The notes below the pieces were generated by a model. It saw nothing but the letters and a program-made list of their open reading frames with translations. It did not search any database and was not told where the DNA came from. DNA of 63,764 nt, counting the filler, from Reticulomyxa filosa (lineage: Eukaryota; Protista; Foraminifera), in assembly GCA_000512085.1 (NCBI GenBank). It is 13 parts of 13 records of this genome, joined end to end, with 100 filler letters (N's around TTAATTAATTAA, not from the genome) between each part and the next. Parts side by side here need not be neighbours in the genome. Positions count along the whole stretch, not along the records: positions 31,080 to 45,752 come from ASPP01007442.1; 12 more parts are not named here. One strand, written 5' to 3'. This document shows, in pieces, positions 1 to 63,764 of this stretch. How positions within the stretch are numbered: the stretch's first letter is position 1; each line of letters opens with the position of its first letter. The translations under genes and the position numbers were made by a program.

Positions 1-20
1 AAACAAACAAACAAACAAAA

Positions 21-2805
21 AGAACACAATGTTGTTATCAAGTTTGCCACAAATCCAAGATAGCGTGTGTGAGTTATTTGGAGAAGGGGACAAAGACAAA
101 GACGGTGAGAGTACAGTCCAAACGATGTTGCATGTGTACATATGTGTATACGTTTTTTTGTTGTTTGTTATTACGACATGCCAATGAAAATGTGTGTGTT
201 TGTGTGTGTATGTATGATAACAAACAATGATCACCACGAATGAAGGGAAAATTAAACGGGAAGAGTTTTTTGAAGTAATGCAAAAAATTCTTCCAGGTTC
301 ATCTTACGTTGAATTAGACCAATTGTTCGAGCGGTTGGACATTAAAAAAAGTGGAGCCATCGACTATGAAGAGTTATTACATTCTGCTGCAGGAGAAAAC
401 TTTCTCAAAGTTTTTTATTGTTTAAAAAAAATATAATAAAATAAAATGTGTACATGCATATATAACATATAAATAATTATATATGTATATGTACATATAC
501 ATATATATGTATATATTTTTTTTTTTGATTTGTAAAATGAAAAAAAAAAAAAAAGAATATATTGGGACTGGAAGACGACAATTCGTCAGTGAAAGCCTTG
601 AGTCCTCGGAAACATGTAAACTTGAACTCGTTCCAGACGGGCAGCGGCAACAAACCGCACACGCACGTACACAATCGGAACAACTCGAACGGCTCGTTCG
701 TGGTGAAGGGTGGCAATCTGCCGACGCATACCAAGAAAAGGGACAGCATGGAATCGATTGGGTCTTCCATCGCCGAGGCAGAGAGTGACCAGGGCGGTCC
801 TTGGCGTCGGTCACAAAGAACCATGCTTGTGCATTCGGACACACATCATCCCAAAGACCTGGATACCATCCATCAAATGGTCTGCTAAACAAAAAAAAAA
901 GCATTCAATATCATATATTATATATATATATATAATATATGATATTGAATGGTTTTTGTTTTTTTGTTTTTAATGGTTGCAATGTGATGTGTACGTTACA
1001 TTACAACGAAAGAAATTGCAATTGCAAAACCTGCGTGAGGACAACAAAAAGGCGAAGCCATTGGAAAAAGAGTTGCGAGAATTGCGAAGTGCAATGGACG
1101 TGATGAAGTCAGACAATCAAAGATTGGAATTGCAATACGACGACGTAAAAAAAGAGGTTAGTTTATATATACATATATGTATATACACATATACACATAT
1201 ATATTATCTCCTTTTGAATTGCATTCGCTATAAAGCACTACTCTTTTTTTTTGATTGACCACTTTTGCAATGTTTGTGACCAACGTGCATATATGCTTGT
1301 GTGTGTGTGTGGTTTTCAAAGCTCGAAGCAGTGCAATCCGAACGCAGTGAATTGCAACAACAAAACGAAAAGCTTGAACTTCATTGCAAACAAATGGAAA
1401 ATAGGATGGAAAGCGCCGTGGTGCAGCCCACGACGAATGAAGAGGACCGCCTGGACCAAATCCAGAAATTGGAGACCACCATCCTCGAATTGCGCAAGGA
1501 CACGGATACACTCTCCGAACAGGAGCAGAGCATGCATCGCACCTCTTCGACCCAGCGCGATCGCATTCAAACGCTCGAGTTGCAAAACACACAACTCCAA
1601 CAGCAACTCTCCACAATGGCCAATCGCTTGTCCGAACAAAGCGACACGTCCGAAGGTCTGCAGTTTGAATTGCTTCGCACTCAAGACTTTTTGCACAAGC
1701 GCATGAAGAGTGCCATACATTTAAAGCAAGAAGTCATTCAATTGCTAAAACGTTTAGGTTTTTTTTTTTTTTTGTTTTTTTTTTTTTTTTTTTTTTTTAA
1801 TAAACAAATTTTTAAATATGTATATGTATTTATTTGTTTATTTATTTGCTTATATGTGCCCATATTGTAAACCTGTTTGTTTTGTTTTACATGTTACTTC
1901 TAGTTGGTGACTCAAGACACACTGGCCAAAGCAATTGAGGTAAGACCTTCGTATATTCTTTTCTGTCCTACTCCCTCTCACTCACTATGTGCTGGCACTT
2001 TGCACATAGGAGCCGTCGCCGAAAAACAAACAAGAAAACAACATTCAATTTCGGGTGAAAAGATTGTCACGCAATATGTCTCTTGAGGCCATCAAATTAG
2101 CAAATGAAGCCACCGTTCAGTTTGATCTCTTCTTTTTCCACCCTCCTCTTCTCCAACAGTAACGTAATGTTATAACATAGTGAATATGAACACATATATA
2201 TATATATATACATATATATACCTATATGTATATGTATATGCATAAATGTATATTGCCTTTGCATTGGATAAACAGAAAAATGGATTGAATGCTGAAGCGG
2301 AAGCGAATGAACTCGGAGATGAAGAGCCCCAGGATTTGTCGGTTCAGTTGTCGCACTTTGAAGATGAATCCGCTGATCCCGTGGAAAAGTCACAAGAACC
2401 TGAGTTGCAACAAGATATTTCCACTAAAGAATATGAACACAAACGCGACCAAATCCTCGAAAAACACAAACAAAATATTGACGCTTTGAAAAATCAATTC
2501 CAACTCCAATTGAAACAAAAATTAGATCAAGAACAAGAAGAGGTATGTCTTTTTTTTTTTGCCTTGTGTTGTCTCACTTTCAAAGTGCCTTTAAAAAAAA
2601 AAAAAAAAAAATGAGAATGAAATGGCTGGAAGAAATTAAAGAAAAACTCCAAGAAGAAGCACGCTTGCAACGTTCTGAAAAGAAACGTGGTGATATGGAG
2701 ATAGTATCTCCAAGTAAAACAAATCTGAAAGAACCACTCTTGCCAAAGGATGAGGAAAAATCATCTCGGTTTAGTTGTGTCATGTGTGGCTTTGGGTGTT
2801 GGTAG
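21..2805 (+). CDS. Multi-exon EF-hand + long coiled-coil protein, 5'-partial; exon limits approximate
   Basis: EF-hand-like loops DKDKDGE (~90-110) and DIKKSGAIDYEE (337-372). Heptad/Q-E-K-rich exons in ORFs 977-1258, 1301-1870, 2246-2614 and 2545-2805, separated by GT..AG AT-rich introns. Ends in Cys-rich SCVMCGFGCW*. Confidence 0.65.
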
Positions 2806-3174
2806 CTTGCTAAAAGAGCGAGTTTTAAAAAGCAGATAATTATAATAAATAACTCATCGCATCTACTTGTGAAACATGTATTTTTATTTGTGCTTAATTT
2901 ATGATCGACGTGATGTTAAGATATTTTTCTTTTTTTTCTCCATATATACCGTACTTGAACCTTTTTTTAAAGTAAGCAACAATCGTCAACGTCATGTGAT
3001 TTACTTAACTATTACAAAAAAAACTATTAAGAAAAGTTATTTCAAGAAGAAGAGCTGTTTTGGGTAGTATTTCAAACAAAGGACTGTACGTTTGGAAGGG
3101 GAGAGACCTGGACAAAAAAGTGAGAAGAAAAAAAGTTAATTCCAAAATATTTCATAGTAATACTATATTAAATA

Positions 3175-4477
3175 ATGTCGTGGAATTGGAATGATTCTTC
3201 AGAGTCAGTAGATAATCCAAATCGTGATGTGATTGTAAAAGACCCGCCAAAAGGGAGTATTTCATCTTTACGATGTTCGCCGACACGTAACATGCTGGCA
3301 GTGGGTTCTTGGGATGCTCATGTGCGAGTGTATGAGCACGATAACAATGGAAATACAAGATGTTTAGGTTTAAAAAAGCACGACAAGCCTGTTTTGTGTG
3401 TATGCTGGGATGAAACTGGACAGCACGTTTTCAGCGCAGGTTCGAACATTTTTTTTTTTGGAAAAATCTTTCCAGCATATATATTGACTAACACAAAAAA
3501 AAAAAAAAAAAAAAAACGGCTGTGACAACACTGTGCAAATATGGAATCTGCAAAAGCAATCATTTCAAGCACTAGGCAACTATCACAAAGCCGCAATAAG
3601 TGACGTATGTTACGTGAAAGAGAAGAACACAGTGATAACAAGCAGCTGGGACGGCAGCATAGCATTTTGGGATTTGCGCATGTCGCAACGAGGCATGACG
3701 ATCGACGACATAAAAGCAAAGATATTCAACATGGGTTGCAAAGAGGTATTGCTGGCTTGTACGCTCAGCAACCGCCATTTGCGCTGGTATGACATCCGCA
3801 ATCCACGACAACAAAATGACGTGGAAAGCGCGTTTCAAACGCAATTGCGAGGCTTGGACTGTTTTCCTAATGGCGCAGGATTTGCCGTCGGCTCTGTGGA
3901 AGGACGAATTCAAGTGCGCTACATTAACAAAAAAATGCAGGATGAGAAAGGCTTTTCGTTCAAATGCCATCGCCAAGACGCGACAGACAAGAACTACTCT
4001 TACAACAACACCTCCACACACGTTTACAGCGTCAATGCTTTGCGCTTTCATCAAGAAATGGGCACTTTGGCAAGTGGGGGCTCTGATGGCGAAATCAGCA
4101 TTTGGGACAAAGATGGAAGGTTATTTATTTACTTTATGTGGTGTCGTCTTTTATTATTTATAAATAATAATAGATTTTTTTACTTTATCTAACCAACTGT
4201 TATTTATTAACAATTATTTTTTTGCTGCTTGTTATTGCTAAATTATATGTAACCCCACTCAACACACAGAGCTCGCTTGAAACATTTGGCTTGCATGAAA
4301 CTACCCGTTGTCTCTTTGGACTTCTCGCGCGATGGCTCTGTACTAGCTTATGCCACCAGCTATGACTACAGCAAAGGATTTGATGCAAATGCTCTTGAAA
4401 AAGAAAAACCTCGCATATATCTGCATCGATTACAACGGGAAGATGTCGATCCTAAAGCCAAGAATAACAATAGCTAA
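3175..4477 (+). CDS. RAE1: mRNA export factor Rae1/Gle2 (WD40), 3 exons (3175-3439, 3519-4119, 4270-4477)
   Basis: Family motifs GSWD, GSVEGRI, FSFKCHR, VYSVNALRFH, GTLASGGSDG, WDKD-R-RLK and AYATSYDYSKG. The last matches Rae1 SYDWSKG rather than Bub3. Confidence 0.85.
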
Positions 4478-5312
4478 ACTTTTCTTTCCTTTTGCTTGCT
4501 TCACTTTGTTCTTCAACCTTTTTTATTTTTTTTAATTCTTCCATTCAACTACTTCAACCATTTTCTTTTTTTTAAAATGTCCTTGCACTGTAATAACTCA
4601 TCGGTTGCTTTTGTTTGCATCCGAGCTTGTCCTTTGCTCCTACTTTGTTGTTGGTTGTTTACATTTCTATTGGCGTGTGCCACTGGATGGAATAATAATA
4701 ATACATTGGCTGAAATGATAGTTTTGCTCAACAATTCTTTCTGTGTCTTGGGTGTAGTTCGTGACAGTGTTTGTTTCGAGGTTTGCCATCCCCCCCCCCC
4801 CCATGTCTCAAAAATTATTTATTGAAGTAATAGATTTATAACAATACACTTAAAGTACAATCATTTTCACGTTTTGAAGTAAAATTCTTACATTCTTTAA
4901 TATATTTTTTCAGTGTTTTGAAAAAATTTTTAATAGTGCAAAAAACAAACAAAAAGAATTCCAGCACCTCACGTTATTACTTTCATGAACTTACAAGTGA
5001 AAATGTTATTTGATAACTTTAGACCCTTTTGTAAAATGTTACTTTACTAACCTAGTGTCGACTTGTAGTGTTTGAATCAGTTTGGTCCTTTTTTTTGTCG
5101 TTATTTAGCTTGCTCCGAGGGCAAATACAAGCAAACTTCTCTGTAGATAAAAAGTTTTGGTAAAAAAAAAAAAAAAAGTGATGTATGAAATTTTGTAAAG
5201 GGTAAGGGACCAGGACCATCATTAGGTTTTTAACTACCTTAATGGTAATCAAGTATTGGCAACTTTTACCTAATCGAAATACACGTATCTGATTAGACTA
5301 AAGTTGCAGTGC

Positions 5313-5412
5313 NNNNNNNNNNNNNNNNNNNNNNNNNNNNNNNNNNNNNNNNNNNNTTAATTAATTAANNNNNNNNNNNNNNNNNNNNNNNNNNNNNNNN
5401 NNNNNNNNNNNN
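5313..5412. other. Artificial contig-joining linker N44-TTAATTAATTAA-N44. Also at 19095-19194, 23915-24014, 25015-25114, 27513-27612, 30980-31079, 45753-45852, 47556-47655, 49670-49769, 58764-58863, 60910-61009 and 62250-62349.
   Basis: Twelve identical 100-bp blocks with a six-frame-stop core; genes are truncated at these blocks. Confidence 0.97.
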
Positions 5413-6427
5413 AATCAAAATACAAATGGGGAGGAAGAGGAGGAGGAGGAGGAAGTGGATGAAGAAGAGGAAGTAGTGATGGCACCGATGGGGACACGAA
5501 ACAAGATGAAACGACGAACCCAAGCCAATGAAACAGCTGTTCCGGTTGAGGAAGTGCTGCGGAACGAAAACAAAGAAACGTGGGAAGATATTCGACTCAT
5601 GGATGAACACCAGAAAAAACAGGAATTTGTACAACAACAACAACAACAACACTTCATTCAACCCACCGGGACTGCTGCTCTTTTCATCACTTTGTTTCTG
5701 GCTTTGGACTGGAATCAAACCATCCCTGGAAGTTACTGTTTTCTTTTTAAAATATTACAATATTCGTATACGTATACATATGTATGTATCATATACACTT
5801 TTTTTTTAAAAAAAAAAATTATGCATGTGCAAAGGCCAAACACAGAACAATTGGCAGCTGAAACGTGAAATAAGAATTAGCAATGATTGGTTTTTATGGC
5901 AATTGAAAGACTGTGTACGAAAAGAGCTTGACATAAACACCGGGGAGGTGATATTAGGTATGTACCGTCGATGCAATAATCGGAACAGCGACTTTACATT
6001 TCACGTATTTCCAAACAAGCATTGCAAATTAAGACATTACCACATTCACGACAACGATACCGTGCGTGTGAGAATTGAACCCTCCAAAGGAAACATGCTT
6101 GGCTTCAAACGCTTGTCTGGCGCCGGCAAACATAAACGTGATACCAGCAGTTCACAAGTAAAAGTACCGTGGGCCACTACTCTCAGTTCCACCCATACTC
6201 ATGCTATCGATACCACTGCCAACGCTACTTCCATGATTACTACCACGACCACTGCTGGCAATAGCATCGATACGAGTACCATCACCATTACTCAATCGAA
6301 GCGGAAGGAGAGTGTGAAAAATAATCTCTTGAAAGAAAAACACGTCAGTCGTAGTGTCGCAGGTAGCAATAGTGACGATGGTTTTGTGTTTTTGCATGAA
6401 AGTGACGAAAACTCAAATGAGAATTGA
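5413..6427 (+). CDS. 5'-partial hypothetical protein with a probable ubiquitin-like domain and Thr/Ser-rich tail (2 exons)
   Basis: ORFs 5455-5868 and 5825-6427 joined by an intron at ~5731-5834. REIRISNDWFLWQLKDCVRKEL...CKLRHYHIHDNDTVRVRIE has the beta-grasp/Ubl pattern. Confidence 0.5.
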
Positions 6428-7429
6428 GGCGTTGTTATTCCAATGACAGTTTAGGTGTTGCCACTGTCGCAAATGTCAGGAACAGTATAATACTTACACG
6501 GAAAAAAAAAAAAAAAAAAAAAAGTACATATTGAATTGTGTTGCAAATATCCAACATTTACAATACAAACATAAACTTCTTGTTGTTACTCGTATTTGTC
6601 TTGTTTTGTTTTGCTTTTCATACTGTATTTTCGGTTTTTTATTTCTATTGTTTGTTCTTTGTTCTTTGTTTCATTGTTTTTGTGTTTACTTTTGTACGTT
6701 TTGTCTATCTTGCGAAAAAAGGGGAATACAAATAATTTTTTAGGCCGAATTGCTGTATGTGGACTTGATCAGTTTTTTTTGCTGGCTTCTTCCCCTGATA
6801 AACAATTTGAATTTGTTATGTTGTCAACAGTTATATTTTTGTGGGAGTTTACTGTGAATAAGGGACAAACGTCCTGAGGTACTGGGTTTTAAATCTCTTT
6901 ATTCTAACTTGATTTGAATTCTTTGGGGATTTGCACAAAGTGCAATTTTTTATTGAATCATTTTTCTGCTCTAATCACAAAGATGGAAAAGTAACATTTC
7001 AGTCATGTCAAGCTTCTTCGTCCGCTTGGGTTTTTTTTAAAATGAACATAGTTTTTCCAAGTCAAACAAATAAAATGTTTTAAATTTCCTCATCTATTTA
7101 ATATTTCGCAAATTATAATAACTTTCTTCGAATATAAATGAAAGAAATTTATATTAAGTTGTAAAGTTCCGTTATGAAAAAAAGTGAAATTGAAATTTAA
7201 GTTAGTTTTTTATTATTACGTAATTCTAATCTTTTAAAAGTGAAAAAAGTCATGTAATTTTGTAATTGATCGAAGTTTTACAATAATATGAAAAGCAACA
7301 AAGTAAAAGATCTGTATCTAATATTAGTAGTAGTACAACAAAAAAGCTTAGAAAAGTTATTTTGAATGATTGAAAGATTGTTGAATTTATCAACAAGATT
7401 TTAGACAAAGTGCAAAAAAAACTGTAAAA

Positions 7430-8970
7430 TTAATCTACAGTAAGAAATTTGACTCTTTCGACTCCGAGGAATCCTTACAATTTGATTAAAAATTAACAAA
7501 CAACACATTACATATGATTTATATTATTTTAATAAAAAAGAAATAAAAATAATATATATTACATACCATTGTTACAATTTTCAAAGCGTAACATAATAAA
7601 TTGTTGATTATCTTCAGATAAGGTGATATCTTGAGCGATATTCAAATCAATGAAAGTTTTTTCACCTATATTTTTCCAATCATCAGTTTTTTGTTTATAT
7701 TCATTAGTTAATATTTTAATACTTGAGCAAGGATAAGAAGGTTGAATTTTCACTGTAATGGATGATACTAAATTATTACCAACATCAAATATACACCATG
7801 CCTATATTTTATTTATTTATTATTTTTAATTATTTATTATTATTTTTAAAAAAAAAAAAAAATAATAATTTAAACTGTTGTATTTCCTCCTAAGGAAGAA
7901 GAACACCAATATCCATCATTATCACTTAGCATATTAGTAGTTGGCCATCCTGCAAAAGTACCACTATCATTAATACAAGAAACACCAGTTATTTCAGTTT
8001 TGACAATGTTATCATCATCTTTTTCATCTTTTATATTTTCCATTTGTATTTTATTTAATCTTTTTTCATTTTTGAAATGTGTTAAATGATCATTCTTTAA
8101 TGTTTTGGCACGAAATACATTTACTAATTCCTCATTTGTTAAAATTCCACTGTTATATACTTCATTTGCCAAAAATGATTCACGCATTAATGGAAATCGT
8201 ATATATGGAATTATTTTTTCTAAAATTTCTCTTATTGTTCGTTGTTTCTAATAATAAATATATCATAAAGAAAAAAAAATATATAAATAATTATTTATAT
8301 ATACGTATATATATATATATCTCTTTTTTTTTAACTTCATCAGTGGAAGTTATTTGTTTTTTAATCCAGTGAAGCACTGCATTAAATAACAAATCTTCAT
8401 CAACTGCACAAAAATTTTGTTGCAATAAATTTGATAATTGTTGTTCATTGCATTCAAAAAATATATCATTTGTTAATGATGCTTTTACTTTTCCTCCTTT
8501 TTTTACTAACCAATTCCACAAGATTGCTTCTATCGACTATATATATATTATAATATAATGTATATATGCATATATACATATATACAATATATACATATAT
8601 ACATAACTTGATCTTTGGCTTTCAAAGCAAAACGATAAAAATCAATTAAATTTTTAGGTGTGATAATACTAAATAAAAAATTTGTAGCGAGCTTATGCAA
8701 ATTATAAATTTGAAATTGTTGTGAAAAATTTAATATTTCACACACAGTTTCTTCTGTTAATTGTTTAATTGCTTCTGTTTCTTTACCAGATATAAAATTT
8801 ACAATAATCTTCATTGATTCTGTCTCGATATTATTCAATACAATTTCGACGACATTTGATTTATTTTCCCATTCCTTTCTTAGCACAGGTGACGACAAAC
8901 ATAATAAAAAGCTTGAAACAACAAACTTCTTTTTCAACGGTCCTAAAAGGAAAATTATATCATTTGACAT
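7430..8970 (-). CDS. BTB/POZ-BACK protein with a C-terminal discoidin/galactose-binding-like domain, 5 exons
   Basis: BTB: SNDIIFLLG..KKFVVSSFLLCLSSPVL..IVNFI. BACK: DEDLLFNAVLHWIKK. C-terminal NMLSDNDGYWCS..WCIFD..FIMLRF..GVERVKF. Spliced stop TAA at 7430-7432. Confidence 0.75.
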
Positions 8971-9851
8971 TGTAGAGGAAGTTATCTTTGTCTTTATATC
9001 TCTTTGTTAAAAAGGAGTTGTTTTTTTTCAAGTTTTTGTTCTCACTCAAAGTTTCCAAAAAAAAATCATCATAATAATTTTAAAATATTTCAATCTGTTT
9101 TATTTCTTTTCATTTTTATTCACACAATTGCTTTTTATATTTTAAAAAAGACTATTATAATGTTGATCAATTTAATCATGAAAAATTGCTCTCATTTGTT
9201 TCAATTACTACTTACTTTTAATAATTTTAATAACTTGAAAGAATACATTGACAACAATACCAAAACATTTCAATTGTCCTTTTTTTTTTACAAAAATTCT
9301 ACCAATAACAAATTTTACATTTGTATAAAATGTCACTCATAAGAGGTAATAAATGCTATCTGAAAAGACAACATTTAAAAACATTTAAGAATTGCGTAAT
9401 TTTTGTCAGTTCTTGTTTCTTTTGGGGTTTTCTCACCTGCTGCTCATTTTCCTTAGCTTTTTCTTGGTTTTAAAAGTTTTTTAATGTTTTCTAATAAATA
9501 GTAACTATTTTTCTGTGAAATTCTTAAGCAATTATTGAATAGACTAACCAATAAAGAACAAATCAAATCTGTTAATCATTATCGTTCATGGAGTTATCAG
9601 ATTTCTTTCGTTGTATCCGCGCCATAACGTTAACATGCAAGAAAACAAATTGGCAATTCTTATTGAAAGTTAGAAAATGCATCCAAGAAAAGTGAATAAC
9701 AAGTATCACGCAAATATTACTATCCAACAAACAATAGTGTTTATCATTCATTTTGAAAATTGAACAAAAAACGCTTTCAAAATGACACATTCATTTGATT
9801 AAATCAAAAAAGAATCAATGAAAATTTGTTTCCAGAATTTCTGTTTTTGTA

Positions 9852-11960
9852 CTATCTCCAAATGCGAATGGGACCTTTAATTGAACCATAGCATAAGTTC
9901 ACATATTCCTTTTCTTTATTTTTCAATGGTGAAAATTGAAGAGAACATATTCCATCATCTTCATTATCATCACCTTTGATTAAATGTAATTGCTTATTTG
10001 TTCGAACATCCCAAAAACGAATTGTATTGTCCCACGATCCAGAACATATTATGTTTGAATTAATAATTGTTCCATCGCCATTATTATCACTTTTTACATA
10101 CGGAGAAAATTCAACACTATGAACATGATTTGTATGTCCTTTAATAACATTTATTTCTTTTTTTTTTGACCTGGTATCCCATAAACGAACACTTTTATCA
10201 ACTGATCCAGAACACAATATATTTGTTTCATATGGTGAATATTTTACACTATATACGTAATGTTCATGTCCTTTAAAAACAGTTAATTCTTTGGTTGTTT
10301 CAACATCCCACAAACGAATAGCGTGATCAAATGATCCAGAACAAATTGAATATCCATTACCACCAATCATACCAACACTATTCATTTTATTGCTGTTATT
10401 GTTATTACTTTGCAATGATGAAAATTCCACACGCCAAACACAATTTGTATGCCCATTGAAAATATGTAATAATTTCGATTTTTCAATATCCCATAAACGA
10501 ATAGTATTATCACCAGATCCAGAACATAAATATCGACCATTATTGAATGGTGAAAATGCAATGCCACAAACACTACTTGTATGTCCATTTAATACTTGAA
10601 ATTCTTTGGATGTTTTAAAATCCCAAAAACGAATAGTTTTGTCTTGTGATGAAGAACAAACAGCAAAACGATTATTCGCTCTATGATATGGTGAAAATTT
10701 CGCACAATATACATAACTGGAATGTTTTTTAAACAATTGAATTTGTTTGTTGTTTTCAATATCCCATACACGAACTGTATTATCATTTGATCCAGAACAA
10801 ATATATTGGCCATTATTGAATGTGGAGTAATCAACACTCCACACAGTATTAGTGTGTCCACTGAGCGTTTTGATTAATTTGGATGATGAACAAAACAAAT
10901 CAAAAATACTAGGAGGACGTTTAGCGTTAGAAGATAATTGATTATCATTTTCTTTTCTTTCCTCTTTGTTGGAAAGTTGATCATTTTTTTCTTGTAATGA
11001 TTTGATGGATTGATTATAATATTTTTCTTTTTCAATGAAATCTTTTTTCATAATTTCAATATCAGCACGAAGTTTGAGTAACTCTTGTTGTGATTCTCTT
11101 TGAATTTTTTTAATTTCATTGTCTTTTTCCATTAATTCCTTCTGAGGATTTGATTGAACGATATCTTGTTGAAGTCGATCAATCTCTTTTTTCAATGAAA
11201 TATTTTCATTAATTAATATTGCATTATTTTCATTATTTTTTTCATTCAATTGAATTTGTGATTTCAATTGTTTTATCTCTTCCTATATTTTATTTTTGTT
11301 GTTTTAAATAGTTTTATTTGAATATTTGTTAAAAAAAAACTAAACTTGTAATGTTTGAATGAATTTTTGAACTAATTCAAAGTGGACTTTGACTTCAGAA
11401 CATAAATGATCATTTAATTTGTATTTTTGACAACTATATTCGCATCCAAATGGTTTATACCAACAATCCAACATTTTCAAAGGACAAGTACTATTTAAAT
11501 GATCATTTAAATCTTTAATTTTTCCTTTAAAATGACAAATTATTTTTTCATTTTCTTCTCCTTCTTGTTGTTTTTCTTGAGATGGAGTTTGTGAATCTTG
11601 TTGAAATTGAAGTGGACATATCACTTTTAATGCACCAATATGTCGTTGTATTACACCACTTCGAGAATAAATACAATTTTCATGTGGTTCAACAGGACAT
11701 GAATTTTTATTTGTTTTTAAAAATTCTTTCAAACAATTCTCACCAACAACAGGTGATTCATCAATATCTTTGTGCTGTGGACAACAGATTTCGATAGGAT
11801 AATTCGCAACTTGTTTGCAAATTAAACAGATAAAGTTTTCAAATTGTTCTGGTTGATTCAGTTGCAATATCCAATTTTTGTCGAAGCATGGTTGTTCAAC
11901 AGAAACCAGAGTTACTCCAGTTTTTTCTTTTATGGCTTTTTCATCCTCTACTCCACTCAT
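9852..11960 (-). CDS. RING-like/TRAF-type zinc finger + coiled coil + WD40 repeat protein (TRAF7-like architecture), 2 exons
   Basis: ORF 11340-11960: CLICKQ..CPQH..CPVEPHENC and CPLQF..CHFKG..LNDHL..CPLKMLDCWYKPFGC. ORF 9852-11267: coiled coil followed by about 7 GH..CSGS.D.TIR.WD repeats. Confidence 0.85.
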
Positions 11961-12660
11961 CTTTTTCCTCGGCCTTTCCTTAGTTTTGTTGTTTTTCGTG
12001 GATGTTAATTTTAGAGTTTTTTTTTGTTGATTTTTTTATTTTGGGGGGACAGAACGAAACTTTTACGCAAGTTACAGCGTCTTCTGAGTTTCTTGTGTAA
12101 CACATAAAGAAATATTTAACACAATTCACTAACGCTTTAATTAATGACAAAAGAACAACTTTGATTTAAATGAATAAAATATTCTGTTGTTTAAATACCT
12201 AGTCTGATTCAAATCGCGTAATTGGCCCAAATATTTTGATATTACATCTAACATTGTGTTTCTTATTACGAATGAGTGATGCAGTTGTTTCGCAATGTGT
12301 TCTTTTATGAATTTAACTTATAATGTTCATCATTTGGCTAAAAAAAACAAAATCAAGTAAACTAGTGTTGTCAAGTATCTTTATTGTTACTGACGGCATA
12401 TGTAATAAAATTTATCAGTAACAAAAAAAAATTATGTGTTTTTATTATCTTTTACTTTTTTCAACAATAATATTTTGTTTTTTTAAAGAAGGAAAACAAA
12501 TGGAAAAGAAGTATTTCATGTTATTAAAAAAACATCAAACCAGCAAAACCCATTCCCTTCCCACAGCAAATTTTTTTAATGATATTTTTTTAAAAAAAAA
12601 ACACAAACTAAAAAGATACAAAGAGCAGTAGTGGCACCCTTATTCTCCTTCTACTCGAAT

Positions 12661-14179
12661 TTAATCAACAACAAACAACGAGTTGCAACATCCACACAGT
12701 CTTTGTGCCACATTTTCATTATTTTGAAAATCTTGCATTTCTTTTTCTCTTTCTTTTTCATCCCGTTGATCTTTAGCAAATCGTACAAAAATTTGTTCTA
12801 AACTTGTTTGACTTACGGCGTAATTGGAGACATTTAATGAAGTTTTTAATGATTCCATATGTTCAAATACATCAGCAATACTTTCATTTCCAGTGCCAAC
12901 TTGTAATCTAGCAACGCTTCCGTGATCTTCTAACAACATAGCCTCTCCAAGTGCTTTTTTTAGTTCTCTTAAAACACGATCCATATTGGTACCTATTTTT
13001 TCATCAAAATCAATAAAGCAAAGCAAGTCTGAAAATAATAGTTATAATAATAATAATAATATATACATACGTATACATATATATAATTTCAAATAAAATA
13101 CATTACAAACATATGAAATTCTTCGTATTTATACCTGTTTGAACTTGTAGTCCATCAGTCGAATGTGGTAATAACTCTTCATGACTATTATACATGCTAG
13201 AGGTTTGATCATAATTAAATCGAACATCCAATTGATATCCATGTCCAAATCTTGTTTTTAAGTGAGTGGAAGTACCAAGACATCCCAAATGTCCATTGAT
13301 CATTATACCAATTCGTTGACATAATGCTTCACATTCCTCCATACTGTGAGTCGTGAGAATGACAGAGCGACCGCTCATTGTTGCACTAACAAAATCCCAT
13401 AAGCCTCTACGCGATACAGGATCCATACCTGAAGATGGTTCATCCAATAAGACAATTGGCGGATTACCAATAAGTGCAATTCCAACGCTTAGTTTTCTGT
13501 TGGTTTATTTATTTTATTTGACTTGTTTATTTTCGTAAAATGTGTGACATGTCCTATCAAACTTTGCATGCAATAATGACAATACAAACCTTTGATTTCC
13601 ACCAGATAATTGTCCGGCTTGTCTATTTTCATAGACTTCCAAAGACAAATCTTTGATCATTTGGATAACCAACGCAGGTATTTTATGTTGTTGAATGCCT
13701 TTGATAGCAGCGTAAAATTCTAAGTGTTCTCTCACAGTAAGTCGGGGAAACAAAGCGCTAAATTGAGGACAATAGCCCAGGCTACGTCGAACAGCAATTT
13801 GATTGCTAACATTGAATCCATTTAAATATGCCGTTCCAGAAGTGGGCGGGAATACTCCAGTTAGTATTGACATCGTCGTGGTTTTCCCAGCGCCGTTTAA
13901 TCCGAGGAACCCAAAGATTTCTCCTTTTTTCACACCAAACCAGAGATCCTGAACAGCAATCGTGGGTGGACGACTGTAACTTCCTCGAAATACTTTTCGT
14001 AGTCCATGGAGTTCAATCATATCTCTGCCGTTCTCATCTTTTTCTTGATTGTGTTTTTCTTCGGACTGGAATGCCTTTTCTCCGGTTCGGGAGGTTGGGA
14101 TCATCTCATTTCCGGTAGTGGAAGCTTGCACTTGTTTTGGTTCGCTAAAACAACAAATAAGTAATAATTATACATATTC

Positions 14180-14215
<36 letters not shown>

Positions 14216-17200
14216 GATAAGATTTTTTACTTCAATTGACATGAGAGAAATAAACACACAAACAAAGAAACGATAGGATAGAATCTGTTGAACCTGTTCT
14301 TTTGATGTGACAAGCGTCGATACTCTGCCAAGACATCCTCATCCCACTCCTCTTTTTTCTTTTCATAGGGTGCTTTATAATGCAAAGCAAAGAAGGAGTT
14401 AATCCAATTCAGGAAAGCGGGCGAATTACCAAACCATTCAATAGCTAACAAAATGCCAAAGTAACCGAATCCTTCGATCAACATTACCCACAAATCCAAG
14501 CCGGCTGCTCGTTCATCGTATACACTGATTTTCTCATGCCATAAAAATGTAACTCCACGAGTGGCAATACCACGATATGCGTCCCCCATACAAAAGGCTG
14601 GAATAAAGCGATAGACAATCTTTAATTTGGAATTGGTTCGATGCAATGATGGATCGTCAATAATATCCATAACCCAAGCTGCTACCATGGCAATGACGGA
14701 CATCGCCCAGTACACCAAAATCATAAAGCCTTGCGCAGTGGAAGGACTACCAAATACCAAACTCATTAGATAAGTGAATGGAGTAATGGAAAATCCATAT
14801 GCGATTGCAACTAAAAATACAGGGAAAAGAGCTTCTCCAACAAATAATGCCGATTGGAAAAATACACAATACAGCATTAAAAAGAATGCCGGAATAAATG
14901 ACATTGCGAAATCAAAAATATAATTGCCAAGCCAATATGATACAATATCAACACCGGACACCAATTGTTGATGTTTCACCATGGATACACGTTCATCCAC
15001 AAGCATGGCAATAAACGCCGCAGGCACAAATGATAGGCCCATTGCAAAGTTAATACTTGTCATAAAAGCGTTTGCCGCATCCACGATTTGTTGTTGCGAT
15101 GCGGTACGAGCAAATGGATGAGAAGCTGTTGCAATATTAGCATCAAAATCACCAGTCAAACGTTTTGTGAGTGATGTAGTAGCCAAGTTGTATCCTGTTG
15201 GGAATCCGTGGAATGCAGACGAATTGGCACCAATAATTGCAACAGAGGGATCAATTACTTGATTCATCCAAAATGATATGTATCTTGCTGTTACGTTATC
15301 TTTTCGTGTTCGGAGCAGTAAATCTTGCCATTGTGGTAATGATATATTGCTTTGATACGCCGTTGATTTATATCCAAGCCATTGTTGTCGTAACTTAGCG
15401 TCATTGTCATAATCATCCACTATCTCCATAAAACTAGGTGATTGATAATAACTCTTTACTGCCGATGGATCATATACATTGTAAGGAATGGTCAATTCTT
15501 CGTTTGATTTTGCTACAAAGTCCTTTTTTTTTGTTGTTGCCCCCCCTCCCATGTTTATTTGTTAATCCTATGGTATTTGCCCCTAATTAAATATATTATA
15601 AAACAATTCAAAACTTGTGTGTTAAAATAATACAGTGGCTGATCTTGCCACCAATCAATTCGAATGAACAATAATCCCAATAACATAAATATAGAAGGAA
15701 TTAAGATTTGACATAAAAACGTTTTATAGTCGCGTTTTGCACTGCGATATCGCTTTTGCAAGATGGCGCCCACGTGTAGCCAAAACAATCTGCTTGTGCA
15801 ACCGTTACTCATGTTATGAGCATCAATCAAATTTTCTTCATAATGCGCGCCTAGTATTTCGTCTTTGACCACCGCATCATACCCATCTAAGAATGATGGT
15901 CTTCGAACTGGCTCTGGAGTTGCTGCTCTATCTTTCGAGGTATCTTTGCTATGATCATTCGTGGTCTATATACCACCATATACACATTCTATTTGTATCC
16001 ACACTCTTTCTCTCTCTCTCTCTCTCTTTCTCAAAACAAAGATTTTGAAAAATGAAAAAAAAAAAAAAACAAATGAAAATAATAAAACAAACTGTAGATG
16101 GACGTTTTTGTCCGTCTTGATCGTTGTCCACATGATCACTTGGTTTGGACACTTCCCCCATTTCAATGTTGGTAATCGTGGTTCTTCCAGTAGAAGGTAA
16201 TGGTAATGTCTCAGCATCTAGTTGAGTTTTCTTGCCTGAATGACCACTCTGACTTACTTCACTTTTTTCCTCTTGAATATTGCTCTCATCATCAGTGGCA
16301 ATTTCTAAATGATTTGTTTGTCGTTGTTGTTGTTGTTGCTGCTGTTGTTGTTGATGTTGGAATTGGTCCGTGTTTGTTTTCTCCGGCAATGTGACTGGTT
16401 TATATCTGCCAGTATTTGTTCCAGTTACCTTTTTCTTCTTCCACCATTTCATCCCAGTTTCTTGCACTTGCAGAGTGGAATCTTTACTGCCATCTGAAGA
16501 TATTCTTTTCGAAATCGATTCTTCTTTTGAAAAGATAGCCGTTCGATTAATCATTCGAAACACTTCTTCCAAAGTGGTTGCACTAATGCCATACTTCACA
16601 AAGTTCAAACGATCACGATTTTCATCAAAATAGCGGAATAGAGTTGGTAGCATTGCATTATTTTCAAACGAAATACGAAATACCACTTCATTTGCTGCGT
16701 AACCGATGCATTTGCAATTTTCGTCTTTTAACACATGTTGGATTTCATGTGCCAAATTTCTTACAATTTGTGAGTCACTGTTTGTGCTCAGCGATATTGT
16801 TAAGGCATATCCAACATCATAGCGTTGCTTCAAAAAGAATGGAGAACCACAGCACATAAGTCTGCCATGAGCCATAATGCCAATTCGATCGGCCAAGATT
16901 TCTGCCTCGTCCATAAAATGCGTGGTTAAGATAATGCAGCGATTTTTTCGATATTCACGAATTAACTCCCAAGTTGCACGTCTTGCATAAGGGTCCATTC
17001 CCGTCGTTGGCTCATCCAAAATCACAATACTGGTTCGTCCAATCAAAGCAATGCATACACTTAATTTTCTCTTTTGGCCTCCTGACAATTGCATTGATAA
17101 AAACGCTCGTTTCTGTGAGTCGCAAAAAAGCAAAATCAGTAGCATGAATGCGATCAATGTAAAGAAAGGCAAGGAGATACATACACGGAGATACACACAC

Positions 17201-18997
17201 ATATATACATATATATATATATACATATACATATATATATATATATACATATACACAATGTTAACCTCTCGTAATCCCACTTTTGTCAATAACTCCAAAC
17301 ATAATTGATTTAATTCCTCTCCTTTCATACCATTCAAATTACCATAAAATTGCAAATGCTCCCATACGGTCAATCTTGGATACAAGATATCATGCTGTGG
17401 ACACAATCCCATTCGTTGCCGTACTAACTTCAAGTCATTGACCAAACTAAATTTTCTTCCACAATTGCATCACCATGTGTCACTGGCACCATACCCGTCA
17501 ACATATTGCAGGTCGTTGTCTTACCTGCTCCATTATGTCCAAGCAAGCAAAACACTTGATTGCGATACATTTTCAAATTCAAATGATTCACTGCTACATT
17601 TGTTCGTCCATGTTCTCCACTGTATACTTTGGTCAAGTCTTTTAATTCTAATATCGGTGCACCACTTTTTTTTTCGTCCACTGTTTCAATTGATGCAACA
17701 TCAATGTCGCGGTGCATTTGTTGTGATTTGTCCAAAATTTCTTTTTCATCAACTCGACTATTTTATTTCAAATGCGCATATACATACATATATACATTTA
17801 TACACATATGTATACATCACAAACATTATTCTCATCTTGACTTTTTTTTTTGTGAGGGAAAAACAAAATAAAAAAAAATAAAGTTGGATAACTGTATTCT
17901 GCAGACATGTTGTAAAATGTATTGATAACAACTCCAATCATCCATAAATTCAAATGGAGCATACCATGGTCTTCTCACTCCATATTCAGTTGGGAGAACG
18001 CGATCAAAATACAGCATTAACAAGCAATACACTACAGCATCGAAAAACATATACCACAAGGCAGTGCTCAGTCGGAAATACATTAATTCATTATATTCAC
18101 TCACATTGCTCCATTGAATACCAATTTGATATTCTTCATACTTTGATATTTGCAATATTGCTAACAAACAAATCAAAAGCAAGACATATATTTTTTCAAA
18201 AAAAAAAAAAATTGGAATAAAAAGACAAATATAAAATATCGCCCCTGCCCTCTTTGCACTTAACCCAATCCAAAAGCAGATGGTCCAGATATGCATACAG
18301 CATCTTTAGCAGATTCATGAGGTGCAGTCTCCACGAAACGATATATAAAGAATAAAAACATAAACAGCACCCATGCCATGGTTGCACTCATTTTCGGTTG
18401 ATTGAAAAACGTCGAAATAAGCATTGCGAGTGCAATCATATCCATTCCAAATAACTCGATTGTGATGAACAAGATGAAAGGATGGGTACGAGTGAATATC
18501 CACACAGACAACAGCCACGTCAAAAATACATTGGTCAAAGAGAACATTAGCCAATACGTTAAAGCGAATGATGTCAAATATGCGGCATTGCTTCCGCCCA
18601 AAATTCGAAATCCTTCTTTTAATCTCCATACTTTTTCTTCCACCAATGTTTTCGTTATTATGCAAAACGGATATGAGAATGATATCGCCATAAACAAAGG
18701 CAGCTTTGTTTGTTATTTTATTTCGATTGCATATTTATACAACACATAATAAACAAACACACAAGCAATTAGGCCAAGAGATTACAAAACAAGTCGCTCA
18801 ATGATAGGCCAGAATGAGTCGTCTTCATACGGTGAAAATGGAAATTGATGAAGACCAATTTTCAAACGCAATGCTTGAACTTGATCAATGGTCCACAAAA
18901 AGGATTGGTCCAAAGCGTTTTGGAATCCCAAAAATCCACTGCGATAGTATTTGTATACACTTTGTTGGGTCAAAAAAATTGGCGACATACCATACCT
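12661..18997 (-). CDS. ABC transporter subfamily A (full transporter), multi-exon, 5'-truncated by the contig end
   Basis: Two NBDs: GHNGAGKTT / LSGGQKRKL / [10 protein letters not shown] / TTHFMDEAE and GLNGAGKTT / LSGGNQR / DEPSSGMDP / [16 protein letters not shown] signatures [16 protein letters not shown] and SQTSLEQIF. Two TM blocks. Confidence 0.95.
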
Positions 18998-19194
18998 AAT
19001 TTTTGCAATATGTGTGTATATGTATGTGTGCATGGATGTATGTAATGTAATATTTCTCAATTTGTTGATTTTTTTTTTTTTTTTTTTTTTTTTTNNNNNN
19101 NNNNNNNNNNNNNNNNNNNNNNNNNNNNNNNNNNNNNNTTAATTAATTAANNNNNNNNNNNNNNNNNNNNNNNNNNNNNNNNNNNNNNNNNNNN

Positions 19195-19213
19195 AGGGCT
19201 TAGGGCCTAGGGC
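19195..19213 (+). repeat. Telomere-like heptamer repeats AGGGC-TTAGGGC-CTAGGGC at the element 3' terminus / contig end
   Basis: Units contain the TTAGGG/CTAGGG core. Only about 2.7 units are visible before the contig ends. Confidence 0.55.
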
Positions 19214-19244
19214 CGCGGACGACGCTTGCGCGTCGTCCGCGGCC
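19211..19244 (-). other. Perfect 15-bp GC-rich hairpin with GCAA (GNRA) tetraloop on the element sense strand
   Basis: GGCCGCGGACGACGC-GCAA-GCGTCGTCCGCGGCC on the minus strand. Confidence 0.92.
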
Positions 19245-19283
19245 TTTTGGCCTTTTGGCCCTGTTTATGTGTCATTTATTCGC

Positions 19284-19525
19284 GTGCCTAGCATGGTATT
19301 TGTGTGTGTGTGTGTGCCTAGCTTGATATTTGTGTGTGTGCCTAGCTTGCTGTGTGTGTTTACTGTGTATGTGCCTAGTATGTGTTGGTTGTGCCTAGTG
19401 ATTGTGCCTAGTGTATTTGTCTATTGACTGTGCCTAGTATGATATTTGTGCCTAGTGATGTTGATGTTTGTGCCTAGATGTGTTTGTGCCTAGTGTGTCC
19501 TTTGCCTTTTGTGATTTGTGCCTAT
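19284..19525 (-). repeat. Array of 10 exact CTAGGCAC octamers (+1 variant) with unique spacers in the retroelement 3' UTR
   Basis: GTGCCTAG on + at 19284, 19314, 19338, 19371, 19391, 19404, 19430, 19448, 19470 and 19486; variant GTGCCTAT at 19518 overlaps the RT stop codon. Confidence 0.92.
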
Positions 19526-21600
19526 TGCCTGTGTGTATTCCCTTTGTTTAGTGATCTGATAATGTTGTTGATGTCGCGATTTTTGGTGTATATTATTCGG
19601 GTTCTTTTGCCCGTGTTCTTTGATAGCTCCATTTCTGCTTCTTTGATGTATTTTCGTTTGATATTTTTGTGAAATGGTACATTGATATTGATGCAGTCGG
19701 TGGGTATGATGTATTTTCGCTGTCTTTTTTGTGTTTGTGTTTCCCACAGGTCGATCAATCTTTCTTTGATGTCCATTCTATGATATCCACATTGCCATAG
19801 TTGTATTTGTATTTGTTGTTGTGCGTTATGATATATTTCAGGCGTGGCTGATAGTCTGGCGATTCTTTGATTTATGCTGCGAATGGTTTGTAGGTACCAT
19901 TCTTTTTGTCCATGTGATGTTGGATTGATGTATGGTTGTTTTGTGACGTGTTTTATATGTGGTTCAAATGTGAATTTGTTTTGTAGTGTGTGTATTTGTG
20001 TGTTGTCGTTGTTTTTGATGGTGATCTGTGTATTTTCATTTTGGAGTGTTGTATTGTCTGTATTTGGAATGCTGTTGCTTGTTTTTATGATTAGATCGAG
20101 AAATTTTTGTGTGTTGCTGCATTCGCCAATGATTGGCCACTCTTTTTTGTACATGTATGGTATCCATTGTGTGATCACGTCGTATACGTTGATTTGATTC
20201 ATGTCTACTATGAATAGGACGTCATCCATGTATCCATACACTTTGAATATTTGTGAGTTGGTGTCAATGTGTTTATGTGTGAGAAATTTTTCTTCGCAGT
20301 AGTTGCGTACGATTTGTGCAGTTGGAGGGGCATCACTGTCTCCTTGTGCTAGACCTTTGATTGTTTTGTAGTATGTACCCTCTATTTCAAATGCTGACAT
20401 GTCAGCAAGGTTTCTGTAGTAGTCCAAGATGTATTCGAACTTTGTTTGATTTTCATTTTGAAAATTAATGGACATTTGTGTGTGATAGTGTGTGTATGCG
20501 TCAATGATTGTTTGGTATTCAATTTGATTGTAGAAGTCTTTGATATCGATGCCAATCATTATGTAATTTCTGTTTTTTCCTTGTAATTTGCGTATGCTTT
20601 CGGCTACATCATATGAATTTTTAATGCACCAATTTGTTCTACTTGCAATGTTGTCAAGGTACATTTGTGCTATCTGTTGTGCTTTTTTGGAAAGGTCTCT
20701 TTTGTATGTGTGGAATGATGATATGATTGGTCGGTATACGTGTGGTTTCTTGTGCAGCTTTATGATTGGGCTGCATTTTGATATTGTAGGTTTTTCAGGA
20801 GCATGTGTGTTGTGTGTGATGCTTTGATGTTTGTTTTTGAACATGTTGAATATATTCTTTTGTTTGTTGAGAATGCTGTCGAGATCACTTGTGGCTTCGT
20901 GTTGTGGCATGTGTTTTAACTTAGCCATGAGTTCATTATGTTGTTTGTCGTCGATGATGACGATTCCCTCATTGTGATCTGCAATGACGAACTTTACCTG
21001 CATCTCCTTTTCTATTTGCATTAATTTGGACTGTATGTTGAATGTGTGTGCATTATGTTCTTGTATTTGTGCTGCAAAATTGTCGCACGTGTTGTTTATT
21101 GCATTAGATTGTTTGTCGTCAATGTGGAGCATTTGTTGTGTTAGTTGGTCTAGTATGTTGCAGGTTCTGATGTTAGGTATACTTACTTTTTTCTTGATTT
21201 GTTCTTCAAGAAGTATATTCCTAATTTTTGCGTCGATGTTGTTGTTGTACGTTTGTATTGCGTTGTACGTACTGTTTTTGAGAGGGTTGTGTGTGTTGTT
21301 ATACGTATTTGTTTGATAGGGTGAGAAGTTCTTCCCTTTTGCAATTTGCTCGATGATTTCGAGGGGAATTTGTTTGTTGGTGAGTATTGTGACTTTTTCT
21401 TTGAGAATATCGGTCACGTATTGCAGATTTTGTTGGTGTATGTTTTCTTTGTTGGAATTTTTGCGAGAAAATATGGTTTTGTTGTTGTGTATGATGAGTT
21501 TTGCGAGTTGGAGATGTGTTTTGTTTTTTGCCGGTGCCTTTGAACGTTTTTTTGGGGGTTCAAGGGTGTCGGTTCTTAAACAAAAAAAGACGGCCTTTTT
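19522..21600 (-). CDS. Penelope-like reverse transcriptase (ORF2); frame open from 21600, probably expressed by -1 frameshift from ORF1
   Basis: PLE motifs in order: IAKGKNFSP, IADHNEGIVIID, PIIKLHK..YRPIISS, motif A GIDIKDFYNQI, motif B KGLAQGDSDAP, motif C YMDD (20221-20232), FLDL, thumb YINPTSHG..IRSINQRIARLS..CGYH, INVPFH. Stop follows with no GIY-YIG domain. Confidence 0.9.
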   Translation of the reverse strand, partial: KKAVFFCLRTDTLEPPKKRSKAPAKNKTHLQLAKLIIHNNKTIFSRKNSNKENIHQQNLQYVTDILKEKVTILTNKQIPLEIIEQIAKGKNFSPYQTNTYNNTHNPLKNSTYNAIQTYNNNIDAKIRNILLEEQIKKKVSIPNIRTCNILDQLTQQMLHIDDKQSNAINNTCDNFAAQIQEHNAHTFNIQSKLMQIEKEMQVKFVIADHNEGIVIIDDKQHNELMAKLKHMPQHEATSDLDSILNKQKNIFNMFKNKHQSITHNTHAPEKPTISKCSPIIKLHKKPHVYRPIISSFHTYKRDLSKKAQQIAQMYLDNIASRTNWCIKNSYDVAESIRKLQGKNRNYIMIGIDIKDFYNQIEYQTIIDAYTHYHTQMSINFQNENQTKFEYILDYYRNLADMSAFEIEGTYYKTIKGLAQGDSDAPPTAQIVRNYCEEKFLTHKHIDTNSQIFKVYGYMDDVLFIVDMNQINVYDVITQWIPYMYKKEWPIIGECSNTQKFLDLIIKTSNSIPNTDNTTLQNENTQITIKNNDNTQIHTLQNKFTFEPHIKHVTKQPYINPTSHGQKEWYLQTIRSINQRIARLSATPEIYHNAQQQIQIQLWQCGYHRMDIKERLIDLWETQTQKRQRKYIIPTDCININVPFHKNIKRKYIKEAEMELSKNTGKRTRIIYTKNRDINNIIRSLNKGNTHRQ
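21531..21588 (-). promoter_or_regulatory. Putative programmed -1 ribosomal frameshift signal
   Basis: Slippery heptamer T TTT TTT (21588-21582) in ORF1 phase. About 9 nt downstream lies the stem-loop CCG..CCTTGAAC / GTTCAAAGG..CGG. ORF2 is in the -1 frame. Confidence 0.65.
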
Positions 21601-23914
21601 TCAAAGTTTGTGTGCCTTGCATCTCTATAAAAGTTCCGGTTAGTTGCATGGTAGTTCCTTCTGAAGGTTTGCCAAGGTCTTTGTGTAGTTGGCGAGTTGT
21701 TATTTTGACTTTGAAAGTTTGTTTGTTGACTAGGTTGGTTTGTTTGTTGACTGTGCGTGTGACTGTAGACTTCTTGCGTTTCTCCAGCTTTACATTGGTT
21801 GTGCCAATGATTTCCTCCGCATTTTCTGCACAGCGATGGAGGCTCTGGGTGTTTGCCTCTCGCGTTATTTTCTGTACACTGATCTGTACCTCTTATATAA
21901 TTTTTTATGTGCGACCTTGCGTCGTTGTGAGTTTGCCGTCTCATGTTCCAATTTATTTTCTGGCTGTTCCATCTTTCTCTGCGTTGAAACACTTTTCCCC
22001 TTTGGGGCTGCGACATGATATTATTGTGTTGTGTTGTGAAATTATTGCGTTGCGACATTGCGTCACTGTGAATGTGATTGTTTTGTGTTGTTTCTGCAGC
22101 TATGGGGCATTGATTATGCCAGTGCATTTCGTTGCAGAATTTGCATGGTTTTGTTGGCATTTTTGTTTGATTGTCTTGCCATTTGTTAAAGATGTTTGGT
22201 TTTTTGTTGAAAGTGTTTGGCTTTCTGTAGAAAGGTGCATCTGGATGTTGATATTTCATGTTGTTTGTTTTATGCCAATTGTTTTGATACTTAGAGCGCT
22301 GATGCTTTTGATTTTTGAATTGATTGTTTTTGTTTTTCCAATGAGTTGTATCTGTTCTGGCCCTGTTCTTTACTGTGTTTTTTCTGCATTCATTGTTCCA
22401 GTGGTTGCCGTTGCAGTATTTGCATGGTGTTGGTGGTATGTTTTGTGTGATGTTTGTTGCGTTTTGTTCCGTTTTATTATTTTGTGTGTTGTTTGTATTT
22501 TTAGAACATTCACTATCCCAATGTTTACCATTACAGTGCTTGCATGGTCGTGTTGGTATACGTTTTATAGTTTTGTGTATATGTTTTTGACCTGCATCTT
22601 GTGTGTTGTTTTGTTGCATATTGGTTTGACTATTGATATATTTATTCTGCTGTGTGTTGTGTTGACTATTTGTGTAATTATTTTGTTGCTCATTGTTTTG
22701 TTGCTCATTGTTTTGTCCGTCCATATTGACGTCGCTGTTTTGTGTTTTTATTTTGCATATAGAATGATGATGCTTTCTGTCTCCACAGTGTTTGCATTTG
22801 TATTCGGGGCAGTCTTGGAACCAATGAAATGCATTTTTGTCGCAATTAATGCATGTGTTTTTTGGTGTATTGTGTGGTTGTAGTGATTGGCATGTGTATA
22901 TATTGTGTCCAATTTTGTTGCATCTCATGCATTTGACGTTTAGGTTGTTTTCACTGAGGATCCTGTCCATTATGATATTTTCTTTTCTCATTGTGGATTG
23001 TTTGATTGCAGCCTTAACTTTTTCATCGATTTGTATTGGTGGTGCAGCATTGATGCATGTATGAAAATAATAATTTAAATTATCATATGTATTTTGATTT
23101 GGTTGTATGTTTTGTATATTATTTTTAATTGCGTGTAGTGTTTCTTGTACTTCAAGGAGTTTGGATAGAAGTTGTGTTAGATAAACAAATGTTCTCATTT
23201 CTCTTATTTTGGCTTGATTGAGATGTATGCATTTAGTTTTGATTTTTGTGTCATTGCATTGTATGATAGGTTGTTTTACTTTCCATCTTATCCGTAATTG
23301 GTTTGCGATTTTGATTGCGTAGCTTTGACATAATCTTAGGTTCGAGCACATTTTTATTATCCATGTACTCATTTTTGTTGTATTGTGGTCCATATCTGCG
23401 GATGTGTCGATGTCTTTTGTGCATGTGTTTTGTATTTTTAATTTTTGTAGGATTTCTGGCAGTTGTGTGCATATGTCATTGATTATATTGTCATATTCGC
23501 CTGCATCATGATTAGTCGCATATATGGTGCTCCAAAATATGGCGTTTATATTTATTCCGTCGTTGTATATGGCAGTATTTTGTTTTAGCACCCCGAATTC
23601 CTTAAAGTCAATGTGTGTGTTGCTTTGTGTGTTTGTTATTGTTTGTTTTAGCCATTGTATGGCGATGATTGGATTTATTTTGTCAAAATTATCTTCGTTG
23701 TTTTCATTGATTTTACATTCGATAGGTGTTGTGTGTTGCTGCCCATTATTATCTTGGTACTCATGATTTTGATGCTCACTATCATCTTGTTCATGATTTT
23801 GAAGCTCATGTTCCTGTTGCTCATCGTTTTGTGCTTCATTTTTTTGTTCCTCGTAATTATTATTAATATTATCATTATTATTATTATTAATATTATTAAT
23901 ATTATTGATATTGG
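21576..23914 (-). CDS. ORF1: Gag-like nucleic-acid-binding protein with 7 CCHC zinc knuckles; frame open to the contig end
   Basis: CMRCNKIGHNIYTC, CINCDKNAFHWFQDC, CKHCGDRKHHHSIC, CKHCNGKHWDSEC, CKYCNGNHWNNEC, CKFCNEMHWHNQC, CRKCGGNHWHNQC. Manual translation shows no stop between 23591 and 23914 (N/Q/E/H-rich). Confidence 0.8.
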
Positions 23915-24014
23915 NNNNNNNNNNNNNNNNNNNNNNNNNNNNNNNNNNNNNNNNNNNNTTAATTAATTAANNNNNNNNNNNNNNNNNNNNNNNNNNNNNN
24001 NNNNNNNNNNNNNN

Positions 24015-24050
<36 letters not shown>

Positions 24051-24052
<2 letters not shown>

Positions 24053-25014
24053 TTGAGTGAAATATATAAGCTGAATGAACGCGTTCGCGACTATTTGGAG
24101 ACCGAAAAAGTTGGAGTAGACTCCAGAAGAGTCGCCGACGTGTTGCCGGAATTGGCGTCGCATCGCAACGAAAATGGCGAAGAAGTGAAAGTGATATTGA
24201 CGCAGTTGCGACGGGGGTGTCACAACCCCAAATTCTTGGCACGTTGGCAGGGTGCAATGAAAGCGGTGGAGGCGTTTCCGCACAAAGCGTTTTGGGGTTA
24301 CTTGGTGGACTTTCATAAGGACCTGTATCAATTCGTCGCTACGTTACATGGAGAAACCGCGCCGGACAATAGCAGCAATGAGCCTAATGCACATGATGCA
24401 TCTCATGATCACCACAAACACAAACACAAACACAATCATAAGCATGGACATGGACACGACCATGAACAGGAGCATCATCCACAAGTGGTTCAAGATGGAG
24501 AAATAGAGGGTAGAGTAGAAGAAGGAGAAGGAAACGAACAAAAGCATTCTTTGGATAATAATGATGACGACAACAACCAAATCGTTCCTGACAGTTCGAA
24601 TCAACAAAAAGATTATGACATTGATATTCAAGCTCAATTTTTGTTAATTTGTTTTTTTAAAAAAAAATGAGATGATTTTGATTGAAATTTTTTTTTCTTT
24701 TCTTTTCCTCCCCTCCCTCTTCCGCCCCTCTCTTTCTCTCTTTTTATCTTCAAAGCCGCTCGTTCTGTGCGTATGCAGTGGATAATCCTTACGAGTATAG
24801 TGAGTTGGTAAACGCGTCGCTGGAAATATTACTGGACGTGCCAAAAGAACACACAGAACAATCGTATTACACCGACTATATGACCCACTTTTTCCAATGC
24901 AAAGCCATTCCTGCTCACGAAACCATGTCTCGGGTCATCTACCGGATTTGGAAGTATTCTTTGGTTACCTCTTGGTTTCATGTGGGTGTGCTGATCAAAA
25001 ACTGGCCTCCACAA
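24051..25014 (+). CDS. Partial hypothetical protein with a His-rich tract (2 exons, both ends truncated)
   Basis: ORFs 24053-24670 and 24682-25062 with GC-richer coding-like composition; HDHHKHKHKHNHKHGHGHDHE. Confidence 0.55.
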
Positions 25015-25114
25015 NNNNNNNNNNNNNNNNNNNNNNNNNNNNNNNNNNNNNNNNNNNNTTAATTAATTAANNNNNNNNNNNNNNNNNNNNNNNNNNNNNN
25101 NNNNNNNNNNNNNN

Positions 25115-25935
25115 CAATTGGTTGCGTTTGGATACAACGGAGTGATGACGCTTTGAAAGAAGTGATAAAAGTCTCTGGTATATTGCGGGATGGTCACCGA
25201 ACTGTCGAGAATTTCATTGCCGAACTCGTACGCATACAAATTTGCAAACACGTTGTTTTGCTGCGAATGCGAAGCAACCTCCATGGTGTAATTCACCAAA
25301 CTATATGCGTTCGAAAAGTCCATTGGCTGATTAGCTCCCTCTCTTCCGAAACATGCGTTTATCCCAAACACCAAATGCGCGCCGATCGTTGACGCAAACT
25401 CATTCAATTGTTGCCAACGCGGCATTGTCAAACATCCATATTCTGAACCGTTTAACCACATACTACACGTATAATTGGGTTTCGGACTGCCAAACCCTTG
25501 ATGCATCCTATACATATATATACCATACATATGTATATGTAGTGTTTCTTTTTTTAAAATCATTTTAACATCTCTTTTTAACTTCACAGGGGTCACGCCG
25601 TAAGGGTTTGTAAAGTTGAAGTGACCGCATTCATTCGAAACGTTATAAATTATGTCATCTTCACCTGTCCCACCAAGGCGCAAGAAAGACGGTCCAAGCG
25701 CTTTTGCAAGGCTTACAAAGCTGGGGTTTGTCAGATTTATTATCAATATCCCCGAATCTCCCCAATGCTCGCTAGTCGGGTGCCACCAGTCCAAGTTGAA
25801 CCCACCAAAGTCAGCACTTAAGTTGCGCAATACATTGTTCGGATTGAAAACCACGGTAAAATTCAACTGTGCTGAGACACAGAAATCCAATGAAAAGAGG
25901 ATGACCAAACTTAAAACCACTTGTCTCAACATCAT
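25115..25935 (-). CDS. Glycoside hydrolase family 79 (heparanase/beta-glucuronidase-like), secreted, 3'-truncated
   Basis: Signal peptide MMLRQVVLSLVILFSLDFCVSA; GGFNLDWW, LAKALGPSFLRLGGT, CLTMPRWQQLNEF, LVFGINAC and the acid/base motif YEFGNE. One in-frame intron is likely at ~25509-25602. Confidence 0.85.
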
Positions 25936-26212
25936 GTTTTTTTTTCGCTTCCTTGCCTTGCACTCCCTCCTTTTTTTTCCAATCAAAGTGTTTCAAAACT
26001 ATATCGGGGTTGTCGTTCAAAAAAACAAACAATTTTAAACATTAAGGCCTTTAAATCATTTATTTTATGCTTTTTATCAAGATGTTCCTGTATTTTTGTG
26101 TGTATTAAAAAAACTCATTAAAGGAATTTCCAAGCAACAAAAAGAACGGAAAAAAGGGGCCTGGCAGAGAATTTCTATAAAAAAAAATAATAGATATATC
26201 CTCAAATGAAAA

Positions 26213-26802
26213 ATGTCCAGTAACAATTCTCGCCTTTCAGCATCTCCAGCACAAACCCCAGGTAAAAACGGCGGTCGAACCTCAGGTGTTCGGCCAGGGG
26301 CGCAAAGTGGTGCAACCCCTAAAGACAAGATGAACGCGGAGAAATTGAACCCATTTTTTCGAGACCCTCGCGATGAATGGCAAGTTGGGAGTGAAGTAAA
26401 GATTTATCATAATGGGAAATGGCACAAGGCAACAATAGTAACCGTGAGCAAAAGCAATGTCGGAGCAAGCAATGGGAACGCATCAGCGGGCGACAAGAAC
26501 GCGAACAAAGGCAGTGTTTCGACGAATGACCTTTTCAATTGTCTATTAGAAGACGGGAAGACATCAGTGCGAGTGAATAGATGGGATGTGTCAATCCAGC
26601 CAAGCAATTTGGAGATTGACGACGACGAGCAGCAGGACGATGCAGACGATGATCAAGACCTGATCATGACAGCGGGGCAAACGACCAAGGGTCAAAAAAG
26701 TGACAGTGAAGACGCAAACGTTACCAGTGAATTATTTGACAATGAAGAGGAAGAAGATCGTTTTTTCGACGCTTTACTTGATGACGTTATTAATCAATAT
26801 AC

Positions 26803-26834
<32 letters not shown>

Positions 26835-27342
26835 GTATATATGTATATTGATTAATAACAATAAATAAATAAATAAAAAAAGTTGAACGGAACAATGAAA
26901 GAGTCCAGCAAAATGAAAAGCAAAGAGGAAAATGACACCGACGAAGGACCAAACGCAGCTGGACACACGGGCTATGACTTGGCAGGATTGCAATTGGCGA
27001 GCAAGTCGAATCGAAAACGAGCGAGCAAAGTACGGAAGGAAAAGATGATAGGTGACAGCAGTGGGGCGGTCATTGGCGACATGGGCGTGGATGTGAAAAG
27101 CGACGAGAAATCCGACATACTACAACAGCAGATGGAGACGCAAATGTCGGCCATTTGCGGATATACCGTATGGGTCAATTGGTGCGATGTGACCCAATTG
27201 CAAGGGTATTACAAATGTGTAGGATTTCGCAATGACCACTACGCCTTTGTCCATAAGCAAGATCATCGAGCGGAGTTGATCGCCGATCACAAAGGCTATT
27301 GGCACTTAGTGTATGATAAAACGATTATGTACAAATCTTCAG
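26213..27342 (+). CDS. Hypothetical protein with a Tudor/Agenet-like beta-barrel and acidic linker, 3'-truncated
   Basis: WQVGSEVKIYHNGKWHKATIV pattern. ORFs 26213-26851 and 26883-27440 are separated by a (TA)n intron. Confidence 0.55.
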
Positions 27343-27779
27343 GTATTTTTTTTTTGTTTTGTTTATGCATGTTTTATATTTCACTATGCATATTTTGTAA
27401 AGAAAGAAAAAAAAAAAAAAAAAGGGGTGGAGATTTGTGATGAATGAAGTGTACATAGCATATACACATATAAATGTATATATATATATATATTTATATA
27501 TGTATATATTTANNNNNNNNNNNNNNNNNNNNNNNNNNNNNNNNNNNNNNNNNNNNTTAATTAATTAANNNNNNNNNNNNNNNNNNNNNNNNNNNNNNNN
27601 NNNNNNNNNNNNAATTTGAATTAATTGTTGTTTTTGTGTTTACATAATAAACAGCGAATAGTGTCAGCGCGAAAGACACATGAAGGATGTTGGATTGGGA
27701 AATAATATTGGATCGATCTACAATATCGTGAGTATGATCTCCATTCGATCAATACAAATTGGTGGACATTTTACAATGA

Positions 27780-28620
27780 ACATTCGGATCAAGAAAATAA
27801 AGGATATTCTTTTCGCAATGCACAAAATCTCAATGGCACATCCTGTCGTTATAGTAATACCTGCGTTCTCAATGGTCACTTGTCTCGCTAATAAATGAAC
27901 AGTTATGCCATTGTAAACATGAACGCCGTCCATCATTATGCGCTGAAACAATATAGGTCCACTTGGTCAAATCCTACTTGCTCAAATATCGCCATCAAAA
28001 GTAAAAATGATCAATTTGTTAAATTCAATTTGGAAAAAGTAGTTATCTCTTTCTCTTTCTTTAATTATCTTCAATTGGTGTGTTATTCCTGTATATATAT
28101 GTATATACATAAATATAGATAGATTTGAAATAGCAAAAATCTTTATCCAAATGAAAGCGTAGAGATTATTATGTGTTCAGAGCATGTATATAGTATTCAA
28201 TATCTTATCGATAATAGTAGATGGATTGGCACTATTTATGAGCTCCTCCGATAATTGTGCTACCCAAACTGCTTCCTATTCAATGTCCCCACGAACAATC
28301 AACTATCGAAAATGGCAATTCGACTTATTAACGTTGCTTCCAATTTGTTATGTTGTTAAGTAAATGTATCAGTTTTCTAGAAAACAAATAATATGGGACA
28401 GGCTCCACAAATTCAATAATTGGTATTTGTGAGACAATCCACAATTCGAATACCAATCTTAAAATATAGCATTATCATGATTCACCATCAAGGATAACAG
28501 AGGCAACATCAACCTAATCCATTAGCAGAGTGTACGCAATTGTGCTCCTGTCTTCTCTTGGTATGTTGCAATCACAATTCAAAATCGGATTGCTTTGTAA
28601 TGCGTTCATAACCTTATCAG
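27780..28620 (+). pseudogene. Possible highly degenerate LTR-retrotransposon integrase relic
   Basis: Fragments in different frames: IKDILFAMHKISMAHP (His pair of the integrase Zn finger), WQFDLL and QHQPNPLAE (cf. HPQ.NG.AER). Many stops. Confidence 0.3.
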
Positions 28621-31079
28621 CGTCGTGGTGAATGGAAATGCGAGTGGTACTGAATATAGGGAATATTTGAATAAATAGTATCGATCATAGAAGTTCTGCA
28701 TTACCTTTATCATACTTTTAGTTGTTGTGATATGTCTTTATCAAAGCAATATAAACATAAACTTTTAGTCTTCGAGTGAAAGAAAATAAAGAAGAAGAAA
28801 AGTAGATTAAAAAGATAAAAAATATCAATCAAACACATGAATTACAAGAAATGTAACAAGTGCTGATGAATCGTCAAGATGGATTTATCAAGAGAAGCAG
28901 GTGGACAGTATCAATAAAAAGAATCGACACAATCAATCAATAAAAGGTGTTGACATGTGTCAACAAAATTATGAATTGTTGTGGATGATATTGATGGAAG
29001 CGAAGCACAGTGGCAATGAATAATATGTGCTTATGATTACACAACCACATCCGACTTGGCACACATTACTTTCAATTAAGCCATTGATATGCATAATTAA
29101 TCAAATATCCATCGCTGTTATTTAAATATGTTTGCGATTATGTATGTGTGGCTCCCAATGTCGATACACCAAAGATATATGGAGACATTTCCGATATAGA
29201 ATTGGAATGATCTTCGTGTTGATTTCATGGAAGGTAATAAAGCTTTGGTATATTGGCAGGAAATGATTGCATGGATAATTTCGTTTTATTACCATAATAT
29301 CTTTGAAAGGATATTGAAGTTAAAACAATATTGGTTATTTTTGTCTATCTTTCAAAGCAGTTTAAATTAAGTCGTTGTCTGTTATTTTTGTGTTTACAGC
29401 AACTATGATATGCTAAGTCCACTGGTGGAGTATGTAATAGAACCGCAAATGGAGAAGAATAGAAGAAGGAGATTCCACATGGAGACAATGACGATTACCT
29501 GACCAAGACAAAGAGACGACTCAACACATTGAATAATGACCAAGCCATTGTACCTAATGTGAATAAAATAAGGCTACAAATACTGCCTTTCAATCAATTG
29601 ATATTCCTGTTGGCTCTGTTTCGTTGCTATTGTCGTAATTGGGCACTTGAGATGACGTCGATACCATATTGTAATTTTGGGATCACAGTGGCATCAACTA
29701 TCTTATCTATCTCCTTCTTCGCTGATTGCATTAGCTGCTGCCAAAGACACATTCGATTGATTACCATTGTTATAATCGAGGACAATCTTAATCGCAAAGC
29801 TGTTATGCTGCACCAGTGGAAGCAAATGAAGACTTATCACAACCTTTGGAGTGCATACAAGACAAAAATGAAAACGACATTGCCATAATATATATATATA
29901 TATATTTTGGCAATATTGTCTGCCCAATCTCTTTGATAATATGAATCAATACATTGATTTATTTTTTGTTTTGTTCTGTTACTTTTTGTGCAATTCATTT
30001 CATTGTGTGATTTGTTATTTTCATTGTAATACAAGCGTGTTGGGCTAATGATTGTCGTTGTTTTCCAGTACAGTTGTATTTTTATTTGTGAAAAATAGCA
30101 ATCCAAATAAGGTCTAGATTTTAATACTTTCTTGCATTCTTCTTCGTTGGTGCTGTTGAAAAAATCTTTTATCTTCAAGCGGTTTCCTTATTGAAGAGTT
30201 CGTTTGTGCATTCATTTTCATATTTCCCCAAACTTTTGCAACGAATAATGTTATTTGAAAAAAAAGACAGCATCCTATTCTTTTTTGAAAATAATAAAAG
30301 TAAAAAGATAATAATCAAATTAATTTAAAAACATTGGGAAAAGAGAATAAGACTCACAACAAGTCCGTTTGTAAAATGTGCACTACAAAAAAAATCACCT
30401 ATACATATATACGTACAAGGCCACAATTATTTCAAAAAAAAAAAAGGGGATAAGCAAGGGCCAAAGTATATCAGAAACTAATTAAAAGTCCAGGAATGTG
30501 TTTGTGGAATGAGGTTATAATCGACTATAATTTGATATATCGTTCTAAATGCTCCAAATGCTCTGAGTGAATTCTTTAGTCAGTATTCACAAGATGGTAA
30601 TCATATTACTTCGGATTTAAGTGGGGAAGCACTTATGCTATTCAAAAAATGCGTGACATGTACACGACCGGAATAAAGTTGATCAAAACCTAAATAAATT
30701 GGTTGCGTTCCAACATAGTGTGCTGATATCGCGCGAGGATATGTCAATATGTTATTATGGAACACTACACGATATGTGAGTATGTACATGCTCGTAATTC
30801 ATTCAGTTTATTCTCTACTAACAACCCCTTGTCGTGAGTGTCCACGCTGTGTCGGTTTGCTGGCACTTTCATATATACCCAGTCTTCTGTCGAACAGTTT
30901 TGCACTTGCTTGCACTCAATGCAAGGGTCGTCTGAAGGACATGTGCTCATGTCGCCAGTCGTTACCAGTATCGTCCACANNNNNNNNNNNNNNNNNNNNN
31001 NNNNNNNNNNNNNNNNNNNNNNNTTAATTAATTAANNNNNNNNNNNNNNNNNNNNNNNNNNNNNNNNNNNNNNNNNNNN

Positions 31080-31321
31080 CGGATACTTTGTCTGCTTCTG
31101 ACGGACATAAAGCGTAGCATTTATAACACCCTCGAAATGCTTCCTCATTGTAGTATTCACAATGTCTGCACTTCCAACCTTTTTGCTCTTTTGTTTGTGT
31201 GTGTGTGACTGCAATTTGTAGACGTCACTATTGACCTTGTTTTTGGAATAAAAGCAACAGTTAAATACTAACTGAATAACTCCCCTTCTTTTGTGTCTTC
31301 AATCGAATCATCTTTGTCCAT
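31080..31321 (-). CDS. 5' fragment of a RanBP2-type zinc-finger protein (frame missed by the ORF track)
   Basis: Manual translation gives GWKCRHCEYYNEEAFRGCYKCYA = W-x-C-x2-C-x3-N-x6-C-x2-C. Candidate first exon MDKDDSIEDTKEGELF starts at 31321. Confidence 0.65.
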
Positions 31322-32386
31322 TTTAAGCCTCTTATCTGTATAAAGGGTTTTTTTGAAAATGAAACTGCACAGTTCGGTTCAAAACCGAACCTGTGTTTGT
31401 AATCTTGTACGTTAGAGGAAATTTACTGTCCTTTGGAGAGCCAAAAGCAAATTTTTAAGTTTAAAATATTTTATCTCTATTTTTAAACATTTTTCAAATA
31501 CCTGTTTTTATTGAAAATTTTTTAAGTAAAATTGAGCAAAAAAAAGGATGAAAGTTCACGTCAATATCGTCTTATTGTGTTATTGGCTCAGGAATGCGTT
31601 TCCACATTATCAAGCATGCAAAACTGTTATGCATAAGTTAAGTATGTTGTTATGAAGTCTCGTCAATTCAAAATTTTTTTGTAAATTGTGAGAACTACCT
31701 ACACGTGCTCACCAAGTTTTTCCCCCTCTAAACCATTTATACGATACGTTCTACAGGCCAAACACAACCAAGTATTCTCAAACAATTGACAAAAAAAAAG
31801 TGAATGGAGTGTTGGTATTGTATAATTTTCTGAGATTTTTTCGATATTTTCAATTTAATTTTTTGGTCTCTTGCCGTCATAAACATTGATGTACAAAAGA
31901 AACTACGATGCAGCATTTTTTTTTTGGATCACAGCATTAACGAATAAAAAGAGAAGCGAACTAATTTGTTTAGCATTACTCTTTTCATTTTTTAAATAAA
32001 AATACAACAATAGCATATCTTTTTCAATGATCCAGAAACGATTAAGATTTCTTTTGCAAAAACAAAAGCTATGGGTTGCAAAGATTAAGAAAACTTGATA
32101 AACAATTTGAGATGTAGACAAGGTCAGACGTGCCTTGAAGAAAAAAAGGTGTTTCCGTTTACGTAGTTCTTTCTTCCTTCTCAACTTTTTTAGACGAACG
32201 TCTTTTCATTATTGACGCTTTTCACGAATCCTGCCAAAAAAGTAAGTAGATATTCTTGATTGTTGTTTGTTTTGGTCAATGCTGCCGTTGGTAGCAGCAA
32301 GTAGTTTGGTTTAGGCACTGGTTTTTGTTTCTCGTTGCCACAAAAAAACATGGGCAAACAAAACTAATGTCAACAGTCTCGGAAGT

Positions 32387-35300
32387 ATGGCCAGTGAATT
32401 TGGATCAAGCACAGATCTACTAAAGATCGAACAAGGCTAAATTAACGAAAAATAAAATATTTCCAAAAACCTAACACAATACATCTGCACTGTTCTTTCT
32501 TTAAAAAACTTTAAGTAAACGGGGGACACGTACGAACATGTATCAAAAAAAAAAAAAATGCAGGACTGGTAGTTTTAGCGGAAATAGATTTTGCTGAAAT
32601 TGATATGAAGGATGACAAATCATCCTTAGAGCTACAAAATGAGGTATTTATGAAACATGTTGACTTGAAACATTGCGTTTCTTTTTTGGTAAAGTGTGAC
32701 GTTCGAAAAGCAAACAAGTATGTGTGTGATATATTAACCACAAGGTGAAGCAAGAGCCAGTTCCAGTGGAAAAGGAAACCGAAAAGCCTGTGGAAAAGGA
32801 AATCGAAAAGCCTGTAGTAGAAAAGGAAATCGAAAAGCCTGTAGAAAAAGAAATCGAAAAGCCTGTGGAAGAGGTAAAGCATGAAATCGAACAAAACAAG
32901 TACACGAAGGAAATGAAGGCATTGACGAGATTGAGTGGCGACACCATTAGCGGAGAAGAATTGAGAAGACAACTCGAAGAAAGCAATGGCAATGTGTCAG
33001 CTGTAATTGAAAAGATCGTGTTTAAATTGATGAATCAACATGTATATTTTTATATATTTATGTAAACACAAAATCAAATTAATTAACATCACAAATAAAA
33101 AAAAATAAAAAAAAATAAATATAAATAAAAATAAATAAAAGATCGAAACTCAAGGTTTGGACAAAGAGAATAAAGTTAATAAATAAATACAAATTATTAT
33201 TATTATTATTATTATTATTACATATATAATACAAACATTATATTGGTAATAAAAAAAAAAAAGATTAAAGATATCGAAGAGATGGAGCCAGGTGAAAAAA
33301 GTAAGGAAAAATTGAAAAAAGAAGAGGAGGATGAAAAAGTTGGAGAAATAAAACCAGGAATTAATTTGCAAGGACATTGTGAAAATAACAAATGCTTGGC
33401 TTCGAAAGGAAGACTTCTTGTGTGGATTAATATTGGATTTGCTGAGATTTCATTTGTTTCGGACAAAAGCAATTTTGAGTGTCCAGATTGCAGAGAAAAA
33501 ACAGTGACATCAATTACCAAGGCCATGTTTTATAACTCGAATCATTCAATTCGTGCCAGGAATGATAACACAAGAGCTGTGGAAGATAATAATTATCAGT
33601 GCACATATACAATTATTTCTGGACTTTCCTATGAATTGAAAGCAAAAAAGATTAGACAGTTTGCGGAAAGTATTGAAGATTTGATAGATAGGAGTGAGCA
33701 AGCAATGAATAGTAAAGAATTAACTAATTTGGTTATGGAATTGCAAAAATATGATATTACTGTTATAAAACCACCCAATTTGAAAGGGAATGATCGATTA
33801 TTGGAAAAAATTCAAGCAGATTATGATGGTGATTTCAATCAAGTATTCGATATTGGAAGATTTACTATATTATGTGATAATCCAAACAAATTGCAAGCAG
33901 CAGTGGCAGTGATTAAGAAAGCAGATCAATTCAATCTAATTGTATCTGAAGATAAAGATTTTTTTAATAAACAATCCAAAACACATCATAGATTTCACAA
34001 TATTAAATTATATGTCCCAAAACATAAAGTTTATGTTGAAATGCAAGCAACATTAAAAAATTTTACAACGTTAGAGGGATATACCACAATTGAAAATCCA
34101 AAACTGAGTCATTCATTTTATGAACAAATTCGAGCATGGAAACCTAGTCCAGAAGAGGAAGAATTAAAACAAGCAAGTGATGAAACATTAATAAAAATTA
34201 ATGATATAATTTGTGAATGGATTGATACAAAAGAAATTAAAAAAATTGCTAATCGTTACAAACCACATTCAAAAATTGGAATATTAAAACCTCCACAATT
34301 AAAAGGAATATTTGAAAAAGATGTCAATCTTATGGATAATACTCCATTAAAATTATCTCAATTTTCATATGATCAACTTTGTACATTTAATCCTGAAAAA
34401 GAAAAAGGAAAAGCAATTCATGTAATTTTATTTGAATATTTTAGAAAATATATTATGAAAGAGATAAATCCGGCAAGTCGTGCTGATATTGCATCAATAT
34501 TAAAAGAATCAAGAAAAAAAGAATTAGAAGAAGATGCAGCAATATTTCAAGCACTTGAAACATATATTCCATTACAAGCAAATAATTATCCATTTACTGA
34601 TAATAATAATAATAATAATAATAATAATGCATATGATTGTTATCAATATATTATTGATTTATTAGAAAAAAAAGAAGAAAAATTAAGTGAAGAGGAAGAA
34701 GAAAAACAAATAAAAATAGAAGGAGAACAAAGTGTAATAATTTTACAAGGAAAATCAGGAGGAGGAAAAAGTTTTATTTTGTCGCATTTAGAACAATCTT
34801 TATGGGAAAAATATATAGACGGTGACTCCACATCATTAATTCCTGTTTATATTTCATTACCAAAGTATTATAATGAAATAAATGAAACACAAATCATTTC
34901 TCAAGCTTTACAAATGAAACAAATAAATAAAGATATAATTGAAATTATCCGTGAAAATATGTCATTTGTATTTATATTAGATGGCTTTGATGAAATTTTT
35001 GATAAATATAATAAATACAATAAAAATAATAGTGATAAATATTTTTGTGATAGATTTAATTTAAGTGAATGGAATGCAAAAATTATTGTTAGTTGTCGTA
35101 GTCATGTATTAAATGATTATGATATTAAACATATTTTAATTGGTGAAGATAATACAAAAATACCAATGATATATTTATGGCCTTTTTCAAAAATGCAAGT
35201 TTATGATTATATTGATAAATTTATTAAAATAAATAAAAAAAATTTAATTAATGATAATTCTAATTGGACAACACAGCAATATAAAGAAACATTAAAAAAT

Positions 35301-35720
35301 TATCCAAATTTATATAAAATGATAGAAGAACCATTTTTACTTAGAATGATATTGACTGTATTACCATCATTATCATATCAACATACCATAGGAACTAAAA
35401 TATCAAAAGCGCAAGTATATGAAGCATTTAATGAACAATGGGTCGATATTCATGTCAAAGATGTTCACAATAAATTAGCAGAGCTAAGAATTCAAACAAA
35501 TCCAAAAAAGATTAAATTCGCATTTCAACAATATTGTCAAGATTTAGGATTTGAAATGTTTATTCAAGGAAATCAAGTTGCAACAGAAAATGATTATAAT
35601 GAAATTGATAATATAAGTATAAGTATAAATACAAATATAAATACAAATAATATTACAGAAAATAAAATAGATATTGATGAAACTATAGAAGAAAAAATAG
35701 AAAGATATTTGGAGAAATAT

Positions 35721-35722
<2 letters not shown>
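32387..35722 (+). CDS. NACHT (STAND) NTPase with an N-terminal EKPVEKEI repeat/UBA-like region, Cys-rich segment and RelA/SpoT-like nucleotidyltransferase domain; C-terminus lost in an (AAT)n repeat
   Basis: Walker A GKSGGGKS (34749-34772), PVYISL, Walker B FVFILDGFDEI (~34965-34997), KIIVSCR and EPFLLRMI. Upstream: LKGNDRLLEKIQADYDGD..FDIGRFTI..KDFF..HHRFHNIKL..VEMQAT. Short 5' exons begin at ATG 32387. Confidence 0.8.
32765..32872 (+). repeat. Coding tandem repeat, ~24-nt unit (PVEKEIEK) x4
   Basis: gaaaaggaaatcgaaaagcctgt units in ORF 32745-33065. Confidence 0.85.
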
Positions 35723-35787
<65 letters not shown>

Positions 35788-35790
35788 TAA
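35722..35790 (+). repeat. (AAT)n microsatellite joining two unrelated reading frames
   Basis: About 22 AAT units; composition and coding frame change across it. Confidence 0.9.
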
Positions 35791-38544
35791 TGATTTGTAT
35801 GGAACAGATGAACAGACATTTAAGCAACAAAGTTTGGAGGAGGAAAATGTGTATGACAGCACGTATCCACAACAGCTGGTAAGGAAAGAATCGAATACGA
35901 TAAACAAAGACAATCATCAGAGTCCGCGTTATGAGCGATATCAAGAACAATTTAACACAACGAACTTCACAGTAAAAATGACAGCCGTAGATCCAATAGC
36001 ATCTCCACAAAGTGCGTGCACTCCCTCCCCTCCCCTTCTTGCATTATAATGTATACGTATTTTTTTAAAAAAATGTTTTGCGTTGACTTAAAAAAAAAAA
36101 AAAAAAAAAGGAGCAAAGACAAAAGGAAAAAGTAATTGGTAGTGGAGCTGACATGAATTGCGGGGGAATATTTGGAGAAGATGAAGAGTGGATAAAAAGA
36201 AAACACAAAAAACAGATAGACGAATATAAAGAAGCATTGGAAGCACAAGTGAACCATCAAAAAAAAAAAAGATGGAGGCACGAATGAAAGAACAAGGTAA
36301 ATTTGGAGGGAGGTAGGGAGGAGAGGAGAACACTTAATTGGTTTGTATATACCTATTTATACGTCAACTTGTTCTTTTTGTGAAATAACTCTGAGCTAAT
36401 AGAAGAGGAAAGAAGACTGGAGGAAAAACTGCAGAGAGAAAGGGAAGAATTGAAAAGAAAATTCGAGCGTGAAGCTGCAGGTGAGAATGACAAGCCTAAA
36501 CAAGTAACTGAAGATTACGACATGCCAAAGGTACCATCGCAAAAGAAAACGGAGTGGGCACTACTGAAAATGTAGTGTCCCAACTTTTCGATGAAATGAC
36601 CTTTTCCTCAAAACCAAACTCTTTGTATGCATTTATGTCTTTGATATCCATTTTTTGTTTGCATTAAGGACAAGCAACAACCATTAAACAAATGTATCAA
36701 CAAAAAAATAAACCATGCAATGTCTGCCTGTTCAAGTCCAAGCACATGTGTCAAGTCATCTAACGATATACAGGTATCTAAAGAATAACTTCTCTTTGAC
36801 TTATTTCTAACTACAAAATATTTTGTTCATTTCGATATATATATATATATATAATATATATATATATATGTATATAATGCGGAAAAAACAAGAATGATCA
36901 GCTTAGAGATCAAAAACCAAGAAAAAGGGAAAATGCAAAAATTGTTGAAGAAAATGACACTGGGGAGCATCTGTCCTGGCTTGAAAAATTTCAACGGAGG
37001 AGTGACCCTGACAACGTAGAGATAAAAAGGAGGTGGAAGACTTGAAACAAATGATCCAACAGCTCCAAAAGATACAACAAGTGAAAGCAATGGAGTCTCG
37101 TCAAAGTGTTCAAAGTGAATTGCATAATCAATTGATGCAATTAAAGGAAATGATTGTAACATTGAAACACAACGCGGCCACCAATGATACGCAGCCTGTA
37201 GTGGCAAAGGCAGCTACAAGAGACACAAATACGACACAACACCACTCTCTCATGACCGATGCACCTGCCTCTGAACAAATTCAAAATGGCCTGAACACAC
37301 AATGCGAAACACAGAGCCTCCAAGAAAAACACAAATGCACCTATGGATCTATTTCAGAGCATAAATCCGCAAGATTTGGAGTACTTCAAACAGATTCTAT
37401 CTGTTGATATAACAGAAGGAGAGACAAAGAAAACATTGCAGACGATAGCCAGCTCCCAACCCAAACTTGCACGATTCTCGTTCCTGAAGAGGATTTAGCC
37501 GCTACTCCAAATGTCCCAATGTTTGCTATTCTTTTTTTTTATTTTTTTGATATATGTTAATTTTGCTTTGAAAAAAAATTCCTCAATCTAAAACACGGAC
37601 TGCCTTGTTTGGCATTCACAATATACTAAGCAAGTTTTTTTTTCTTTTCAATTTTGCTCGCCCCTGTTCAAAAACTGAAAAAACAAAAAAAAATAAAAAG
37701 TGCCCCAGATCGACCAGATACTGCGTTTACATTATTGGAAGAAGATGAGGCACTAATGAGGGAAATGAATGATACAGCACAAATAGAACAGTGGAAATAT
37801 TTGAGATATCAACACCATAACCGAACGAGTTTCTTAATGCTGTCCAACTTTATTCTTAATTTATTTATTTGTTGCTAAGTTTTTCAAGCAAATTATAAAA
37901 AAAAATTGGTTGTATGCAATGTGTGGCCAATGGTACAAAGAAGAGGCCGCAGATGCAAAAACAGGACTCAGTTCTTCTCATTTCCTTGTCGAAAAGAGCA
38001 TTGATTCAAAGAGTTCATTATTGTTACTGTCAGATAAAATGGATGACTTGTTAGTAACAGAGAGCAACCAAAAAGAACAGAGTCCTAACACTCCAAAAAA
38101 TTTTACATTGCCGTCTTCAGAGCTAATTCGAAAGGATAGCAAAAAAAAGCTATTTTCATTGGATGAAAAGGGCGCAGATCCGGATATATTCCATCTATTT
38201 CAACTGAACAAAAAAAGATTATCGTATTTGCAGGCTACTGATATTTGCATTAATTCAGAGGTAATGCTACGTACAGATTTTGGAGCTGACTGACTCTTTT
38301 TTTTTTTAGTTCTGCTTTGAAAAAAAAATGGATAACTCTTGTTTGACAATAGGCCAAAGATACCCTTGAACCAACTTTGGAGGGGATCCGAAGGCTATTG
38401 GAACATGAGGCTAGTACACACGCTCAGCTAATTGACAATGAACCAGTAAACACCGAAAGGCCGCAAACATGTGCCTCTACTGTTTCATTGCAGTCTTTAT
38501 CCGTTCCTGCTCTAAGAAATACACAAATATCCTTTTTGGAATAA
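35790..38544 (+). CDS. Multi-exon coiled-coil protein (weak CCDC66/CSPP1-like segment), 5' end unresolved
   Basis: Exons include YKEALEAQV, EEERRLEEKLQREREELKRKFERE, ORFs 37033-37407 and 37910-38293, and a last exon ending QISFLE* at 38544. Confidence 0.5.
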
Positions 38545-38878
38545 TCAAATAACCTGTGTAACGTACTTGTCACAGAAAAATGCACATTCTTGTTAATTTA
38601 CCTCTTTTGTGTTGATGACACACTTCTTCAATTACATTACTTTTATTACTCCCTTTTTTAGTGCATGCAAAGGAGCAAAAAAAAAAAAAAGGTAAAAATA
38701 AAATAGCATGTTTTTTTTTTCTGGAAGATGCATTGTATCGGTTTCATGAATCTCTTTAAATGCATCCTGGTAAATAGTTTTCGAAAATACAACAGAAAAC
38801 AAGGACGTGTAAAACATTATCTCTAGAGCCACTTTGCAAATTGAGGTTCTGCTGCAGGAGAAATTAAAAAAAAAACTA

Positions 38879-40171
38879 ATGGCAACCGACATGAGTTTGA
38901 ATCATAATTTTGGGTTTTTTATCAGTATAGCATGCACAGCTCTTTGTTTCTCGGTCTTGTTTTTGCAATACTGTTCGTATAAAAAATATTGGCAAATCTC
39001 GAAGCACTCAGGGGACGAACGTAAGCAAGCACGTTTGATGCTGTTCATATTGTACGGGATTTATGTGAGTAACAATATCTGCTGTATATTGAACTTACTT
39101 ATGTGGATAGCATTTCCAAATGCGAGTATTTGTCACCATGGGCCAGTAGTGATTGAAATTTGTTATTGCATCGGAAAATTTTTCACGTATTTGTTTTATA
39201 CTCGACGGGCTCGTCTCACTCAAAACAATACGTATTTGTGCTTACCAGCATATTGTTTTGAAAGAGTGATACCCAGTTTTTTGACGCTGTTTGTGCTATC
39301 ATTTATTTTGGTCTTGGTATTCAATGGAAAGAATGATGGCTCCGTCAGTTATAATGGAAATAATGTGTCACTTTATGTGTATTGTCTCAATCACACATGC
39401 AAAAAAAAAAAAAAAAAAAAGAGGGGATAGCAACACCCAACAAAAAAAAAAAAAATGAACAAATAATCAAATAATAACAATATGTGACGATGATGGCAAC
39501 AACAACAATAAACCCAAGTTGAAAATGACAAGATATGGTTGACACATCGATACTGCGAAGTGAAGGTGACAGGCAATTGGTACTGGATTAAGGCTGGAGG
39601 GCTTATTGAATTAGGATTTTTTATGTTTTTTTCGATCATATTTGCATACCCATTACACAAATTTTTGAAGCATTCAAAATATGGTTTTGCAGCTGCACCA
39701 ACATACACTTCAGTGATGTCAACAACCAATCACAATGACAACACATCAAATCAGCAACGGCAAACTACGCTATTGTCTTGCGAAACCACTATATCTCTAC
39801 GTAAAGAATTCAAAAAAGTGTTACGCTACAATTTGACTTTATCTGTGGCCGCATCTTTGACTTCTTTCTTAACTCTATGGTTTTGGCCAAGTCCGCGAAA
39901 ACATGATCAAAGGTGGTTCATTGCACTGATTGATTACTGTGTTGCTGTCCTCACTACTTTTGCAATGTCAGGCAGAAATCGAAAATTTTTACATTATTAC
40001 TTTTCCTCTTGTCGTTGCCATCAATTAACTGACTACTGTTATTGCTCTATGTGCTTTCGTAATACCAATGACAATGATCCTTTGAGAAATCGTCAGTTAA
40101 TGGTTCGAGCTGACTCTTGCGATCTTCAACCTAATTTTCATCACATCAAAAACGTGGCTGCTGTTGAGTGA
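38879..40171 (+). CDS. Seven-transmembrane (GPCR-like) membrane protein, 2 exons
   Basis: Four hydrophobic helices in ORF 38834-39430 and three in ORF 39539-40171; extracellular Cys residues; basic C-tail. Confidence 0.6.
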
Positions 40172-40580
40172 TTTGTTTTGTTTTATTTCACACAATGATT
40201 TTAGAGGACATTTTGTTGTATATTAAATAAACAAATATGCATTTGTGTTCTCAAAAAAAAACACAAAAGCGAATTACATTTATTTTTGCAAACTACTTTT
40301 TGTTCAGTAAATGTTCGATTTAAGAGTGTTAGCTACTTAATTTGCTTTTATTCATTATTTTTATAAGTGGAAGAAATAAAAATCATTTCAAAGTGTACGC
40401 AGATACAACTCTATGTTGAAAGATCATATATCACAATTTTAAATATTTTTTGTTTTGACTCCAAGTAATAAATAACCTTAAAAGAACAGAACAAAAAGCT
40501 CTTTTGAAACTAAAAAAAAAGGAAACGCAATTATTTTTCAAATTGAAAACATTAATAAACCGAGCATTCACTCTCAAAAA

Positions 40581-42308
40581 ATGTCCTATACAAGGATTTG
40601 CGTAACAATCGATTCAAAGGAATACCAACTTGAGTTTATATCCTTAACAATTGAAACCTTGAGACAGCAAGTCATCGAAGCAAGCAACAGCGGTCAACAA
40701 GGAAGCGAATTGATAAAAATAACAGACGACAACGCATGCGATATTGAAACATCCCAACAGCTTCAACAAGCAGTTGCAGACGGCAGACTTCGTTTTATTG
40801 CGTGTTTCCAGCCAAGTTTATATCTGTTTTTCCTTCTTACGAAGAATGTGCATAATCCATAATCTTAAAAAAAAAAAAAAAAAAAAGAAAAGATAGTAAG
40901 CAAGTCGGATATCGATCAGTTGTTCGAAAGAGGAGATATACAACCCGTATCGATTAATTATTGCGATAATTATTATTTGCCCCCAAATTTGCAGTATCAA
41001 CCAATGGATGATAAAAAGAATGACATACAAATGGAAACTAATGGCAATGTAGAAACGTTGGATTTTAAGAAACATTGGAACAGAGGTTGGAGGAAAGCAA
41101 ATGTGGAAGCAGTCAAAATGGTTAATACAATGCTGAATAAAAAGGAACAAGGATTGATTGTTGTGGCCAAAAATCTGTTTGAATGGCAAAAGATAGCAAA
41201 TCCAGATTTAATCAAAACTTATCATAATTCCTTTTTATTCCGCTTGTTGGTGAATAACGACAAAGTGAATAAAAAACAATTTCGAGAATACTGTGTATAT
41301 ACAATGAAAGACAAGTTGCTACATTTGGATGGACTAGATGTTGATGGCAATGTGTACGCAATAAACTGTGAAATCCAATCCCAAGAAAATATCAATGTCA
41401 CAACACAGTTCTATGTTACAAAAGACACCATCATAGATCAAAAGTTAAAAAAATTAATTTCACCGATTCAATGGAATACCAAAATACACTATGAAATTCC
41501 ACTGAAAATTCAAGAAATTGAAGACAAAGAAGAGAATTGTTCAGGGAAACAACTTTTTGATGATGCAATTGTTCATTTACAAAATTATTTGCAACTTTCT
41601 ATTGAGATGTTCGGAGTCAATAATCATTATGTTGCCATTGCATACAATCTGCTTGCCATCGCATACTATCATAAAGGACAAAATAGCAAGGCGATAGAAT
41701 ATAATGAAAAAGCATTGAAACTTTTATTACATATTTTTGGGATGAAATGTGTTTTTGTTGCTCAATTGTATGAGAATTTAGGAGTTACTTATAAAAACAA
41801 TGGGCGGCATGACAAGGCGATCGAATGTTATATGAATTCATTAAATATTGGATTGGAACTTTTTGGAGAAAATAATACTGATGTTGCTGCATCATATAAC
41901 AGTTTAGGGCATGTTTATCATAATAAAGGACATTTTGACGATGCGATTCAACTTTATGAAAAGGCGTTGAAAATTCGATTGGATATTTTTGGAAATAATC
42001 ATGATGATGTTGCTAACTCTTACAACAATATAGGAAATGCTTTTTACAGGAAAGAACAGAATGAAAAGGCAATCGAATATTACGAAAAAGCTTTGACAAT
42101 CAGAAAGACAATATTTGGAAATTCGAGGCAATCAGTTGGTGATTCATATTGGAATTTGGGACTAGCATTTAAGCAAAAAGGAGAAAAGAAAGTGGCATGC
42201 AAATATTATAATGAAGCTTGGAAACTATACAGCGTGTCATTGGGAGAATGGCACGTTACAACATTGGGAGCAAAGGAAAAAGTCAAAGAATTGTACGAAG
42301 ATCTGTGA
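40581..42308 (+). CDS. TPR-repeat protein with a small PB1/Ubl-like N-terminal exon
   Basis: Kinesin-light-chain-type 42-aa TPRs (DVAASYNSLGHVYHNKGHFDDAIQLYEKALKIRLDIFG). First exon 40581-40816. Confidence 0.88.
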
Positions 42309-43767
42309 GACTTTTGATTGCTCAAGCAAAATAATTAAAAGTATTTTTAAATTTTATCAAAAGTAATTAAAACAAGTAATTCCTTAAATAACATGAGATC
42401 AAAACAATGTCAAATTTGCAATTGGAAAAAAATTGTGCATAAGATATTTAATCATTAGAAGTGTTTTGTTCTCCTAATTAAAACTAACAATAAATGCTGT
42501 CATTAAGATAATCATCTTTCTCAACAAAATGATAAGCTATGGAAAAAAAAAACGTGATTACTACAACTGGAGTTATCCTAATGACAACCATAATGTATCA
42601 ACTCATTCTTCTGACCAGAGTAGTCACGGATGGCAAGCACCATATTACTTTCGTATTATTATTACATTTTTCTTTATTTTTGTCACTATTTTGTTGACGA
42701 TGCTAAAAAAACCAAAGATTAGATGGTACAACAACACTCAAAACAAATTTATTAAAAAATAATACGCTTGTAGATATTGTTCATTATTCCCTCAAAACAT
42801 GATGTAAATTTTTTGCTTAATATTATTTTTGTCGTCGAAACTCGTTTCAAAGAGACAAGGTGATATACTTAAAAAATATCCTAATAAATAATAATCTTTG
42901 AAATCTCTCCGTCTAAAGTCATCAAATCAACAAATAGTTGAAGTCATAATGTACTACAAGTCACTATTAACTTTACTAATCGCAGCAATTGATAGTGTCG
43001 TTGCTTCGTATTCACGAAAAAGACAACGCAAATGAAAATTTTACGTCCGTTTAAATACAATAATGAAAAATAATCTATTACAACCTTTGCAAATAAGTTC
43101 TACTCTGAAGCAATTCGTTTTATTGTTTACCAACAGAAAACTAATGTTTTATTAGTTACAATAAAATAAACATTGTGTTTACTTGAAAGAATATTATGAT
43201 GTAATATGCATTTCTTGCATCAACTTCCAATTATTGTTATGCGAAAAAGCGGAGGCAGCAAAATGTTACACAAACAATAGTTGTGTTTTGATATCGTCAC
43301 AAGAGTTAACTCATGTTGTGTTATAACACATCATATGACTTCCTCTTCATCCAATTTCAGCTTGATCCACGCTCGTATATACCTAATAATAACCTCATTG
43401 ATATACATCTAAAAAATTTAATCTATTTACTTTATAACTAATTAAATTTATTCTACTTTTTTTAACAACGTCTAAAAAAAATTAAAGAAAGATTATAATA
43501 TATTTTTATTTTCAAAAAAACTTGATTATAAAAAAATTCAGCATATAGTACATTAAGCTTCTGATAGCAAAATTATGACAAAATCTTTGACATATATTCA
43601 AGAATTAGAAAACACTTCTCTTCGATCTTTTAAACAGAACGTCACTAGTTTTTGTTTTTGAACACCAACAACAAGATAAAGTACGCAACGATTTCGTTGA
43701 CCCTGCTTTTTTGAGTCTTGTGATATTATAACGGCTCGTAAATTTAACTGTAATACGAGTGATAATA

Positions 43768-45697
43768 ATGTGGAATTTAGGAAGTCAGAATCCAATTGTG
43801 ATATTGGCATGTTTCGTTATAGTGTTCAGTAGTTTCTTACTGGCACCTTGGGTTTTGTATATGCTGTTCCGGCACAAAAGGAATTACGTAGATGAACCGG
43901 AGCCAAGCCGTTGGAAGCGGTTATTAGAAATGCGAACAAAACAAAAGCAGCTCCTCTGGCCGTATATATCGATAAGCATGGTACTGGCGATAGGTGTGCA
44001 CATAAGCATAACAAGTGCAGTGTATCTATACTACGAGACGATATTTCCAAGAGAGCTAGCGAGCAAAGAAAGAAAGGAAGGGGACAAGTTGCGATTGGAC
44101 CTGTTGATCTGTATGTACCTTCCCATATATTCGCTGTCATTATGTCAACTGTTACTGCGGATGTATATACTAAGTAAGTCATTGTATGCTTCGATTAGAA
44201 GACGTGTTATTGCAAGCAAAATCGCAAGGAGCAAATGGTTATCCTTTTGGTTTGAGCGTCTGACCATTCCATCATTTCTGGCAATTCTAGTTGCTTCCAT
44301 TCTGATCCCATTAGCTGTATCCTTGTAAATCTTTTCTTTTTTTTTTTTTTTTTTTTGTATGTGTTATGTGTTCCGTCGTCTGTACAATAAAAAAAATGAG
44401 GTATACGTAAGACTAAAAGTGGGTGATCACAAATTTGATTGGTTGTCTTTTTTTTTAAAAAAAAACAACCACAAAAATTGGGTGGAAAAAAAGAGGGGTA
44501 AAGCACAAGGTGATGTCAAATGGGAACGGAAATGAAGCAATGGTCTCCGAATACAAGTTGGTGATAACGTTATGGTACTTATTTCCATTGGTTATACTCA
44601 GTATAATATTGAGTTCGACATGGAGGAGAATAGGAAAATGGCTTGATATTGCAAATGGTATTGCGATCGATGTGCGCTCAAAGTTTTATTATGAGCTCAT
44701 TTCGAGTGAGTGCATATTCCTTTGCACCCTCGTTTTGTTTAGCGTATTCCTTACTTGGATTGCTATTTTTGCCATGTCATTTTTTTTCGCAGATCCTTCG
44801 TCATCATCGTCACCACCATCCACAGTGCTATCTGTGATTTGGTGTATTCTAATATTTCTGCAAAATGTAGTTCTTGGTTCGTCTGTATGGTACTCGCTGC
44901 AATGGATTCCTTTTCTTACCCTTCAAAAGCTACGTCGCTTTCGGTCTCCTCACCGCCTTTTGTCGTCCATGACCTTGCCTATGGCTGCTTCTCTTCCTGA
45001 CGTTCACGCCGGCTGTGTTCCCACACCTTCCGCTCAGTCTTCCCTTTCACAAAAACCAATGCTATTAATTGTAAAATCACGTTCGTTTGTTTGCTTGCTT
45101 TTGTCTGCTTGTTTAACTTGATTGATCAATTCCAACAGAGAGCTTTTTTTTTTTTACTTTGTCATTTGTATTTCCCCCCCCCCCCTTCGTTTCTCTCGTA
45201 TACGTGCGCATGTAATACGCAACAGAAAGTGAAGACGATGTTGAAATAAAGTACGTGGGGGATGCAAACGCCCACATGACTGGGATAAACGAAGAGAAGG
45301 AAGAGGAGGATAATAGCAACATCGAATATATCAATGACGATGATGGCAGCGACAATGGCGGCAATGTCGCTAACAATAATGGCGATAATCATGCTAATAA
45401 TAATAATAATAATAATGATAATGTTGATAACCATGGCAACAATAATGATAACAGTAATAATAATAATAATAATAATAATAGTAATGACAATAATAATGAC
45501 AGTAACAATAATGATAACAGTGAGAAAAAGAATAATGAAAACAATGGAAAATTATTGCATCGACGGAAATCGTGGTCATCTCCCACTAAATCTATTTCGT
45601 TTCACGATAATCCCTTGAGCACTGGAGCATGTGATAGTAATACCTGTTCACAAGAGAAGGCCTCTGTTAATGGACACGTCATTTTCAAAATGCCAAA
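43768..45697 (+). CDS. Multi-pass (7TM-like) membrane protein with Asn-rich cytoplasmic tail, 3'-truncated
   Basis: Hydrophobic ORFs 43759-44328 and 44510-45121, then poly-Asn exon 45255-45697. Confidence 0.6.
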
Positions 45698-45852
45698 GTT
45701 ATTCCTTTCTCCTTTTTTTTTTTTTTTTTCAAAAAAAAAAAAAAAAAAAAAANNNNNNNNNNNNNNNNNNNNNNNNNNNNNNNNNNNNNNNNNNNNTTAA
45801 TTAATTAANNNNNNNNNNNNNNNNNNNNNNNNNNNNNNNNNNNNNNNNNNNN

Positions 45853-45894
45853 AGTGCCATTTATGTATGGCAGTTTTTTTTGCAATCTACTGTA
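45853..45894 (-). repeat. Terminal inverted repeat end of a Tc1/mariner-like element (second copy) with TA target site
   Basis: agtgccatttatgtatggcagttttttttgcaatctactg|ta is near-identical to 54213-54254. Confidence 0.75.
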
Positions 45895-46096
45895 TTTAGA
45901 ACATTTTTGTGCTACTTTGTTGTTCAATGAATATTAGTTGATTTTTGCATTAAAAAAAAGGAATTATTTTTCATTTAATTATCCTCTCAATAAAAACAAT
46001 TTTTCCAAAAAAAAAACGAAATGAAAAAACTCAAAAAAATGAGTTGAAGAATTTATAATTTGTAATTTGATATAATTTGAAAATAATTATAATTCT

Positions 46097-47400
46097 TCAA
46101 AATTTACTGTATTTAAAAATAATATTGTCAAAATCATCGATCCATCCTAATTTTATCTTTAAAATTCGAACCCAATGTTCAATCAAAGTTCTTATTTCTT
46201 TTTTTGACTATTCATCACATAAGACTTCATTTATTTGTGTTCCATATCAAAATAAATCATAAATTAACAAATTATTACCAACTTTGAAGGATCCCATACA
46301 CGCACTTTCGTTTTCATGTGAGTTAATACTCCAATAATGTGTATATCATTGTCTTCTTCACTCCATATTGCAACACAATCTCTTAATTGGACTGGGTAAA
46401 GTGTTTTCAAATGTTATCCATTTGTTTTTTCGAATTGAATACTTGTCCACTGATTTTGAAACGATATCATTATCAAAATCCCATCCATGTCCACCAAAGA
46501 ACAAGATGATATCATTAATACACACATATGCATATGCATTGAATGGTGCAATACTCTTACAAACAGGTAGTTGATGAAATTGGAAAGTGTTGTTATCTTC
46601 ATCATATTCTATTAATAATCCTGTCTTTTCACAAAACAACAGCATTTGATAATATTGTTTATTTTTTGATTTGTTTTCCTCATTTCTTGTACTTGTCCAT
46701 TTCCTGATTTTGATACAAAGCAATGAAACAATATTTCATCATTAGTTGGTAATTGATCATGTTTAATAAATTGAAATGTATTTAAATCAAACACACTAAT
46801 ATTATTTCTCCAATAAGTGATAAATAACAAATGATTGTTGATTCCACCAATCAACGCACGCGCTCCATTATAACGATCGCCATCTCTTCCAATGATAATA
46901 GGATGATTGTGATAGTCAATAAAAGGAATCCATCGATTGTAATAGTTAGATTGGTTGGATCGATTGAATTGATTGAATTGTTTTGATTGATTCATTTCAT
47001 CATTATTGTTGTCATCACTCCAAACACTTACATATTTCATCACCAATGTATGTTTATTTAATCCACCCCAAGTAGATCCAAAAGACAACAAAGTGATTGT
47101 ATTGTTATGTTTGTCGTTGTTACTGTTGCTATCTACCAGTTTCACTACACTGTGCCCAAATAATTGAACATCACTTGGATACTGACAGATCAACTTGTAT
47201 TCGTTTTTGAGTGTATGATAAGAATAGCACGCTCTTTCATTTCTACCTCCACAAATGAGGAGTTCGTGTTTGTGTAGCACACATTGAGATTGAGAAAGTG
47301 GAATGGGCAACTCCTTCAAAGTTAGAAAGTGTGTATTACTCAGTTGATTTGGTTCAGTTTCTCTTTCAAGAGAGTTTTGTGTAGTAGTTTGCTTGGCCAT
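46097..47400 (-). CDS. Kelch-like beta-propeller protein with a C-terminal HWxRILxIKLGWIxDFD module; contains frameshifts (pseudogene or homopolymer errors)
   Basis: LPIPLSQSQCVLHKHELLICGG..CYSYH and IILFFGG..VDKYSIRKNKW. The frame changes near 46680 and 46380. Last exon 46097-46207. Confidence 0.7.
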
Positions 47401-47655
47401 ATTGTTGATGTTTAGGAAGTTTTTTTTTTAGTTTAATTTATTTAGAAAAAGGGGCTGTGACCTGATCCTTTTTGAAAACAAAAAAAATTTAGATTGACAC
47501 ATTTTGTTTGGTTAAATATAATTTGAGCAACGAAAATTGAAATGAGTGAAAGATTNNNNNNNNNNNNNNNNNNNNNNNNNNNNNNNNNNNNNNNNNNNNT
47601 TAATTAATTAANNNNNNNNNNNNNNNNNNNNNNNNNNNNNNNNNNNNNNNNNNNN

Positions 47656-47697
47656 TGATGATAATTGATTTTCTCCATGAAAAATCAATTATCATCA
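47656..47697. repeat. 17-bp perfect inverted repeat whose centre matches the Tc1-like subterminal sequence
   Basis: tgatgataattgatttt-ctccatga-aaaatcaattatcatca; gattttctccatgaaaaa is the reverse complement of 54181-54198. Confidence 0.75.
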
Positions 47698-48090
47698 TAT
47701 GATATCGTTTTAGGCGTTCAGTTTTCTTTGCAACATATTGTAGCCCAACCTAAAGGACGTCAAAAACAAGGATACATTATTGTTTAAGGAAAACTTCTAT
47801 ATAGTACTAAATTTTCACATAATTTTATTTTATCTATGAGTGCATTACGTCGTATCGGTTATGCGTTGATGTTGGAGCATGAAAAATGTGAGCATGTACA
47901 ATCGGACGAAATATTGGAAGATCAAGATTTGGAGTCCGTTGCTGATAGTGTCAAAGCAGTAGATATAGATGCAAACATTGCCAAGAATAAAGAAAAATCG
48001 AATATTAAACATACAGCACTAACGTCATAGTCACATAGTGATGTTGTGGTACTAAAGGAAAAAATCGAATGCAATAATGTTGACCTGTGA

Positions 48091-48189
48091 ACAATCGTTG
48101 CATCTTATAACGTGACACCCAACAAAATGTCAAAGGTGAGTCCTCATGAGTTGGTATATGGGAAAAGTTTCACATGGCACCAGATGTAA
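48091..48189 (+). pseudogene. LTR-retrotransposon integrase core C-terminal relic
   Basis: TIVASYNVTPNKMSKVSPHELVYGK matches the Ty3/gypsy pattern AYNxxxHxxTxxSPxELxYG; flanked by stops. Confidence 0.55.
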
Positions 48190-48677
48190 AATTGCAATTG
48201 GTAGAAAAAGGAGACGAGAAAATACTTGAGTCAGACGTCACAAATTTTATATTCTAAACATAATATAGAAACTGAACATAAGAATATAGTCTGATAATTG
48301 GATATTAGCATAAAAAAAATTTAAAGAGTTAAAGAGAAAAAACATCTTTTAAAATTATTGCAATTATAACTGTGTCAAGAGTATTATACAATAGATAAAT
48401 CGTCAGTAGAAAGTCTTGCAATATACAAATATGTTTACATTCTTGTCATAATGTCTATCAAGTGATTATTGTTTCCACTTAAAGGATTTGTGTTGTTTAG
48501 CATAGAGTATTCAATGTCGTAATTCATGTGTGTTTATTTTTAATATACTGATATAACTGTTCACGAGTTGCTTGAACGGTGCATGCGCTTTTCTTAAGAG
48601 GATTTTTGAGTGTTACTTGTGTATTTCCCTTTAAGATTTTATTTCTCGCGTTGATTGCGATTATCTGACACGAAGGA

Positions 48678-49669
48678 ATGTCTGAGGTACGTGTCACTTT
48701 TTCTAAAGTATTCTTGCATTACTTATTTATAACATGTTTTATTTTTTTAAAAAAAAGAAATTGAAAGAGTACACCTGGAAAGAGGTCGCAGAACACAACA
48801 ACGAAAAAAGTTGTTGGTTGTATATTGACCGAAATGTGTATGACGTGACATCATTTTTGCCAAGACATCCAGGAGGCAAAGACATGATATTATTGATGGC
48901 TGGCCGCGATTGTACTGATTTATTTATTGCATATCATCCTTTCACAGAGAGGCCCAGAGAAGTATTGAAAAAGTTTCAAGTTTTGTGTTTGTTAAATGTG
49001 GAGGGAAGAATCAAAACTGAGCCATTTTTCGGATGACGTGTCAGTACTTTTTGGAAACATGTCGAAACTTTGAACGAATAAACAGATCGGAGTATTGAAA
49101 GGTGACACAGAATTTGGGCGATACAAAGCAGATTCTGGTTTTTACAAGACAGTGCGTCAAAGAGTAGGAAAATATTTTGTAGACAACAAATTGGACTACA
49201 AAGTTACTTTTGTTTTGAAGAAAAAGGCAAACAAATATGCAAAAAACATTCACACCTAAAAAAAAAATACTGACATTGTGTGCATCGAAAGAGTCCCTAT
49301 TCTAGTTTGCTTCGATTGCTTATATCTGGCGGTCTAATGTTTTTGTGTTGGTACTTGGCAATGACTTGTCGAGACGAATTGTCGTTTCGTTATCGTATGT
49401 ACTTGTCCATTATCGCGGGTGTTTTCCAAGCATTAAATCTGCTTCACACAATGGTCTTAAAAAAAAAAAAAAAAAAGTAAATTGGAAAGGGGGAGGGGAG
49501 TGGTCGAACAAGGGGAAAAAATAAAACATATGCGCATCCACAAACACACAGCATGACTGCAGTCACACGGCGTTGTCACATTGGCCCAATACATGGAGAT
49601 ACTTGGGAATTGTGACCATGGACTTGTTCAGTGCTTGCTCATTCGAGGCATGGCTCCATCAACACACGG
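48678..49669 (+). CDS. Cytochrome b5-fused front-end fatty acid desaturase (delta-5/delta-6 type), multi-exon, 3'-truncated
   Basis: b5 domain YTWKEVAEHN..VYDVTSFLPRHPGG. FYKTVRQRV, first His box MHDCSH (across an intron) and start of the second box WLHQH. Confidence 0.88.
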
Positions 49670-49877
49670 NNNNNNNNNNNNNNNNNNNNNNNNNNNNNNN
49701 NNNNNNNNNNNNNTTAATTAATTAANNNNNNNNNNNNNNNNNNNNNNNNNNNNNNNNNNNNNNNNNNNNTTTCAATACAGTTTCAATTTATATGAACTCC
49801 TTCGAAATTTTTAAAAATCATTTAAAAAAATCATATTTTTGATCAACATAGGAAAAACTTATTATAAAACCAATTTA

Positions 49878-49960
49878 ATATTTAAAAACTACAATATTAG
49901 TATATATTTTTTTTAAAAAAAATTTGGTTTAAATCTTTATTTTTCATTGAGAAAATCGAT
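49878..49960 (-). repeat. Subterminal fragment of the same Tc1-like element
   Basis: About 80 bp near-identical to 54127-54201 (tttaaaaacta..attagtata..ggtttaaatctttatttttcat.gagaaaatcgatt). Confidence 0.75.
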
Positions 49961-51170
49961 TATGTGCTCAACATTGCATTCGCTATGCACATTGTACCAG
50001 GCATGCGCATAAAGTCTCCATTCGATATCATGTGCTCTAGCTCGCTATCCTTATTGTCGCTCACTCCAAACGAGCCATTGTGTCATCGCTTAAAATGACG
50101 ACGAGTCCGGCTTCAACATCTCGTGCACTTCCGATAATGACTTGTGCTGTCCTTACTTTGGAGATGACGGGTCCGACATTTCTTTCATTTCATCGTGAAA
50201 CTCTTTGGTTTTTTTTATCATATGCATATGCAAATAATTTTTTAACCTTCGACAAGTTGCTGTCTCAAATGTCAATGTGATCTTTTCGTCGTGCCATTTT
50301 GCCTTCAAAATCCATGTCTTTTGGCTTTGCATCAATTGCGTCGACTCGATTTGTACCTACTCACTCACTGATGTCGTGTACATGTACACTGCAGCAAAAA
50401 TATCAACACCAACAGTTTCTCTATCCAGCGCTACTTTCTGGGTTTCGCCTGCAAATATTTTGTTATTGGATTGCAGTAATATTATAGCATCAAATTTAAG
50501 GATATTCATGCACACTGTTATCTTAACAAAAGCAAGTAATTTTATTTCAATACAAAAAAAAAATTCGTTAAAATTGGTATTCCATTTCATCAAATTGTTT
50601 TGTAGATTCGCCGCTTTGGATTTCAATCGACCATTTTCCTCCGATATCGCTTGAAATCGACTTTCGACGTCTTGCAATCGAAGAAACATTTCGTCCAATT
50701 TCTTTTGTTTTGTGCTTATTTCCAAGTCTTTTTTTTCGATTTCGCTTTCCATTCGTTGAACCTTTCTTTAAGATATCGTGTTTCTTTCATCTTCGCCTTA
50801 TTCTTCTTTTTCTTTTTTTGCTTTAGTGCGCGTGCCAATCTTTGTTGCAGATTATTGTTCGCTTTCTGTCATTGTTTTTTATTTTTATTATTAAGGATAA
50901 AGATTTACTACAAAAAAATATATGCTGGATAGATAAGGGGACCATTGTCATCCCTTTTTTTTAAGAATGTGCGTATTCTACGTAACAAAAAAAAAGCAAT
51001 GTACGACACAAAAAAAGTACACCTTTTCATTGTCCAATTCTTTTTGCAATTTGATCATTTCTTTTCGGAGTTTGGCCGTTGCTTTTTGCATAACGAAATC
51101 TTCTCCAGAAGTATTTTCAAATTGTAAATTGCTAGAGGTACGTAGCGAGGCAATATTTTTCTTCTGTTTG
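49961..51170 (-). pseudogene. Coiled-coil hypothetical gene with in-frame stops, abutting the Tc1 fragment
   Basis: ORFs 50357-50752 and 50153-50335 are K/E-rich and broken by stops. Confidence 0.35.
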
Positions 51171-53825
51171 GCAACATCGAAGCAAATTATAAATTATTTG
51201 TGGACAAAGATCTTCAAATATACTACGAGTTTTGCAAGGTGTTTGGACATTGACAGAATTGTGAAGTAAGTTACTGACGATGACAGCAAGGAGAAATTTT
51301 AACAAATTAAATCTTATTAAAGATACGTTCAGCACAAAAAAAGGTTTGTGTCACAAATATTTTTGTTTTCCCTTATTGATATGATGAAACTTTTTAAAAA
51401 TAAAAAATAAAAAATCAATAATCTACAAAATTTGTAACAGTTGTATTAAAATTTTTGTAAATCCTTCTACTACATGTTAAAAAAATTGAACGAAAATTAA
51501 CTCCAAAAAAAGGGTCAAAAGGAAAGAAAAAACAAAGCTATATTGTCTGTGTTTTTCTCGTTTCAACTTAAGCCACTAGTATTGAAACTGTAAGAAATGT
51601 TGGTGAGCTATCAAGTGAAAAATCTTCCTAAAAAAGGAACTGGCACAAAAATCTGATAACAAAGAAGAACTTATGACACCAAAGTAATGAAATTCTTATC
51701 ACAAATCTATGAAATTGATAATCCACATTATTTTAACAAATTCTGTTTCACGCCGCTACTTCGCATTTTTTTCTTTGGTCGATATAATTTTTTTCACAGA
51801 TCCCGAACATCGCCAAATTGTTGCACTCATTTTGATGGAGAAAAGTACATAATGATTGAAATATTTATACGTTTAAATTTTAATTTTTTTACCTTTTTAC
51901 GTATAAATTTTTTTGAAATTGTTAATAATTTTTTAGGTAGTTGTTGTTTGTCAAAGACCACATGGGGACCACTCTGATGTGGTTGATTATAATGTATAAT
52001 GTAATTAAAATTATATATTGTGGCAAATAAATGTAGTTAAGTCAAGTTACACTTTATTTACACATATATTTTTATTATATTTATATATTTTATATTCGGC
52101 ACCTCGAGTTTCTCGAGGTCTGCCTAGAGTCTTTGTGTGTTTGATAAAAAAAGTATTATGTTTTATGAAGATTAGATCATATTTATGGAGTATTAGAATT
52201 GTCAAAATTATTTTTTGTAAAAGTCAGTGATTTTAAATTTTTATTGTAATCTTTTTTATTTTCACTTTTTTTTTTGTAGTTACTCTTTTCAAGTAGATAA
52301 ATATTTATCTATTGACCTCTTTGCTCTTTCAAAAGATAATATTCAGTATGTTGCTTGTAAAGTTACCAATTGTACTGCCCTTTTTTTTTCTTCATTGTTT
52401 TTGCCCTTTTCTTACCTTGTTGTTCTGACATTATGTAGTTTTAAATTATGCTAGTCAATTTCCGTTGGTTTTTTTCTTTCTTTGTCGATGTTTGGTTCGT
52501 TGATATTAGAAGATAAAATTGGAAAATTAAAATTAAGATCTCTTTGTGTTTAATTTTTGTCACCTAGAAAATATTTCTAGCAACAATAGATTAGCATAAA
52601 CTTCAAAAGAAAGAGTTTTATCTTCTTTTTGATAATACACCCTTTTGTGAGTTCGCTTGATGATTATTTTGTGTAAATTTGTTTCGTGATTTCCGACGAT
52701 GATAGTTGGTCCTTTTTGTTTTCAACATAAACGCAACACACATCATTTTATTTTTAAAAAAATAATGTTTAGTCAAAAGTCACCTTTTTTTAAAAATAAA
52801 TAATTTTTAAATCCTATTTTCAAAAAAAAAAATTTGTGAATTTAAGTTTTATGATTGTAAAAAAAATCACTGGTCATCAAAGCAAAACTTTTTTTTTTCA
52901 ATAAAGTTATGATCCCTTCGTCGGTGATAGTTTTTCCACCCGGGAAAGTTGTGTCTTGAATCTTTGTTCATGTTGTCCGACTCATACAAGTTGTGATTGT
53001 TTACATCACTTGCTTCCATGTAATGATTTGTCTGGAAATTGTCACAAATCTTCATGTGGCATCATATTCTTCATGCCTTAAATATAAGAGACACGTAGCA
53101 TCTCATGATAAATCCATCATTTACACATACATAATGGGAAACAAAATAAAAATAAAAAATATCTTGTGTTTTTGTGGGTATCATAAACCCTTTTTTTGGA
53201 AATTTCGACCATCCATGTTTTTTGACATTACCAGACTTCGTAATGTAACTCGTTTCCTTGTTGCATTTCATAAACTTGGTGTGGTGTATTGTATTGTTTG
53301 TCTTTGTAATTTATTTTTTTTCCGTAATATCACGTTATGTTTTGTTTTTTTATTTATTTGTTTGACAAGTTCAAATGTCCCTTCATTCCAAACTTTTTAC
53401 CTCCCATGAAAATCGAGAGGTTTAAACACGCATTAGTACTAAAGGCTACGAATGCTTTTTATGATCATTGATTTATTATTTTTTGCACTAGAATAAAAAA
53501 CAGGAATACGTGTACTACGAAAAAAAAAAATTGAAAAATTCCAAAAAATTCAGTACTCAGCAAAAAAAATTTTAACGAGAAAATTTGCAAAATAATTTCT
53601 TGTGTTTTAGTTTTGTCAAATCTATTTCCAAAGATTCGAAATATTATTTTTTTTGTAACTACTAACATTTTTATAGAAATTTTGAAAAGTCTTGGGAAAA
53701 CTTTGGAAAGAGAAAGAAAAAAATGTTTATCCACTTTGACGGACATTGTTTGAAAAATATCCCGTTATGATTCTCCACAATGCTTTTTTTAAATTAAGAA
53801 AAAATAAAAGACAGTGACAAAAATA

Positions 53826-54252
53826 CTTAGGCTTAGTAGTGTGATCGTAAATAATTTCATTATATCTTTGCCAAATGTATTCTTTTCCTTCACTTCCGAA
53901 ACTATTTATTTTCGTTTCATTTGAAAAAATCATTTTTCTCCAATCACTTTTGGTCCATGATTTGTGCTTTTTGGCAAACTCTAAACGTAACTTTTTATGT
54001 CGCTTAGTTAAACAATGCTTTTTGATACTTATACAACCATTTAAACAGTGGGATTTTAAAATGTTCTTCACAGTGCTCACGGAGAATGCTCTTTTATATG
54101 TTCGTACGAGTAGCCGCTGCAAATAGATTTAAAAACTATAAGATTAGTATATTTTTAAAAAAATTAGGTTTAAATCTTTATTTTTCATGGAGAAAATCGA
54201 TTCTCTTCATATAGTGCCATTTAGGTATGGCGGTTTTTTTCGCAATCTACTG
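53826..54252 (-). mobile_element. Truncated Tc1/mariner DNA transposon (left TIR + transposase fragment)
   Basis: VSTVKNILK..KKHCLTKRHKKLRLEFAKKHKSWTKSDWRKMIFSNETKINSFGSEG is the Tc1 second HTH plus the start of the DDE domain, with the first Asp changed to Asn. Terminus TA|CAGTAGATTGCG at 54254-54241. Confidence 0.85.
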
Positions 54253-54964
54253 TATATCATAGCATGAAATACCACGTCAACTTTTTTCTTTAGTTTCTTT
54301 TCTTTGTGTGTGTCACACTAACGCAGTGGTGGCACTACTTTTGATGTTGGCATTGTTGTAGATAAGTAGAATAATTTGGCGTGATGAAGTGCTAGCTCTC
54401 TAGCGCATGTGTAGGTGCTGCGTAATTTAGGGATGGTGTAGTAATGCATATATGTAGTGGGGATGGAGGACATGGAGTGTGTAGTTAGATGTGATTGTAT
54501 GTTTGTTGTATGTTTTTGAGAAATATGTATCGTGATGTCTGTCAAAGAAAAGGCAATAAAAGAAATGGATTTGTCAATGTTACAGATTCAATTATGTCTT
54601 TGTGCAAGGTTTATTTGAAAGAAAATTATTTCAAAAGCTACAATAAAAACCAAAATATAGTAAAACAAAATGCAATATTAGAAACAAATCGCTTCATTTG
54701 ATTAAATAAATAAATTATTCATATTGTATTGATAGATAAGTTGTTTTATATACTTAGAAAAATTTCATTTGTGTTAATATCAGACAATGTGTTGCAGTAT
54801 TATTTTGTATTTTAGTGATTTTACAAAAGGACACAAAAGCATTTGGTCAAGCGGGATAAATTTCAATCGAAACATATGTCCTTTTTGTTTTTTAAAGCCT
54901 TTAAAATAATTCTTTGAATCTAACAAGGACTGCAACAAACATTTAAAAATTCATTTATAAGTGT

Positions 54965-56363
54965 TCACCCCCAAACACGAATAGGACCATTAAATGAACC
55001 ATAGCAAAAATAAAAACTATAACTATAATTATCGTTGTTTTTGCTTTCCTTTCCTTTCTTTGTTATTTGAAAAAACTTAAGTGATGATATTCCATTATCT
55101 TCTTCACAATCTCCCTTGATCATATGCAATTCATGTTTATTTGACCGAATATCCCAAAAACGAATTGTACCATCAGTTGATCCAGAACATATTACACTTG
55201 AAACACCACCAATTTCGTCATTATTTATTACAAATGGTAAATATTCGACAGCATTCACCCAATCTGTATGTCCATTGAACACTTGAATTTGTTGACCAGA
55301 TCGAATATCCCACAAACGAACACTTTTATCATTTGATCCAGATAATATCGTATTTGCATCACTATTAATTCCTAATTCATTTGTTCCATATTTTACACAA
55401 GCTAAATTTTCTTTATGTCCTTCAAAGACAACTAATTGCTTAGCGGTTTCAATATCCCAAATACGAACAGTATTATCACATGATCCAGAACAAATAGTAT
55501 ATCCATTACCACCAACTTCATTAATACTATTAATTTTATTGCCGTTGTTATTATTGCTTTGCAATGGTGAAATATCAACACACCAAATAGCTTCTTTATG
55601 TCCATTGAAAACATGCAATAATTTGCATGTTTCAACATCCCATAAACGAATTGTTTTGTCAAATGATCCAGAACATAAATATCGACCACCATTAAATGAT
55701 GAAAATTCAATGCCACCAATACCATCATTGTGTTCATTAAATAATTGTGATTGTTGATTATTTTTGAAATCCCAAAAATAAATGCTATTATCATTTGACG
55801 AAGAACAAATGACATTACGATGATGATAATAATAATGATATGGAGAAAATTTTGCACAATATACTGGAAACGAATGTCCATTGAATGTTTGGATTTGTTT
55901 ATTGGTTTCTACATCCCATATACGTACTGTTCTATCAACTGATCCAGAACAAATTAGTTGATTATCATCGAATGTGAAGTAATCAATACTGTAAACACTA
56001 TTAACGTGTCCAGTTAATGATTTGATTAATTTAGCTGAAGAACGGAACGTATCAAGCATAAAGGCATTGGAAGCCTGTGCCAAATAGTGATTATGTACAA
56101 ACAAAAGTTTGAGCATTGAATATAAAAAAAAATGAAACATAACATAATTGACAACAAGTTTGTCAAAATCATGTATCCATCCTAGTTTAATGTTTAATAT
56201 TCGAATCCAATGTTGTATAATTTTTTGGACCTCGTCTTCTTCTGTCTGATTTAATCACAAATCATATATAATAAGTAAGACAAGCACAAAGACAACTGTC
56301 TTGAAATGAAGTTACCAGCGTCAGTTGCACTGCAATTTCTTGTTCATTGGTAATAGCTGTCAT
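54965..56363 (-). CDS. WD40 repeat protein with an N-terminal HWxRILxIKLGWIxDFD module, 3 exons (56363-56316, 56245-56144, 56074-54965)
   Basis: About 7 WD repeats, paralogous to 9852-11267 (shared LQSNNNN..GGNGY.ICSGS insert and CYGS..GPIR.W end). All introns are phase 0. Confidence 0.88.
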
Positions 56364-57502
56364 TTTCTAAACTTCTTTACCTTTTTTTTGAGATTGTTAA
56401 AACAACGAACTTTCTTGTACAAACTCAATCAGAGTTTGCCAAAATTGAGTACAAAAAAATCAAAGTCAATAATATGAGAGTTATTTTTGAAAGGTAAGAC
56501 ATCAAAATTGTTTTTTTTCGAACTGGTAGAACGGAAGAAAGCAATTCCTTAAAAATAACAGAAAAGAATTTAAAGCATTTTTAAAAATTGTATTGACCAT
56601 GTTGAAAAATGAATTATTCATTGTAGTCCAAGTAAAAATATTCTAAATTTATAAGTATTTCCCACTCAAGTGGATCGATTATTTTGATCAAATTGTTATT
56701 AAATAAGGGTCTATGAAGAAGCACAATTAAAAAGTATATATAATTTGATATAAAAAAGTTTGCGGTTATGTCTCATAATCATGAAATTGTTTTAAGTATT
56801 TTCAAAACATTCATTCAATATTTTTGGTCTAAAAATAAGAAATTTTAAAAAATATACAAAAACACTTTAAAAATAAAGAATTACAATCAATCTACCAATA
56901 CTCAATGTTAAAATATTGACTGGCAAATTTTAACGCCAAATATTTTTGTTTTTAAAAGAAGATTGAGAGCAGAATTTAGGTTGAAGACTGATTTATTGCA
57001 ATATTATTTGACTTTTGTTTATTTCCTAAAAATTTTTTTAGATTTTTTAATTGAAATTTGTCCAAAGGCAAATTGTTCGTGTGTCGCAGTTGACTGGCAT
57101 TTGTGACATTGGGCCGACAGAAATGGAATCTAAAATGGCCTAGAAAAACATTACAAAAAAAGATAATAAAAGAAATGATAAAGAAATAAAAAAATGGGAC
57201 ATGGAACGAAAAAATTGAAATAGTTTTAGTTAATTGACACATTTGTCTATAACCATAAGTCCCACGCGATCAATATGTTCAGAAAACACAGGAACAAACA
57301 AACAAAAAAAAAGAAGTCATCAAATACAGTGCATGCATGACAAAGTGCACACGAATTTCAATTTTAATTTTTTTTTTTTTTTTTTTTTTTTGCCTCGCCC
57401 CCCCTCCCCCTTTCTTCCCAATCCCAAAAAAATTCGCTACCCTCCTGGCAAACAATGAATTTTTATATCAAAAAAAAAAAAAAACAAAACAAAAAGAAGA
57501 TT

Positions 57503-58763
57503 TCACAATACGACACAACACTGACCACTAGGAGGGACATAGTCAGGCATTTCATCCCCAAGCGTGGATCGTCTCTTATGAGGCCCCAAAGTAGCTTGTA
57601 TCTCCAAATTTTTATCTCGTAGAAAGGTGTTAGCTTCACCAACAGCGTCGTTATAATTGCCAGTGGGCTTTCGTTTTTTGGCGACAGCGACGGCGGAAGG
57701 ATTGGGCCCAGTGTTGTTAGTATTGCTGGTATTTTTGGTCTGACTTTGGCCTTCATTGCGAAGATCAGTATCGCGACTGTGATCATGATCGTTGTTATTA
57801 TTTTGAGTGATGGTTTGATTTTGAATGGACGTGGTGGGCAAGGATATGTCATCTTTGATGATTAAAATGTTGCTATCGCTATCCTCATCAGCGAGATGAT
57901 CAGAAACTTTTGTTGTTGTTGTTGTTGTCGTCGTCGCATGTTCTTCATTCCCAGCGATACGTATCTCTTCGGTAACACTACCGCGAATCGTCACAATAAT
58001 ATCATCCCCTTCGGCAGCATTTCTATCCCTTTCCGCCTGCGTGACAATCCCTGCGACGGCGACACCAGATAAGTTTTCCTCCGACGCTCTCTTTTGACTA
58101 TGATACGTATGCAACGTGCCCATCAGCAATTCATTGTCAAAGTGATACTTGATCAACTCCGACTTCTTCGCCTCGCTAAAGAATTTGTCATACAAATTAG
58201 GGTTCAATGTGAAGCCACGAGATCGTGTCTTCACAAGCTGCGTCAGACTCAGCTCATTCATCGTCGGATGCAATGCGTGCAAGAATTCTTCGTAGTCAAT
58301 CTTTCCATCGCCGTTTTCGTCGATTTCTTTCAAAATCAACTCTGCCCTTTGCAAATCCACGTCGGCGATTCCAAACTTTTCCATCGCGTGCTTCAACTCT
58401 TCACTGTCCAGCTTACCATCGCCGTTTTCGTCCATTTCCACAAACATGTCGAACAAGCGCTCGTCCACTGCCACCAACGCGTCATATGCGCTGGAGATCA
58501 CTAGCTCGTCAATCGTTATTGAACGTCCGTCGTCCGCGTCCAAGTTTTTAAAGATCCGATCGATATCCTCATCTCCGAGTTTCGTCGTCGCTTTCATGCC
58601 TTCTCGAAACTCTTCCAAACTTATCTCCCCATTGCCGTCCTTGTCCCACTTTCGGAACATTTCCAGCGTTTGCGCATATCGATGCGGGTCCATATGTAAT
58701 GCAAATAGACGAGCAACAATTTGTTTAAATTCGCACGTGTTTTGGAAGTTTCTTTTTTTTTTT
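57503..58763 (-). CDS. C-terminal part of a CDPK-like/calmodulin-domain protein with 4 EF-hands and a CaaX tail, 5'-truncated
   Basis: Junction-like KNFQKTCEFKQIVARLFA. EF loops DKDGNGEISLEE, DADDGRSITIDE, DENGDGKLDSEE and DENGDGKIDYEE. Ends SGQCCVVL*. Confidence 0.75.
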
Positions 58764-58863
58764 NNNNNNNNNNNNNNNNNNNNNNNNNNNNNNNNNNNNN
58801 NNNNNNNTTAATTAATTAANNNNNNNNNNNNNNNNNNNNNNNNNNNNNNNNNNNNNNNNNNNN

Positions 58864-60909
58864 TTTTTTGTAAACATTGATAAAATCGAGTCCCAACAAA
58901 AATGTAAATTAGATCTCCAACAAAAGTGTCAACAAAGACGACTACTCGCGTCCTCGAAACAAAGTTCCTACCAAAGGCTCCAAATTTGTTACAAACACTC
59001 TTACCCGACTCGTCGTCCTATCAAGTACGTACTCGTTTTTTTTTTCTTTTCCATCCCAGAAAAATTAATCAATCATTTTTTTTTGTGAACATGGACAAAA
59101 TAGAGTCCCAACAAAGGTTCCAACTAGACATCCAACAAAAGTGCCAACAAAGATGCCTAGTCGTCTTCCAATAAGAAGGCCAACTCGTCCTCCAATCAAA
59201 GTTCCTACCAATGCGCTCCAACTTTTTTACCAACACTCTTACCACACAGGCCTCTACCAGTCTTTCCAACCCGTAGCCCCACAAAGTATATTTTTTTTGC
59301 AAATCATCATTTCTTTCTTGTTTTTTGAATAAAAATGTTATGAAACAAATGACTCTGTTTTCTTTGTTTTTTAAAACATAGTGCTCCAACCTTGTTACCA
59401 ACAACACCAACATGAATGTTCTAACAAGGTCAACCAATGCTCAGACCAATCAAATGCTCCAACAAGATCGATCCATGTTCCAGCAAGACCAACAAATATG
59501 TTCCAGCAAGACCAACAAATGTGTTCCAGCAAGATCAATCAATGCTCCAACAAAACCGATCAATGTTCCAACTAGATCAATCAATGCTCCAACAAGACCA
59601 ATCAATGCTCCAACAAGACCAGCCAATGTTCCAGCAAGACCGATCAATGCTCCAACAAGACCGATCAATGCTCCAACAAACTTTACCAATGCTCCAACAA
59701 GACCAATCAATATTCCAACAAAATTAATCAATGCTCCAACAAGATCCACCAATATTCCAGCAAAACCAACCAATGTTCCAGTAAGACCAGTAAATGTGTT
59801 CCAGCAAGACCAACCAATGCTCCAACAAAATCATATTCCAAACGACCAACAAGAGCGCCAACGAGATTGCCAACCAAGTAAATGTTTATTTGTTTAGTTT
59901 GTGATATTACATACACACTCCATTCTTTTTATGATTTTTATAAAAATGATTAAATAGGGTGCCAACTATAAACCTCCACAATTATTTACAAAAAAAACCA
60001 ACTAATTTTCCAACAAGAAGGCCAATTCGTGTAGACTCCACCAAGTATGTACTCGTTTTTTTTCTTTTCACTCCTACAAATTTATCAATAATTTTTTTGT
60101 GAACATGGACAAAATATAGTCCCAAAAAATGTTCCAATTAGACCTCCAACAAAAGTATTGACTCAATCTCCCTACGAGAAGATCAACGAATGTCCCTCTA
60201 CTCAATTCCCTACAAGATTGAGTACGAGGTTTGTATTGCGCTTTTTTTTTTTTTGCATATTTTACCATTGAGTATATTTTTAAATTTGTTTTTTTTTTAT
60301 TAGACCGCCGACACTTTTCCTTACATCACAACATCCGACTGTATCTCTAACGAGAATGTTTACTAGAGTTCCTACCCAAAGACCAACTCGAAGATCTTAC
60401 TCGAATAACCTACCTTTGTTGCCGACACAAATTCCTACAATGCCACAAACTAACTTTCCTACAACTACAATGACATTGACGGTATCTCCAACATGTGTTC
60501 CAACACGGTCAACCAACAAGGTAAGATGTTTTTTATTCGATTGTTTCTTATGTGAATGAATTGAATTGTTATTTTGGAGTGCGAAATCAAAAACTGTAAA
60601 AAAAATAAATAAATTGATAAAAAGGTTTCCAACTGTATATCACCGACAAGTACAACCAACAAGGCCACATACAAGATTACCAACTTACAGGCCAATCCGA
60701 CAATCAACTCTATCGCCATCAAAGTTTGTAATTTGTTTATTGAAACTATGACAAATGCTTTTTTTTTTTTTAAATAAAATTTATGTGTATGAATACAAAA
60801 AGGACTCCAACAAGACAATCAACAAGGACATCTACAAGATTGCCAACTCACAGACCAACTCGTAGGCTCACTCGTACTCCAACTAAAAGGTCAACACGCA
60901 GACCTATTC
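58864..60909 (+). CDS. Pro/Thr/Arg-rich mucin-like repeat protein fragment (multi-exon, possibly degenerate)
   Basis: PT[RK]xPT repeats in short exons, and a 21-nt tandem unit (APTRPIN) at ~59440-59830. Confidence 0.5.
59440..59830 (+). repeat. 21-nt tandem repeat ccaacaagaccaatcaatgct
   Basis: More than 15 degenerate copies in tandem. Confidence 0.85.
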
Positions 60910-61648
60910 NNNNNNNNNNNNNNNNNNNNNNNNNNNNNNNNNNNNNNNNNNNNTTAATTAATTAANNNNNNNNNNNNNNNNNNNNNNNNNNNNNNNNNNN
61001 NNNNNNNNNTTGTCCAACCCAATTGCCTGATGTTCCACCTGGATACGAACGTCGCTCTTCTTCTTTACCTCGTCAAGGACTGCAACCTGTCAATGATTTT
61101 CAACTTAATTTGGCTCATTCTATTGCTCCTTTGTGTCATGCCTCTCCGCAGGTTGTCAACAGCCTTTCCATAAATCAGGACACACTTGGCAGGTTTGTCA
61201 TTGAGTGCAGTGATTATTTCTCACGCTCTGGATCGAGGGACTCCTTTTAACAAATTTTAGTAGTTGTGCATTTTTGGGATTTTTCTTTCTAGGAATTTAC
61301 TTTACACGAAAAAATACATTCCTTGCTGATAAAAAAGTTACATCCATAACTTACAAAACTCCTAAAATCAAACCAAATTTCAGAGTTTTCAAAAACATCC
61401 CAATGTTTGCAGGTATAGAAGTAAATCTAAATTTTTTGAAGCAATGATCTGAACTTAGCAAATTCAAACCATTTTAGACTTAAATCAAGTAAAAAAATAG
61501 CGCTTAAACACAATACATCAAATCATCGCAAAGCAAATGAGTAAAATATATTTTCTAAAACAAAAATCAAGTACATGCCAAGCAAATAATTCAAAAGCAA
61601 GCAAAACAAATCAATCAAAGCACAAAAAATACTGTCAAAAAATAAAAA

Positions 61649-61793
61649 TAAAATATTACGCGAAACGTCAAAAAAACTTATTCAAGCAATTAAAACTGCA
61701 AAATGAATTGGGTGAAATTGCAGGTTTCACCTAATTTATTGTACACATTTTAATTGTTTGATAAGTTTTTTTGACGTTTCGCGTAATATTTTA
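61649..61793. repeat. 145-bp near-perfect foldback (MITE-like or long RNA hairpin)
   Basis: 33-bp perfect outer arms taaaatattacgcgaaacgtcaaaaaaacttat / ataagtttttttgacgtttcgcgtaatatttta. Imperfect pairing continues to a small central loop at ~61718-61724. Confidence 0.88.
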
Positions 61794-63599
61794 GATAAAC
61801 CTTTTTTTTTAGTTTGTTTTTCGAGATGTGTTAAAATTTAAAGTAGCGATTATTTTAGTATTGTATCAAGTAAAATTTGCTGCTTAATTATGTTTTGCTC
61901 GAAGTGATTACTTGAAAGAAACCAACTAACAAATCCGAAAAGTAAACACGTTTATTAAAATTGGAAAAATCCTAAATTTAAAAAATTCAAATAAGTGCAT
62001 TATAGTCACTTTCACTATCATTTTGATTTTGATCTTTATCAATATTATTTAAAAAAGAAGAAGAAGATTGATATTTAGAAGATAAAATAATATAATGTAA
62101 ATTAATATCAGAACGATATATATAAAAAAACAAAGGAACAAGTGCAATAAAAGTAAAAAATATAAATGCAGCTAATCAAAAATAAAAATATTCAAAATGT
62201 CCACCATAGAAAAAATTGATGTTTTCGTTCACTTATTTTGTTTGATATTNNNNNNNNNNNNNNNNNNNNNNNNNNNNNNNNNNNNNNNNNNNNTTAATTA
62301 ATTAANNNNNNNNNNNNNNNNNNNNNNNNNNNNNNNNNNNNNNNNNNNNTTTGACGCAAAGTGTAATAGCCATTTCTTTAAGTTCATGCACCTACCAACG
62401 TACTTTTTTTTTTCTCATTCTTGAGCAATATCTTGAATTTTTTTGGAAATATTATCTCTAACTGGTACGCGTAAGTTCTTTTTGCAGCAATTGATTAATG
62501 TGTGTGTGTGTGCCAATGGAATCCTAAGGATCACCTTTTTCATCGCAATAGCTTGACAATCAATTCTGATTCTCTCTTTCTTGTGGCTATATTTGCGCGT
62601 GCTTGGAGGAATGCATCTTGTTTTTGCTTGTATCAACATCAATTTTGTGTTGAAGAAGAAGAAGGAACAAAGGCTCATTCACTTTTTGATTCTATTTTAT
62701 TTCATATTCATCAAATATGATTTATCTTCTTATATTAGCATAGCAAAGATAGACACATTACTTAACATCAAATCTCAAACTTTGATTATTCTGCAAACAA
62801 CGATAACAAAGACCAAAATGAAGATTGATATTAATCAGCGACTGCTTACATTTGAAGGCTGGTTTTTTCTTTCTTCACTTAATTATTCTCAACTAAAGAT
62901 GCTTTGGGACATGTAATACTTTGATTTTTGTTGTAATATATGATATGCTCCGAGCTACATATCATCACAAAAAAAAAAGTCCATGGAATTATGAACATCC
63001 AAGCTGCATCTTTGCACTAATAATCACCACGAGTATTATTTGTCCATGATCTTTTGTTGCAATACCAAATATTTCTGTTCCATTAATGCCGTGATGTTTC
63101 TTCAAAAAAGGGTTGCATCGTTTCTGTGTTAATCTCTGCAGCAACTTCCAACATTCGAGCCAGGACCTTGGTTTAATATTGAAGACATCTATTAAGTTAT
63201 TATTTACAAAACTATATCGCATCAAGATTTAGATGTCATTGTCAGTACTTGCAAATATATATTCAAAACTTGCAATCCCAGCAAATTACACTTTTGAAAC
63301 AATGTTTGTCCAAGCCAAGCCATCAATCGACTTAACCTTTTTTTTTATAACTCTCAATTGATCAATAATTCCTTTTTGTACATTCATTCCTGTTCATAAC
63401 ATCTCCGTCCATCAAAAGTCTTTGGCAAATCGTTTTTAATAATGTGATCCCAAACAGTTAGCAGAGTCAGTGATGTTAATAATGATAACGGTAATATTGG
63501 AGGGGGGGCAAGGACACAACTGGCAGTTGGATTTGAGTGCTGTCAGCGCGGAGAAGGGGCGAGGGATCGTTGAGCGTAGCAGTCCATATCATGAATGAT

Positions 63600-63642
<43 letters not shown>

Positions 63643-63764
63643 CTTTGTTTTGCTGTCCATCGTCATCAATGTGCTGCAAGTAAATTATGATAATATCTCG
63701 CCACAGCTGGTTTGGTATGCCAGTCACTACCTGGAGCTTCCACAACTGTTTGCGTTACACATGG

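Follow-up and report, generated by a model that had tools for sequence, protein, structure and literature searches.

The locus studied here raises the question of whether a foraminiferan retroelement copies itself onto chromosome ends. Telomerase and the reverse transcriptases (RTs) of Penelope-like elements (PLEs) form sister groups, and the PLE enzymes devoid of an endonuclease (EN) are the best living model for the origin of telomerase. The window, i.e., the whole stretch of 63,764 nt from Reticulomyxa filosa that was analysed, is composed of 13 contigs with N44-TTAATTAATTAA-N44 spacers between them, and positions 19195–23914 correspond to one entire contig. According to our analysis of its sequence, this contig carries an EN-deficient PLE with its RT behind a seven-knuckle ORF1, and the element likely copies itself onto G-rich chromosome ends via the C-rich 3′ end of its RNA (probability of about 0.6). 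A recount recovered the anatomy reported by the first-pass annotation, in which a minus-strand unit of ORF1 and ORF2 fills the contig:

21576..23912, minus strand: ORF1, 778 aa without stop, running off the contig on its 5′ side; rich in Asn/Gln, with a helical middle and seven CCHC knuckles
22755..22931, minus strand: triplet of CCHC knuckles 1–3 (22931–22890, 22853–22809, 22796–22755)
21792..22544, minus strand: four spaced CX2CX3HX4C knuckles (22544–22506, 22424–22386, 22145–22107, 21830–21792)
21582..21588, minus strand: U_UUU_UUU heptamer, candidate –1 frameshift site in the ORF1/ORF2 overlap, also a homopolymer
19522..21600, minus strand: ORF2, 692 aa, Penelope-like RT without endonuclease, with thumb and short alpha/beta tail
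Motifs of ORF2: N-terminal motif, aa 70–94; DHNEG, aa 207; LHKK/RPIIS, aa 279–293; DIKDFY, aa 352; GLAQGD, aa 416; YMDD, aa 457 (position 20232); then the thumb
19284..19525, minus strand: A/C-rich 3′ UTR array, ten CTAGGCAC and one ATAGGCAC
19245..19262, minus strand: AGGGCC-AAAA-GGCC-AAAA arm, the predicted pairing partner of the terminal repeats
19211..19244, minus strand: perfect 15-bp GC-rich stem with a GCAA tetraloop
19195..19214, plus strand: candidate telomeric repeat bordering the contig edge, a 7-mer in about 2.9 copies (AGGGCTT, AGGGCCT, AGGGCC; CYTAGGG register)

The two ORFs and their junction

ORF2 is a Penelope-like RT. The N-terminal, DKG/DKN, core 1–7 and thumb motifs are all present (the DKG/DKN position reading DHN), and the YMDD of this –1-frame RT is intact, as had been claimed. 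A phmmer search returned 141 matches, which are PLE-type, and the 13 core sequences shown from a 111-row alignment have PLE motifs in common with ORF2. When ORF2 was searched directly against Pfam and PDB sequences, no RT family came up, while a word-indexed homolog search gave nothing for ORF2 and two proteins for the clade alignment. Closeness to TERT was judged by Foldseek, where ranks 1–8 are all TERTs, and by a sequence-profile comparison with the PDB, where group II intron RTs outscore TERT, the trees containing no TERT sequence. The lineage is a long separate branch with about 20–25% identity to other PLEs, and the closest named relatives are Reticulomyxa filosa gene models; P0003 is a second copy (226/235 residues identical, i.e., 96%) ending on the same last residue. 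Pfam overlooks this lineage, whose proteins are annotated as hypothetical or RING-finger.

In ORF1, exactly seven CX2CX3–5HX4C knuckles were counted, the number given by the first-pass annotation, and three of the four spaced ones were also detected as a DNA repeat family. The triplet yields weak matches only to Pfam zf-CCHC-type profiles (E 0.08–0.17) and shares 38% identity over 64 aa (E 2e-10) with the N-terminus of P0079, one of the Reticulomyxa filosa gene models, which joins the same knuckle triplet to the same RT type, so that the knuckle–RT pairing recurs. An Atlas search with ORF1 recovered knuckle clusters only, all below 0.9, and the word-indexed search found no matches for it. The frame of ORF1 continues up to the contig edge, with no Met before residue 174, so its 5′ end is missing: the statement that both ORFs are uninterrupted holds for the portion present, which contains no stop, and not for ORF1 as a whole. 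Likewise, the unit is putatively intronless, as judged by its open frames.

ORF1 and ORF2 overlap by 25 nt, with ORF2 in the –1 frame; the first Met of ORF2 comes about 85 residues after its conserved N-terminal motif, so ORF2 needs a fusion. An assembly error within the 7-T run may account for the –1 frameshift, in which case ORF1 and the RT would form one polyprotein; this explanation concerns the junction only, fits either mechanism considered below and seems to us somewhat doubtful. The heptamer is one of just three runs of at least seven identical bases in the contig, the hairpin downstream of it is weak (–10.7 kcal/mol; z –0.68 for the region), P0079 is annotated as a single knuckle and RT protein (though its gene model may have bridged a shift), and the N-terminus is long and fused in several of the EN-less relatives (P0022, P0046). 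However, the tight overlap contains an in-frame slippery heptamer, for which seven such heptamers in 779 codons imply a chance of about 5–7%. Moreover, the nearest complete relative, L001 (4806 nt, with a terminal direct repeat of 123 nt and no knuckles), has its ORF1 and RT separated at the same point, directly ahead of the N-terminal motif; there the site is UUU-CGU and the RT is in the +1 frame. We take this UUU-CGU motif to resemble viral +1 shift sites. Finally, frameshifted ORF1s have already been drawn for EN-less PLEs in the available part of PMC8557442.

Given this precedent and that of Chlamys-2_cBra, which has a gag-like CCHC ORF upstream of its PLE RT (same part of PMC8557442), the “unusual retroviral-style Gag-Pol layout” first attributed to the element was overstated. 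No capsid fold was found for ORF1, whose single-sequence structure model (pLDDT 39) is too poor for fold assignment, no Pfam family for protease, RNase H, integrase or AP/REL endonuclease appears at E <= 1 in either ORF, and the –1 shift sits on a homopolymer. An LTR or non-LTR retrotransposon with a Gag does not describe the locus either, considering that no such partner family was matched and that the RT matches are of the PLE type.

Endonuclease, placement and host

GIY-YIG, the hallmark of EN-bearing PLEs at either end of the RT, was not found in a six-frame profile search of the contig (0/6 frames at E <= 0.5); the profile matched 9/9 EN-bearing controls (E <= 2e-9), but it was built from C-terminal endonucleases, and a very divergent Chlamys-type domain could escape it. 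ORF2 ends 89 aa past the thumb glycine, compared to 71–144 aa in the EN-less relatives shown and 191–248 aa in four EN-bearing ones. The claim of an RT without GIY-YIG is thus upheld within the 4720 nt present. In addition, the EN-less profile gave the best score for 7/7 queries (143 vs. 123 vs. 99 bits for ORF2).

The phylogenetic side of the initial claim fared less uniformly: three of the four trees group the lineage with EN-less elements (whose rows are unnamed, with no named Athena or Coprina reference among them), whereas the LG+G4 bootstrapped tree groups it with EN-bearing Penelope/Poseidon-like rows (support 88/96), and AU tests reject neither the EN-less (p 0.26) nor the EN-bearing grouping (p 0.38). 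The lineage could accordingly be an offshoot of EN-bearing PLEs that has lost its nuclease and borrows one in trans, or else the element encodes a nuclease in its missing 5′ part; EN losses inside EN-bearing clades are documented in the available part of PMC8557442. We nevertheless consider either option improbable: none of the six frames of L001, a complete unit, encodes a GIY-YIG, P0003, P0004 and P0007 all stop after the thumb tail, and none of the six Reticulomyxa-named matches is an EN-bearing protein. A weak GIY-YIG match in L001 was rejected as a Lys-rich helix without the motifs.

The foraminiferan-like host initially proposed is corroborated by several resident paralogues, with six related gene models on six contigs named for Reticulomyxa filosa, a single foraminiferan. 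At face value, the centre of the terminal hairpin looks similar to a REP-derived Rfam family of E. coli (28 bits vs. a gathering score of 59.5) and the composition of the element is unlike that of host genes, as might be expected from contaminant DNA or from a contig end made of an adapter or a bacterial palindrome. Yet, beyond the six gene models, the 34-nt hairpin was not found across 185,579 prokaryote genomes, the top plasmid match has an E of 0.2 and the GC content of the contig (36.6%) falls inside the range of the window (29–42%), which makes contamination very improbable. Rfam matches to naRNA4 and miRNAs, below gathering, were discarded as generic hairpin matches. No tRNA was found within the window or in L001. 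Two synthetic-metagenome DNA runs (share 0.06) contain identical pieces of 255 nt and 158 nt, neither spanning the junction or the ends.

The 3′ end and the telomere question

Counting retrieved the ten exact CTAGGCAC repeats reported in the 3′ UTR and, across the stop of ORF2, one further variant copy, with a spacing of 13–33 nt. This 8-mer has no occurrence in the remaining 59,044 nt of the window on either strand, and the commonest 8-mer reached at most five copies in 2000/2000 first-order simulations, compared to the ten seen. The 15-bp GNRA hairpin was also found as described, and the last 69 nt have a predicted fold with z = –8.6. No hammerhead was detected, either as an Rfam match at E <= 10 or as a core motif in the 3′ UTR. 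A Helitron-like reading of the hairpin and CTAG was rejected because no Rep/helicase is encoded.

At the contig edge, CCCTAGGCCCTAAGCCCT is the sole AGGG-N2-TAGGG-N2-TAGGG run of the window. The telomere-type repeats announced there are present as about 2.9 CYTAGGG-type units, G-rich on the cDNA strand and in the orientation expected for telomere priming, which makes them candidates for the reverse complement of the host repeat in the RNA. They sit in a 76%-GC patch, and the same 19-nt pattern occurs at 15 unrelated viral loci. Their TAGGG core is shared with rhizarian telomere repeats: AACCCT is one rhizarian repeat (10.64898/2026.07.16.738196) and TnAGn that of Plasmodiophora, while the telomeres of most Rhizaria are undescribed (PMC13746701). 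In the literature searched, there was no report of a foraminiferan telomere repeat, of a CTTAGGG telomere or of EN-less PLEs in Foraminifera, and no title on a TTAGGGC/CTAGGGC/TCTAGGG-type telomere in a protist. Athena and Terminons carry C-rich telomere-type repeats at their RNA 3′ end, according to the available parts of PMC8557442 and PMC6431247.

In the predicted fold, the terminal repeats are paired rather than free: they pair with the upstream AGGGCC-AAAA-GGCC-AAAA arm, so that the last 68 nt would form one long imperfect hairpin. An EN-less PLE not targeting telomeres might thus end in a terminal stem-loop recognised by the RT, of which the “repeats” would be the 3′ arm, and prime at breaks or another fixed target, or persist in circles or head-to-tail arrays in the manner of L001. 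This fold closes precisely on the last base of the contig, L001 has a terminal direct repeat and no telomere-like repeats, and the available part of PMC8557442 describes EN-less PLE-X families as either spread genome-wide or directed at 28S rDNA. We regard this possibility as rather unlikely, however, in view of three features. First, the right arm has a period of 7 with the TAGGG core and the left arm a period of 8, so the arms are not a simple inverted duplication. Second, each of the ten exact UTR copies is one mismatch from the terminal CTAGGCCC. Third, the element shows a strong strand skew, which is absent from L001: the strand bias is telomere-like, and the sense strand of the element (GC skew –0.28, AT skew +0.44) lies outside the range of the other long ORFs of the window (11/11; GC skew 0.00 to +0.20, AT skew –0.09 to +0.20).

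Under the preferred reading of copying onto chromosome ends, a single A/C-rich RNA would be produced, from which ORF1 protein would be made in excess, a minority of ribosomes entering ORF2 by –1 slippage. The knuckles would cover the RNA, with the UAGG-containing UTR repeats as the likely binding sites, and could act as nucleic-acid chaperones opening the terminal 68-nt fold. The freed CCCUAG/CCCUAA repeats would then anneal to a CYTAGGG-type overhang, the one-mismatch UTR repeats being possible fallback pairing sites, and the RT would extend the chromosome 3′ end through the hairpin and then the element. The outcome would be an element oriented towards the centromere, its outward strand rich in G+T.

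A bolder variant is that the 3′ end is a built-in telomerase-style template, the 15-bp helix marking the template boundary immediately 5′ to the two to three C-rich 7-mers, and that the RT both retrotransposes and repeatedly adds CYTAGGG units. If this quite improbable variant were true, a retroelement lineage packaged by a knuckle protein would contribute to the maintenance of foraminiferan chromosome ends or even be solely responsible for it.

Comparison with known systems

New features are the lineage itself, an ORF1 rich in knuckles and an end formed by a hairpin, the frameshifted ORF1 being already known in EN-less PLEs. The element adds to PLEs a deep, long-branched lineage whose 3′ design does without a hammerhead and whose ORF1 carries multiple knuckles. 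It also offers a concrete candidate for the foraminiferan telomere repeat, CYTAGGG: should it copy itself onto chromosome ends, its last bases would hint at the telomere repeat of the group.

Like Athena/Terminon of bdelloid rotifers, as described in the available parts of PMC8557442 and PMC6431247, the element has a PLE RT without endonuclease, an ORF1 ahead of it (maybe split by a frameshift) and short reverse-complement telomere-type repeats directly after a 3′ RNA fold. Its nearest Atlas clusters are mostly rotifer as well (two of the three top clusters for ORF2, the top ones, at 0.97, carrying HTH_animal). In contrast, the Athena/Terminon ORF1 described there is a coiled coil instead of seven CCHC knuckles, the 3′ fold is a hammerhead instead of a GC-rich hairpin, and here no pseudoknot is evident after the shift site and the host belongs to Rhizaria.

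Coprina (fungi, diatoms, spike moss), compared by its description in the available part of PMC13159263, resembles the element in size (about 4.5–5 kb), in having two ORFs (Coprina-1_Alen), a DKN-like motif (here DHN) and an RT with thumb and no nuclease, and in its ORFs pointing towards the centromere, as those here would. In that part, no CCHC knuckles are described for Coprina-1_Alen. A further difference is that no terminal direct repeats were seen here, where the 5′ end is missing; the telomeric position of Coprina is demonstrated, that of our element proposed.

Chlamys-2_cBra, similar in its upstream CCHC ORF, belongs to the Chlamys clade with an N-terminal endonuclease, has a canonical hammerhead and is genome-wide (available part of PMC8557442), whereas neither GIY-YIG nor hammerhead was found here. 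Finally, if the element is telomeric, it would parallel Drosophila HeT-A/TART in its gag-like CCHC ORF1, its repeated A-rich 3′ UTR and its strand bias with a G+T-rich outward strand (available part of PMC10088271), the RT of the latter being of the jockey non-LTR type with a poly(A) tail, unlike the PLE-type RT and C-rich repeats observed here.

The element and its frame junction

The element fills one complete contig (4720 nt), on which all features listed in the first-pass annotation are present; what is said here of its flanks, copy number and chromosome position is inference. The 13 contigs of the window are concatenated via 12 artificial N44-TTAATTAATTAA-N44 spacers (within 5313–62349); genes on either side of the element in the window thus have no physical linkage to it. 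Elsewhere in the window, minus-strand ORFs at 14200–18700 resemble, by their motifs, pieces of a putative ABC transporter gene. A tandem 24-nt/51-nt repeat at 32765–32874 lies upstream of an ORF of 899 codons; translated, it would give a peptide repeat of the EKEIEKPV type. The coding features of the element are:

ORF1, 23912–21576, minus strand: 778 aa, stop-free, seven regular CCHC knuckles
ORF2, 21600–19522, minus strand: 692 aa, −1 frame, 25-nt overlap with ORF1
Candidate slippery heptamer U_UUU_UUU, 21588–21582, minus strand: inside the ORF1/ORF2 overlap

ORF1, initially described as uninterrupted, is indeed free of stops, but its 5′ end is open at the contig edge, where the sequence is an (AAT)n-like tract, and no methionine occurs before residue 174. 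A −1 frameshift between the two ORFs is plausible, because ORF2 requires the fusion to retain its N-terminal motif (aa 70–94, conserved and similar to that of relatives without endonuclease) and because L001, the nearest complete relative, is split at the same place. Against it, the shift site coincides with one of three long homopolymers and the hairpin downstream of it is weak; that the −1 frame is an assembly error is less likely, but a real possibility.

A Penelope-like reverse transcriptase without endonuclease

ORF2 is securely a member of the Penelope-like elements (PLEs). Sequence searches of Pfam and PDB missed it; an exhaustive phmmer search returned 141 matches at E ≤ 0.001, most with RVT_1, eight with GIY-YIG and none with the telomerase RNA-binding family. 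In keeping with the first-pass identification of a Penelope-type reverse transcriptase (RT), the PLE motifs align in register from the DKG-like motif (DHN in ORF2) through the thumb. In Atlas (a protein-cluster resource), the ORF2 domain adjoins clusters carrying HTH_animal at 0.97, and two of the three top clusters are mostly rotifer. With an AlphaFold model built on 142 sequences (the phmmer set; pLDDT 77.7), Foldseek ranks 1–8 are all TERTs; a sequence profile, by contrast, ranked group II intron RTs above TERT.

That this RT lacks a GIY-YIG endonuclease (EN) is borne out in three ways. First, a profile made from 20 EN+ matches found nine of nine controls, against none of the six frames of the contig, which is missing the 5′ part of the element. 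Second, ORF2 ends 89 residues past the thumb glycine, where EN-less relatives stop, whereas EN+ relatives run on into the nuclease. Third, a second copy of the element's RT (226/235 residues identical) has the same final residue; therefore, the ORF2 stop is a family trait.

The RT phylogeny called for earlier was computed from the 94 of 141 matches with sufficiently long cores, ORF2 and five bacterial RTs, then from 53- and 37-row subsets; the rows do not include named Athena, Coprina (both EN-deficient PLEs) or TERT sequences, and their EN labels follow a motif rule, part of the no-EN rows being simply truncated sequences. ORF2 forms one long branch with its relatives P0004, P0005 and P0006 (100/100, bootstrapped LG+G4 tree). 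The EN-less grouping of this branch is recovered by FastTree (SH 97) and by two quick trees under a mixture model (SH-aLRT values of 96 and 98), while the bootstrapped LG+G4 tree joins it to EN+ Penelope/Poseidon-like rows (88/96), and AU tests reject neither grouping. Among group profiles, the EN-less group is best for seven of seven queries, a result qualified by the fact that all members were gathered with ORF2 as query.

Relatives and precedents

Six of the 30 examined matches are gene models named Reticulomyxa filosa, on six contigs of 761–8275 nt, the remainder being unnamed or hypothetical; at least six such models (P0079, P0003, P0005–P0008) represent fragments of the PLE lineage to which the element belongs. 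The annotation of P0079 is RING zinc finger protein, but its sequence is a knuckle triplet, the same as in ORF1 (38% over 64 aa, E 2e-10), followed by a partial PLE RT of the ORF2 type (E 5e-14). Since P0079 carries both, the knuckle–RT pairing is, as judged from the sequences, common to two distant families and not a chance neighbourhood.

L001 (31% identical; metagenome contig, positions 1–4929) has a 123-nt terminal direct repeat and a 4806-nt unit, which implies a circle or a tandem array; it may be a PLE that exists as an episome or in arrays. Its ORF1 (534 aa) is coiled, Lys-rich and without knuckles. Its RT is reached by a +1 frame change at UUU-CGU (CTT TTT CGT, 482–490), which resembles a viral +1 frameshift motif. 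The 1.4-kb non-coding part yields no Rfam match and holds, within a hairpin, the tRNA T-loop/Pol III B-box-like GGTTCGATTCC (2677–2687); ARAGORN found no tRNA in L001, and nuclease, hammerhead and telomere-like repeats are all absent from it. L001 backs the two-ORF, nuclease-free design and gives telomere targeting no support.

The Gag-Pol-like layout cannot be called unusual, as the first-pass annotation had it: two papers between them already describe EN-less PLEs, two-ORF layouts, an ORF1 with a frameshift and a PLE RT preceded by a CCHC ORF, each as a separate feature (PMC8557442; PMC13159263). Rhizaria are unmentioned in the main text and one supplement of Craig et al., and a search of the literature found no description of PLEs or telomeres of foraminifera, the terms occurring, in the papers examined, only in references, tables and unrelated passages.

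The 3′ region and proposed telomere priming

The 330-nt 3′ region contains ten copies of CTAGGCAC, whereas the commonest 8-mer never exceeded five copies in any of 2000 simulations; the remaining 59,044 nt of the window contain no copy of the motif. The ORF2 stop codon sits within the first, variant copy (19518–19525). Located 3′ of the array is a perfect stem of 15 bp, capped by a GCAA loop, and after it, at the edge of the contig, comes a 7-mer repeated 2.9 times. Beyond the earlier description, every UTR repeat differs from the terminal unit by one mismatch, and the last 68 nt are predicted to fold into one long imperfect hairpin (z −8.6).

According to published accounts, Athena and the Terminons carry, beside a 3′ hammerhead, short reverse-complement telomeric repeats, and reverse transcription is primed when these repeats anneal to the G-rich overhang (PMC8557442; PMC6431247; PMC3846280); the resulting layout, with ORFs directed at the centromere, is seen in Coprina-1_Alen (PMC13159263). 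Our element has the polarity described there: the plus strand starts with G-rich TAGGG-core repeats, followed by the element in antisense. The element is rich in A+C on its sense strand (GC skew −0.28), a bias that sets it apart from the 11 other long ORFs of the window (11/11) and from L001 and that would give a G+T-rich outward strand. HeT-A and TART have such a strand. Owing to this shared polarity and to the strand composition of the element, we propose, with a probability of about 60%, that the element works by telomere-primed retrotransposition, in which the ORF1 knuckles may serve as RNA coat and chaperone, as nucleocapsid knuckles would suggest. Against this proposal, there are just 2.9 terminal repeats, in a GC-rich patch; they pair with the upstream arm in the predicted 68-nt fold; 15 viral loci share the same 19-nt pattern; and no hammerhead was found in the element.

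The element is of interest chiefly for two things: a candidate telomere repeat of foraminifera (CYTAGGG) that can be tested, and a hammerhead-free, knuckle-rich design. As a separate observation, three viral contigs (L011, L017 and L019) bear internal arrays of at least five GCCCTAA-type units; their 7-mer register is that of the terminal repeats of the element, to which they are probably unrelated.

Follow-up and report, generated by a model that had tools for sequence, protein, structure and literature searches.

What is a long, G+C-rich hairpin doing beside telomere-like repeats in the A+T-rich DNA of a foraminiferan, and what kind of element carries the two? The question arises from a window of 63,764 nucleotides of Reticulomyxa filosa DNA, in which an initial annotation, made from the sequence alone, had noticed such a module. 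The piece analysed here (positions 19195-23914 of the window, from ASPP01039567.1) measures 4720 nt with 36.6% G+C. Its entire coding capacity lies on the minus strand, and the module lies at the sense 3' end. The positions of all features are given in Table 1.

A GNRA hairpin directly precedes telomere-like heptamers

The plus strand of the piece opens with AGGGC, TTAGGGC, CTAGGGC and C (19195-19214), so that the annotated (T/C)TAGGGC heptamers of the non-coding strand can be read directly. TRF assigned the array a period of 7, with 2.9 copies and a 92% match, and the sense unit is RGCCCTA. The G-strand heptamers, CTTAGGG and CCTAGGG, are TxAGGG-type units. The array is truncated by the edge of the piece, which shows 2.9 units and neither an extended array nor a chromosome end. 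Across the piece, YTAGGGC was found at two adjacent sites only, with 0.19 expected.

The hairpin stands immediately before these C-strand repeats, as the initial annotation had described (19195-19260), and the two share a GGCC, which belongs to the first sense unit of the tail and also lies at the stem base. All 15 base pairs are Watson-Crick, 13 of them G/C (87% G+C), with no G-U pair. The loop (19226-19229) reads TTGC on the plus strand and GCAA on the minus strand, a GNRA tetraloop with a C-G closing pair. That such a stem is extreme in this DNA was confirmed by shuffling: it stands out because the piece has only 36.6% G+C, and 200 shuffles of the 4720 nt gave perfect stems of at most 10 bp. 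The 34-nt hairpin core has a folding energy of -35.6 kcal/mol, and the 68-nt module reaches -51.5 kcal/mol (z = -9.1; 0 of 200 shuffles equally stable).

On its other side the hairpin is flanked on the plus strand by TTTT-GGCC-TTTT-GGCCCT (19245-19262), the two sense AAAA-GGCC units that had been reported upstream of it. The resulting block can pair with the heptamer tail, GGCC with GGCC and AGGGC with GCCCU, which lengthens the hairpin. This extension contributes -15.9 kcal/mol, and none of 1000 shuffles of the block did as well. In full duplex with its G-strand partner, the tail would reach about -33 kcal/mol (RNA parameters), far more than the pairing with the block, and therefore the tail could be masked by the block and then freed by a real overhang.

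Table 1. Positions of features in the R. filosa piece (window coordinates), in environmental relatives and in metagenomic contigs (locus coordinates; for the arrays of L025, L103, L053 and L059, on the reverse-complemented locus)
Feature	Sequence	Position	Strand	Description
Heptamer tail	window	19195-19214	-	2.9 units; sense GGCCCTA, GGCCCTA, AGCCCT; G-strand on + is C(T/C)TAGGG
Hairpin	window	19211-19244	-	perfect 15-bp stem, GCAA tetraloop; arms 19211-19225 and 19230-19244
AGGGCC-AAAA-GGCC-AAAA block	window	19245-19262	-	pairs with heptamer tail, 4 + 5 bp
3' UTR	window	19263-19521	-	~260 nt, A/C-rich; 10 exact CTAGGCAC plus degenerate copies
ORF2	window	19522-21600	-	PLE-type RT; 692-codon open frame (21600-19525), stop 19522-19524
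U7 run	window	21582-21588	-	U_UUU_UUU in ORF1 frame, inside 22-nt ORF1/ORF2 overlap
ORF1	window	21576-23912	-	gag-like, N/Q-rich, seven CCHC-type zinc knuckles; 5' end cut by piece edge
Hammerhead cores / CCCTAA runs	L126	135-154, 3456-3475, 3544-3723
Hammerhead cores / CCCTAA runs	L127	65-87, 618-639, 4027-4049
Hammerhead core	L128	2564-2595
Contig-terminal (CTTAGGG)n or (CCTAGGG)n array	L025	9709-9750		perfect; G-strand orientation
Contig-terminal (CTTAGGG)n or (CCTAGGG)n array	L103	1030-1127		perfect; G-strand orientation
Contig-terminal (CTTAGGG)n or (CCTAGGG)n array	L053	2470-2532		perfect; G-strand orientation
Contig-terminal (CTTAGGG)n or (CCTAGGG)n array	L060	3-72		perfect; G-strand orientation
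Contig-terminal (CTTAGGG)n or (CCTAGGG)n array	L059	9-99		perfect; G-strand orientation

ORF2 encodes a Penelope-type reverse transcriptase with no endonuclease domain

Relatives of ORF2 were gathered by an exhaustive HMMER protein search at E <= 0.001, which gave 153 matches. The best of these was the hypothetical protein RFI_39165 (P0001), encoded by the R. filosa contig ASPP01046944 (L001; 1013 nt), with 96% amino acid identity to ORF2 across the last 235 residues. Three further R. filosa proteins, 30-36% identical, are among the next-best matches, which identifies this freshwater foraminifer as the host. When word-indexed protein collections were queried with ORF2 (631 aa) and with the C-terminal fragment P0001, nothing beyond P0001 itself was returned, and exact look-ups of Met-started forms of ORF2 and ORF1 gave no record.

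Alignments of the window reverse transcriptase (RT) with 22 matches (23 sequences) and with 100 matches (101 sequences) show the signature of Penelope-like elements (PLEs): GxxF, DKG, PKxHK..RPIVS, SLYTNIP, YxQxxGxAMG, RYxDD, FLD and YxKxxxS.HP. The corresponding motifs of the window RT are KGKNF, ADHNEG, IIKLHKKPHVYRPIISS, DIKDFYNQI, GLAQGDSDAP, YMDD, FLDLII and INPTSHG, of which ADHNEG is a variant of DKG where the relatives read ADKG. The DKG and GxKF/Y motifs are diagnostic of PLEs (PMC8557442), and ORF2 combines these N-terminal motifs with a core RT and a PLE-type thumb (FLD, YxKP..S.HP). When PDB sequences were searched with a profile, TERT (7.7e-8) and also group II intron RTs were retrieved, and no LINE RT. 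An AlphaFold (AF2) model of ORF2, built on the 101-sequence alignment, had a pLDDT of 77.8 and a pTM of 0.80; used as a Foldseek query, it matched many TERTs and L1 ORF2p about equally (~1e-8), a result that does not discriminate the family and that confirms, at the level of a predicted structure, a right-hand RT. PLE RTs are the sister group of TERT (PMC8557442). The annotated RT on the minus strand is thus ORF2, a PLE-type enzyme of a telomerase-related group.

The window RT aligns at 1e-13 to P0030, a protein with a C-terminal GIY-YIG domain. Pfam detected neither GIY-YIG nor any other nuclease domain in ORF1 or ORF2, a motif search found no GIY or YIG in either, and ORF2 terminates ~90 residues past the thumb. 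Because a PLE-type RT is combined with the lack of a nuclease domain in both ORFs, the element is, judged by its sequence, an endonuclease-deficient (EN-) PLE. The piece appears to hold most of one copy of it, read in antisense.

ORF1 carries zinc knuckles and overlaps ORF2

The ORF1 frame comprises 778 codons (23912-21579) and is open at the edge of the piece. Three of its knuckles are clustered (residues 328-386), and these are followed by four spaced CX2CX3HWX3C repeats. Pfam gave no match for ORF1, and a word-indexed protein search gave no homologues. Its acidic, N-rich N-terminal part leads into (AAT)n-like sequence where the piece ends (23856-23912).

ORF2 lies in the -1 frame relative to ORF1; its frame is open starting 22 nt ahead of the ORF1 stop, and its first 156 codons contain no ATG. 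The U_UUU_UUU run in the overlap is a candidate slippery site, its sequence being that of a classic slippery heptamer; the fold downstream of it is unexceptional (z = -1.0). The feature is not conserved, since the frame relation is +1 in L002, a metagenomic relative (JGI contig) whose downstream ORF is not homologous to ORF1.

The strands of the piece differ markedly in composition. The sense strand consists of 46% A and 13% G. The antisense strand runs on from the G-strand repeats and, like a telomeric G-strand, is rich in G and T, with a GC skew of about +0.3 and an AT skew of about -0.45.

A second copy ends at the edge of the module

Between the RT and the module, the 3' UTR contains 10 exact copies of CTAGGCAC, with 0.04 expected. 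Their spacing is irregular (13-33 nt), and they span 19284-19493 on the minus strand. CTAGGCAC and the tail unit have CTAGGC in common, and the set could be putative protein-binding sites or weak internal annealing sites for an overhang ending in ...GCCTAG-3'. Contig L001 provides a second copy of this region: its UTR is ~93% identical to that of the window and keeps the CTAGGCAC motifs, with one unit gained or lost. It stops 1 nt before the module (AGGGCCAAAA), so that the hairpin is seen in one copy. A break at precisely this point suggests a shared repeat or a G+C hairpin that is hard to sequence, as a hint only.

The single copy bears on how the hairpin is to be read. According to the initial annotation, the GNRA loop exists on the RT-coding strand only and points to a function as RNA. 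The strand assignment of the loop stands; the step to RNA is a weak argument because a GNRA loop would occur on a given strand by chance in ~3% of cases, and a stem with no G-U pairs is equally a DNA palindrome. The hairpin might then be specific to this copy or act at the level of DNA, as a palindrome formed at an insertion junction (by snap-back or template switching) or as a duplex or single-stranded DNA site, with no role in RNA. The perfect Watson-Crick stem would suit such an origin, as would the folding of the plus-strand DNA (-32.1 kcal/mol, z = -7.8), the end of L001 1 nt short of the module and the existence of relatives with no such hairpin. However, the arms resemble neither the telomere-like repeat nor the element beyond GGCC, and a fold-back copy of local sequence therefore does not explain them. 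The GNRA loop with its C-G closing pair lies on the transcribed strand, and in pairing with the tail the ordered GGCC-AAAA block outdid all of 1000 shuffles, a result suggestive of a designed module. The break of L001 exactly at the module edge is also what an assembler produces at a shared repeat or a G+C hairpin. We consider a hairpin with no RNA role quite improbable.

Environmental relatives carry telomeric repeats in the same position and strand

Three environmental contigs, L126, L127 and L128, encode EN- relatives of the window RT (E about 1e-9 to 1e-10). L126 carries (CCCTAA)30, a run of 180 nt on the sense strand, 570 nt past the RT stop. In L127, (AACCCT)~4 lies ~420 nt past the RT stop, and short sense AACCCT runs flank the element on both sides. 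The tail of the window element thus matches L126 and L127 in position, strand and RT family, and because of this match the annotated reading of the tail as a telomere-annealing device is supported and, as far as sequence can tell, well founded. It is also in line with published descriptions of EN- PLEs (PMC8557442): a C-strand tail on such an element is a known principle and not new.

The relatives differ in a second terminal feature. L126 has two hammerhead cores (CUGAUGA..GAAA), one upstream of ORF1 and one past the RT, an arrangement like that of PLE terminal repeats, and its CCCTAA run starts ~70 nt beyond the second core. L127 has a core in its 5' region, and L128 a clean one 120 nt past the RT stop. 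Just past the telomeric repeats of L126, the archaeal SRP RNA model weakly matches 3982-4235 at 37 bits (E = 8.6e-6), a score below gathering; the matching stretch may represent a eukaryotic 7SL-like RNA or a SINE. The closest relatives, L002 and the R. filosa loci L003-L005, have no comparable hairpin and no telomere-like repeats at their 3' ends, and no hammerhead core save one likely chance match. L004 and L005 adjoin ordinary genes.

In the window piece, Rfam reported no hammerhead. The Rfam hammerhead models also missed the cores of L126, L127 and L128, even at E = 10. Because the cores missed in L126 and L128 are obvious ones, the test that counts is that for the CUGANGA motif. This was absent from the sense strand of the 4.7-kb piece; the 5' end of the element lies outside the piece and could possibly hold a 5' copy. 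With one mismatch allowed, the last 600 nt contained CUGANGA nowhere except inside the stem. The hairpin itself was rejected as a degenerate hammerhead, as it has no G12, no A15.1-U16.1 pair and no CUGAUGA box. The likeness of GGCC-AAAA-GGCC-AAAA-stem to helix II-GAAA-helix III is superficial and fails at the conserved core positions.

A bacterial origin was also considered. Half of the model of naRNA4 (RF02564), an E. coli REP-derived RNA, matched 19195-19244 on the plus strand with 28 bits, against a gathering threshold of 59.5, and the match runs through the common core CGACGC-TTGC-GCGTC. The 26-nt hairpin core is absent from 185,579 prokaryotic genomes, for which reason the match was judged to be due to chance. 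An identity with bacterial REP/naRNA4 and bacterial contamination were both rejected on the sub-gathering score and this absence.

The heptamer is a candidate telomere repeat

Foraminiferal telomeres are listed as undescribed (PMC13746701). Among other Rhizaria, the telomere repeat of Plasmodiophora is TTTTAGGG, and those of Bigelowiella and Saccharomycomorpha are the canonical TTAGGG. A metagenome scan for four tandem YTAGGGC units yielded at least 120 loci. Among the matches listed, these were mostly short internal arrays in G+C-rich contigs of unrelated organisms, and none was accompanied by a PLE RT. Since short (YTAGGGC)4-14 arrays are common inside environmental contigs, the motif alone is no proof of a telomere. 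Five contigs have perfect heptamer arrays at a contig end, in telomere orientation (Table 1), and some uncultured organisms may use this heptamer at their chromosome ends. In L103, as in a true telomere, the units are degenerate further in and perfect at the contig end, and L025 has AACCCTA-type repeats in a more internal position. A full-text literature search for the heptamer returned primer noise only. From the sequence of the tail, we propose C(T/C)TAGGG as a candidate foraminiferal telomere repeat.

The frequency of such arrays in unrelated environmental contigs also feeds a reading in which the element is not bound to telomeres. The heptamers would be a 3' microsatellite encoded by the element, or the remnant of an interstitial CYTAGGG-like satellite target, and the hairpin would be the RT-recognition stem-loop of a stringent tail, as in UnaL2 and SART1. 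It would sit well with the ordinary genes beside the R. filosa RT relatives L004 and L005, and with the TTAGGG or TTTTAGGG repeats of the known rhizarian telomeres. We nevertheless regard it as unlikely: the element has no endonuclease domain with which to open an interstitial target, its RT is PLE-type and not LINE-type, and its repeat, of the TxAGGG telomere type, lies where true telomeric repeats lie in the EN- relatives L126 and L127, and on the matching strand.

A model for attachment to chromosome ends

The best explanation of the module, to which we assign a probability of about 0.62, is a telomere-attaching EN- PLE. Its tail would anneal to a telomeric G-overhang, its hairpin would bind or position the RT or the ORF1 protein and/or protect the 3' end, and its GGCC-AAAA block would mask the tail. 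In outline, the RNA would end in a few repeats matching the C-rich strand of a TxAGGG-type telomere, and by analogy with Athena and Coprina, this tail would pair with the single-stranded, G-rich telomeric overhang. The 3' OH of the overhang would then prime the RT of the element, so that no endonuclease would be needed, and the resulting cDNA would be an extension of the G-strand. Priming of this kind predicts a particular order on the plus strand, and the observed arrangement, G-strand repeats followed by the antisense element with its 3' end first, fits it exactly.

In such an element, the most likely role of the GCAA hairpin is to bind or position a protein, either the RT or the zinc-knuckle ORF1 protein, and so to bring the enzyme to the annealed primer. 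A second possible role is to delimit the short 3' tail and shield it from 3'-5' trimming, which would be a non-catalytic counterpart of the role proposed for the adjacent hammerhead in other EN- PLEs. The AGGGCC-AAAA-GGCC-AAAA block would keep the tail masked until a real G-overhang displaces it. A hairpin of -36 kcal/mol at the start of reverse transcription is nonetheless as much an obstacle as a signal.

In a further reading, the module works like telomerase: the tail would be a reiteratively copied template and the hairpin its template-boundary element, and the element or a derivative would add C(T/C)TAGGG to chromosome ends. A very stable helix immediately 5' of about 1.5-2.5 template-like repeats is indeed the arrangement of telomerase RNAs, and the RT comes from the group that is sister to TERT (PMC8557442). 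A template boundary fits poorly, however, because a retroelement propagates only if its RT reads through the hairpin. On the template the UTR comes after the hairpin, and its presence in the window copy and in L001 shows that it was reverse-transcribed. Instead of being a dedicated non-coding RNA, the module forms the end of a protein-coding RNA of 4.7+ kb, and no repeat addition was seen in the sequences examined. We hold this reading to be very improbable. In its boldest form, it describes a primitive telomerase-like unit in which the PLE RT often stops and realigns at the stem, and the element RNA or truncated derivatives add heptamers to foraminiferal chromosome ends; this is a highly speculative idea, given the same low standing. 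If true, a stage between telomere-attaching retroelements and telomerase would survive in such a unit.

Comparison with known systems

Telomerase RNA is a dedicated non-coding RNA whose short, helix-bounded template is copied reiteratively. The module shares with it a stable helix directly 5' of a C-rich, template-like stretch and an RT related to TERT; it differs in being part of a two-ORF coding retroelement RNA whose RT must pass the helix. Stringent LINE tails offer a second parallel. In UnaL2 of the eel (a stem-loop plus terminal short repeats) and SART1 of the silkworm (its 3' UTR), the stem-loop is bound by the RT and the repeats pair with the target. The order of a stem-loop and then short tandem repeats at the extreme 3' end is the same in the window element. 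UnaL2 and SART1, however, have LINE RTs with endonucleases, whereas the window RT is PLE-type and has no endonuclease.

The Drosophila telomeric retrotransposons HeT-A and TART, for which strong strand asymmetry has been reported, resemble the element in their zinc-knuckle, gag-like ORF1, in the orientation, predicted for the window element, of the 3' end toward the centromere at chromosome ends and in a G/T-rich antisense strand. They differ in that they are LINEs of the jockey clade with poly(A) tails, have no complement of a telomere repeat and live in hosts that have no telomerase.

The closest parallel is with the EN- PLEs, which have been described in rotifers, fungi, plants and a small number of protists. 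No retroelements are more closely related to telomerase, and these elements serve as the main model for its origin. A hammerhead motif is found in the terminal repeats of most PLE clades and is absent in Naiads, and is thus not strictly defining. Two EN- clades are named in PMC8557442, after Gladyshev and Arkhipova 2007: Athena of bdelloid rotifers, including Terminons, and Coprina of fungi, plants and protists. In the same text, reverse-complement telomeric repeats beside the hammerhead ribozyme (HHR) let EN- PLEs attach to G-overhangs. The window element shares with Athena and Coprina a PLE-type RT that has the N-terminal motifs and the thumb and lacks a GIY-YIG endonuclease, an ORF1 upstream that in some cases is set off from the RT by a frameshift, short reverse-complement telomere-type repeats at the sense 3' end in an orientation that fits G-overhang priming, and a structured RNA element adjoining the repeats. 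This likeness is one to the published descriptions, the RT matches themselves being environmental proteins and not clade references.

Against this common plan, the differences lie in the details of the module and its host. In the published Athena and Terminon elements, a ribozyme stands beside the tail, whereas the window element has a 15-bp GNRA hairpin in that place and no hammerhead core in 4.7 kb. Athena ORF1 is drawn as coiled-coil in PMC8557442, whereas the window ORF1 has seven CCHC knuckles. The window element also differs from Athena and Coprina in its 7-mer repeat C(T/C)TAGGG and its foraminiferal host. What is new here is therefore the foraminiferal host lineage, an ORF1 with zinc knuckles, the heptamer and a hairpin in place of a ribozyme, and the literature searched contained no paper linking PLEs with Reticulomyxa. 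Judged from one copy, a foraminiferal family would extend the range of EN- PLEs into Rhizaria, C(T/C)TAGGG would be the first concrete candidate for a foraminiferal telomere repeat, and a plain, stable GNRA hairpin with a tail-masking block would replace the ribozyme beside a telomere-complementary tail. The hairpin module would thereby offer a simple RNA for binding and priming tests with recombinant RT.

Follow-up and report, generated by a model that had tools for sequence, protein, structure and literature searches.

NLR proteins with enzymatic effectors connect bacterial, fungal, plant and animal immunity, the TIR NADases being one example, while to our knowledge the innate immunity of Rhizaria is essentially unexplored. 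In fungi, NLRs with the layout RelA_SpoT-NACHT-WD40 have been listed since 2014, for example in Gaeumannomyces graminis (Dyrka et al. 2014, PMC4986451), and a survey of Sordariales NLRs recorded 17 RelA_SpoT members (bioRxiv 10.1101/2024.11.26.625400). The gene described here, from the foraminiferan Reticulomyxa filosa, is therefore of a kind already known. Its full-length paralogues carry a RelA/SpoT-homologue (RSH) effector, NACHT and WD40 repeats in the same order as the fungal proteins, and the effector is likewise predicted to be enzymatic. The foraminiferal family differs from the fungal RelA_SpoT NLRs in its occurrence in Rhizaria, to which it extends this architecture, in its additional N-terminal UBA/CUE-like and Cys-rich beta modules, in its copy number (more than 50, against 17 across the Sordariales survey), and in a divergent RSH domain that scores at or below the Pfam cut-off. 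The initial annotation of this DNA did not recognise a characterised eukaryotic system. The architecture itself had, however, already been listed among fungal NLRs (PMC4986451), as a class that, the foraminiferal family included, is not known to have a biochemically characterised member.

Enzymes of the RSH fold are best described in other settings. RelQ/SAS1, RelP/SAS2 and Rel/RelA/SpoT-type enzymes are makers of (p)ppGpp and serve as bacterial or plastid stress regulators. They have the fold and catalytic core of the foraminiferal RSH domain, but their sequence similarity to it is much weaker and they have no link to a STAND NTPase. CapRel, a fused toxSAS-antitoxin protein of phage defence (PDB 7ztb), resembles the foraminiferal proteins in that an RSH-fold toxin is placed under a covalently attached sensor; it differs in being bacterial, in having a small C-terminal sensor that occludes the active site rather than NACHT and WD40 modules, and in pyrophosphorylating tRNA. 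The best match to the foraminiferal domain in both sequence and structure is Tas1/Apk1 of Pseudomonas aeruginosa (PDB 6ox6), with which it shares the K-x3-R-x3-K, D-x-(G/A)-R and E-x-Q motifs and a C-terminal H..YE..R helix. Tas1 has PAAR/T6SS delivery and an immunity protein, whereas the foraminiferal domain is fused to NACHT in a eukaryote and has H-H in place of G-Y. Tas1 and its MuF-fused relatives (Apk2) synthesise (p)ppApp and deplete ATP (PMC10083569).

Gene structure and the Cys-rich domain

The window analysed is a stretch of 63,764 nucleotides of R. filosa DNA, in which positions 31080-45752 come from record ASPP01007442.1; the gene lies in this piece and has the following features.

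32745-33041, + strand: upstream coding exon, preceded by AG and followed by GT at 33042-33043
33042-33263, + strand: putative intron, GT...AG, A/T-rich, its 3' end formed by poly-A and AG
33243-35882, + strand: mechanical ORF of 879 aa, from the ORF list
33264-35882, + strand: main exon of the NLR-like gene, stop codon at 35880-35882
33348-33680, + strand: Cys-rich all-beta domain, ORF aa 36-146
33660-34277, + strand: RSH synthetase-fold domain, Tas1-like, ORF aa 140-345
33783-33860, + strand: donor-ATP/Mg2+ motifs K181-x3-R185-x3-K189 and D203-x-G205-R206, from paralogue conservation
33954-33998, + strand: acceptor-site segment K238-D-F-F ... T-H248-H249-R250-F-H252, at the position of the canonical KDY...GYxSxH
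34038-34046, + strand: E266-M-Q268, the canonical catalytic E-x-Q strand, from paralogue and relative alignments
34734-35126, + strand: NACHT NTPase domain, Pfam NACHT E 9.6e-9
34749-34772, + strand: Walker A, GKSGGGKS
34971-34994, + strand: Walker B, FILDGFDE
35127-35594, + strand: post-NACHT helical region common to paralogues
35595-35882, + strand: non-homologous low-complexity tail, ending in the stop

The main exon is 72% identical to the R. filosa protein P0002 over aa 20-794. The initial annotation had named ORF 33243-35882; as a correction, the gene also includes the exon at 32745-33041. This upstream exon encodes a K/E/P-rich repeat (EKPVEKEIEKPV...) and then a short helical UBA/CUE-like segment (about 32868-33041), a call that is weak (Pfam CUE E 0.009; USP25 UBA-like domain E 0.4). 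The exon is common to the paralogues, 15 of which gave tblastn matches at 32814-33071 with E values down to 1e-15. From the sequence, and from comparison with the paralogue locus L001, in which the same junction follows '...LMNQ' and coding resumes past a poly-A and AG, we infer the intron that separates the two exons; these were used as separate queries, one by one.

Between the upstream exon and the RSH domain lies the Cys-rich domain, whose AF2 model has a pLDDT of 90. Four Cys (C-x4-C ... C-P-x-C), in pairs at 33357-33380 and 33480-33491, are conserved at 90% or more in an alignment of 39 sequences (A3) and likely form a Zn site. No match to the domain was found in Pfam or among PDB sequences, and comparison with PDB structures gave no convincing match (none by Foldseek at E<=0.001; best VIA-wide Z 6.0). 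Its look-alikes are predicted structures only, with ESM Atlas TM scores of 0.70-0.74 to eukaryotic clusters.

The RSH domain and its relatives

A 180-aa piece of the RSH domain matched Pfam PF04607 (RelA_SpoT) with E 1.2e-5 and 26.0 bits, 1 bit short of the gathering score of 27; the paralogue P0001 reached 30.2 bits, and PF04607 was matched at E<0.01 by 39 of 42 paralogous domains. An NCBIfam search gave no relevant match, and no second RSH copy was found in the ASPP01007442.1 piece. An AF2 model, built from a paralogue alignment of shallow diversity (78% mean identity), had a pLDDT of 84 and a pTM of 0.77. The pLDDT fell below 50 at model residues 105-110 (ORF aa 244-249), a loop whose last two residues are H248-H249 of the acceptor site.

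The initial annotation had proposed a RelA/SpoT-like nucleotidyltransferase and likened it to toxic small alarmone synthetases, and the structural searches bear this out. Foldseek with the model returned Tas1 on top (E 1.7e-6) among matches dominated by RSH synthetases. VIA structural matching placed Tas1 first, at Z 12.2 over 170 residues, ahead of RelQ at 11.3, a difference inside the tie margin; CapRel, at Z 10.3 over 180 residues, gave the longest matched stretch of the model, and RelQ, RelP, Rel and CapRel were all found within Z 8-11. A generic nucleotidyltransferase (cGAS, Cid1 or Pol beta-like) was considered and rejected, with Z of about 7 against 10-12 for RSH and with RSH-specific motifs present. 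Tas1 was also the sole PDB sequence match of both the single protein and the family profile A1. A further link to Tas1 passes through the toxin-type relatives: the family matched them by hhalign at 99.7% (E 1.8e-26), and on their own they matched Tas1 at 1.3e-24, while their best match among (p)ppGpp synthetases, YwaC, stood at 5.5e-10; the family together with its relatives matched YwaC and YjbM at 1e-10 to 1e-7. The domain is nearer to Tas1 than to the (p)ppGpp synthetases in sequence and in structure, and likening it to toxic small alarmone synthetases was apt in that its nearest characterised relative is a toxin. No PAAR, MuF or eCIS module and no cognate immunity protein was found in the ORF or its neighbours; given the NACHT fusion and the lack of a delivery module, the protein is not classed as a secreted toxin.

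A library-wide profile search gave 72 matches (E<=0.001). Those from outside the foraminifera were toxin-type RSH domains fused to eCIS, MuF or DUF4781 in bacteria and phages, together with a small number of metagenomic proteins in which RSH is linked to NACHT or TPR. No named fungal protein was among the 72, and the likeness of the RSH-NACHT fusion to the fungal genes is one of architecture. A word search from the metagenomic Ank-RSH-NACHT protein P0096 returned that protein alone. In a tree of RSH domains the R. filosa clade was monophyletic (100/99), the sole resolved point; its sister group was weakly supported (74/79), and branches were long.

Active site and candidate products

On re-reading of the ORF, the motifs quoted in the initial annotation were all recovered at or near the positions given there, namely the Cys pairs and Walker motifs located above, LKGNDRLLEKIQADYDGD at 33780-33833, FDIGRFTILC at 33846-33875, EDKDFF at 33948-33965, KTHHRFHNIKLY at 33978-34013 and VYVEMQATL at 34029-34055. 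Its claim that the catalytic D and ExQ are retained extends to the paralogues. K181, D203, G205 and R206 are kept in all 42, and R185 and K189 in 38-39; these donor-ATP/Mg2+ residues show no variation across the divergent alignment A2 and align with IKSRERAMQKI...DLAR of Tas1. E266 and Q268 are found in 41 of 42 paralogues, the single exception being a deletion, and the E-x-Q is invariant in alignments A2 and A5 and aligns with the EIQ of Tas1, YwaC and YjbM. The residues for donor ATP/Mg2+ binding and for pyrophosphate transfer are all present in this copy, and judged by its sequence the RSH domain is apparently a catalytic pyrophosphokinase.

The acceptor site is less conventional. The segment aligns with KDRF...GYRD of the relatives and GYSGVN of Tas1, but the canonical G-Y, which includes the acceptor base-stacking Tyr, is absent: as the initial annotation had it, G-Y is replaced by H-H, the G-Y-R-D of the relatives aligning exactly with H-H-R-F. 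Position 249 is H in 34 of the 42 paralogues, Y in seven and D in one. This replacement is relevant to acceptor choice but to neither fold nor donor site, and the domain may therefore differ from Tas1 in the acceptor it prefers.

The domain lies N-terminal to NACHT, the position of an N-terminal effector, and the gene probably encodes a NACHT NLR-like protein whose effector is of RSH type and apparently catalytic. For full-length members we propose that a ligand bound to the WD40 repeats would cause NACHT to oligomerise and thereby activate RSH at the N-terminus; with ATP as donor, the active domain would then pyrophosphorylate an acceptor at its 3'-OH. Because of the kinship to Tas1, the most likely acceptor would be an adenine nucleotide, in which case (p)ppApp would be formed, ATP would be drained, and the affected cytoplasm would be shut down or killed. 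That the product is (p)ppApp, with ATP depletion, is a tentative proposal made by analogy, and one that we hold with less than even confidence.

The domain could instead synthesise (p)ppGpp or a mixture of alarmones and act without ATP depletion. Its product would then either diffuse as a signal, for instance one directed against bacteria that are intracellular or have been ingested, or serve as a second messenger. Bacteria are the food of R. filosa, which counts in favour of such a role. So do the fold matches to RelQ, RelP and Rel at Z 8-11, the matches of the family and its relatives to YwaC and YjbM at 1e-10 to 1e-7, and the published idea that fungal RelA_SpoT NLRs might manipulate bacteria (Dyrka et al., PMC4986451). 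We consider this unlikely, however, as the relatives match Tas1 at 1e-24 against 5e-10 for a (p)ppGpp synthetase, the family has Tas1 as its sole PDB match, and most copies carry His where the guanine-stacking Tyr would be. A tRNA 3'-CCA pyrophosphokinase of the CapRel, FaRel2 or PhRel2 type, by which the fired NLR would block translation, is somewhat less probable again. In its favour, CapRel covered more of the model than any other match (Z 10.3 over 180 residues), PDB entry titles describe CapRel as an immune protein in which sensor and toxin are fused, and an H-H acceptor site is compatible with a non-nucleotide acceptor; yet PDB searches at E<=1 gave no sequence match to CapRel, none of the PADLOC defence models was matched, and the consistent top match was Tas1.

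The paralogue family, NACHT and the absent sensor

All 53 matches in a word search were R. filosa proteins, at 45-75% identity, and on sequence comparison the gene is one copy of a large, lineage-specific NLR-like STAND family of more than 50 copies in R. filosa. The family layout is a UBA/CUE-like segment, the Cys-rich beta domain, RSH and NACHT, to which full-length members add pentapeptide and WD40 repeats (10-14 WD40 repeats in P0002 and P0054). Mean identity across the family is 75% for RSH, 63% for NACHT and 56-58% for the other N-terminal parts. RSH is thus the most conserved domain of the protein, which argues against its being a mere scaffold.

The large family, its strongly conserved core and its kinship to ATP-depleting (p)ppApp toxins provide a concrete and testable hypothesis for the whole RelA_SpoT-NLR class. 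A Tas1/Apk-type adenosine 3'-pyrophosphokinase might be the executioner of an expanded eukaryotic NLR family: once the receptor is activated, ATP/ADP would be turned into (p)ppApp and the energy charge would collapse in the affected part of the syncytial cell. The domain would have its origin in bacterial polymorphic toxins, independently of the fungal RelA_SpoT NLRs. This fuller proposal seems to us less likely than not; if true, it would give the first example outside bacteria of immunity or allorecognition based on (p)ppApp. The body of R. filosa is a fusing, multinucleate network, and for this reason a parallel to fungal heterokaryon incompatibility is, in our own view, worth considering.

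The NACHT domain is intact, as first annotated, scoring 35.7 bits against a Pfam cut-off of 26.7 with both Walker motifs present; the Walker A Lys is kept in 43 of 43 paralogues and D-G-F-D-E of Walker B in 40-43 of 43. The description of the protein as an NLR-like receptor fits the family, whose full-length members have WD40 repeats, but not demonstrably this gene, in which a C-terminal repeat sensor is lacking. With the C-termini of paralogues as queries, no WD40 or pentapeptide repeats were found in 31080-45752 even at E 10, nor was a C-terminal sensor repeat (WD40, TPR or LRR) found in the gene or its downstream continuation, and this copy is therefore truncated or sensor-less. In the one case it would be a variant without a sensor, constitutive or reliant on a partner, and in the other a truncated copy undergoing decay. 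An ORF with TPR_12 at 40920-42308 was rejected as a sensor exon, being 5 kb off, behind unrelated ORFs, and part of a separate R. filosa TPR family.

The lack of WD40 and the microsatellite end mean that this copy may be non-functional or mis-assembled. Family homology stops at about 35594 (BLASTP and tblastn end points) and is followed by low complexity, by an (ATA/AAT)n run at about 35723-35790, which reads as poly-Ile in the ORF frame and poly-Asn in another, and by the stop. The next 10 kb are without WD40, whereas at L001 it lies directly downstream, and the protein was not found in the protein collection by word search or BLASTP. These findings would suit a dead or dying truncated paralogue, or a microsatellite assembly artefact; the same explanation allows for an RSH domain that is a non-catalytic scaffold or decoy. 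We nevertheless regard it as improbable, given that the ORF runs for 2.6 kb without a stop in an AT-rich genome where such codons are frequent and that the catalytic and Walker residues are all intact in this copy.

As a separate observation on the family, protein divergence among the paralogues amounts to 25-50%, at which synonymous sites are expected to be saturated.

Gene structure and paralogue family

The piece of the window that holds the NLR-like gene (31080-45752) is AT-rich eukaryotic DNA, with 22-39% GC. The gene has the following features; the upstream exon was located by tblastn of paralogues onto the piece, and the intron junctions were read from the sequence.

32745-33041, upstream exon common to paralogues
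33042 (GT) and before 33264 (AG, after a poly-A tract), inferred intron junctions
33243-35882 (+), ORF encoding 879 aa, with the main exon at 33264..35882
33348-33680, Cys-rich domain (aa 36-146)
ORF aa ~140-345, RelA/SpoT-homologue (RSH) synthetase-fold domain
ORF aa 498-628, NACHT domain (Pfam scan, E 9.6e-9, above cut-off)

The same exon/intron junction is present in L001, a paralogue locus. The upstream and main exons were searched one by one, as separate sequences. The upstream exon is K/E/P-rich, and its short C-terminal segment is weakly UBA/CUE-like (Pfam CUE E 0.009; USP25 UBA-like E 0.4). The K/E/P-rich peptide repeat is tandem (EKPVEKEIEKPV...) and the weakly UBA/CUE-like segment after it is helical, an arrangement present in many paralogues. 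The initial annotation described a NACHT NTPase fused to a RelA/SpoT-like nucleotidyltransferase, a candidate nucleotide-signal immune receptor; all of the motifs that it quoted were found in place, and its observation and reading of the fusion hold overall.

A word-based search with aa 40-480 returned 53 proteins, all from R. filosa and labelled 'NACHT domain-containing' or hypothetical, the best match being P0002 (72% identity across aa 20-794). The protein encoded by the window copy was itself absent from this collection; since both this ORF and the neighbouring TPR_12 ORF matched R. filosa proteins only, the source is R. filosa or a very close relative, on a contig that is unannotated or withheld. 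Full-length paralogues carry WD40 repeats (~10 in P0002, 14 in P0054), and at L001 a pentapeptide and WD40 ORF lies directly downstream of the NACHT part. The public annotation of the paralogue at this locus, P0011 (L001 446-3519 and 3693-5864), splits off the pentapeptide and WD40 part as a separate 723-aa gene starting 174 bases downstream and translates the upstream intron as coding; many 'short' members of the family may therefore be split gene models. In the paralogue P0001 (RFI_08856), aa 26-391 and 391-1023 hold the Cys-rich and RSH module in tandem duplicate, followed by one NACHT.

The RSH domain and its relatives

Scanned alone, aa 157-336 matched RelA_SpoT (PF04607) with an E of 1.2e-5 and 26.0 bits, just under the gathering score of 27, across profile positions 4-89 of 113. 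In an alignment of 42 paralogous domains (mean identity 78%), 39 matched PF04607 at E<0.01 (best 1e-6). Tas1, a (p)ppApp-synthesising type VI toxin from P. aeruginosa (PDB 6ox6), was the sole PDB-sequence match of the whole protein, a weak one falling on the K...R...K/D..R motif (phmmer), and was also the only PDB match of the alignment profile (E 0.026). An AlphaFold2 model built on this alignment (pLDDT 84, pTM 0.77), for which the input was low in diversity and the acceptor-site loop was poorly modelled, had Tas1 as its top Foldseek match (E 1.7e-6, TM 0.55-0.58), followed by an exported Streptomyces small alarmone synthetase, Rel of M. tuberculosis, RelP, RelQ, and CapRel. By VIA-align, Tas1 scored Z 12.2 (170 residues, rmsd 3.5), RelQ 11.3, CapRel 10.3, and the long Rel/RelA/SpoT enzymes 8-11. 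Other proteins of nucleotidyltransferase fold (Cid1, cGAS, Pol lambda) reached Z near 7 only. With RSH synthetases at 8-12.2, the fold of the model is assigned specifically to RSH. A rival reading of its activity is that the domain pyrophosphorylates tRNA, as CapRel does; CapRel is among the structures matched, with Tas1 ranked ahead of it.

The catalytic residues are intact. The columns K181, R185, K189, Y194, D203, R206, E266, and Q268 do not vary in an alignment of 21 sequences with a mean identity of 31%, and by alignment they supply the basic motif for the donor ATP, the Asp for Mg2+, and the Glu-x-Gln strand of catalysis; Tas1, YwaC, and YjbM carry equivalent residues at these aligned positions. 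They are kept in 38-42 of the 42 paralogues, with loss of E266/Q268 through one deletion only. At the canonical G-Y the window copy has H248-H249, while relatives have G-Y-R-D and 7 of the 42 paralogues have Tyr249, which indicates a sound alignment and, as read from sequence, a changed acceptor pocket. Of all parts of the protein the RSH domain is the best conserved: there the paralogues share on average 75% identity with the window copy, compared with 63% in the NACHT, 58% in the Cys-rich domain, and 56% in the linker. Such conservation favours a functioning enzyme over a relic.

A profile search run exhaustively over 1.84 billion representatives gave 72 proteins in all at E<=0.001, of which ~46 were R. 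filosa-type sequences and fragments. The rest (E 2e-9 to 8e-4) form three groups: toxin-type fusions, one Guillardia theta protein, and metagenomic proteins with immune-style layouts.

P0090, P0104: toxin-type fusions, eCIS-core; P0090 with two RSH-like domains and calpain
P0110: toxin-type fusion, MuF/SPP1-gp7
P0112: toxin-type fusion, DUF4781
P0097: Guillardia theta protein
P0096: metagenomic immune-style layout, Ank-RSH-NACHT
P0087, P0113: metagenomic immune-style layout, RSH-TPR_12

Profile-profile comparison matched the R. filosa family to the non-foraminiferal relatives alone with 99.7% probability (E 1.8e-26, 150 columns). Those relatives alone matched Tas1 in the PDB at 1.3e-24 and, as the best (p)ppGpp synthetase, YwaC at 5.5e-10. 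Together these profile matches place the family on the Tas1/Apk-like side of the RSH superfamily, where MuF- and PAAR-fused members make pApp/ppApp/pppApp and deplete ATP (PMC10083569). The rival proposal of a (p)ppGpp-type signal as product would accord with the YwaC match, the weaker of the two. In a small RSH tree the R. filosa clade was monophyletic (100/99) on a long stem, grouping weakly with NACHT/TPR-linked sequences. P0096 (L002 2745-6257), P0087 (L003 508-2025), and P0113 join a related RSH to Ank and NACHT or to TPR_12, so STAND or TPR proteins with an RSH effector are not confined to fungi and this foraminifer. The giant P0090 (3127 aa), bacterial-looking by its eCIS core, has its two RSH-like domains in tandem and the calpain protease at its C-terminus, and resembles a contractile-injection cargo toxin carrying several warheads.

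NACHT, Cys-rich domain and C-terminus

The NACHT is intact, with conserved Walker A (GKSGGGKS) and Walker B (FILDGFDE) motifs. The Cys-rich domain (C-x4-C ... C-P-x-C) has four conserved Cys and a confident all-beta model (pLDDT 90). Among solved structures it had no Foldseek match at E<=0.001, and its VIA-wide best Z of 6.0 was within noise. Among predicted structures, look-alikes (TM 0.70-0.74) came from rotifer, sponge, ciliate, and Mucoromycota proteins, and certain of these are fusions with ubiquitin, RING, or ADP-ribosyltransferase domains. Judging from the model, this may be an undescribed eukaryotic domain.

Homology of the window copy to the family ends at ~35594; beyond this point the sequence is of low complexity, with an (ATA)n run ahead of the stop. 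Nowhere in 31080-45752 was coding sequence for WD40 or pentapeptide repeats found, which leaves the window copy without a sensor. The locus could be a truncated paralogue or an assembly break, or the gene may be naturally short; that it is a dead copy is one of the rival readings. The (ATA/AAT)n microsatellite at 35723-35790 encodes ~20 Ile in the ORF frame and poly-Asn in another frame that stays open as far as 36049; a frame error of one base, or a genuine frameshift, at this place would give a different C-terminus.

Fungal counterparts, proposed mechanism and neighbouring genes

Fungal NLRs have been sorted into twelve classes by their N-terminal domain, one of them RelA_SpoT (Dyrka et al., 2014; PMC4986451). 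RELA_SPOT-NACHT-WD40 proteins were reported in Gaeumannomyces graminis, and ppGpp-based manipulation of bacteria was suggested (PMC4986451). Later surveys treat the class as canonical but rare; in Sordariales, 14 RelA_SpoT NLRs (82% of the class) are of T-NACHT type (bioRxiv 10.1101/2024.11.26.625400). The RSH-NACHT architecture is therefore already catalogued in fungi and known in eukaryotes by annotation, the likeness to the R. filosa family being one of domain layout alone. The R. filosa family differs in its Rhizaria lineage, its size, and its extra N-terminal modules; these features are new here, as is its specific closeness to (p)ppApp toxins. A literature search found no paper tying Reticulomyxa to NACHT or NLRs, nor any biochemical work on an RSH-NLR.

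By analogy with STAND/NLR proteins and Tas1, ligand-driven oligomerisation would switch on the N-terminal pyrophosphokinase. At the expense of ATP, the activated enzyme would add pyrophosphate to the 3' position of an acceptor, which would most likely be an adenine nucleotide, and the affected cytoplasm would stop growing or die.

ORF 40920-42308 has an N-terminal ~230 aa without assignment, then kinesin-light-chain-type TPR_12 repeats. It matches R. filosa paralogues only (<=50% identity) and belongs to a TPR family that is very large in R. filosa, several members of which carry a fused caspase (Peptidase_C14). Two further ORFs, 38834-40171 between the NLR-like and TPR genes and 43759-45121 after both, are multi-pass membrane-like, with hydrophobic stretches and without a Pfam match.
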